Shown piece after piece: positions 1 to 34,277 of a DNA stretch of 34,277 nt; the first letter of the stretch is position 1; the number at the start of each line of letters is the position of its first letter. Under the pieces are notes generated by a model. It did not search any database, had not been told where the DNA came from, and saw only the letters and a list, made by a program, of their open reading frames with translations. Source of the stretch: an uncultured Anaerolineaceae bacterium (GTDB taxonomy: Bacteria; Chloroflexota; Anaerolineae; JAAYZQ01); assembly GCA_964452125.1 (NCBI GenBank), contig CAYVLO010000001.1, positions 1 to 34,277 on the forward strand. Reading direction: 5' to 3'. The translations under genes were made by a program, and so were the position numbers.

Positions 1-1
1 G

Positions 2-550
2 TCGAATTTGGCCGATCTGCGCCGTCAGTTGGCAACTCGCCAGCAGGAGGTGTCTGCGAGCACCGATCGACTGCGGGCTCTGAATGACGAACTCAGCCGG
101 CAGCAGCTCATGGCCGGTCTCATTCCCCTGCAAGGCCCCGGCATTTTGGTGACGCTGGATGATAGCGAGATCTCGGCGCAGCCCAAATCCGATCCCAATG
201 CCTACATTGTTCACGAGTATGACCTCCGCGATGTTGTCAACCTGCTGTGGATGGCTGGGGCGGAGGCGATTGCCATCAACGATGAGCGGCTGGTGAGTAA
301 CTCGTCGATCTATTGCGTGGGCAGCACCGTGCTCGTCAACGATACCCGGCTTTCCCCACCGTATGTGATCCGGGCTGTGGGCCATTCCCGGGTGCTCCTG
401 GACACTTTGCGCAATCCTTCCTATCTGCCCGAGTTGAAGGAAAAGCAGCGCCTCTACGGCATTCGTTTCGACGTCAGGGCGATGGCCAACCTGACCCTGC
501 CCGCATACAGCGGTAGCTTTGCCATCCGCTATGCATGGCCTGGCGAGTAA
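2..550 (+). CDS. DUF881 domain protein, 5' end cut by window edge
   Basis: The frame is open to position 2 with no upstream stop. The translation has the DUF881-like core GPGILVTLDD...YIVHEYDLRDVVNLLWMAGAEAIAINDERLV. It lacks the N-terminal TM helix seen in its downstream paralogue, so it is probably truncated. Confidence 0.7.
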   Translation, partial: SNLADLRRQLATRQQEVSASTDRLRALNDELSRQQLMAGLIPLQGPGILVTLDDSEISAQPKSDPNAYIVHEYDLRDVVNLLWMAGAEAIAINDERLVSNSSIYCVGSTVLVNDTRLSPPYVIRAVGHSRVLLDTLRNPSYLPELKEKQRLYGIRFDVRAMANLTLPAYSGSFAIRYAWPGE

Positions 551-554
551 TCCC

Positions 555-1223
555 ATGCGTCTCCGATCCTGGCTCCCCACCCTTTTGCTGACATCCGCCT
601 GTCTGTTTTTGGGATTGCTGCTGGTGGTTCAGTTGCGAACCGAATCGAGCGCCCGCCAAAAAATGCTGGGAACCGAGTGGGAATTCCTGTTGATCGATCT
701 CATCGATGGTAACGAACGTTTGAGGCAAGAGATCGAGACGGTTGAACAGCAATTGGCCGATCTCGATCGGGTCGGTGGGGGCGGGGTCATGGAATCGTTG
801 GTGGCCGAAGTCAATTACCTGCGCATTGCCAATGGCTTGATCGAGGTCTCTGGGCCGGGTGTGGAACTGGTTCTTACCGGGCCTGTCAGCGTTTTGGACT
901 TGAATGATCTGATTAATGAACTACGGAATGCGGGCGCCGAATCGCTCGCCTTGAACGGGCGTCGATTAGTGGCCTGGTCGGCCATTGGTACCGATGGGCA
1001 GTTTGTGACCGTGGATGGCCAACCCATCGCGGCGCCTTACCGGCTTCAGGCCATCGGTGGGTCAGAATCCCTGAAAAAGGCCTTGCTGCGGACGGGTGGC
1101 ATGGTCGAGTTGATCGGCCAGGCCAATCGGCAGGTGTCGATAGAGGTCTTGGAAGCCGAAAAGCTTACCCTGCCGCGCTATGATTCCACCTTTCAATTCG
1201 CCTATGCCCGAGCGGTGGATTAG
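555..1223 (+). CDS. DUF881 domain protein with an N-terminal TM helix
   Basis: It has a TM segment (WLPTLLLTSACLFLGLLLVVQL) and the same core as the upstream gene (VSGPGVELVLTG...DLNDLINELRNAGAESLALNGRRLV). I chose ATG 555, which lies 5 nt after the upstream TAA. The alternative start is TTG 519. Confidence 0.7.
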   Translation: MRLRSWLPTLLLTSACLFLGLLLVVQLRTESSARQKMLGTEWEFLLIDLIDGNERLRQEIETVEQQLADLDRVGGGGVMESLVAEVNYLRIANGLIEVSGPGVELVLTGPVSVLDLNDLINELRNAGAESLALNGRRLVAWSAIGTDGQFVTVDGQPIAAPYRLQAIGGSESLKKALLRTGGMVELIGQANRQVSIEVLEAEKLTLPRYDSTFQFAYARAVD

Positions 1224-1251
1224 GGCAGGTCGCGGGAGTTTTGGATCTCGA

Positions 1252-1283
1252 TCAAAAAGGAGCCGGGCAACTTTGCCCGGCTC
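1252..1283 (-). terminator. Intrinsic terminator between convergent genes
   Basis: The hairpin is GAGCCGGGC (1260-1268) / GCCCGGCTC (1275-1283) with loop AACTTT. On the minus strand it is followed by CTTTTTGA. It sits just 3' of the minus-strand gene that ends at 1306. Confidence 0.5.
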
Positions 1284-1305
1284 TCGGTTGTCGTCAGGGT
1301 CGATT

Positions 1306-2487
1306 TCAGGGGATCAGGCTGAGCATGCGTCCCACGCGGGCAAATTTCTCCAGGACAAAGTCCATTTGCTCGTCGGTGTGGGTGGCCATGTAGCTGGTGC
1401 GCAGCAGCGACAGGTTGGACGGCACGGCGGGCGGGATCACCGGATTGGTATACACCCCTTCTTCGAACAGCATACGCCACGTCAGGAAGGTCGCGTGCTG
1501 ATCGCCAATGATGATGGGGATGATGGGCGTTTCGCTCGGGCCGGTGTTAAAGCCGAGCTTGGCGTATTCGCCGCGCATTCGCTCGCCGATTTCGTTCACG
1601 CGCACGATCCGCTCGGGTTCGTCGATCATCACGTCCAGTGCAGCCGACACGGCGGCGGCGTTGCCCGGGGGCATCGAGGCGCTAAAGATCAGCGATCGGG
1701 CGTGATGCTGAATATAGTGAATCACGTCGTCCGAACCGGCAATGAATCCGCCCAGCGAAGCAAACGACTTGCTAAAGGTGCCCATCACCAAGTCGACGTC
1801 GTCGTTCACACCCAGATGAATGCCTGTGCCCTTGCCCCCGCCCAGGACGCCGATCGAGTGGGCGTCGTCGACCATCAGGCGCGCCCCATATTTCTTGCAG
1901 AGGGGGATGATGTCGCGCAGAGGAGCGATGTCTCCGCCCATGCTGAATACGCCATCGACCACCACCAACCGGCCCGCCTCGTCGGGGATTTTGGCCAGGA
2001 CGCGCTCGAGATCCTCCATGTCGTTGTGGCGGTACCGTTTCATGGTGCCAAAGGACAGGCGGCAGCCATCGACGATGCTGGCGTGGTCATCCTTGTCGGT
2101 GACGACGGTATCGCCGCGACCGATGATGGCCGAGATGGTGCCCAGGTTCACCTGGTAGCCTGTGCTGAACACCAGAGCGGCCTCTTTTTCCACATACTCG
2201 GCCAGTCGTTTTTCCAGCTCCAGGTGCCAGGCCAGCGTGCCGTTCAGAAAGCGGGAACCGGTGCAACTGGTGCCGAACTGGCGAGTGGCTTCGATGGCCG
2301 CTTCCCGTACGTGGGGATGGGTGGTCAATCCCAGGTAGTTGTTGGAACCGATCATCACCAGCTTCTTGTCGCCGATGGTGACCTCTGTGCCCTCGGTGTC
2401 ATCCAGGGGCATGAAATAGGGATAGAACCCCGACGCAATTAGCTCTCGGGCGTCGGTCCAGGTCCGGCACTTTTCAAAGAGATCCAT
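1306..2487 (-). CDS. PLP-dependent alpha-oxoamine synthase (BioF/Kbl/serine palmitoyltransferase family; most SPT-like by eye)
   Basis: Motifs are the PLP-lysine block GTFSKSFASLGGFIAG, DDAHSIG, SNNYLGL and VFSTGYQVNLG. I chose the start at MDLFEK (ATG 2487) with GGAAGG upstream. The longer ORF-track N-terminus is Arg/Pro-rich and unlike the family. Confidence 0.85.
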   Translation of the reverse strand: MDLFEKCRTWTDARELIASGFYPYFMPLDDTEGTEVTIGDKKLVMIGSNNYLGLTTHPHVREAAIEATRQFGTSCTGSRFLNGTLAWHLELEKRLAEYVEKEAALVFSTGYQVNLGTISAIIGRGDTVVTDKDDHASIVDGCRLSFGTMKRYRHNDMEDLERVLAKIPDEAGRLVVVDGVFSMGGDIAPLRDIIPLCKKYGARLMVDDAHSIGVLGGGKGTGIHLGVNDDVDLVMGTFSKSFASLGGFIAGSDDVIHYIQHHARSLIFSASMPPGNAAAVSAALDVMIDEPERIVRVNEIGERMRGEYAKLGFNTGPSETPIIPIIIGDQHATFLTWRMLFEEGVYTNPVIPPAVPSNLSLLRTSYMATHTDEQMDFVLEKFARVGRMLSLIP

Positions 2488-2518
2488 GGTTTGGTTCCGC
2501 CTTCCTATATCGGGATAG

Positions 2519-2755
2519 TCACTGCCCGCAGGTCGAGCAGTTGTGCGTGGCGCACGAGGCGCAACTGCTGCCACCGGTCACGGTGCGGCTGTCGCCGTTG
2601 CTGCCCTTGCTCATTGCGGAGAAAAGAGAGATGGCCCGGGACGTGCGCTCGCTGCCGCATTGGCTGCAGGTGGCAGGCGAGTCGGCTTGGCTCATGGGGC
2701 GCAGTTTTCCAAATTTGGCGCCGCAGTCGGCGCATCGGTACTCGTAGATTGGCAT
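2519..2755 (-). CDS. FmdB-family zinc-ribbon protein (CxxC...CxxC), 78 aa
   Basis: It begins MPIYEYRCADCGAKF...CSQCGS, the classic FmdB/CxxC_CxxC_SSSS N-terminus, and has a Cys-rich tail CASCATHNCSTC. It ends 31 nt upstream of the synthase gene, so the two likely form an operon. The 196-aa ORF-track version is rejected. Confidence 0.8.
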   Translation of the reverse strand: MPIYEYRCADCGAKFGKLRPMSQADSPATCSQCGSERTSRAISLFSAMSKGSNGDSRTVTGGSSCASCATHNCSTCGQ

Positions 2756-2797
2756 GGTACACACACTCGGTCGGTAATTTGGCTTGAGAACCGGCTT

Positions 2798-2826
2798 ATT
2801 GTACAATGTTTTCCAGAATCGGTCAA
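2798..2826 (-). promoter_or_regulatory. Sigma-70-like promoter for the FmdB/oxoamine-synthase pair
   Basis: The minus strand reads TTGACC, then 17 nt, then TACAAT. This lies about 40 nt upstream of ATG 2755. Confidence 0.45.
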
Positions 2827-2900
2827 ATGCCCGCGCCTGCATCTGGCGGGCACTAGCAGCTTGTCGGAGAGAAAACCACCGAGGCAAAACGCCGTCTATT

Positions 2901-3021
2901 TTGTCATTCTGAGGCCCCGAAGGGGCCGAAGAATCTCGCTTTTCGGCTGTCAAATGGGATCTAATGGCGAGATTCTTCGTCGCTCCGGCGGCTTTGCCGC
3001 CTCCGTTCCTCAGAATGACAA
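2901..3021. repeat. 121-nt nested palindromic (cloverleaf-like) intergenic element
   Basis: - Outer arms TTGTCATTCTGAGG (2901-2914) / CCTCAGAATGACAA (3008-3021) pair 14/14.
- First inner hairpin: GGCCCC-GAA-GGGGCC (2913-2927).
- Second inner stem: CGAAGAATCTCGC (2927-2939) / GCGAGATTCTTCG (2967-2979), closing a 27-nt loop.
- Third inner hairpin: GGCGGC-TTT-GCCGCC (2987-3001). Confidence 0.6.
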
Positions 3022-3038
3022 CCCTCTCCGACAGGCTG

Positions 3039-3767
3039 CTAGACAGTCGCGTCAAACTCGTCCAGAACCGGCGCGGGCTGGCCCATGGCTGTGCGGTAGG
3101 CCTGGCCATACAGGTGCCCGGTGACCATGTAGCTGTAGGGGCCTGTGACCAGCCAGCCGATGCCGCAGACGAGGGCGCCCAGACTGCCCACCAAGCCGGC
3201 GACCCAGCTCATGACAAAGGTGAGCAGGTAGGTTTTGAAATTGTCGCGGACAAAGGACAGGACCTCGCCAAAGCGGAAGGCAGCGCCCAGGTCGTCACGA
3301 TCGACATAGAACCCGATGGCCGCTGGCAGCACGATGGACAGGGCAATCCCGTACAAAAAGCTCAAGCAGATTAGCAGCATGCTCAGGGTTATGCTTAGCG
3401 CTTCCATGGTGCCGACAGATGATAGGCCCTGGGCGTTCTCGGCGAGCAGCCCGGCGGGAATGCCCAGACAGAGGCTCACCAGGATGATGGGCAGAGCATA
3501 GACGATGCCGATGACGATCACTTTGAGCCCATCGGTCAATAGCTTGCCCCAATCGGTCCATTCAGGCAGTTCGTCCTGCTGGCCCCGAATCACGCGCCGG
3601 GTGATCTCGACCGAGTAGCCGGCCAGAACCAAGGCGGCCACAATGGCCGGAATGAGCAGGACCCATGAGAATAGGATGCCGACAAGCAGAATGGCAGCCG
3701 CCAGGAGGATCTTGACGATCCAGTCCTTGTCTTCGAAAACGAACGCGAACGACTTTCCGATGTCCAT
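3039..3767 (-). CDS. DUF4013 family membrane protein
   Basis: The N-terminus MDIGKSFAFVFEDKDWIVKILLAAAILLVG...AGYSVEITRRVIRG...LPEWTDWGKLLTDGLK matches the DUF4013 pattern, and there are several TM helices. ATG 3767 is preceded by AAGGAGGG. Confidence 0.7.
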   Translation of the reverse strand: MDIGKSFAFVFEDKDWIVKILLAAAILLVGILFSWVLLIPAIVAALVLAGYSVEITRRVIRGQQDELPEWTDWGKLLTDGLKVIVIGIVYALPIILVSLCLGIPAGLLAENAQGLSSVGTMEALSITLSMLLICLSFLYGIALSIVLPAAIGFYVDRDDLGAAFRFGEVLSFVRDNFKTYLLTFVMSWVAGLVGSLGALVCGIGWLVTGPYSYMVTGHLYGQAYRTAMGQPAPVLDEFDATV

Positions 3768-3795
3768 TTTTCCCTCCTTGAGTGGTCTTGTCTCC

Positions 3796-3824
3796 ATTAT
3801 ACCAGAAGATGGTACTTCTGGCAA
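3796..3824 (-). promoter_or_regulatory. Sigma-70-like promoter with extended -10 for the DUF4013 gene
   Basis: The minus strand reads TTGCCA, then 17 nt, then TATAAT, with TG at the extended -10 position (cTGgTATAAT). The -10 lies about 30 nt upstream of ATG 3767. Confidence 0.5.
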
Positions 3825-3892
3825 TCACTCTACGCCCGAACCGGTGTAAGGTTTCGGGTTTTTCCCTGGAGTGTGGCGGTCGATCCGGCTGG

Positions 3893-4738
3893 CTAAAGAT
3901 CCAGCCAGCGCACCTGCCGCTCCTCGAAAGTAACCACGGCCCGGAATCCGAGCTGGCGGAGCAGGTCCTGGGCCATTGCCACGCCCTCGCCCAGATGGTC
4001 GGCGCTGTGGGCATCGGAGCCGAGGGTCACCCGTTCGCCGCCGAGCTGCCGATACCAGGCCAGGATCGTGGGCGCGGGGTAGGGCTCGCCCGGCGCCTGA
4101 CGCCAGCCGGAGGTGTTGACCTCCAGGGCCATGCCTTGCCTGATCGCAGCCTGCAAAATGTCGCAGATCTCGTCCCGGTAGAGGGCTGGCTCAAAGGGGC
4201 CATAGTAGGCCGTTCCGTGCCGCTTAATCAGATCCAGATGGCCCAGGATGTCGCCCAGGCCGCTGTGGGCGGCGCGCAAAAGTTCCTGGAAATAGGGGCC
4301 ATAGGCCTGGCGCTGGTTGTGGGAGCGAAAGTAGCGGCCTGCCATCCGAGCCTCGGAGACGATGCTCCACCCATCGGCATAGTCTATGACGTGAATGGAG
4401 GTGACGGCGTAATCCAGGGCCTCGATCTCCAGCCAGGTGCGGATCTCGTCCTCCTTGTGGCTCTGGTACGAGATCTCGATGCCCTGCCGCAAGCAGATGC
4501 CCGGCACATCCGCCCGAACGCGGGCGATCTCACGGCTGTAGCGGACCAGGTCCAGGTGGTCGCAGTGGCGGTCGCGGGGGTCCAGGTCGACGTGCTCGCA
4601 AAAGCCCACCTCTTCCAGCCCCAGAGCCAGGGCGCGGTGGGCGTGTTCGGCAATGCTCGATTGGCCATCGGCCGAAGCGTCAGAATGGACGTGCAGGTCC
4701 AGCCGCGCCGTGGGCGAGCCGGGCAAAGATCGGTGCAT
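3893..4738 (-). CDS. PHP-domain phosphatase, HisJ (histidinol-phosphatase) family
   Basis: The N-terminus is LDLHVHSDASADGQSSIAEHAHRALALGLEEVGFCEHVD, followed by further His/Asp metal-ligand blocks (TSIHVIDY, GHLD, GSDAH). Start ATG 4738 lies 8 nt after the upstream stop. The 152 extra ORF-track residues overlap the neighbouring gene and are rejected. Confidence 0.75.
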   Translation of the reverse strand: MHRSLPGSPTARLDLHVHSDASADGQSSIAEHAHRALALGLEEVGFCEHVDLDPRDRHCDHLDLVRYSREIARVRADVPGICLRQGIEISYQSHKEDEIRTWLEIEALDYAVTSIHVIDYADGWSIVSEARMAGRYFRSHNQRQAYGPYFQELLRAAHSGLGDILGHLDLIKRHGTAYYGPFEPALYRDEICDILQAAIRQGMALEVNTSGWRQAPGEPYPAPTILAWYRQLGGERVTLGSDAHSADHLGEGVAMAQDLLRQLGFRAVVTFEERQVRWLDL

Positions 4739-4746
4739 GGGGGGAA

Positions 4747-6240
4747 TCACGGGGCAAGCTGGGGCACGATGAACAGAAACAGGCTGGCTCCCGCCAAGGC
4801 GATGAGGCCCAGGTAGGGGATGGCCTGAAGGACGGGGTCCAGGGCGCGCGGCAGGAAGCGGCGGAGGGCCAGGGCTGCGGCAGTGGCAGCCAGCATCAGG
4901 GCCGGCCAGTTGGATAGGAGCCCGGTCAGGCGCAGGAGGATGGCGCCCGCCAGCAGCGCCGCGGCCAACGGCCAGGCCAGGCGCCGCTCCAGGACCTCGC
5001 GCCAGCCCAGAGCCACGGCCAATCCCGCCGGCGCCAGGGCGCGGAACAGATAGCGCCCCTGATGTTGCAGAAACCCCAGGTTGTACCAGGCATAGCTGGC
5101 AGCGACCATCACCGCCAGCAGGAGAAGCAACCCGCCCGCGGCCCACTGCCAGCGGGCGATCTCGGCCCGTCGACCCCAGGCCCGGATCAGCCACAGGACG
5201 AAGCCAATGAGCGCCAGGGCCGAGAGAAGGGCCGCCACCTGGTACAGGCGCTCATCCAACAAGACGCCCATCCAACCGAACTGACCCCAAAAGCTGTGAA
5301 AGGTGGTCACCACCAGATTGTGGGCCCAGGTGCCCAACCCCTGAGCGGCGATAAAGTCGGCGGTGCGGAGCTGGCCTGCCACCACCTGATCGTGGCGGGC
5401 CAACCCCAAAAAGTCGAGCCCGCCGTAGATGGCCAGGTTGCGCAGCCACCAGGGAAGGGCCAGCCCAATGGCTGGCGCGAAATAGAGAAGCCCCCCTTGG
5501 ATGGTGCGGCGCAGGGTGGGGGGCGTGTCGGTCAGCCACAGGTGCCGGAGGCCCACAGCCGCCAGCGCCAGGGGCAGGGCAATATAGACCCCCGACTTGG
5601 TCAGGAAACACAGGCCGGTGGCGATGCCCATCAGCAGCAGGAGGCGGGCGTTGGCGCCCTCTCCTTGCGGGTCCTCATCCGCCTTTAGATAGCGCAGGCC
5701 AAAGAGTGCAACGCCTGCCAGCAAAAGCTCGGAAAGGGGGTCGTTGTTGGCCGAAGCGACCATGGCCAAATGCATGGGCAAAAAGGCGACAAAGGCCGTC
5801 GCTCCCAGGGCCAAGTAGGGACGGCCAGGGGCCGCTGTACACACGATCCGGTGGATGGCCACCAGCAGCCACCCGCCCAGGAACACCGACAACAGACGGA
5901 TGGGCAGGAGAGCTCCGTCAAAGAGGGCGTACACCGGCACGGCCAACAGGTAGTAGAGGGGAGGTTGATGGAACTCGTAGCGGATCGGCTCGATGCTCAT
6001 GTCGGGGGGAAAGTGGGCGGCTTTGATCTCTTCCAGGTAGTCGCCCGGATAATCGCCCATTTTGAGGATCGGGAACCGGCCCTGCTCGGCGAGGTAGCGG
6101 ATATAGTTATAGTGGGCGGGCTCATCGGGCGCCTGCCAGGCGGGGGTATAGATCGCGTACAGGGTCCCCAGGATGGCGTAGAGGACGAGGATCGTCGCCA
6201 AAAGTCCGCCTATCCGGTTGTCTCGCTTTGGCCGCGTCAT
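4747..6240 (-). CDS. Polytopic GT-C glycosyltransferase (ArnT/PMT, GT39/GT83-like)
   Basis: It has at least 10 predicted TM helices. The first-loop motif is APDEPAHYNYIRYL (a DE-x-x-H/Y type). GGAGG precedes ATG 6240. Confidence 0.65.
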   Translation of the reverse strand: MTRPKRDNRIGGLLATILVLYAILGTLYAIYTPAWQAPDEPAHYNYIRYLAEQGRFPILKMGDYPGDYLEEIKAAHFPPDMSIEPIRYEFHQPPLYYLLAVPVYALFDGALLPIRLLSVFLGGWLLVAIHRIVCTAAPGRPYLALGATAFVAFLPMHLAMVASANNDPLSELLLAGVALFGLRYLKADEDPQGEGANARLLLLMGIATGLCFLTKSGVYIALPLALAAVGLRHLWLTDTPPTLRRTIQGGLLYFAPAIGLALPWWLRNLAIYGGLDFLGLARHDQVVAGQLRTADFIAAQGLGTWAHNLVVTTFHSFWGQFGWMGVLLDERLYQVAALLSALALIGFVLWLIRAWGRRAEIARWQWAAGGLLLLLAVMVAASYAWYNLGFLQHQGRYLFRALAPAGLAVALGWREVLERRLAWPLAAALLAGAILLRLTGLLSNWPALMLAATAAALALRRFLPRALDPVLQAIPYLGLIALAGASLFLFIVPQLAP

Positions 6241-6389
6241 AGCACCTCCGGCCCTATTCTACCCCAGCTAGGGTAAAAAGCCAAACAAGCGGAGGGGAGG
6301 CATCGCCAGTATGTGGTGTGTCGGCCCAATTGGCAGAGATGGGCAGCGTCTGGTGCGAGGCGGAATCGACTTTGGCAAGGACTTGGCCT

Positions 6390-7553
6390 CTACGGGTTGG
6401 CGGCGAGGGAGCGATAAAGGGCCAGGGTGTCGGCAGCGATCTTTTCCCAGCGAAATTCGGCCGCCAGGGCCAGGGCGCCGCGGCCCAGCCGTTGGCGCCC
6501 TTCTGGGTCGGCCGCCCATTGGGCGATGGCCAGGGCCAGGGCCTGGGGATCTTCCGGGGGCACCATCGCCACGTTGCCGCCATCGGATAGTTCGGGCAGG
6601 GGGATGCGGGGCCGGGTGGTGACGATGGGCACGCCGTGGGCCAGCGCGGCGTGGAACGTGCCGTGGAGGAACGATACCCCGTCGCGGAAGGGCAGGGCGC
6701 ACAGATCGGAGGCCCAGAAGCAGGCCGAAACCTCCTCGCCGGCGAGATACCCGGTCCATTGCACTCGCTCCTCCAACCCCAGCTCGGCGATGAGCTGCTG
6801 GATCTGCAGCAGGTATTGAGCATTGGTTGGGTCGCTGGCGCCGGTCTGCCCGCCGATGAACAGCAGGCGGGCTCGTGGGACCAGGCCCGAGACCAGGTGA
6901 TGCAGGGCGTGCAGCAGGATGTCTACGCCCTTGCGGTCGTTGATAAAGCCAAAGAAGCAGAGCAAGAGATCCTCAGGTCCAGCGCCCCAACGCCTCCGCC
7001 AGGCAGTCCGATCGTACTCTTGGGGCAATCGCGGCGCGATGTTCGAACCGATGGGGATCAGGGCAGGAGGCCGCCCCAGCGCTTGCTGCAAGCTTTGCCA
7101 GTCCTCGCGATTGGTGGTAATGGCCGCGTCGCTCTGGCGGGCCAGCTCGGTGACCACCCGGCGGCGCAGCGGGCCTGCCTTGGGAAAGAGGTAGGGTACT
7201 TTCAAGTCGTGGAAGGTGGCGACCGACCGGGGCCGCGGGAGGCCCTTCCACCGCAATCGACGGGGCCAAAAATTGATGGCCGGGTGCATGGCATAGGCGG
7301 CGGCCTGATATTGGACGTGGACCACGTCGGGCGAGTGGGCGCCGATGGTATCGTGCAGAACGCGCCAGCAGCTCCAGTCCCAGCGCTCGACGATGGGATG
7401 GACGGCGAGCCCTGGCGCCGGACCGGCTGCCGTGGAGGTCAGAACGTGGACCTTGCACCCCAGATCGGCCAATGCCTGCCCGATTTCCCGGGTGTAATCG
7501 CCCACGCCACCCTGCATGGGCGGAAATTCGCCAGTGACAAAAAGCACCTTCAT
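6390..7553 (-). CDS. GT-B glycosyltransferase, family 4-like
   Basis: The N-terminus is MKVLFVTGEFPPMQGGVGDYTRE. The C-terminal half is a typical Glycos_transf_1 domain (LLFIGG...ALPFRDGVSFLHGTFHAALAHGVPIVTT). Confidence 0.8.
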   Translation of the reverse strand: MKVLFVTGEFPPMQGGVGDYTREIGQALADLGCKVHVLTSTAAGPAPGLAVHPIVERWDWSCWRVLHDTIGAHSPDVVHVQYQAAAYAMHPAINFWPRRLRWKGLPRPRSVATFHDLKVPYLFPKAGPLRRRVVTELARQSDAAITTNREDWQSLQQALGRPPALIPIGSNIAPRLPQEYDRTAWRRRWGAGPEDLLLCFFGFINDRKGVDILLHALHHLVSGLVPRARLLFIGGQTGASDPTNAQYLLQIQQLIAELGLEERVQWTGYLAGEEVSACFWASDLCALPFRDGVSFLHGTFHAALAHGVPIVTTRPRIPLPELSDGGNVAMVPPEDPQALALAIAQWAADPEGRQRLGRGALALAAEFRWEKIAADTLALYRSLAANP

Positions 7554-8521
7554 GGGCGATGCCCCCGCAACCCGGAACGGAGCACCTGGCGATAGGCGCG
7601 CACCCGTTCAGCCCGCAGGGGGCGTTTGTGGCCCACCAGCCATTTGAACCCCTCGCGGGTGAGTTGGTACCCATAGGTGGCCAGCAAAAAGGCGCGCAAG
7701 GCCTCGGCCTGTAGCGCGCCGTGGTGCTTGCGAAAATAGCGCACCTTGCTGCTCTGAAAATGGATGTGCCGGGCGGGCACCACCTGCTCGCTGCTTTTGC
7801 CCTCGTGGTGGATCACCCTCGCTGTGGGCAGGTAGACCACCTTCCATCCCGCGTCTTGGATCCGTTTGCACCAATCCATCTCTTCCGAATACATGAAAAA
7901 GCCCTCGTCCAACCCACCCACCTGGTCATAGACCTCGCGGCGTACCAGCAGACAGGCGCCCGCCACCCAATCGACGGGTTGTATGGCCTCGTCGGGCGTG
8001 TCGGCCATGTAGTAGCGGCGCAAAAGAGGATTGTCGCGCCACCATTCCTGGACGACGGTACTTTCGACCAGGGCCGTGGCCAAGGTGGGGAATCGGCGGC
8101 GAGAGGGTTGCAGGCTGCCGTCGGGGTAGCAGAGCCGGGGGCCCAGGGCGCCCACCTCGGGATGGGCGTCCATATAGGCCATCATGGTCGACAGGGCAGC
8201 GCCCACGATCTCGGTATCGGGGTTGAGGAGCAATAAAAAGCGTCCTGTGCTCTCCACCAGACCCTGGTTGTTGCCGGCCGTAAAACCCCGGTTATCCGGG
8301 TTGGCGATGAGGCGCACCTGAGGGAACTCGGCCCGCACCATCTCGGGACTGCCGTCGGTGCTGGCATTATCGACGACGATGATCTCGATGGAGGGTTCAC
8401 TATCGGACATGGGAGCGAGGTCATCGTCCGCAGGCTGGGAAGCGCCGAGCACCGAGGCCAGGCAACGGCGCAGCAGGTCGCAGACGTTCCAGCTTACGAT
8501 GACAACGCTCAGATCAACCAC
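7550..8521 (-). CDS. GT-A glycosyltransferase, family 2 (rhamnosyltransferase-like)
   Basis: Motifs are SVVIVSWN, VVDNASTDGS and LLLNPDTE. The start is GTG. Its TGA overlaps the ATG of the next gene as ATGA (7550-7553). Confidence 0.8.
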   Translation of the reverse strand: MVDLSVVIVSWNVCDLLRRCLASVLGASQPADDDLAPMSDSEPSIEIIVVDNASTDGSPEMVRAEFPQVRLIANPDNRGFTAGNNQGLVESTGRFLLLLNPDTEIVGAALSTMMAYMDAHPEVGALGPRLCYPDGSLQPSRRRFPTLATALVESTVVQEWWRDNPLLRRYYMADTPDEAIQPVDWVAGACLLVRREVYDQVGGLDEGFFMYSEEMDWCKRIQDAGWKVVYLPTARVIHHEGKSSEQVVPARHIHFQSSKVRYFRKHHGALQAEALRAFLLATYGYQLTREGFKWLVGHKRPLRAERVRAYRQVLRSGLRGHRP

Positions 8522-8540
8522 GTCTCTCCCGTTCTCGGGG

Positions 8541-9551
8541 TTATTCTTGTCGGTCGATGGTATACTCGGCCAGTTCGTGCAACGCCGTTCGCGATTTGCC
8601 CTCCGGCAGAACCTGGAGCGCCGCCTGGCCCTGGTGGATCAGGTCGCGCGCCCGATCCAACGCTTGGGTCACCGCCCCAGATTCGCGGATGGCAGCGACC
8701 ACGCTGCCGACCAACTCTTCATCACGGCTACCGTGCAACACCCGCGCGATCCGGTCGTCTTGGGGATGGTCCCGCAGATAGTACATCGCCGGCAGCGTCA
8801 CAATGCCCTCGCGCAGGTCGCTGCCCACGGGCTTGCCCAGGGTCTTCTCGTTGCCCTCAAAGTCCAGCACGTCGTCGACGATCTGGAACCCGGTACCCAA
8901 AAGCTGTCCATAGTCGCGCAGCGCGATGATTTCGACCTCGGGGGCGTTGCTGAGCACGGCAGCCGCTTCGGTGGAGGCGGCAAAGAGGGAGGCCGTCTTG
9001 GCGTGGATGCGCTGGTCATAACGATCCAGGGCAGTCTGCCAGGCCTGCTCGCTGTCGAGGCAGGGCAGTTCCCCGCGGTCAAAGATCTGGCGCAGCTCAC
9101 CGCTACAGATGGTCATCAGGGCGTTGGCAAAGATGCCCATGACGCGCACATGGTTGGTCGAGGCCGCCAGGCTTGCTGCCCGGGCAAAGAGATAATCGCC
9201 GGTGAGGACCGTGGCTCCGGCGCTCCAGCGGGCGTTCAACGTGGTCTTGCCCCGCCGCAACAGAGCGCCATCGATCAAGTCGTCGTGGACGAGAGTAGCG
9301 GTGTGCAGCATCTCGACCGAGGCGGCCAGCGACACCAGCTTTTCCATATCGGTGGGATAGAACTGACCCGCCAGCAAGGCCAGGGCCGGACGCAGTCGTT
9401 TGCCGCCGCTCTCGAGCAGATAATCCAGCACGAGCGTGAGCTGCGGATAGTCGGGATGCATCGGCTCGCGCATCTTGCGCTCGACCCGCTCCAGATCGGC
9501 TGTCAGGTGTGCCAGTAACGGAATGGTCTTCAAACTACTTCCTCTCTGCAT
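8541..9551 (-). CDS. Trans-polyprenyl diphosphate synthase (hepta/octaprenyl type)
   Basis: The first Asp-rich motif is LVHDDLID, the second is GFQIVDDVLDF, and GGKRLRP is present. The start could be ATG 9551 or GTG 9554. Confidence 0.85.
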   Translation of the reverse strand: MQRGSSLKTIPLLAHLTADLERVERKMREPMHPDYPQLTLVLDYLLESGGKRLRPALALLAGQFYPTDMEKLVSLAASVEMLHTATLVHDDLIDGALLRRGKTTLNARWSAGATVLTGDYLFARAASLAASTNHVRVMGIFANALMTICSGELRQIFDRGELPCLDSEQAWQTALDRYDQRIHAKTASLFAASTEAAAVLSNAPEVEIIALRDYGQLLGTGFQIVDDVLDFEGNEKTLGKPVGSDLREGIVTLPAMYYLRDHPQDDRIARVLHGSRDEELVGSVVAAIRESGAVTQALDRARDLIHQGQAALQVLPEGKSRTALHELAEYTIDRQE

Positions 9552-9610
9552 CACTTTTCAGTGGACGGAATGCCCAATTTGCGTCTGCGCCAGCTTGCCA
9601 GCGCTGCCCC

Positions 9611-10405
9611 TTACCCATCGAGCCCGAACAGTCGCCGGGCGTTGGCAGTGGTCGCCTGGGCCACTTTTGCCAACTCGATCCCCCTCAGCGCCGCGATCTG
9701 TTCGGCCACCAGCCGGACGTAGGCCGGTTCGTTGCGCTTGCCCCGATGGGGATGGGGCGCCAGCCACGGGCAGTCGGTTTCGACCATCAGGCGCTCCAAC
9801 GGAACCGATCGCACTACCTCAGGCAGGTCGCGCGCGTTCTGGTAGGTCACCGGTCCCGAAATGGACAGATAAAATCCCAGCTCGATGGCCCGTTCGGCCA
9901 TGGGCAGGTCGCCGGAAAAGGTGTGCAAGACCCCCAACCGGCCTGCCAGCGGAGAACGGGCCTGGCCTGCTGCCCAATCGGTCAGAATCTCCAGGACTTT
10001 TTGGTGGGCATCCCGGTCGTGGATGACCACCGGTTTACTCATCTTGGCGGCCCAGGCCAATTGGGCCTGAAAGGCTCGCCTTTGCACGTCGCGCGGCGAC
10101 AGGTCGCGGTAGAAATCCAGACCGATCTCGCCCACTGCCACCACCTTGGGTTGTTGCGCCAATTCCCGCAATTCGGCCAGGGCCGCCCCATTCAGGTCTA
10201 CGGCGTTGTGGGGATGGATGCCCACCGCCGCGTACAGAAAGGGATATTCCTGAGCCAGCGCCAAGGCCCGGCGGCTCGCCTCCAGGCTGCCACCGATGGT
10301 AATCATCTGGGTCACGCCCGCCTCTTGGGCGCGAGAGATGACCGCCGCGCGGTCCTTATCGTACCTGGATGAATCCAGGTGGGCGTGTGTGTCGACCAGG
10401 TTCAC
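9611..10405 (-). CDS. TatD-family metal-dependent hydrolase
   Basis: Motifs are [13 protein letters not shown] and ETDCPWL. I chose GTG 10405 because it overlaps the upstream TGA as GTGA (10402-10405). The ORF-track start at 10477 would overlap the upstream gene by 76 nt. Confidence 0.8.
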
Positions 10406-11823
10406 TCTTTCAAGCCCGCAATCCGGAGCCCATCCTCCAAAATTTGCTGCACCCGGTCGCCATGGGTCGTCTCGCAATACACCCGGATGACCGGCTCGGT
10501 ACCCGAGAATCGAATGAGCAACCAGCCCCCATCCGACAGGCTGAACTTGAAGCCGTCGGTGGTGTCCAGACCGGTCACCTCCAGCCCGCCGATGGTCGCC
10601 GGCTTGGCGTCCAGCACCCGCTGCCGGGTGGCGTCGCGCAGTTCGGGCGGAAAGCGGGTATCGATGCGGTCATAGTAGTGGGGGCCCACCTGGCTAAAAA
10701 GATGCTCGATGAGCTCCGAGGGCTTTTTGTCCATGCGGACCATCAGGTCCAACATGTAGAGACCGGCCAGGATGCCATCCCGCTCGGGCACGTGATGGCG
10801 AAAGGCATAGCCGCCGCTCTCTTCGCCGCCAATGAGGGCGTCCACTTCCAACATCTTGGGCGCCACGTATTTGAATCCGACGCCCGTCTGATAGACGGGC
10901 ACGTCGTAGAGCTTGCCCAGTTTTTCCAGCATCGAAGTGGTCGACAGGGTCTTGACAATGGGGCCCCGCTCGCCGCGCACCTCCAAGAGGTACATGGCCA
11001 ACAGGGCATAGACCTGGAGCTGGTTGACAAAATTTCCCTCTTCGTCGCCCACGCCTACCCGGTCGGCATCGCCGTCGTTGATCAGGGCTATGTCGGCCCC
11101 GACTTCTTTGACTTGGGCCAGCGCCACGTCCACGTTGGGTGGGATGGGTTCGGGGCGGAGCATCTCGGGGAAGATCGGATTTCGCTCGGCATGGATCTCG
11201 ACAATGCGAGTCTTGCCGCCCCCCAAGATCCGCGGGAACCAACCCGCGCCATTGCCCCACATGACATCCACCAAAACGGTCAGCCCGGCGTCCTTGATAG
11301 GCTGGACGTCGATCATCCGGGCGATCTGTTCCAGATAGGCAGGGGCGGCGTCGAAATAGACGATCTTGCCCTCGCTCAGGGCTTTGTCCAGGGGCATACG
11401 TTTGACCCCCGAGATATCGGGGATCAGGCGCTCGATTTCACTCAGGCCCTCGGGGGCGATGGCGCCGCCCTGTTCGTTTCGCACCTTGAACCCATTATCC
11501 GTGTAGGGATTGTGGCTGGCGGTGACGTTCACGGCGCCGGCGGCCTTTTGGGCCAACACGGCGTAGGAAATAACCGGCGTCGGCGTGGCGCCGTCGGTCA
11601 GCAGGACGCGAAAGCCGTTGGCCGCCAGCACTTCGCTCACGGCTGCGGCAAAGTGCTCGCCGATGAATCGCTGGTCGTGGCCCACCACCAGGGTCTCGCC
11701 CGCCTTGCCTTTTCCCAGCATATAGGAGGCAAAGCCCTGGGCGCAGCGCCGGACGTTATCAAAAGTATAATCTTCTGCAACTCGGGCTCGCCAGCCATCT
11801 GTGCCAAATCGAATATCGGTCAT
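10402..11823 (-). CDS. Phosphomannomutase/phosphoglucomutase
   Basis: Motifs are the active-site loop TASHNP, the metal loop DGDADR and the sugar loop GGEESGG. AAGGAG lies upstream of ATG 11823. Confidence 0.85.
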
Positions 11824-11835
11824 GGATTGTCTCCT

Positions 11836-12810
11836 TTACAAGTGGTAAATCTGTGTTAGATGGGCAAGATCCGAGTCCACCATCATTTCAATCAAGGCTT
11901 TGAAGGATACTTCCGGCTCCCAACCCAATTCTCGCCGGGCCTTGGAAGGATCGCTCACCAAGAGATCCACTTCGGCAGGGCGGATGAATTTCGGGTCGAC
12001 CACGACATACTTTTCCCAATCGAGGTCCAGGCGATCAAAGGCCACCTGGCACAGCTCTCGCACCGAGTGGGTCTCCCCTGTGCCCACGACATAGTCGTCG
12101 GGCTCGTCCTGCTGCAACATCAGCCACATGGCTTTGACATAATCGCCAGCATACCCCCAATCGCGGCGCGATTCCAGGTTGCCCAGATGCAGTTCGTGGG
12201 CCAACCCCAGCTTGATCTGGGCCGCGCCATAGGTGACCTTGCGTGTGACGAACTCGAGTCCGCGCCGCGGGCTCTCGTGATTAAAGAGAATCCCCGAACA
12301 GGCAAATAGATTGTAACTCTCCCGATAATTCACGGTGATCCAATGGCCATAGACCTTGGCCACCCCGTAGGGGCTGCGCGGGTAAAAGGGAGTCTGTTCG
12401 GTCTGCGGCACCTGCTGAACCTTGCCAAACATCTCGCTGCTGGAGGCTTGATAAAAGCGAGCCTGGGGCACCGTAGTGCGCATGGCTTCCAGCACGCGGG
12501 TGACGCCAATGGCCGTGAATTCGCCGGTCAGTACAGGTTGCTTCCATGATACGGGCACAAAGCTCTGGGCCGCCAGGTTATAGATCTCATCGGGTCGATA
12601 TTCGGCCATGATGTCGATCAGCGACGTCTGGTCCAGAAGGTCGCCATGGACCATCGTCACGTGATTCTGAATGTGCTCGATGCGGCCAAAGTTGACGGTG
12701 CTGGACCGCCGGACCATGCCGACCACGTTGTAGCCCTGTTCGAGCAGGAACTCGGCCAGGTAGGAACCATCTTGCCCGGTCAGCCCGGTGATAAGTGCTG
12801 TTTTCGCCAT
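11836..12810 (-). CDS. gmd: GDP-mannose 4,6-dehydratase
   Basis: It aligns by eye over its whole length with E. coli Gmd as I recall it: [69 protein letters not shown]. Confidence 0.9.
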
Positions 12811-12848
12811 TCCTAATATCCTTGCTCGAGATCACCCATGCCAAACCG

Positions 12849-13805
12849 TCAGAGGTTTTGGGTCGTTTCTCGACGCCAATATTCCAGAATATCCTGGATG
12901 CTTTGCTCAAAGGGGATGGTGGGCTGCCATCCTGTGCGTTCGCGCAGGCGGGAGGCGTCGCAGACGATCTCGGGAATGTCTGCGGGTCGCATGCGCTCGA
13001 GATCCTGACGGACCTCTATCGGCACGCGGCTCAAGGCCAACATCCCATTCAGGACTTCCTGGATGCTGTGGGATTCTCCCGAGCCCACATTATACACCTG
13101 CCCCGGTTCTCCTTCTGTGATGAGCAGCACATAAGCCCGGACGACATCTCGAACGTCGCAGAAATCACGGCGAGCGTCCAGATTGCCCACTTTCATAACC
13201 GGCGGGCGCTGGCCCTGTTCTGCGGCAGCGATCTGGCTGGCAAAGTCGGGCGCCACAAACCCGGGACGCTGTCGGGGGCCGATGTGGTTAAAGGGTCGAA
13301 CGCGGATCACGTGTAGCTTGTGGGTCAAAAAGTACTGCAAGCCCATCAGGTCTTGGGCCACCTTGCTGAGGGCATAGGCATTCAATGGTCGCAAGGGGCA
13401 ATCTTCGTGGACCGGCAACTCGTCGGTGCGAACCAGCCCATACTCTTCGCCCGAGCCCACCACCAGCACGCGGCAGTCGGGGTTCACCTGGCGGACACCC
13501 TCCAACACGTTGAGCTGCATGCGGATGTTGGTTTCAAGGGTCGGCCACGGGTCGCGCAGAGAAGCCGAGACCAAAGGCTGGGCGGCCAGATGAAAAATGA
13601 CATCGGGCTGCGCCTGTTCCAGGACAAAGGTCATCACATCCAGCCGGGACAGCTCGGCCGGGTAGAGTTCCAATTTCCCGCACAGGTCGATGATGTTCTT
13701 GTAGGGCCCAAAAACAGTGCCTGCCACCTGCCAACCGAGGGCTTGCAGGTGCTCGGCCAGGTAACTACCGACAAAGCCAGAAATGCCGGTGATGAGTGCT
13801 TTCAA
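12849..13805 (-). CDS. rmd: GDP-4-dehydro-6-deoxy-D-mannose reductase (Rmd-type SDR)
   Basis: It resembles Pseudomonas Rmd as I recall it: ITGISGFVGSYL, YALSKV (YxxxK), RPFNHIGP, RDFCDVRDVVRAY, GQVYNVGSG. It lies directly upstream of gmd. I chose TTG 13805 (MKALITG), with GGGGG upstream and a promoter placed further up. The ORF-track start at 13844 is less likely. Confidence 0.75.
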   Translation of the reverse strand: MKALITGISGFVGSYLAEHLQALGWQVAGTVFGPYKNIIDLCGKLELYPAELSRLDVMTFVLEQAQPDVIFHLAAQPLVSASLRDPWPTLETNIRMQLNVLEGVRQVNPDCRVLVVGSGEEYGLVRTDELPVHEDCPLRPLNAYALSKVAQDLMGLQYFLTHKLHVIRVRPFNHIGPRQRPGFVAPDFASQIAAAEQGQRPPVMKVGNLDARRDFCDVRDVVRAYVLLITEGEPGQVYNVGSGESHSIQEVLNGMLALSRVPIEVRQDLERMRPADIPEIVCDASRLRERTGWQPTIPFEQSIQDILEYWRRETTQNL

Positions 13806-13854
13806 GGCAACCCCCAACGTCCAGGAGCCAATTGCTCCCGGCAACTCGCAGGCT

Positions 13855-13883
13855 ATTATACCTTACTTTGTGCCTCATCGCAA
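13855..13883 (-). promoter_or_regulatory. Sigma-70-like promoter heading the rmd-gmd glycan operon
   Basis: The minus strand reads TTGCGA, then 17 nt, then TATAAT. The implied transcription start is near 13848, which leaves about a 40-nt leader before TTG 13805. Confidence 0.5.
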
Positions 13884-13904
13884 AGGTAAAGGACGAGTGG
13901 ACCA

Positions 13905-15470
13905 ATGACGTTGCGAACCTGGCCATTTGATGTTATAATAGGCGCGTGTCAAGGAGCATTAAAGATCGTGTCGGGCGACAGATTGTCACTGGAACACGTC
14001 CAAAAAGGATTTAATCCCGTGGAAAAGGCCCAGATTTGGCTTGAAGCGAGTCGGATAGCCGCACATCAGGGAGATCTGGCCGAGGCTCGTCGTCTGTTGC
14101 AGGCCGCGGTGGAAGCCGATCCCACCTGCGCCGAAGCCTGGTTTCGGTTGGGTCAAATGGAGGAAGAACCGCAGGAGCGGGCCCGATTTTTCCGGCAGGT
14201 CCCAGCTTTGGAGCCGGAAAACCCCCAGGCCCAGGCCGAGCTGTCCCTCCTGGAATCGTCGCATGCGCCTGATGACTCGGACCATGCGCCGACCCTGCGC
14301 TCGATCTTGGCGGTCCTCACGCTGGTTGCCAGCCTGGCCCTCCTGGCTATTTTGCTCTGGGGGCCGGTGGACGAGAGCCTGGCCTGGTTGATGCCCCTGC
14401 CCACTCCAACGGTCACTCCCGCGCCCACTCGAACGCCAGGCGAGATCGCTGCCCAATTCGAACCACAGTTGGAAGCAGCCATTGCCGAGGGAAGGTGGGA
14501 GCGCGCCGTGGATCTGGTGGCCACCATGCAGGGCGTGGATCCCACAGGGGCCGATACTCAGCGATGGGCGCATGACACATACCTGCAATATGGACAAGCG
14601 TTGGTCGGCGCTGGCGCCCACACCCAGGCCTTGGAGCAGTTTACTACTGCGCTCTCCCTGGATCCCGAGAGCGAGGAAACCGGCGTCTGGCAAGAGGCTG
14701 CCCAGCTCTTCCTTGCAGGTCAGGATGCCGTCCAGGCCAGCGAGTGGGATCAGGCTATTGAAGCCTTTGAAAAAGTGCAGGAGTTGGTGCCCGATTATGG
14801 CGATGTGGTCAACCGCACCCTGTACGCCTATCGTTTCAAGGGAGAAGCAGCGTTGCAGGCCGGGGACAATAGGACGGCCATCGAGGCGCTGTCGGTCGTT
14901 CGAGAGGCCCGGCCCCAAGATCAGTATACCATGACCCTCCTGGCTCAGGCCTATTTCCGGCGAGGGGTCCACCGTCACGAAAAGTTTGAACTCAAGGATG
15001 CCCGGGCCGATCTGGAAGCGGCGTTGGCTTTGCAGCCGGATAACCCCGAGATCCAGGCGAGGCTCGACCAGGTTATGGAGGACCTCTTTCCGCCCAAGCG
15101 CATCGAGATCAACATTACAACCCAGCGATTCTATGCCTACGAGGGAGATCGCCTGGTGTACAACTGGCCCACGTCCACCGGCCTGCGAGGCAGAGATACA
15201 GCCGCCGGCCATTTCAAGGTCCAGTCCAAGATCGAGATGGCCTGGTCCAGCATTTGGCAACTCAAAATGCCCTACTGGTTGGGCATCTATAATGTCGGTA
15301 CGGTGGAGAATGGCATTCATGCGCTGCCCATTCGCACCGATGGAAGTGTGATGTGGGGGGGCTTGCTGGGGCAGCGCGCATCGTATGGCTGCGTGATTTT
15401 GAGCACCCAGGCGGCCAAAACCCTCTACAATTGGGCCGAAATCGGAACGCCGGTGTGGATTCATTACTAG
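13905..15470 (+). CDS. TPR-repeat membrane protein with a C-terminal L,D-transpeptidase (YkuD) domain
   Basis: The TM helix is ILAVLTLVASLALLAILLW. TPR-like helices occur on both sides of it. The C-terminal YkuD block is ITTQRFYAYEGDRLVYNWPTSTG...ENGIHALP...SYGCVILS. Confidence 0.75.
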   Translation: MTLRTWPFDVIIGACQGALKIVSGDRLSLEHVQKGFNPVEKAQIWLEASRIAAHQGDLAEARRLLQAAVEADPTCAEAWFRLGQMEEEPQERARFFRQVPALEPENPQAQAELSLLESSHAPDDSDHAPTLRSILAVLTLVASLALLAILLWGPVDESLAWLMPLPTPTVTPAPTRTPGEIAAQFEPQLEAAIAEGRWERAVDLVATMQGVDPTGADTQRWAHDTYLQYGQALVGAGAHTQALEQFTTALSLDPESEETGVWQEAAQLFLAGQDAVQASEWDQAIEAFEKVQELVPDYGDVVNRTLYAYRFKGEAALQAGDNRTAIEALSVVREARPQDQYTMTLLAQAYFRRGVHRHEKFELKDARADLEAALALQPDNPEIQARLDQVMEDLFPPKRIEINITTQRFYAYEGDRLVYNWPTSTGLRGRDTAAGHFKVQSKIEMAWSSIWQLKMPYWLGIYNVGTVENGIHALPIRTDGSVMWGGLLGQRASYGCVILSTQAAKTLYNWAEIGTPVWIHY

Positions 15471-15482
15471 CGGGGGGCGACC

Positions 15483-16139
15483 GTGGTACGACAGATCTTT
15501 TACGAACAGATTCAAGAGCTGTTGGAGAACTTGTTGGCGATGGGGCACGTGGTGGCCCACTCGATTGACCGCGCCATCCAGGCTTTGGTCAATCAAGATG
15601 AGGCGCTGGCCCACGAGGTGATCGCCTTTGACGACCAGATCAACGCCGCCCAGTACGACATCGATGAGCAGTGCCTTGTCCTGATCGCCACTCAGCAGCC
15701 CATGGCCAGCGATCTGCGCATTTTGTTAGCGGCGTCCAACATCGCGTCCGAACTGGAGCGGATCGGCGACTATACCGAGGGCATTGCCAAGCTGGCGATC
15801 AAACTGGCCGATCGCCCCATGCTCAAGCCCTTGATCGACATCCCCCGCATGGCCGAACTGGGGCGCGAAATGTTGATCCGGGCCCTGCAGGGGTTTATCT
15901 CTCAGGACTCGCAGATTGCCCAACAGATTGGGGATGAGGACGATCTGGTCGACGCGCTGTACGACCAGGTGTATCGCGAACTGCTGGTATACATGATGGA
16001 GGATCCTCGCACCATCACTCAGGCCACCTATCTGCTCTGGGTGGCCCACAACCTGGAGCGCATCGCCGATCGGACGACCAATATCGCCGAACGGATTGTG
16101 TTTACCAGCAGCGGCAAGGTCGTGGATTTGAACCGCTAG
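15483..16139 (+). CDS. phoU: Phosphate signalling complex protein PhoU
   Basis: It has two PhoU repeats (DDQINAAQYDIDEQCL...ELERIGDY and DDLVDALYDQVYRELL...NLERIADR). The start is GTG, preceded by GGGGGG. Confidence 0.85.
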   Translation: MVRQIFYEQIQELLENLLAMGHVVAHSIDRAIQALVNQDEALAHEVIAFDDQINAAQYDIDEQCLVLIATQQPMASDLRILLAASNIASELERIGDYTEGIAKLAIKLADRPMLKPLIDIPRMAELGREMLIRALQGFISQDSQIAQQIGDEDDLVDALYDQVYRELLVYMMEDPRTITQATYLLWVAHNLERIADRTTNIAERIVFTSSGKVVDLNR

Positions 16140-16153
16140 GGACCCAACAGACA

Positions 16154-16181
16154 AGCCGCAGAAAGCGTGCGGCTACTTTTT
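16154..16181 (+). terminator. Intrinsic terminator after phoU
   Basis: The hairpin is AGCCGCA (16154-16160) / TGCGGCT (16168-16174), followed by ACTTTTT. Confidence 0.55.
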
Positions 16182-16198
16182 AGACGGAGGCTTGACCT

Positions 16199-17395
16199 AT
16201 GACCATGGATCTGGGCCAGTTGACTCAGATGACCACCTGGCTCGACGAAGAACACCGTCGGGACAAAGCAGAACTGATCCGCTTGCAACAGCAGATCGAG
16301 AGGCAAGAGACCGAGCTGCAAGACCAGAGTCACGTGATCCGCAGCCTGGAAGAGCGGGTGACTGGCCTTCGCAACCAGCTCCTCAAGTATGCCCAACTGG
16401 AAACGTCTCTGGATCAGTTGAAAGAAGAAGTGGTGCAAATGTTCGCCAAGGCCGACGAGCGCCGCCAGCAGGAGAGCCGCGAGGCGGCGCGGGTGCGGGC
16501 CGTGGAGAACGACAACGTTTCGCGCAGCCTGAACGAGATTCGTCGCGAGTTAGAGATCTTGCCGCGTCAGTCTGAGGAACTGGCCCTGCGCAAGGCGGAG
16601 CAAAAGCGGGTGAGCGACATCTTGTTGGTCGTCCAGCAGGACGTCACCGCTCTGTCGCAGGGGGTGGAGAACCGCCTTCGCGGGTTGGCCTTTCTGGAGG
16701 ATGGCCGCCAACAGGACGCCAAGCGGATCGCCCAGCTTCAGCAAGAGACCCTGGAGGCGCTCAAACGGCTCGAGCAGCAGGGGTCACGCATCCAAAGGCT
16801 GGAGGACATCTCGCAACGCCAGGAACGGGACACCGGCGAGCTGAAGCAGTTGATCTCGCAATTGCGAACGTCGCAACGCGAGTTTGTCGAAGCGCAACTC
16901 CTGGAGGCCGAGTCGGTCAAACGCAGCCTGTCCGAGTGGATCGAAGTGATGGAAGCCCACGTTAAAAAAGTCGATCAGTTCACGCTGCAAATCCAAGAGT
17001 TCGCCGAGACATTCCGGGAGGATCGCCAGGTGGTGGAAAGCATTGAGCGCTTTCAGGAGGCGATCAAGCGCGAGCAAACCCAGGTGTCCGAGCTTCAGCG
17101 CCTGGCGGAGGAACGCCAGAAGCGCCAAATGGAGCAATGGAGCGAGGACAACGAAAAGCGGTGGAAAAAGGAGCTTTTGCACTGGGAGCATCAGTGGAGC
17201 GAGCAGGAAAAGCGCAACCAGAGCGTGTTGAATCGATTCGCAACCATTGAGGAGCGCCAGGTCGAAACGCGTACCTGGGTCGACGCCGCCTGGAAGTTTG
17301 TGGAAGCGATGGTGACCTACGAGAGCCAGGAAGCGCGTCGCTGGATGGGCGAAATGACCCGCCTGCTGGAAGAAAAGCCCAAAAAAGAGAAATAG
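16199..17395 (+). CDS. Hypothetical all-helical coiled-coil protein (E/R/Q-rich, no TM)
   Basis: GGAGG lies 8 nt upstream of the ATG. The 398-aa product has a heptad-like charged composition throughout. I recognise no enzymatic motif. Confidence 0.6.
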   Translation: MTMDLGQLTQMTTWLDEEHRRDKAELIRLQQQIERQETELQDQSHVIRSLEERVTGLRNQLLKYAQLETSLDQLKEEVVQMFAKADERRQQESREAARVRAVENDNVSRSLNEIRRELEILPRQSEELALRKAEQKRVSDILLVVQQDVTALSQGVENRLRGLAFLEDGRQQDAKRIAQLQQETLEALKRLEQQGSRIQRLEDISQRQERDTGELKQLISQLRTSQREFVEAQLLEAESVKRSLSEWIEVMEAHVKKVDQFTLQIQEFAETFREDRQVVESIERFQEAIKREQTQVSELQRLAEERQKRQMEQWSEDNEKRWKKELLHWEHQWSEQEKRNQSVLNRFATIEERQVETRTWVDAAWKFVEAMVTYESQEARRWMGEMTRLLEEKPKKEK

Positions 17396-17449
17396 CAGCT
17401 CGGCTCGTTTTGGGGCGGGCTGACGGCCGTTGAGGACAAGGAAGGCATC

Positions 17450-19372
17450 GTGCGCGTAATTGGAACCGCCGGGCATGTGGATCATGGCAAATCTTCGCTG
17501 GTCCGCGCCCTGACCGGCATCGATCCCGACCGGCTCAGAGAAGAAAAAGAGCGCGAGATGACCATCGACCTGGGATTTGCCTGGCTCTCTCTGCCGGGCG
17601 GAGAGCGGGTGGGTATCGTGGACGTCCCTGGGCACAAGGACTTTATCAAGAACATGCTCGCGGGGGTGGGGGGCATTGATGCGGCCCTTTTTGTCGTCGC
17701 CGCCGACGAAGGGGTCATGCCCCAGACACGGGAACACCTGGCCATTCTCGACCTGCTGGGCGTGCCCGGCGGCGTGGTGGCCTTGACCAAGATCGACATG
17801 GCCGAGGACGAGGACTGGGTGGATCTGGTGGAGGCTGACCTGTTGGAGGTCTTGGATGGCACCGTGCTGGAAGGGGCGACGGTGGTGCGCTGCTCCTCCC
17901 GCACAGGCGACGGGCTGGGGGCCGTGGTCGAGGAATTGGAGCGCTACCTGGCCCAAAATGCGCCGCGGCGCGACGTGGGGCGGCCTCGTTTGCCGGTGGA
18001 TCGGGTATTCACCATCCCCGGATTCGGCACGGTGGTCACCGGTACCTTGAGCGACGGTTCCTTTTCAGTGGGTCAAGAGGTCGAAATTCAGCCCTCGGGC
18101 ATCAAGACACGAATTCGGGGATTGCAAACCCACAAGGAAAAGATCGAGCAAGCCGTTCCGGGCAGCCGGGTGGCCATCAATCTGACCGGTCTGAGCAAAG
18201 AAGAGGTCCGGCGCGGCGATGTGGTGACGTCGCCCGGCTGGTTGCAGCCGACGACGATGGTCGATTGTCAGCTTCGATACCTGGCCGATGCCCCTCAGAG
18301 CCTGAAGCACAACGCCCAGGTCGATTTTTTCTGCGGCGCATCCGAGGCGCGGGCCCGAGTGCGGCTGTTGGGCGTCCAGGTTTTGGAGCCGGGCGAGCAA
18401 GGTTGGGTTCAATTACACCTGGAGGAGCCGGTCGCCTTGGTCAAAGGCGACCGATTCATCATCCGCCAGCCCTCGCCCAGTCTCACGGTGGGCGGCGGGA
18501 CGGTGATCAATCCCTTCCCTGGACGCCGCCATCGGCGCTTCCGACCCGACGTGATCGAGAAGTTGGAGACCCAGGCCCACGGCAGTCCCCAAGAGGTGCT
18601 GTTGCAAGATCTGGAACGCCGGCAACCGTGCGAGGTCCGCGAGCTTTTGGAGCGGAGCAGCATGGACCGCGCCCAGGCCCAGGAGGCGCTTCAGGCGCTG
18701 GTGGCCGACGATCAGATCTATGTGCTGGATGCCGGGTCCGGCAGCGGGCCCGAGGCGCGCATCGCCGATCCGATGTTCCTGATCACGCGTTCGGGTTGGG
18801 GTGCGCTCCGTGAACGGCTGGAAGCCCTGCTAAAGGCGTACCACGACCAGTATCCCCTGCGGATTGGAATGCCGCGCGAAGAGGTCAAGAGCCGCTTGCA
18901 GCGCTACATCCCCAAGCTGACCCCCCGGTTGTTCAACGAGATCATAGGCCGGGGAATCAGGCACGATTGGCTGGTCGAATCGGGTGGGGTGCTCCACCTC
19001 TCCTCTCACCAGGCGCGCTTTACCGACCGACAACAGCAATTGGTGGATCGCCTCCTGGCCGATCTCAGCCGCAGTCCCTACCTGACCCCCTCGGTGGCTC
19101 AGTGTGAGGAGCAGGTGGGCGCCGATGTGGTCAATGCGTTGGTGGAGCAGGGCCGTTTGATCAAGCTGGGCGATGATGTGCTGTTCTTGACCGAGACCTT
19201 GGAAGAGATGCGCGACCGGGTTGTGACCTATCTCCGGGAGCACGAGACGATCACTGTGGCCCAGATCCGCGATCTCTTTGGCACCAGCCGCAAGTATGCC
19301 CTGGCCCTGGCTGGGTACCTGGACGAAAAGCGCATTACGCGCCGCGTGGGCGATGATCGCCTGCTGCGCTAG
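17450..19372 (+). CDS. selB: Selenocysteine-specific translation elongation factor SelB
   Basis: The G domain reads IGTAGHVDHGKSSL, DVPGH and TKID. It resembles E. coli SelB as I recall it (REHLAILDLLG, DRVFT..G.GTVVTG). The long C-terminal extension (640 aa in total) is typical of the SECIS-binding winged-helix domains. Confidence 0.9.
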   Translation: MRVIGTAGHVDHGKSSLVRALTGIDPDRLREEKEREMTIDLGFAWLSLPGGERVGIVDVPGHKDFIKNMLAGVGGIDAALFVVAADEGVMPQTREHLAILDLLGVPGGVVALTKIDMAEDEDWVDLVEADLLEVLDGTVLEGATVVRCSSRTGDGLGAVVEELERYLAQNAPRRDVGRPRLPVDRVFTIPGFGTVVTGTLSDGSFSVGQEVEIQPSGIKTRIRGLQTHKEKIEQAVPGSRVAINLTGLSKEEVRRGDVVTSPGWLQPTTMVDCQLRYLADAPQSLKHNAQVDFFCGASEARARVRLLGVQVLEPGEQGWVQLHLEEPVALVKGDRFIIRQPSPSLTVGGGTVINPFPGRRHRRFRPDVIEKLETQAHGSPQEVLLQDLERRQPCEVRELLERSSMDRAQAQEALQALVADDQIYVLDAGSGSGPEARIADPMFLITRSGWGALRERLEALLKAYHDQYPLRIGMPREEVKSRLQRYIPKLTPRLFNEIIGRGIRHDWLVESGGVLHLSSHQARFTDRQQQLVDRLLADLSRSPYLTPSVAQCEEQVGADVVNALVEQGRLIKLGDDVLFLTETLEEMRDRVVTYLREHETITVAQIRDLFGTSRKYALALAGYLDEKRITRRVGDDRLLR

Positions 19373-19393
19373 CTGCCGGAGGGCAAAGACGAG

Positions 19394-19756
19394 ATGAAAC
19401 CCACCCTCGACGGCTCGAGGTTTGGCTCGATTGTCATCAATGGCGAGACCTTCAAACACGACGTACTCATCCGTCTGGATGGACGGGTGAGCAAGCGCCA
19501 GAAAGAGCTCTCGAAAGCAGTGTACGGCACGTCGCACATTCTGTCACTGGCCGAAGCTCAGCACGTCTATGAACAGGGGGCCGCCCGGCTCATTGTCGGC
19601 GCCGGCCAATTTGGCACCGTCAAACTCGCGGACGACGCGGCCGCCTTCTTTGAGGAAAATCAGTGTCTGGTGGACCTGTGGCCCATGAGCCAGGCAATGG
19701 AGGCCTGGAATCGGGCCGAGGGACCCATCATTGGCTTGTTTCATATCACTTGTTAA
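19394..19756 (+). CDS. Mth938-like (DUF498) domain protein
   Basis: It is 120 aa and ends in the family-typical GLFHITC. GGAGGG lies upstream, and the gene starts 21 nt after the selB stop. Confidence 0.65.
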   Translation: MKPTLDGSRFGSIVINGETFKHDVLIRLDGRVSKRQKELSKAVYGTSHILSLAEAQHVYEQGAARLIVGAGQFGTVKLADDAAAFFEENQCLVDLWPMSQAMEAWNRAEGPIIGLFHITC

Positions 19757-19783
19757 CGACCGATTGGAGAGGAGGTGCAAAGT

Positions 19784-20002
19784 ATGACCGTCACCCTGTA
19801 CAGCAAGCCGGGGTGTCCCCATTGCGCTGGAGCCAAAGATGATCTGGCGCAACGGGGCATCGCCTATACCGAATACAACGTCCAAGCCGACAAGGTCCGG
19901 CTGGAGGAGATGTTGAGCCTGAATGGGGGGCGGCGCCACGTGCCGACTCTCGTTCAGGACGGCAAGGTCACCATTGGCTTTAACGGCTATTGAGGGGTAT
20001 GA
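19784..20002 (+). CDS. Glutaredoxin-like protein (CPHC), probable selenoprotein with TGA 19991-19993 read as Sec (C-terminus GYUGV)
   Basis: The RBS GGAGAGGAGG precedes ATG 19784. It has the thioredoxin fold: LYSKPGCPHC, a cis-Pro at HVPTL and GKVTIGF. In frame the 3' end reads TGA GGG GTA TGA, followed by a SECIS-like hairpin, and selB lies upstream. The part up to 19990 is secure. The 3-codon extension is the uncertain part. Confidence 0.6.
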
Positions 20003-20003
20003 A

Positions 20004-20022
20004 GGTCCGCCGGCGGCGGGCC
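20004..20022 (+). promoter_or_regulatory. Candidate bacterial SECIS hairpin
   Basis: GGUCCGCC / GGCGGGCC forms an 8-bp stem (one G.U pair) with apical loop GGC. The stem starts 10 nt after the candidate Sec TGA. No T-run follows it, so it does not look like a terminator. Confidence 0.45.
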
Positions 20023-20058
20023 AAGCCCAAGAGCCCCTTTCTCAAAAGGGGCAGAGAC

Positions 20059-20089
20059 GAGCCATCGGTTAGTGCCGGTGGCTCTTTTT
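20059..20089 (+). terminator. Intrinsic terminator of the selB / Mth938 / glutaredoxin-like unit
   Basis: GAGCCATCGG (20059-20068) / CCGGTGGCTC (20075-20084) forms a 10-bp stem, followed by TTTTT. Confidence 0.6.
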
Positions 20090-20152
20090 ATGGGAAAACC
20101 GAGTGCTCCCTGCCCCCGCCTGGCGGGCAGACTTGACGCCGGTAACCGCAGG

Positions 20153-21340
20153 CTAGGACTCGGACTTGCCAAAGATCCCCTTGATGGCTCGATCCAGCAG
20201 ATCAAAGATGAGGTTTTCCTTAAAGCCGCTGGCCCAGGCCAGAGGATAGACGATCCAGGGTGTGACGGTGGTCAGCGTGCCGCTGTCGGCCTGCAACCCC
20301 GAGGGCAACAGGCTCAGGGTCAGCAGGAGTTGAAAGCTCATGTACACAGTGGCCCCCAGCACCAGGCCGAGGAACGGCTTGGCGACGTAGGTCAGGTTGT
20401 ATTGGGGATCGAAATCGCGCTGCGATACGTGGCGGAGCAGGCTATAGAGCACGGCGACCACCCCGCCGATGCCGCCCCACACCATGGCCCGCAAAAAGAT
20501 GTCCAGGCTGCCCACCACGGGCTCCAATCCAACCGGCGCGATCAGGTCGTGGAACCAGCGATGGTTCAGAAGGATGAGCAGCGCCAGGTAGACGAACCCC
20601 CATAGAAATCCCCAAAGGGTGATCAGCCAGGCATATTTGTGGGCGCCGCGCCTGCTTTCGGCCACCCGTTTCAGGCGGGCTTGGACCTGTTCGAGATAGT
20701 ATTCGGCCTGGGGAATCCGGGCGGCATCGCGGCGGAGGACAATGTCGCGGGCCTTGAGGAGCTGGTTGTAGCAGTCGGTGGCAATGTCCTCGTTTTCGCC
20801 CACCTGGTCGGTCACCCCTTGGTACAGGTCCGAGATCTCGCCGTCCAGTTGCTGGAGGCGCTCGGCCCCCAACCATTCCAGGAGCTGCTGCCGTTCCTGT
20901 TGGGTGAGCGAGGATTCGGGCAACTCGAGTTTTGCGATCCTCTCGCGCTCCTGAATGTCGTAGGTGCCCGGGGATGCCAGGCTGCTTGCCCGGACACGGC
21001 TGCTCGCGTGGGACAGGGATTTCCCCGACACCAGATCGTCCATCTGGGGGGGCGGCGCTTTGAACAGAAAAGCTTCTTCGCTCGGGGGCTCCTCGTCCCA
21101 ACTGGCTTCCAGCGGTGGAAGGGGGCCCCGAGTCGTTGGCGGGGTCGTGATGGTTGGCCGGGTCGGGCGAAAAGCCGTCTCAATGGCTGGCGTGATGGGC
21201 AGGTCCGCCTTGACGCGGACCGGCTCGGCTTCGGACGCCTTGGGTGAGGGTGAAGGGGTTTGCTGAGGGCTTGGAGTGATCCGCCTCAGCGGTGTGATCT
21301 TGGGACTGTGTCCTTGTGGAACCGACATCGCATTGGCCAT
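20153..21340 (-). CDS. Hypothetical membrane protein: Pro/Ser/Thr-rich N-terminus, helical middle, about 4 TM C-terminal domain
   Basis: ATG 21340 is preceded by GGGGAGG. The TM helices include AWLITLWGFLWGFVYLALLILL and AMVWGGIGGVVAVLYSLL. I recognise no family. Confidence 0.6.
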   Translation of the reverse strand: MANAMSVPQGHSPKITPLRRITPSPQQTPSPSPKASEAEPVRVKADLPITPAIETAFRPTRPTITTPPTTRGPLPPLEASWDEEPPSEEAFLFKAPPPQMDDLVSGKSLSHASSRVRASSLASPGTYDIQERERIAKLELPESSLTQQERQQLLEWLGAERLQQLDGEISDLYQGVTDQVGENEDIATDCYNQLLKARDIVLRRDAARIPQAEYYLEQVQARLKRVAESRRGAHKYAWLITLWGFLWGFVYLALLILLNHRWFHDLIAPVGLEPVVGSLDIFLRAMVWGGIGGVVAVLYSLLRHVSQRDFDPQYNLTYVAKPFLGLVLGATVYMSFQLLLTLSLLPSGLQADSGTLTTVTPWIVYPLAWASGFKENLIFDLLDRAIKGIFGKSES

Positions 21341-21429
21341 TGGTTTTACCTCCCCTGCTGCTGTGCGGATCCGCACCGGTGAATGCCCAGAGAGCGCAGC
21401 AACATAGTGCGAATGATGTATCCCAATAG

Positions 21430-21458
21430 ATTGTACTCTAAAAAAAGAAAAAAAGCAA
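21430..21458 (-). promoter_or_regulatory. Sigma-70-like promoter for the membrane-protein gene
   Basis: The minus strand reads TTGCTT, then 17 nt, then TACAAT. It sits in the only AT-rich patch of the window. Confidence 0.45.
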
Positions 21459-21530
21459 GTTAATTGGACAGATGGTGCCTGAAAATACCCAACTCAGTAT
21501 ACCCCTCTTTCTTCTACCCGGTTCGAAAAC

Positions 21531-21559
21531 TTGCAGGTTTGGTGAAAAATAGGTATAAT
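21531..21559 (+). promoter_or_regulatory. Sigma-70-like promoter for rpmH-rnpA-yidD
   Basis: It reads TTGCAG, then 17 nt, then TATAAT. The -10 lies about 35 nt upstream of the rpmH ATG. Confidence 0.55.
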
Positions 21560-21593
21560 AGCTCGCTGTGAATCTGATAGGAGAGGTATTGGC

Positions 21594-21731
21594 ATGCCGA
21601 AACGAACCTGGCAGCCCAAAGTACGGCGGCGCAAGCGCGTGCACGGCTTTCGGGCGCGAATGAAAACCAAGGGCGGACGTCTCGTTCTGAAGGCGCGGCG
21701 CCTGCGAGGCCGCCGTCGCTTGACAGTATAA
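21594..21731 (+). CDS. rpmH: 50S ribosomal protein L34 (below the ORF-track length cutoff)
   Basis: My own translation is [45 protein letters not shown], followed by a stop. GGAGAGG lies upstream. Confidence 0.9.
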
Positions 21732-21778
21732 GATGTGTGACGCCTGGCCCGTGGCCTGCTGCATGGGCCAGCCACGTG

Positions 21779-22132
21779 ATGCAAAAAAAGTATCGTTTGC
21801 GCTCGAGCGCTGACTATGACCGTGTACGAACAGAGGGTCAAAGCTGGCCCCATCGCCTGATGGTGATCTCGACACGAGCCAATGGCCTGGATCGCAGCCG
21901 GTTTGGCTTTGTGGTCGGGCGGCGGATGGGCAATGCGGTGCAGCGCAACCGGATCAAGCGGCGAATGCGCGAGTCGGTACGGGTGAGAATCCAACAGGGT
22001 GAGATTGCTTCGGGAAGGGATGTCGTGTTGATCGCACGGCGCCCTATTCAGCAGGCGTCTTTTCATCAGGTCGACCAAGCGATCGGCCTGATGTTGCGTC
22101 GGGCAGGCTTGCAAAAGGCTGCCCAACAGTAG
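21779..22132 (+). CDS. rnpA: Ribonuclease P protein component
   Basis: It begins [16 protein letters not shown] and carries the RNR motif [13 protein letters not shown]. It lies directly after rpmH. ATG 21779 is preferred over the ORF-track GTG 21737. Confidence 0.85.
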
Positions 22133-22145
22133 TGGGCGGAGTGTC

Positions 22146-22355
22146 GTGAAATACCTGCTGTTGGGAGTGATTCGCCTCTATCAGGCGACGCTATCTCGAG
22201 TTTTACCTCCTGCTTGCCGGTTCACTCCTTCCTGTTCTCACTATGCATATGAAGCGGTTGATAAATATGGGACGATCAAAGGAGGGTGGCTGGCGGTCAA
22301 GCGAGTGGCTCGCTGCCACCCTCGTAACCCAGGTGGGTACGATCCCGTTCCCTGA
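22146..22355 (+). CDS. yidD: Membrane protein insertion efficiency factor YidD
   Basis: Motifs are [14 protein letters not shown] and [14 protein letters not shown]. The start is GTG. Confidence 0.85.
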
Positions 22356-22388
22356 TGCAAGCGGGTTACCCTTCAAGGAGGCCATGTT

Positions 22389-23525
22389 TTGAGCCAAGGG
22401 AAGCGTGTGCTAGGAGCAATCATAGGATTGCTTTTGCTAAGTTTGATGTTGTCCTCGTGCGGAGCGACGCCGGTGGCAGAGAATTGGCCAGGGTTGACCC
22501 AGGCCGACGGCACGATCTTTGCCATTAGTGGCGCGCCTCAACAGGTCTATATGCTCGATGCGGAAACGGGGACGCAAAAGGGGACCTTTATTCCCCAGGG
22601 CGACCATCGGGGCATTGCCTATTGGAGCCCGGTGGCGGTGGGGAATGGGTTGGCCTATGTCGGATTTTCCGACTCGGTGTCGGGCATTGCCGGCCTGTAC
22701 GCTTTTGACCCAGAGACCGGGCAGGAACAGTGGAATATTCCAGCCAAGAGCTTGATCATCCCCGCGCCGGTCTATGCGGACGGCACCGTTTACTTTGGCT
22801 CGTCCGATGGCCTGGCTTATGCCGTGGATGTCGAGTCCCACACTATCAAGCCTGGCTGGCCCTTTCAGACCGGTGAAGCGATTTGGGGCTCGCCCCTGGC
22901 AGTGGGCAACCGGGTGTATGTGGCCTCTCAGGATCATTTTCTGTATTGCCTGAATGCCGAAAATGCCCAGGTGATTTGGAAGGTGGAGGTGGGGGGGGCC
23001 ATGGCCTCTCAGCCCACACTCGATGAAAAACGGGGCGTCGTCTATGTCGGCGCCTTCGATGGCAAGGTATACGCCATCAAGGCCGACAGTGGAGAGATCA
23101 TCGACGGCTTTGAGTTTCGGGCCGAGAACTGGATCTGGTCCAAAGTGCTATTGAATGAGGACGTGCTCTATGTCACGTCGCTGGATGGCAAGTTGTACGC
23201 CCTGGAGCCCGAGACGGGCGCTGTGGTTCCCCCTTATCCCTTTGATACCAGCACGGTAGGGGACAGGGATGACCGGATCCGCGCGGCGCCTGTCAAGGCC
23301 GGCGAGTCGGTCATCCTGGCGACGGAGAATGGCCGGGTCATTTCGGTCAAGGGCGGGCAGCTCCAATGGTCCTGGCCGGGCGGAACCCCGACAGCAGGCA
23401 TCCTGACGAGGCCTGTGCTGTCGGGCCAGACCGTCTATGTCATCCTTCAGAACGGGCAGGTGCAAGCCCTGAACGCCGAAAACGGTGGGCAGGGATGGGC
23501 CTTTACGCCGCCGCAGGCCCAATAG
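22389..23525 (+). CDS. PQQ-like (BamB-like) beta-propeller repeat lipoprotein
   Basis: The signal peptide carries the lipobox LMLSSCG. Repeated blocks of the form G.VY.GS.DG.LYA. occur throughout (VYFGSSDGLAYAVD, VYVGAFDGKVYAIK, LYVTSLDGKLYALE). AAGGAGG lies 7 nt upstream of TTG 22389. Confidence 0.75.
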   Translation: MSQGKRVLGAIIGLLLLSLMLSSCGATPVAENWPGLTQADGTIFAISGAPQQVYMLDAETGTQKGTFIPQGDHRGIAYWSPVAVGNGLAYVGFSDSVSGIAGLYAFDPETGQEQWNIPAKSLIIPAPVYADGTVYFGSSDGLAYAVDVESHTIKPGWPFQTGEAIWGSPLAVGNRVYVASQDHFLYCLNAENAQVIWKVEVGGAMASQPTLDEKRGVVYVGAFDGKVYAIKADSGEIIDGFEFRAENWIWSKVLLNEDVLYVTSLDGKLYALEPETGAVVPPYPFDTSTVGDRDDRIRAAPVKAGESVILATENGRVISVKGGQLQWSWPGGTPTAGILTRPVLSGQTVYVILQNGQVQALNAENGGQGWAFTPPQAQ

Positions 23526-23601
23526 TAGGAGGGCGGGAGCAGCCAGCGGGTTGGCTCATCGGCTCGGAAAATCTAGCGGCGCTCGACGTGTGTAGGAGGT
23601 T

Positions 23602-24510
23602 TTGTTGCCAGGTATTACTGACGTTTGGACTGTGTTGATCCTGCGGCCCATGCTCAATGTGCTGCTGTGGTTATATAGCGTGTTGGGTGGGCAATTCTGG
23701 CTGGCGATCATCATCTTTACGGTGGTCATCCGGTTGTTGATGCAGCCGTTGATGTTGCCTCAGCAGCGCTCGGCGAAAAAGATGCAAGAGGTTCAACCGC
23801 GGCTGCAGGAAATCCAAAAGAAATATGCCAAAGATCGGGAAAAGCTGGCCCAGGAGCAGATGAAGCTCTACAAAGAGGCCGGGGTCAATCCCATGGGTGG
23901 GTGTCTGCCCATGCTGATTCAATTCCCCATCTGGATTGGGTTGTACCAGTCGATCATTCAGGCCCTCGGCCATCAGCCGCTGCAACTGCTCAACCTGTCC
24001 AAGAACATCTACCCCTTCCTGCAGTCACTGTGGGCTGCGGTTCCGCTCAACCGGTTCTTCCTGGGAATGGACCTGAGCCTGACGCCCCAACAACTGGGAG
24101 GATTGACGTTTGCGCTGCCGGTTTTGGTGGCGTTTACGTCGTGGTTGCAGACCCGCATGACCACGCCGCCTACCGGTGGAAGCGATCAGAGCGCATCGAT
24201 GAACCAGAGCATGACCCTGATGATGCCTTTGATGTTTGGCTTCTTTAGCCTAAACTTTTCGACCGGTCTTTCGCTCTATTTTGTGGTGTCCAATGTCATT
24301 GGCATTGTCACCCAGGGGTTCATCTCGGGGTGGTCGGGTCTCATGTTCTGGAAGAATCTGAGCCTGGGAAGTATTCTTGGCGGTGGGGCCAAGCCCGCTG
24401 CTGCACCCCAGCAGACGAGCAAGCGCACAGAAGCCAAAGCCGTAGAGGGTCAGAAGGGAATGCAGAGTGAAAGCAAGAACCGAAGAAAGAAGCGTCGTCG
24501 CAAGCGGTAA
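23602..24510 (+). CDS. yidC: YidC/Oxa1 membrane protein insertase (short form with a basic C-terminal tail)
   Basis: Motifs are AKKMQEVQPRLQEIQKKY and NPMGGCLPMLIQFPIWIGLY. The tail is KNRRKKRRRKR. AGGAGG lies upstream, and the start could be TTG 23602 or TTG 23605. Confidence 0.85.
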   Translation: MLPGITDVWTVLILRPMLNVLLWLYSVLGGQFWLAIIIFTVVIRLLMQPLMLPQQRSAKKMQEVQPRLQEIQKKYAKDREKLAQEQMKLYKEAGVNPMGGCLPMLIQFPIWIGLYQSIIQALGHQPLQLLNLSKNIYPFLQSLWAAVPLNRFFLGMDLSLTPQQLGGLTFALPVLVAFTSWLQTRMTTPPTGGSDQSASMNQSMTLMMPLMFGFFSLNFSTGLSLYFVVSNVIGIVTQGFISGWSGLMFWKNLSLGSILGGGAKPAAAPQQTSKRTEAKAVEGQKGMQSESKNRRKKRRRKR

Positions 24511-25237
24511 AACGGTCCAGGACGCCATTGAGAACGGCCTCAAGATGCTCGAAGTGGGCCGCGATCAGGTGGAACTCGAAATCATCAGCGAGGGAAGTCG
24601 TGGGGTATTGGGCTTTGGGGCCGAGAATGCCCGGGTGCGGTTGGTTCTCAATCTGCCTGCCCAGCCAGAACCAGAACCAGAGCCTTTGCCAGAGCCCTGG
24701 GTCCAACCTGTCTTGAGCGACAGTCGGAAACCAGAACCCGAGGAGGCCCCATCAACCCAAGAATCTGCCGACGCAGCAGCGGCGGGGCAAGAGATCCTTT
24801 CGGATTTGCTCAAGCTGATGGGCATTCGCGCCTCTGTGGAGATCGAGGTAGGAGAGGGTTTGGCAGAGGAAGGCCAGCCGGCGCCTATGGTCCTGAATAT
24901 CACCGGCGACGATCTGGGCATCCTGATCGGCCGGCGGGGTGAGACGCTGAGGACCTTGCAGTATCTGGTTCGGCTCATGGTCAGCCATCGCCTCAAGCAC
25001 TGGACCGATCTTGTGGTGGATGTGGAGCATTATTGTCTGCGCCGTCGTCAGGCTCTGGAAAGCCTGTCAGAGCGGATCGCCGACCGGGTTGCCAAAGAGC
25101 GGCGGCCCCAAGCCCTGGAACCGATGCCTTCCTACGAACGGAGGATCGTGCACATTACGTTGCGCAACCACCCCAAGGTGACCACCCAGAGCGTGGGTGA
25201 TGGAGAGCGGCGCAAAGTCACGATCGTCCCGCGGTAG
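24467..25237 (+). CDS. jag: Jag/KhpB RNA-binding protein (Jag_N, KH, R3H)
   Basis: The three domains read SGKTVQDAIENGL (Jag_N), GDDLGILIGRRGETLRTLQYL (KH) and LEPMPSYERRIVHITL (R3H). GTG 24467 is the only start upstream of the Jag_N block, which gives a 44-nt overlap with yidC. Confidence 0.8.
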   Translation: MKARTEERSVVASGKTVQDAIENGLKMLEVGRDQVELEIISEGSRGVLGFGAENARVRLVLNLPAQPEPEPEPLPEPWVQPVLSDSRKPEPEEAPSTQESADAAAAGQEILSDLLKLMGIRASVEIEVGEGLAEEGQPAPMVLNITGDDLGILIGRRGETLRTLQYLVRLMVSHRLKHWTDLVVDVEHYCLRRRQALESLSERIADRVAKERRPQALEPMPSYERRIVHITLRNHPKVTTQSVGDGERRKVTIVPR

Positions 25238-25272
25238 CAGGCACGTTCTATAGTCCATCGATCCCTTTGCAG

Positions 25273-25297
25273 CCCCGCTCCCAGAGCGGGGTTGTTG
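25273..25297 (+). terminator. Possible weak terminator after jag
   Basis: The hairpin is CCCCGCT / AGCGGGG with loop CCCAG, followed by TTGTTGCC. The T-tract is poor. Confidence 0.3.
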
Positions 25298-25340
25298 CCA
25301 ACTGGGCGGGGAATCGGCGTTGGCGACAGGATGGGAGCGG

Positions 25341-26642
25341 ATGACGCGCAGCCGTATCGTCCTTTTGCTCTGGGTGCTGGTGGCCGCGGGAGCCATCGGC
25401 ACAGGGCGGGAGCTACTGTACAATCTCTGGTATTTGCTGACTGCGCTGCTTGTGGTCAGTTATGCCTGGGCGTGGAGCGGAGTGCGGCGCGTACAGATTG
25501 AGCGCCAGGCGCGGACGGGCCGCTCGCAGGTGGGCAAGATCGCCGAAGAGCGGCTGGTGGTGCGCAATCAAGGCCTTGTTCCCAAACTGTGGCTTGAGGT
25601 GCGCGATTTTTCTACGCTGCCGGATCATCAGGTCAGTCGGGTGATCAGTCCCTTGGGCGGGCGCAAGATGCACTCCTGGACGGTCAAAACCCGGTGCCTG
25701 CAACGGGGCCGCTTTACCCTGGGGCCCATCGCCATTGCCAGCGGCGATCCTTTTGGACTGTTTCGGCGGTCGCGAACTCTGGAGGAGCCCGGCGAAGCGT
25801 CGTTCATTGTCTATCCGGCCCTTGTGGATGTACCCAATTTCGCGCCCCAGGTGGGTTTTTTGCCCGGCGGAGATACCATGCGCCGCCGGACTCCCTACGT
25901 GACCACCAACGTGTCGGGCGTGCGCGACTATGCCCCGGGCGATAGCTTTGGCCGGATCCATTGGCCCTCCACGGCCCGGACGGGCAAGCTGATCTCCAAA
26001 GAGTTCGAGCTGGATCCCACAGCCGATATCTGGCTGGTCCTGGATCTGGATAAGGACGCCCATTCGGATCTGGGCTGGTCGGAGTTGGCCCTGCAGCAAG
26101 AAAAGCGGCTACCCTGGGAACCGGTGGGCCGTGAGCTGACGCTGGCGCCGTCGACGTTAGAGTATGGCGTGACGGTTGTCGCTTCGCTGGCCAATCACTT
26201 TCTGGCCCGCGATCGAGCCGTGGGTTTTTTGGCCTACAGCCGAGCTCGCGAGGTGATCCCAGCCGACCGAGGGGAACGGCAGCTTGCCAAGATTCTGGAA
26301 ACATTGGCTGTCATCCGCGCTGATGGGCAGATCCCGCTGGGGGAGATTATCACCGCCGAAGCGACTCATCTGCGGCGCAACACGACCGTGATCGTTGTCA
26401 CGGCGACCGACCAGCCCTACTGGATTGCCGCCTGCCGCGACGTGACCCAGCGGGGGGTGCGCGTCGTGGCTGTACTGATCGATCCGCAGGGATTTGGCCA
26501 TCTGCGCAGCAACGAACGCCTGGCAAATGAACTGTCGATCAGCGGCATTCCGACCTACTTGGTTCGCGAGGGGGACGAGCTGGACCAGGCGCTGGCCCGA
26601 CCTTTTGCCTGGGCCATCACGCCGGTGGGCCGCCCGTTCTGA
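25341..26642 (+). CDS. DUF58 domain protein (vWA-like), N-terminal TM helices
   Basis: The signature block is VRDYAPGDSFGRIHWPSTARTGKLISKEFE. I chose ATG 25341 (MTRSRIVLLLWVL). The alternative start is TTG 25320. Confidence 0.8.
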   Translation: MTRSRIVLLLWVLVAAGAIGTGRELLYNLWYLLTALLVVSYAWAWSGVRRVQIERQARTGRSQVGKIAEERLVVRNQGLVPKLWLEVRDFSTLPDHQVSRVISPLGGRKMHSWTVKTRCLQRGRFTLGPIAIASGDPFGLFRRSRTLEEPGEASFIVYPALVDVPNFAPQVGFLPGGDTMRRRTPYVTTNVSGVRDYAPGDSFGRIHWPSTARTGKLISKEFELDPTADIWLVLDLDKDAHSDLGWSELALQQEKRLPWEPVGRELTLAPSTLEYGVTVVASLANHFLARDRAVGFLAYSRAREVIPADRGERQLAKILETLAVIRADGQIPLGEIITAEATHLRRNTTVIVVTATDQPYWIAACRDVTQRGVRVVAVLIDPQGFGHLRSNERLANELSISGIPTYLVREGDELDQALARPFAWAITPVGRPF

Positions 26643-26723
26643 GATCGGGGGAATTTGGCGAGAGTCGCGTTCTTTTGAAGGGATTCTGTCCTGTTTTGCG
26701 TTTAATTGGGAGGATGGGGAACC

Positions 26724-27242
26724 ATGATCCGTGGAGAACAGGTAGTGCTGCGCGCCATCGAGCGGGCCGATCTGCCAAACTACGTGGCCTGGTTGAACGA
26801 CGAGCGGGTGTTGGAATATTTCGGGCGTTTTCTGCCGTGGACGCTGAGCCAGGAAGAAAACTGGTATGAGCGCATGTTGGACGATGCCAGCGTCTGCAAC
26901 TTGGCCGTCGAATTTGAGGGTAGGCACGTCGGTGGGGCCGGGTTTAGCCACATCGATGGCCGGACGCGCAGCGCCGAGGTGGGCCTGTTTTTCGGGCTGC
27001 CCGAGCTTTGGGACCGCGGGCTCGGCTACGACACCCTGCGCGCCCTCCTGACATTCGGTTTCGAGCAGATGAACCTGAACCGGATCGCCCTGCGGGTGTT
27101 TGAGGAGAACAAGCGCGCCGTTCACCTGTACGAAAAAGTCGGCTTTCAGCACGAGGGACGCTGGCGTCAGGCCGATTTTCGCCACGGGCGCTACCACGAT
27201 ACCCTGTGGATGAGTGTGCTGCGCAACGAGTGGCAGGGCTAG
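26724..27242 (+). CDS. GNAT family N-acetyltransferase (RimJ/RimL-like)
   Basis: The acetyl-CoA binding block is RGLGYDTLRALLTFGFEQMNLNRIALRVFEENKRAVHLYEKVGF. GGGAGGA lies upstream of ATG 26724. Confidence 0.8.
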   Translation: MIRGEQVVLRAIERADLPNYVAWLNDERVLEYFGRFLPWTLSQEENWYERMLDDASVCNLAVEFEGRHVGGAGFSHIDGRTRSAEVGLFFGLPELWDRGLGYDTLRALLTFGFEQMNLNRIALRVFEENKRAVHLYEKVGFQHEGRWRQADFRHGRYHDTLWMSVLRNEWQG

Positions 27243-27268
27243 CCCCTTGAGTGTGAGGTTTGTCGAAC

Positions 27269-28648
27269 ATGCTTAGCCTGGACGATACCATTGCCGCCAT
27301 TTCCACACCGGTGGGCGAGGCGGGTATTGGTATCGTGCGCATGACCGGTCCGGAGGCGGCGCCGATCCTGCAGAGCCTATTTATTCCCGCCTCGGGCGAC
27401 GGACTCCTGCCCCGGCTGTTGCACTATGGTCATATCGTGGATCCCGCTGCCGGTGAAAGGGTGGACGAAGTGTTGGCCGTTTATATGCCGGCGCCACGCA
27501 CCTACACCCGTCAGGATGTGGTCGAAGTCCACGGACACGGGGGGATCGTCGCCCTGCGACGCATTCTGGGCCTTTGCTTGGGCCAGGGGGCGCGCCTGGC
27601 AGAACCGGGAGAGTTCACCGCCCGGGCTTTTCTCAACGGCCGCCTGGATCTGGCCCAGGCCGAAGCCGTTCTGGACATCATCCAGGCCAAGACGGAAACG
27701 TCGTTGCAGGCGGCGGTGGAGCAGCTCTCCGGGCGCCTTTCGGTACAGGTGCGCCAGATCCGCGAGGTTCTGCTCGGCGCTCTGGCTCATCTGGAAGCGA
27801 GCATCGATTTTGCCGAGGATGAGATCCCGGAACGCGATATTGTCCTGGACCTGGAGCAGGCAGCCGAGGGGTTGCAGGGGCTGCTGGCCCAGGCCGAACG
27901 GGGTATCATCTATCGCCAGGGGGTGCGGGTGGCCATTGTAGGCCGGCCTAACGTGGGTAAATCCAGCCTGCTGAACCGGCTCTTGCGCGTCAACCGGGCC
28001 ATCGTCACTGACATCCCCGGCACCACACGGGACACATTGGAGGAGACCATCAACTTGCAGGGCATCCCGCTGGTGCTGGTGGATACAGCGGGCATCACGG
28101 CCCAGGCCACCGACCCGGTGGAGCGCCTGGGTGTGGAGCGAAGTCGCTCGGCGCTGGCCGGGGCGGATCTGGTGCTGCTCATGGTGGATGCCACCCAGCC
28201 TCTGACCCAAGAGGACCGGGCCATTGCCTCCCTGGTTGAGGGCCAGACGACCCTTCTGGTGGCCAACAAGATCGATTTGCGAGCCGAAAGCGCCCCACTC
28301 CCCGAACGGGCGTCGCTGGACATTCGCACGGCGAGGACCGTGGGCGTTTCGGCCTTGACCGGCGAGGGGTTGCACGATCTGGAGAGCGCCATCGTCGAGA
28401 CCGTGTTCTCGGGGCAGGTGACGGCCTCCGAAGCGCCGGCAGTTACCAATCCGCGTCACAAAGAAGCGCTGGCCCGCGCCCTGGTTCACGTACACGACGC
28501 GCAGGAAGCTCACCGCTCGGGCGTGTTGCCCGACCTGGTATCCATTGATCTATCGGCCGCAGTCCATCTGTTGGGTGAGATCACAGGCCAGACGGCCAGT
28601 GAGGACCTGGTGGACCGGATATTTGGCAGCTTTTGTGTGGGGAAATAA
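27269..28648 (+). CDS. mnmE: tRNA modification GTPase MnmE
   Basis: The N-terminus has DTIAAISTP, the G domain has GRPNVGKSSLLN / DTAG / NKID, and the C-terminus is FCVGK. ATG 27269 is preferred over TTG 27260. Confidence 0.9.
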   Translation: MLSLDDTIAAISTPVGEAGIGIVRMTGPEAAPILQSLFIPASGDGLLPRLLHYGHIVDPAAGERVDEVLAVYMPAPRTYTRQDVVEVHGHGGIVALRRILGLCLGQGARLAEPGEFTARAFLNGRLDLAQAEAVLDIIQAKTETSLQAAVEQLSGRLSVQVRQIREVLLGALAHLEASIDFAEDEIPERDIVLDLEQAAEGLQGLLAQAERGIIYRQGVRVAIVGRPNVGKSSLLNRLLRVNRAIVTDIPGTTRDTLEETINLQGIPLVLVDTAGITAQATDPVERLGVERSRSALAGADLVLLMVDATQPLTQEDRAIASLVEGQTTLLVANKIDLRAESAPLPERASLDIRTARTVGVSALTGEGLHDLESAIVETVFSGQVTASEAPAVTNPRHKEALARALVHVHDAQEAHRSGVLPDLVSIDLSAAVHLLGEITGQTASEDLVDRIFGSFCVGK

Positions 28649-28665
28649 TCCAAGATGTGGTTAGC

Positions 28666-30288
28666 ATGAAGAATAAATCGATGAACCTCAAGCCCAAGGC
28701 CAGACCATCGAGGTCACCTCTGATCGCCCTTGTCCTGACCCTTGCTGTGATCCTCTCGAGTTGTGGAGCGACCCCGACGCGGGTGGCGATATCAACCACG
28801 GCAACCACGTTGCCGACTGCATCACCGAGCGTGACGCCCAGCCCGTCGCCCACCTGGACGGCCCTACCGACCGTCAAGGCAGTGTCGGACTCGAGCGTCC
28901 AGGCCACCCAGACAGCGGCAGCCAGGCTAGAGTCAACGCCGACTGCTTCCTCCTCGCCGACGAGTACCCCGTCAGCCACTCCCTCGCTGACGGTGACCTC
29001 CTCGCCTGCGCCATCCCCCTGGCCCACGTTGGGCTCGAGCCAGCCGGTGACGCCGACGGCGACGGGCGAGCCGGGCCCTGGTTCGGTGGTGATTTCGGCA
29101 ACGGCGACCATCACCCCCACCCCCACGCCGACGCTGACGCCCACACCGATGTTCAGCCCCACGCCCATGCCCACAGCAACCTTCTCGGGCAACGTGGTCC
29201 ATATTTTGGCCCTGGGGTTAGACTCGACGCACAACCTGAATGCACAGAATACCGATGTGATCATTGTGGCTGCGGTAAACAAGGACACCAAGCAGGTATC
29301 GCTATTGTCCATTCCCCGCGACCTGTGGGTCTATATCCCCACCCACGGCTGGGATCGGATCAACACCGCCCACAAAACTGGGCACCGATACAACTATCCA
29401 GGCGGCGGCCCGGCCCTTTTGAGCGAGACCATCCGGATCAACCTGGGCATCACCATCGATCACTGGGTGCGGATCGATTTTCGAGGGTTCGCCCGCGTGG
29501 TGGACCAACTCGGGGGCGTCGACATGGTGGTGGCCTGCCCGGTGAACCTTCGCTACATGCCTCCGGAACAAGAGGGGGAGGAGGAGATGTACCTGGAGCC
29601 GGGCGTCTATCACATGGATGGCGATATGGCCCTGCGCTACGTGCGCAGCCGCCGCGGGGGCACCGATTTTGACCGCTCGCGCCGCCAGCACCAGTTTCTA
29701 AAGGCGGTGTGGCAGCAGACCAAGAACCCGGAACTCTTGCTCAAGATCCCCAGCCTGTGGTCGGCCCTCAAAGGCTCCTATGAGACGGATCTCAACCTGG
29801 GGGACGTGCTGTCTTTGGCTCCCCTGGCCCTCGATTTGCAGCCGCAACGCATCCGCAGTCGCTACATCAGTCAAGCGCACACCATCGACTGGGAAACGCA
29901 CCTGGGGGCGCAGGTCTTGTTGCCGATCCCGGAAAAGATCCAAGCCGTGGTGGCCAGTTTATACGCACCATCGTCTGGAGTAAGCGACGCCATCGCCGCC
30001 GAGTCGGTGGGTATCCAGGTGCGCAATGGAACCTACCAACCCCAATTGGCCCTGATCGCTGCTGATGAATTGCGCTGGAACGGATTTCAGGTGGTCGACA
30101 CCGGTCCGGCCGATGTGCCCACCTATGCCGAGACCCAGATTGTGGTCTACAGGGAAAAAGCCCAAGCTTTGGAATTGCTGGCCAAGCTGTTGGCCATCAA
30201 GCCGGAGAACGTGATCTACCAGTTGGACGACAGCCAGCCGGCCGATCTAATGCTCATCCTGGGCCGGGATTATAACCCCTGCCGGTAG
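28666..30288 (+). CDS. LCP (LytR-CpsA-Psr) family protein with a Pro/Thr/Ser-rich linker and a LytR_C-like C-terminus
   Basis: It has a TM/signal segment, then about 150 aa of S/T/P-rich low complexity. The LCP core follows (VHILALGLD...DVIIVAAVN...LLSIPRDLWVYIP...YVRSRRG). The C-terminal block is IQVRNGTYQPQLALIAADELRWNGFQV. Confidence 0.8.
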   Translation: MKNKSMNLKPKARPSRSPLIALVLTLAVILSSCGATPTRVAISTTATTLPTASPSVTPSPSPTWTALPTVKAVSDSSVQATQTAAARLESTPTASSSPTSTPSATPSLTVTSSPAPSPWPTLGSSQPVTPTATGEPGPGSVVISATATITPTPTPTLTPTPMFSPTPMPTATFSGNVVHILALGLDSTHNLNAQNTDVIIVAAVNKDTKQVSLLSIPRDLWVYIPTHGWDRINTAHKTGHRYNYPGGGPALLSETIRINLGITIDHWVRIDFRGFARVVDQLGGVDMVVACPVNLRYMPPEQEGEEEMYLEPGVYHMDGDMALRYVRSRRGGTDFDRSRRQHQFLKAVWQQTKNPELLLKIPSLWSALKGSYETDLNLGDVLSLAPLALDLQPQRIRSRYISQAHTIDWETHLGAQVLLPIPEKIQAVVASLYAPSSGVSDAIAAESVGIQVRNGTYQPQLALIAADELRWNGFQVVDTGPADVPTYAETQIVVYREKAQALELLAKLLAIKPENVIYQLDDSQPADLMLILGRDYNPCR

Positions 30289-30362
30289 AGGCCGAACGGC
30301 CCGGCGTACCATTCGGATTTCTGGACAATTCTGCTTTGAATCGGGGTGTTGTGGTTACGCCC

Positions 30363-31047
30363 TCAGAACAGCGGCCAGATAAGCGGTAGGCTGACCAAGG
30401 TGGCGATCAGAATGACCAGATTGAGAGGACCTCCGACCCGGGTATAATCGAAAAAGCGATACCCTCCTGGTCCCAGGACCAATACGTTGGCCTGATGGCC
30501 CACGGGCGTGAGAAAACTGGTCGAGGCGCCGATGACGGTCGCCAGAACTCGGTGAGCAAACTGGCTGCCAGCACGTTGGGCGGCGTGCCAATGAGGGTCA
30601 TGTTGCCGCCCAGGAGCGACGAGAACGACAAAGGGATGAGGAGCTTGGACAGCGGCACCTTGGCCTGGCGCGAGATCCCAACCACTGCCGGCGGAGAACG
30701 GCCGTGGCGCCGATGTTGTTCATAAAGGCCGACATGAGGCCGCAGGCCAGCATAATGACGGCGATCAGCCGCGGCTCGCTTTTGCCCGCCAGGCGAATGA
30801 TACGCTCGCCAAGGATGTCGGCCCCACCGGTCTTGAACAGCGCGCCCGATACGATATAGACGGCCCACACGGTGACCACCGCCGGGCTGGCAAATCCAGC
30901 AAAGATCTCGCCAGGACCGACCAGGCCGCTGAGGGCCAGAGCCAGGAGGACCATCAGGGCGATCAGATCCACTCGCAGCTTTTCGGTGGCAAAGAGGACC
31001 ACGGCTACAGCAATGATGCCCAACGTCAGCGCGATTTGAGGCGTCAT
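30363..31047 (-). pseudogene. Decayed paralogue of the adjacent SLC13/DASS permease (1-nt frameshift plus a large internal deletion)
   Basis: - First frame: the N-terminal 149-aa ORF aligns with the neighbour up to SAFMNNIG.
- Second frame: homology continues after a 1-nt loss near 30689-30696 (VVGISRQAKVPLSKLLIPLSFSSLLGGNMTLIGTPPN).
- Third frame: after about 30537-30547 it jumps to the family C-terminus (ASTSFLTPVGHQANVLVLGPGGYRFFDY...IWPLF, then stop at 30363). Confidence 0.65.
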
Positions 31048-31073
31048 GTTCCCTCACACCCCGTCAGTTAGGA

Positions 31074-33428
31074 TTAGAAGGGCCAAAAGACCGGCAGCAC
31101 CAACAGCATTACAATCAGCACGACAAGGGTCAAGGGCAACCCCACCCGGATATAATCCGAAAAGCGATAACCACCCGGCCCCATGATGAACACATTGGCT
31201 GGGTGAGCGACAGGGCTGAGGAAACTGGCTGATGCGGCCATAGCCACGCCCATGGCCAAGGGGTAGGGCGAAACGCCCAGATCGCCGGCTGCATTCAGGG
31301 CCATGGGGATGAGCAAGACGGCTACAGCGGCCGAAGGCATCACCTGTGTGGCGGCTGTGCCCAAGAGGAAAAGGCCTGCCACCACGGCCAAAGGCCCCAG
31401 GCCGCCCAGGGTGGTGACCAATCCTTCGGCCAGAAGCCGCGCCGCGCCGGTTTGTTCCATGGCGATTCCCAAGGACAACATGCCCGCGATCAGAAAGACC
31501 GCTTTCCACTCGATGGAGCGATAGGCCTCTTCCATGGTCAAGCAGCCGGTCAGGACCATGGCCACAGCCCCGGCAACGGCGGCGATGGAGATGGGCGCCC
31601 AACCCAAGATGACGGGCAACAAAACTGCCGCCATAATGCCCAATGCCCACGGCGCGCGATCCAACCGCGGCGCCTTCTGGGCCTCCTCGGTCAACACCAG
31701 GAAATCGGGCTCGCTGCCCAGCACTCTGAGCTTTTCATGGGGTCCGTAGAGCAGCAGAGCGTCGCCCAGGCGCAGGGTCATGTCACCCAAATCTGATCGA
31801 TAGGCGCGTCCCTCGCGCCAGATGGCCAGCACACTGAGCCCGTACTTTTCCCGAAAGTGGAGCTGGCGCAGCGTCTTGCCCAGCAGTGTGGTGTGGGGCG
31901 AGAGCACGGCCTCGGCCAGACCGACTTGCGCCGATTCCAGTGCATCCAGATCGTGGGCCGGTTGGCTCTCAACCTCCAGGGCTCCCAGACCGCGCAGCGT
32001 GGCCAGGTCTTCGACGCGACCTTCCACCAAAAGGGTGTCGCCAGCCTGCACCTGTTCTTCAGGGGCAGGCATCAGGTGGGTCGTCTCTCCCCGTTGGATG
32101 CCCAGCACCGTCAGCCCAAAAGCATCGCCCAAGCGACTCTCCACCAGGGTTCTGCCCACCAGAGTTGAGTCGGCTGGGACGTGGAGGGCGACCAGGCGCT
32201 CGTGCAGGTGATAGATGGACGCCACATCGGCGCTGGAGGCGGGTCGGACGAATTCAAAGTCGGGGAGGTTGTGCAAGGCGTCGAGGGCGGCATGGGGGCC
32301 CTGCACCAGGAGGGTGTCCCCCTCTTGCAAAGGCAGGTTGCGCAGATCCACCCGCCAGGTTACATCGCCGCGGCGTAGGGCCAATGCATTGACGCCCAAA
32401 TGATCCCGAAACCGGCTCTGCAAAACCGTCTGTTCCAAAAGGGCAGAATTGGACGACAGACGCAACTCGGCAATGCCCATCTGGCTGGAGATCAGCCGGT
32501 CTACTTCTAGCGAGCCCTCTTCGAGCACAAGGTGGCCGCGGCCCAGGTCGTTCAACAGGTCGAGTCGGCCCTGGACCAGTAGCCGGTCGCCCGCGCGCAG
32601 CAGGGTGTCGGGGGCGGGTGCCAATTGCGTGTGTTGGTTGCGCAGGATGGCCACGACGTTTAGACCCAGGGCGGCGCCCACACGGCTTTGGGCCAGGGTC
32701 TTGCCATCCAGCGGAGAGTCAGCCTGCAAGCGAAGCAGGAATAGCCGTTCCTGCAGGCTATACAGCTCGCGCAGGTTCCGGGCGCCGGAGTTGGGCAGTT
32801 CTTCCTTTAGCGGATCACGCTGGGGCAAGAGGTGCCGGCCCACCAGAACCATGAAGGCGACGCCCGCCACCGTGATCGGCAGGCCGACGGGGGCATAGTC
32901 AAAGAGCCCGAAAGGCTGCAATCCGTAATCGCGTAGGGCGTCGCTGACGATGATGTTGGGCGGCGTGCCGATGAGCGTGTTCAGCCCTCCCAGAAGCGAA
33001 CCAAAGGCCAGGGGCATCAACAGCCGGGAGGGCGGATGGTTGGTGCGGCGGGCGATGTCGATGACCACCGGCAACAGGAGCGCGGCCACACCGACGTTGT
33101 TCATAAAGGCCGACATGACGCCCGCGGTCAGCATGATCACCATGATCAACCGGGCCTCCCCTTGGCCGGCCCAGCGCAGCACCTGTCGTCCTAGCAGGCC
33201 AGCCACGCCTGTGTAGGACAGGCCACCGCTGAGGATGAACACTGCCCAAACGGTCACCACCGCCGGATTGCTAAAGCCGGAAAGCGCCTCGGTGGGAGTG
33301 ATCAGGCCACTCACGGCCAAACCTACCATCACCAGTAGAGCCACCAACTCCATCGGCAGCCGCTCGGTGACAAAGAGCACGACGCTCAGCACGATCGTGC
33401 CCAAGACGACGGCAATTTCGACCGTCAT
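31074..33428 (-). CDS. SLC13/DASS family permease with four tandem TrkA-C (RCK_C) domains
   Basis: The transporter motifs are SAFMNNVG, GTPPN and SPVAHPAN. Between the two membrane halves are four repeats of the pattern ...G.TL......R...G..VLAI.R.......P.....L..GD.LLV.G.... Confidence 0.85.
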   Translation of the reverse strand: MTVEIAVVLGTIVLSVVLFVTERLPMELVALLVMVGLAVSGLITPTEALSGFSNPAVVTVWAVFILSGGLSYTGVAGLLGRQVLRWAGQGEARLIMVIMLTAGVMSAFMNNVGVAALLLPVVIDIARRTNHPPSRLLMPLAFGSLLGGLNTLIGTPPNIIVSDALRDYGLQPFGLFDYAPVGLPITVAGVAFMVLVGRHLLPQRDPLKEELPNSGARNLRELYSLQERLFLLRLQADSPLDGKTLAQSRVGAALGLNVVAILRNQHTQLAPAPDTLLRAGDRLLVQGRLDLLNDLGRGHLVLEEGSLEVDRLISSQMGIAELRLSSNSALLEQTVLQSRFRDHLGVNALALRRGDVTWRVDLRNLPLQEGDTLLVQGPHAALDALHNLPDFEFVRPASSADVASIYHLHERLVALHVPADSTLVGRTLVESRLGDAFGLTVLGIQRGETTHLMPAPEEQVQAGDTLLVEGRVEDLATLRGLGALEVESQPAHDLDALESAQVGLAEAVLSPHTTLLGKTLRQLHFREKYGLSVLAIWREGRAYRSDLGDMTLRLGDALLLYGPHEKLRVLGSEPDFLVLTEEAQKAPRLDRAPWALGIMAAVLLPVILGWAPISIAAVAGAVAMVLTGCLTMEEAYRSIEWKAVFLIAGMLSLGIAMEQTGAARLLAEGLVTTLGGLGPLAVVAGLFLLGTAATQVMPSAAVAVLLIPMALNAAGDLGVSPYPLAMGVAMAASASFLSPVAHPANVFIMGPGGYRFSDYIRVGLPLTLVVLIVMLLVLPVFWPF

Positions 33429-33441
33429 GTAGGTTTTTGCC

Positions 33442-34277
33442 TCAATAGCGGAATAGGGCAGCCACCAATGCTTCCCCGGGTACGGTTTCCGGCTCTACGG
33501 CATAGACGGTGCCCCCCTTGAGCAAAGTTTGGAGCGCAGCCAGGTCCAGCAGATCCTCGTCGCCGGGCGCCGGTTCCTCGTGCAGGTCGACGGTGCCCGA
33601 GTCGAGATCCAAGCGGCCCCAGACTTTGGCGCCCAGCGCTACCCAGAGGATGCTCACCCGTCCATGGTGGGCAGCAGGCACCACCTCGTCGATCCGGTTG
33701 GAGGTCAGTCCGGTGCCTGCCATCTGAGAATAGTCGGCCAGCGCCTGGCGGTGGGCTGTGGCAAAGTGGGGTTCTACGATGTCCCAGGCTTGCTTGTGTA
33801 GTTCCTCGGCCTTTAGTTCCTCTGGGCTGCCGGTGATCCCCTCGGCCATCAGGTGAGGGTAGCTGTTGGCTTCTTTGTACAGGGGCAAAAGATAGTCCAC
33901 ACCGGCCAGCACCAGGGGCGACTGCTCGTCGCGCAGCACCTGGCGCAGGCCGTCGTCGACCTTATGAAAGTAGCGCAGGATGCGATCTTTTTCGTCGTCG
34001 GCGGGGTCGTGGCCGTGGAAAAGGGCCGCCCGCTCCCCGCGCCCTCCCGTTGAGGACGTCTGGAATTGAAGTTCTTTTTCGATATCGTCAAAAAGAACTT
34101 CGTCTATGCCAGAGGCCACTGTCTTCAAGTCGATCTCGTCCACGCTGTGGCGGGTGGCCTCCAGCAGCCGGATCAGGCTCTGACTGAGGGCCAGGACGAA
34201 AAAGTGGCCGTCGCCGGCGAAAAGGGGCAGGAGCGGTTTGATGCGAAATCGGTCGGCGACGATCACCATCTCCCTCA
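33442..34277 (-). CDS. eRF1-like (bacterial archaeo-eukaryotic release factor, baeRF-type) protein, 5' end cut by window edge
   Basis: The frame is open to the window end. Recognition is from memory of baeRF-family proteins: DRFRIKPLLPL...FFVLALSQSLIRLLE...LFHGH...ILRYFHKVD...PLVLAGVDYLLPLY...AALFRY. It ends 13 nt upstream of the permease start. Confidence 0.5.
   Translation of the reverse strand, partial: REMVIVADRFRIKPLLPLFAGDGHFFVLALSQSLIRLLEATRHSVDEIDLKTVASGIDEVLFDDIEKELQFQTSSTGGRGERAALFHGHDPADDEKDRILRYFHKVDDGLRQVLRDEQSPLVLAGVDYLLPLYKEANSYPHLMAEGITGSPEELKAEELHKQAWDIVEPHFATAHRQALADYSQMAGTGLTSNRIDEVVPAAHHGRVSILWVALGAKVWGRLDLDSGTVDLHEEPAPGDEDLLDLAALQTLLKGGTVYAVEPETVPGEALVAALFRY

What the first reader, a model, noticed from the sequence alone, without database searches (positions are those of the whole stretch)
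19784..20022. Glutaredoxin-like ORF probably continues through TGA as selenocysteine: ...GFNGY-U-G-V-stop with a SECIS-like hairpin
The ORF track stops this CPHC thioredoxin-fold protein at TGA 19991-19993.

What the sequence shows:
- In frame the sequence continues GGG GTA and then a second TGA (20000-20002). The residue encoded by the first TGA would therefore sit three positions from the end.
- Ten nt after that TGA begins an 8-bp GC-rich hairpin (20004-20022) with a G-first 3-nt loop.
- The loop lies about 20 nt from the TGA, which fits the bacterial SECIS geometry as I recall it (hairpin just 3' of the UGA, a G early in the apical loop).
- The hairpin has no T-tract, and the real terminator is 40 nt further on.
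- selB lies in the same transcription unit.

Established knowledge and recollection:
- A Sec near the C-terminus on a flexible tail is the thioredoxin-reductase solution (GCUG-stop).
- I recall a described glutaredoxin-like (seleno)protein family defined by a U/C-x-x-stop C-terminus ('Uxx-star').

This is most likely a selenoprotein missed by naive ORF calling rather than a new family. It is still the clearest recoding signal in the window.
Basis: partly seen in the sequence, partly recalled or inferred. Interest (0 to 1): 0.7.

Follow-up and report, generated by a model that had tools for sequence, protein, structure and literature searches.

The report
Missed selenocysteine tail on small glutaredoxin
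A 69-residue glutaredoxin-like gene almost certainly reads its first TGA as selenocysteine, giving a 72-residue protein ending Sec-Gly-Val; this is a real recoding event that gene callers miss, but it belongs to the already curated "UXX-star" selenoprotein family.

Summary
The gene has ATG at 19784, a CPHC motif, TGA at 19991-19993, then GGG GTA and a second TGA at 20000-20002. An 8-bp hairpin lies at 20004-20022 with loop GGC. A T-tract terminator lies at 20059-20084, and a full-length selB lies two genes upstream.

With Sec written as Cys, the 72-residue protein matches NCBIfam NF041212 (Uxx-star glutaredoxin-like (seleno)protein) at 102.4 bits against a cut-off of 66. It matches NF041114 (UXX-star family 1) at 80.8 bits against 72. 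Both matches are end to end.

Nineteen related loci from Anaerolineae genome bins and metagenomes all keep TGA, two codons and a stop. Changes in the two codons fall mainly at third positions, and the final stop varies between TGA, TAG and TAA.

All twenty loci carry a hairpin whose loop begins 16-21 nt after the TGA. Six of eight pairs show compensatory changes. The window's hairpin meets the four published bacterial SECIS constraints.

Taken alone, the hairpin is weak evidence: 9% of TGA triplets in this GC-rich window are followed by a qualifying hairpin.

selA, selD and tRNA-Sec are not in the window. The biochemical role is unknown.

Verdict: a true selenoprotein of a known family, and of low novelty.

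The parts
17450..19372 (+). selB, the selenocysteine-specific elongation factor (640 aa), two genes upstream on the same strand
   Evidence: TIGR00475 scores 344.1 bits against a cut-off of 242. Pfam finds GTP_EFTU, Beta-barrel_SelB, SelB-wing_2 and SelB-wing_3. No convincing terminator lies between it and the glutaredoxin gene: the only + strand match before 20059 is a weak 5-bp stem inside selB at 19255-19271.
19394..19756 (+). 120-aa DUF498 / Mth938-like ORF between selB and the selenoprotein gene. It ends in an invariant FH[IV]TC followed by a stop.
   Evidence: PF04430 scores 26.7 bits, below Pfam's gathering score of 33. It sits in the same position in 9 related loci. Its membership in the system is inferred from gene order only.
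19770..19775 (+). Shine-Dalgarno AGGAGG, 8 nt before the ATG
   Evidence: Read directly from the sequence.
19784..20002 (+). Full coding sequence of the UXX-star glutaredoxin-like selenoprotein: 72 aa, MTV...GFNGY-U-G-V, final stop included
   Evidence: NF041212 102.4 bits (cut-off 66) and NF041114 80.8 bits (cut-off 72), matched end to end. PF00462 56.7 bits. The homologue alignment supports ATG 19784 as the start.
19814..19825 (+). Codons of the CPHC redox motif (Cys11-Pro-His-Cys14)
   Evidence: Read. C11, P12 and C14 are invariant in 36 sequences.
19991..19993 (+). UGA read as selenocysteine (residue 70)
   Evidence: TGA sits at this column in 20 of 20 loci. Cys occupies the equivalent position in the more distant homologues L092 and L095.
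19994..19999 (+). Gly71 and Val72 codons (GGG GTA), translated only if the UGA is decoded
   Evidence: Gly is kept in 16 and Val in 18 of 20 loci, with variation mainly at third codon positions.
20000..20002 (+). The true stop codon (TGA here)
   Evidence: A stop lies exactly two codons after the Sec codon in 20 of 20 loci. It is TGA, TAG or TAA.
20004..20022 (+). SECIS hairpin: 8 bp, loop GGC, lying entirely in the 3' untranslated region
   Evidence: Folds. It has -14.3 kcal/mol, a spacing of 18 nt and G in the first loop position. Six of eight pairs covary.
19995..20028 (+). Possible extended SECIS, adding an outer GGGU/GCCC helix around the hairpin
   Evidence: Seen in the minimum-free-energy fold of the window only. 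Its conservation was not tested.
20059..20090 (+). Intrinsic terminator ending the transcription unit: 11-bp stem followed by TTTTTAT

Best explanation
The gene at 19784-20002 encodes a 72-residue glutaredoxin-fold selenoprotein of the UXX-star family, with CPHC near the N-terminus and a Sec70-Gly-Val C-terminus.

Proposed mechanism:
1. It is probably transcribed with selB and a DUF498 gene. The transcript ends at the terminator at 20059-20084.
2. When the ribosome reaches UGA 19991, SelB carrying Sec-tRNA(Sec) is held by the 3'-UTR hairpin at 20004-20022. The loop GGC begins 18 nt past the UGA. SelB inserts selenocysteine.
3. Two more codons are read, and translation stops at UGA 20000. That codon is only 9 nt from the loop, which is too close to be recoded under the SECIS spacing rule.
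4. The protein has the secondary structure b1-a1-b2-a2-b3-b4 and lacks the usual C-terminal helix. Sec therefore sits on a short coil just after strand b4, a region that lines the active site in glutaredoxins.
5. From there Sec could form a selenenylsulfide with the CPHC cysteines, or act with them as a ligand.

Shown here: the sequence layout, family membership, conservation, hairpin covariation, presence of selB, and the fold.
Inferred: co-transcription, actual Sec insertion, the geometry of the tail, and the chemistry.
For: - Layout.
- Family membership: NF041212 scores 102.4 against 66 and NF041114 scores 80.8 against 72, both matched over 1-70 of 70 profile positions. Removing the three tail residues costs 7.2 bits in each model.
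- All 35 database homologues are truncated at the same column. Public gene calls on near-identical contigs give 69 aa.
- Conservation: 20 of 20 loci have TGA, two codons and a stop. Sixteen read U-G-V; the others read U-D-V, U-S-V, U-T-V, U-G-F and U-S-I. The Gly codon is GGG, GGC or GGA and the Val codon is GTA, GTG, GTC or GTT. The final stop is TGA, TAG or TAA.
- Sequence 3' of the hairpin is not conserved.
- Hairpin: in all 20 loci the loop begins 16-21 nt after the UGA. Loops are GGC, GGU, GUG, GUC, CGUGN or AGUUA.
- Covariation: 80.7% of cells pair, against at most 48.7% for slid registers. Six of eight pairs change on both sides. None of 500 shuffles reaches the covariation score.
- The published bacterial SECIS constraints (PMC13188914) are met.
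- selB is full length with both winged-helix RNA-binding domains. It is linked to the gene in nine related loci in the homology search (L001, L002, L004, L006, L081, L083, L084, L088, L089); near-identical contigs L146-L149 show the same gene order, with selB domains on record for L146 and L147.
- The Cys-form homologues L092 and L095 end C-x-x-stop and have no hairpin at that spacing.
- Fold: the AlphaFold2 model has pLDDT 89.6 and ends in coil after b4. The best PDB matches are glutaredoxins and NrdH, with query-normalised TM-scores of 0.77-0.85.
Against: - There is no direct evidence of Sec insertion.
- selA, selD and tRNA-Sec are absent from the 34-kb window and from the fetched flanks, so the full machinery is unverified.
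- A hairpin of this kind is not rare by chance here: 9% of TGA triplets pass the criteria.
- No Rfam family matches.
- The window's loop is GGC, lacking the GU seen in most relatives.
- No Cys form was found within the close Anaerolineae clade. The Sec/Cys pairing rests on two more distant sequences.
- The loci are related, so the shuffle controls overstate independence. There are about 17 distinct hairpin sequences.
Confidence: 0.92

Rival explanations
1. TGA 19991 is an ordinary stop. The product is the 69-residue glutaredoxin, and the hairpin is a generic GC-rich 3'-UTR structure that stabilises the mRNA, pauses transcription or forms part of the terminator.
For: Gene callers give 69-70 aa for every homologue. 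Qualifying hairpins follow 9% of TGA triplets in this window. There is no Rfam hit. The 69-aa form already passes both NCBIfam cut-offs, at 95.2 and 73.6 bits.
Against: This reading does not explain three things. Two sense codons and a stop are kept in frame after the TGA in 20 of 20 loci, with variation mainly at third positions and interchangeable final stops. The family models extend over those residues. The hairpin keeps a spacing of 16-21 nt with compensatory changes, while the sequence after it is free to vary. The link to selB would also be a coincidence.
Confidence: 0.04
2. Both products matter. UGA 19991 mostly terminates, giving a working CPHC glutaredoxin. The Sec-Gly-Val form is a minor isoform that depends on selenium supply, so the gene reports selenium status within the selB operon.
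For: The 69-aa form holds the complete predicted fold and the CPHC motif. From general knowledge, bacterial Sec insertion competes with release factor 2 and is often inefficient. The gene lies in the selB transcription unit.
Against: Strict conservation of the tail shows that the extended form is under selection, and nothing shows that the short form is. Other family members are not linked to selB (L003 and L005).
Confidence: 0.1
3. The hairpin acts mainly as a SelB-binding regulatory site at the 3' end of the selB operon rather than to decode UGA 19991. This would resemble the SECIS-like element that controls selAB in Escherichia coli, which I cite from memory.
For: The hairpin is of SECIS type and lies in the same transcript as selB.
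Against: The same hairpin follows the same UGA in loci with no selB within 6 kb (L003 and L005). It therefore tracks the glutaredoxin gene, not selB. This reading also fails to explain the conserved tail codons.
Confidence: 0.03

Closest known systems
UXX-star glutaredoxin-like (seleno)proteins: NCBIfam NF041212, with family 1 NF041114, family 2 NF041211, family 3 NF047338 and the HUGP/GUXX-star fusion NF045501. They are listed in the 2026 review PMC13188914, which cites Zhang & Gladyshev 2008 and Haft & Tolstoy 2025.
   Same: A small glutaredoxin fold of about 70 residues with an N-terminal CxxC motif and Sec three residues from the C-terminus (U-x-x-stop). The window protein passes the NF041212 and NF041114 cut-offs over the whole profile.
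   Different: The review's table gives motif UxxT and two Sec residues for the family 1 exemplar. The window protein has CPHC and one Sec. It exceeds the NF041114 cut-off by only 8.8 bits. The selB-DUF498 gene order seen here is clade-specific. I could not check whether it has been described, because Haft & Tolstoy 2025 is not held.
Bacterial SECIS elements: the E. coli fdhF/fdnG type and the consensus model of Zhang & Gladyshev, as summarised in PMC13188914
   Same: A stem-loop directly 3' of the UGA. The loop has 3-9 nt with G[G/U] at its start. The upper stem has 4-16 bp. The loop lies 16-37 nt from the UGA. The energy is at most -7.5 kcal/mol. All four constraints are met.
   Different: The element lies wholly beyond the stop codon, in untranslated RNA, because only two codons follow Sec. 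The window's loop is GGC rather than the GU-containing loops of most relatives. Binding by SelB is untested.
C-terminal GCUG tail of mammalian thioredoxin reductase, including its expression in E. coli with a SECIS placed after the stop codon (Arner and colleagues, from memory)
   Same: Sec lies near the C-terminus on an unstructured tail, and the SECIS sits 3' of the stop codon.
   Different: There is no Cys next to Sec (the sequence is GY-U-GV). There is no flavoprotein domain and no homology. This is an analogy of design only.
Small dithiol glutaredoxins, NrdH-redoxins and YruB-type proteins (PDB 3ic4, 4fiw, 3grx, 7c10, 3zij)
   Same: The fold matches, with query-normalised TM-scores of 0.77-0.85, and so does the CPxC motif. 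Sequence matches reach E = 1e-7.
   Different: These proteins carry a C-terminal helix after b4. Here that helix is replaced by the coil NGY-U-GV. The invariant LNGGRRHVPT motif is specific to this family.

Membership tests
NF041212 Uxx-star family glutaredoxin-like (seleno)protein | Profile score at or above the curated cut-off of 66 bits, over the full profile | tested here: met
   102.4 bits, residues 3-72 on profile positions 1-70 of 70. Without the tail the score is 95.2 bits.
NF041212 Uxx-star family glutaredoxin-like (seleno)protein | C-terminus of the form U/C-x-x-stop | tested here: met
   TGA GGG GTA TGA at 19991-20002. The same layout is seen in 19 related loci.
NF041212 Uxx-star family glutaredoxin-like (seleno)protein | Glutaredoxin / thioredoxin fold with an N-terminal CxxC motif | tested here: met
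   PF00462 scores 56.7 bits. The AlphaFold2 model has pLDDT 89.6. Foldseek finds glutaredoxin and NrdH matches with TM-scores around 0.8. CPHC is conserved (C11, P12 and C14 invariant, H13 in at least 90% of sequences).
NF041114 UXX-star selenoprotein family 1 (equivalog) | Profile score at or above the curated cut-off of 72 bits | tested here: met
   80.8 bits, or 73.6 bits without the tail. The margin is small.
NF041114 UXX-star selenoprotein family 1 (equivalog) | Sec content of the exemplar: the review table lists motif UxxT and two Sec residues | tested here: inconclusive
   The window protein has CPHC and a single in-frame TGA. The exemplar WP_258313609.1 could not be inspected, and the table entry may describe a different subgroup.
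Bacterial SECIS (consensus model) | Apical loop of 3-9 nt, upper stem of 4-16 bp, G in the first two loop positions, 16-37 nt between UGA and loop, and energy of at most -7.5 kcal/mol | tested here: met
   Loop GGC (3 nt), 8 bp, spacing 18 nt, -14.3 kcal/mol. Criteria taken from PMC13188914.
Bacterial SECIS (consensus model) | Structure conserved among orthologues | tested here: met
   Six of eight pairs change on both sides, and no shuffle out of 500 reaches the observed covariation score. All 20 loci have a hairpin with the loop 16-21 nt after the UGA; L081 (-6.0) and L094 (-3.4 kcal/mol) fall short of the -7.5 kcal/mol threshold as ungapped stems.
Bacterial SECIS (consensus model) | Binds SelB and directs Sec insertion | not testable with these tools
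   This needs a binding assay or a reporter assay.
Sec-decoding trait of the host | selB present with its SECIS-binding domains | tested here: met
   TIGR00475 scores 344 bits. PF09106 and PF09107 are present.
Sec-decoding trait of the host | selA, selD and tRNA-Sec present in the genome | not testable with these tools
   None is in the window, and no tRNA is found in 21 related loci.
Thioredoxin-reductase-type GCUG C-terminus | Adjacent Cys-Sec pair on the tail of a pyridine-nucleotide disulfide oxidoreductase | tested here: not met
   The tail reads GY-U-GV, and the protein is a 72-aa glutaredoxin fold.

The most novel reading that the evidence does not exclude
In this Anaerolineae clade, selB, a DUF498 protein with an invariant C-terminal Cys, and the UXX-star selenoprotein may form a dedicated module. 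The Sec tail and the terminal Cys of DUF498 would act as a selenium/sulfur relay that handles selenium for Sec synthesis, or that senses selenium supply for the selB operon. On this reading the gene would not be a general redox protein.
Probability: 0.1. Interest if true: 0.55.

Novelty: already known. Interest (0 to 1): 0.25.

Why it matters
For annotation, all 35 close homologues in the large protein collection, and the public gene calls on near-identical contigs, stop at the UGA. This clade is therefore systematically recorded without its selenocysteine.

For biology, it is a clean natural example of a bacterial SECIS that works from untranslated RNA. It shows Sec placed on a three-residue tail beside a CxxC site. 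In Anaerolineae the gene is tied to selB.

None of this changes current understanding. The family and the mechanism are already curated.

Tried and rejected
- Rfam at gathering thresholds over the whole window gave no match, so no curated RNA family covers this element.
- A covariance model built from 19 hairpins found only its own training sequences among the window and 43 loci. There is no second element of this type in the window. The model missed the more divergent L096 and the acidobacterial relatives.
- ARAGORN found no tRNA or tRNA-Sec in the window or in 21 loci.
- NCBIfam and Pfam scans of 29 window ORFs found no selA or selD.
Only the 69-aa form was modelled, so the distance between the tail and CPHC is not measured.
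- Haft & Tolstoy 2025, the likely primary description of the family, is not held.
- I tested whether DUF498 is a general partner of the selenoprotein and rejected the idea. The 120-aa DUF498 family has 584 members. In a MAG labelled Rhodocyclales it lies in an unrelated neighbourhood.
- I looked for a shared neighbourhood across all UXX-star loci and found none. L003 has a NarI-like protein and a CCG iron-sulfur protein upstream. L005 has a methyltransferase.
- I considered whether the second TGA is also Sec and rejected it. It is TAG or TAA in 7 of the 20 loci.

Full report
**1. What is in the sequence**

The + strand carries ATG at 19784, eight nt after AGGAGG (19770-19775). The reading frame is MTVTLYSKPGCPHCAG...VTIGFNGY and it reaches TGA at 19991-19993. 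In the same frame come GGG GTA and a second TGA at 20000-20002.

Ten nt after the first TGA starts the hairpin GGTCCGCC-GGC-GGCGGGCC (20004-20022). It has 8 pairs, one of them U-G. This hairpin is part of the minimum-free-energy fold, which adds an outer GGGU/GCCC helix and a second, separate hairpin at 20033-20052.

No T-run follows the first hairpin. A terminator-like stem at 20059-20084 followed by TTTTTAT closes the unit.

**2. Is the hairpin more than chance?**

Taken alone, barely. I scanned all 879 TGA triplets on both strands of the window with the published bacterial SECIS constraints. Seventy-eight (9%) have a qualifying hairpin. Seven (0.8%) have one at least as stable as the -14.3 kcal/mol seen here. 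The whole 76-nt segment folds only 1.8 standard deviations better than shuffled sequence. The case has to rest on comparison with other loci.

**3. Family**

With Sec written as Cys, the 72-residue protein matches two NCBIfam models over all 70 profile positions:
- NF041212, "Uxx-star family glutaredoxin-like (seleno)protein": 102.4 bits against a cut-off of 66.
- NF041114, "UXX-star selenoprotein family 1": 80.8 bits against a cut-off of 72.

Cutting off the three tail residues lowers both scores by 7.2 bits, so the models include the U-x-x positions.

Pfam sees a glutaredoxin domain (PF00462, 56.7 bits). An AlphaFold2 model of the 69-residue part has pLDDT 89.6. Its secondary structure is b1-a1-b2-a2-b3-b4 followed by coil. 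The nearest solved structures are glutaredoxins and NrdH-redoxins, with query-normalised TM-scores of 0.77-0.85 and sequence matches down to E = 1e-7. Those proteins have a C-terminal helix where this one has NGY-U-GV.

**4. Comparative evidence for read-through**

All 35 close homologues in the protein collection end at the same column, at G[YFHS]. Public gene calls on near-identical contigs give 69 residues. This is what a conserved in-frame TGA would produce.

I fetched DNA for 6 genome loci (L001-L006, Anaerolineae/Chloroflexia genome bins) and 13 metagenome loci (L081-L091, L094, L096). Every one has TGA, two sense codons and then a stop.
- The tail is U-G-V in 16 of the 20 loci, counting the window. 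The others read U-D-V, U-S-V, U-T-V, U-G-F and U-S-I.
- The Gly codon is GGG, GGC or GGA. The Val codon is GTA, GTG, GTC or GTT.
- The closing stop is TGA, TAG or TAA.
- Variation falls mainly at third codon positions, with the stop fixed in place, while sequence beyond the hairpin is unconserved. This pattern marks translated codons.

Two more distant homologues end ...G-x-G-C-x-x-stop, with Cys at the Sec position (L092, L095). They have no hairpin at the corresponding spacing. No Cys form turned up within the close clade.

**5. The hairpin as a SECIS**

In all 20 loci a hairpin follows the TGA, with its loop starting 16-21 nt after the codon. Stems have 4-8 bp and loops read GGC, GGU, GUG, GUC, CGUGN or AGUUA.

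On the alignment of the 20 loci:
- The 8-pair helix is paired in 80.7% of cells, against at most 48.7% for slid registers.
- Six of eight pairs show changes on both sides.
- None of 500 shuffles reaches the observed covariation score.

The loci are related, with about 17 distinct hairpin sequences, so these controls overstate independence.

The consensus model quoted in the 2026 review (PMC13188914) asks for four things. These are a 3-9 nt loop on a 4-16 bp stem, G in the first two loop positions (mostly G[G/U]), 16-37 nt between UGA and loop, and at most -7.5 kcal/mol. The window's element has a 3-nt GGC loop, 8 bp, 18 nt spacing and -14.3 kcal/mol, so it meets all four.

The second UGA is 9 nt from the loop, outside that range. 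It is replaced by TAG or TAA in 7 of the 20 loci, so it is the true stop. The SECIS therefore lies entirely in untranslated RNA.

Rfam has no matching family. A covariance model of the element finds nothing else in the window.

**6. Machinery and context**

The ORF at 17450-19372 is selB. It scores 344 bits on TIGR00475 and carries the beta-barrel and both C-terminal winged-helix domains.

Between selB and the selenoprotein gene lies a 120-aa DUF498/Mth938-like ORF. Its Pfam score of 26.7 bits is below the gathering score. The intergenic gaps are 21 and 27 nt, and the only terminator-like match in between is a weak 5-bp stem inside selB at 19255-19271. Co-transcription is likely but inferred.

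The order selB, DUF498, UXX-star recurs in L001, L002, L004, L006, L081, L083, L084, L088 and L089. The near-identical contigs L146-L149 show the same gene order, with selB domains on record for L146 and L147. It is absent from L003 and L005, where the neighbours differ.

The DUF498 family is large, with 584 hits. In a genome bin labelled Rhodocyclales it lies elsewhere. The linkage is therefore clade-specific.

No selA, selD or tRNA-Sec lies in the window or in the fetched flanks. Their presence in the genome is untested.

**7. How it most likely works**

The steps below are inferred except where marked as shown.
- SelB with GTP and Sec-tRNA(Sec) binds the 3'-UTR hairpin.
- The ribosome arrives at UGA 19991 with the hairpin at the mRNA entrance. 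The 10-nt spacer resembles the 11 nt reported for the minimal E. coli SECIS, which I cite from memory.
- Sec70 is inserted, Gly71 and Val72 follow, and release occurs at UGA 20000.
- Shown: the protein is a glutaredoxin fold cut short after b4.
- From established knowledge of glutaredoxin structures, the loop after b4 borders the CPxC active site and the cis-Pro loop. Here the cis-Pro loop is the invariant LNGGRRHVPT.
- A five-residue coil carrying Sec could therefore reach Cys11 or Cys14. It could form a selenenylsulfide that the dithiol resolves, or provide a third soft ligand.

**8. Rival readings**

- An ordinary stop with an unrelated hairpin cannot explain the conserved translated tail, the fixed spacing or the covariation. 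I give it 0.04.
- A mostly terminating UGA with a minor, selenium-dependent long isoform is compatible with the data and does not contradict the Sec call. I give it 0.1 as the dominant mode.
- A purely regulatory SelB-binding site is contradicted by loci that keep the hairpin without a nearby selB. I give it 0.03.

**9. Known or new**

The family, its U-x-x-stop signature and the SECIS model are curated and reviewed.

The only element I could not find described is the selB-DUF498-UXX-star gene order in Anaerolineae. The likely primary paper (Haft & Tolstoy 2025) is not available here.

Interest is low, at 0.25. The practical point is that this clade is uniformly truncated in public protein sets.

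Noticed in passing
window 19394-19756 (+); also L001, L002, L004, L006, L081, L083, L084, L088, L089: A 120-aa DUF498/Mth938-like ORF always sits between selB and the selenoprotein gene. It ends in an invariant FH[IV]TC followed by a stop, so Cys is the last residue. The family has 584 close members. In a genome bin labelled Rhodocyclales it is not next to selB or a glutaredoxin.
   Followed up: partly
L007-L019, L021, L029, L034, L039, L042, L056 (mostly Acidobacteria/Blastocatellia bins): A sister group ends GW[EL]GRG-U-[TS]-[VI]-[HYR]-(D)-stop. Sec is therefore 4-5 residues from the end rather than 3. In the seven loci folded (L007, L008, L010, L015, L017, L019, L039) a hairpin follows the TGA; five of them (L008, L010, L017, L019, L039) show 5-nt loops (CGUGN, CGGGC, AGUUG). 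The GxGU motif matches what the review lists for UXX-star family 2.
   Followed up: partly
L093 76-292: A homologue reads ...VGWQ-TGA-RGCPV-stop. It has an in-frame TGA three codons before a Cys that occupies the usual Sec position. This could be a second recoded site, a sequencing error or a pseudogene.
   Followed up: no
window 20033-20052 (+): A second 8-bp hairpin (GCCCCTTT-CTCA-AAAGGGGC) lies between the SECIS and the terminator, with no T-run. A similar sequence is present in L001. The other loci show no conserved sequence at this position; whether they carry a hairpin there was not examined.
   Followed up: no
L003 3338-5640: In one Anaerolineaceae bin the UXX-star gene is not near selB. 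It follows a NarI-like membrane protein (PF02665) and a CCG/4Fe-4S protein (PF02754), a DsrMK/HdrD-like thiol-disulfide reductase pair. This may point to a redox partner.
   Followed up: partly
window 16199-17395 (+) and 20153-21376 (-): Two sizeable ORFs flank the unit and have no Pfam or NCBIfam match. One is a 398-aa protein rich in charged residues, just upstream of selB and in conserved gene order in L001, L002, L004 and L089. The other is a 407-aa convergent ORF.
   Followed up: no
window 21594-25237 (+): The classic rpmH-rnpA-yidD-yidC-jag cluster, interrupted by a PQQ-like beta-propeller gene (22389-23525) between yidD and yidC. mnmE follows further downstream at 27260-28648.
   Followed up: no
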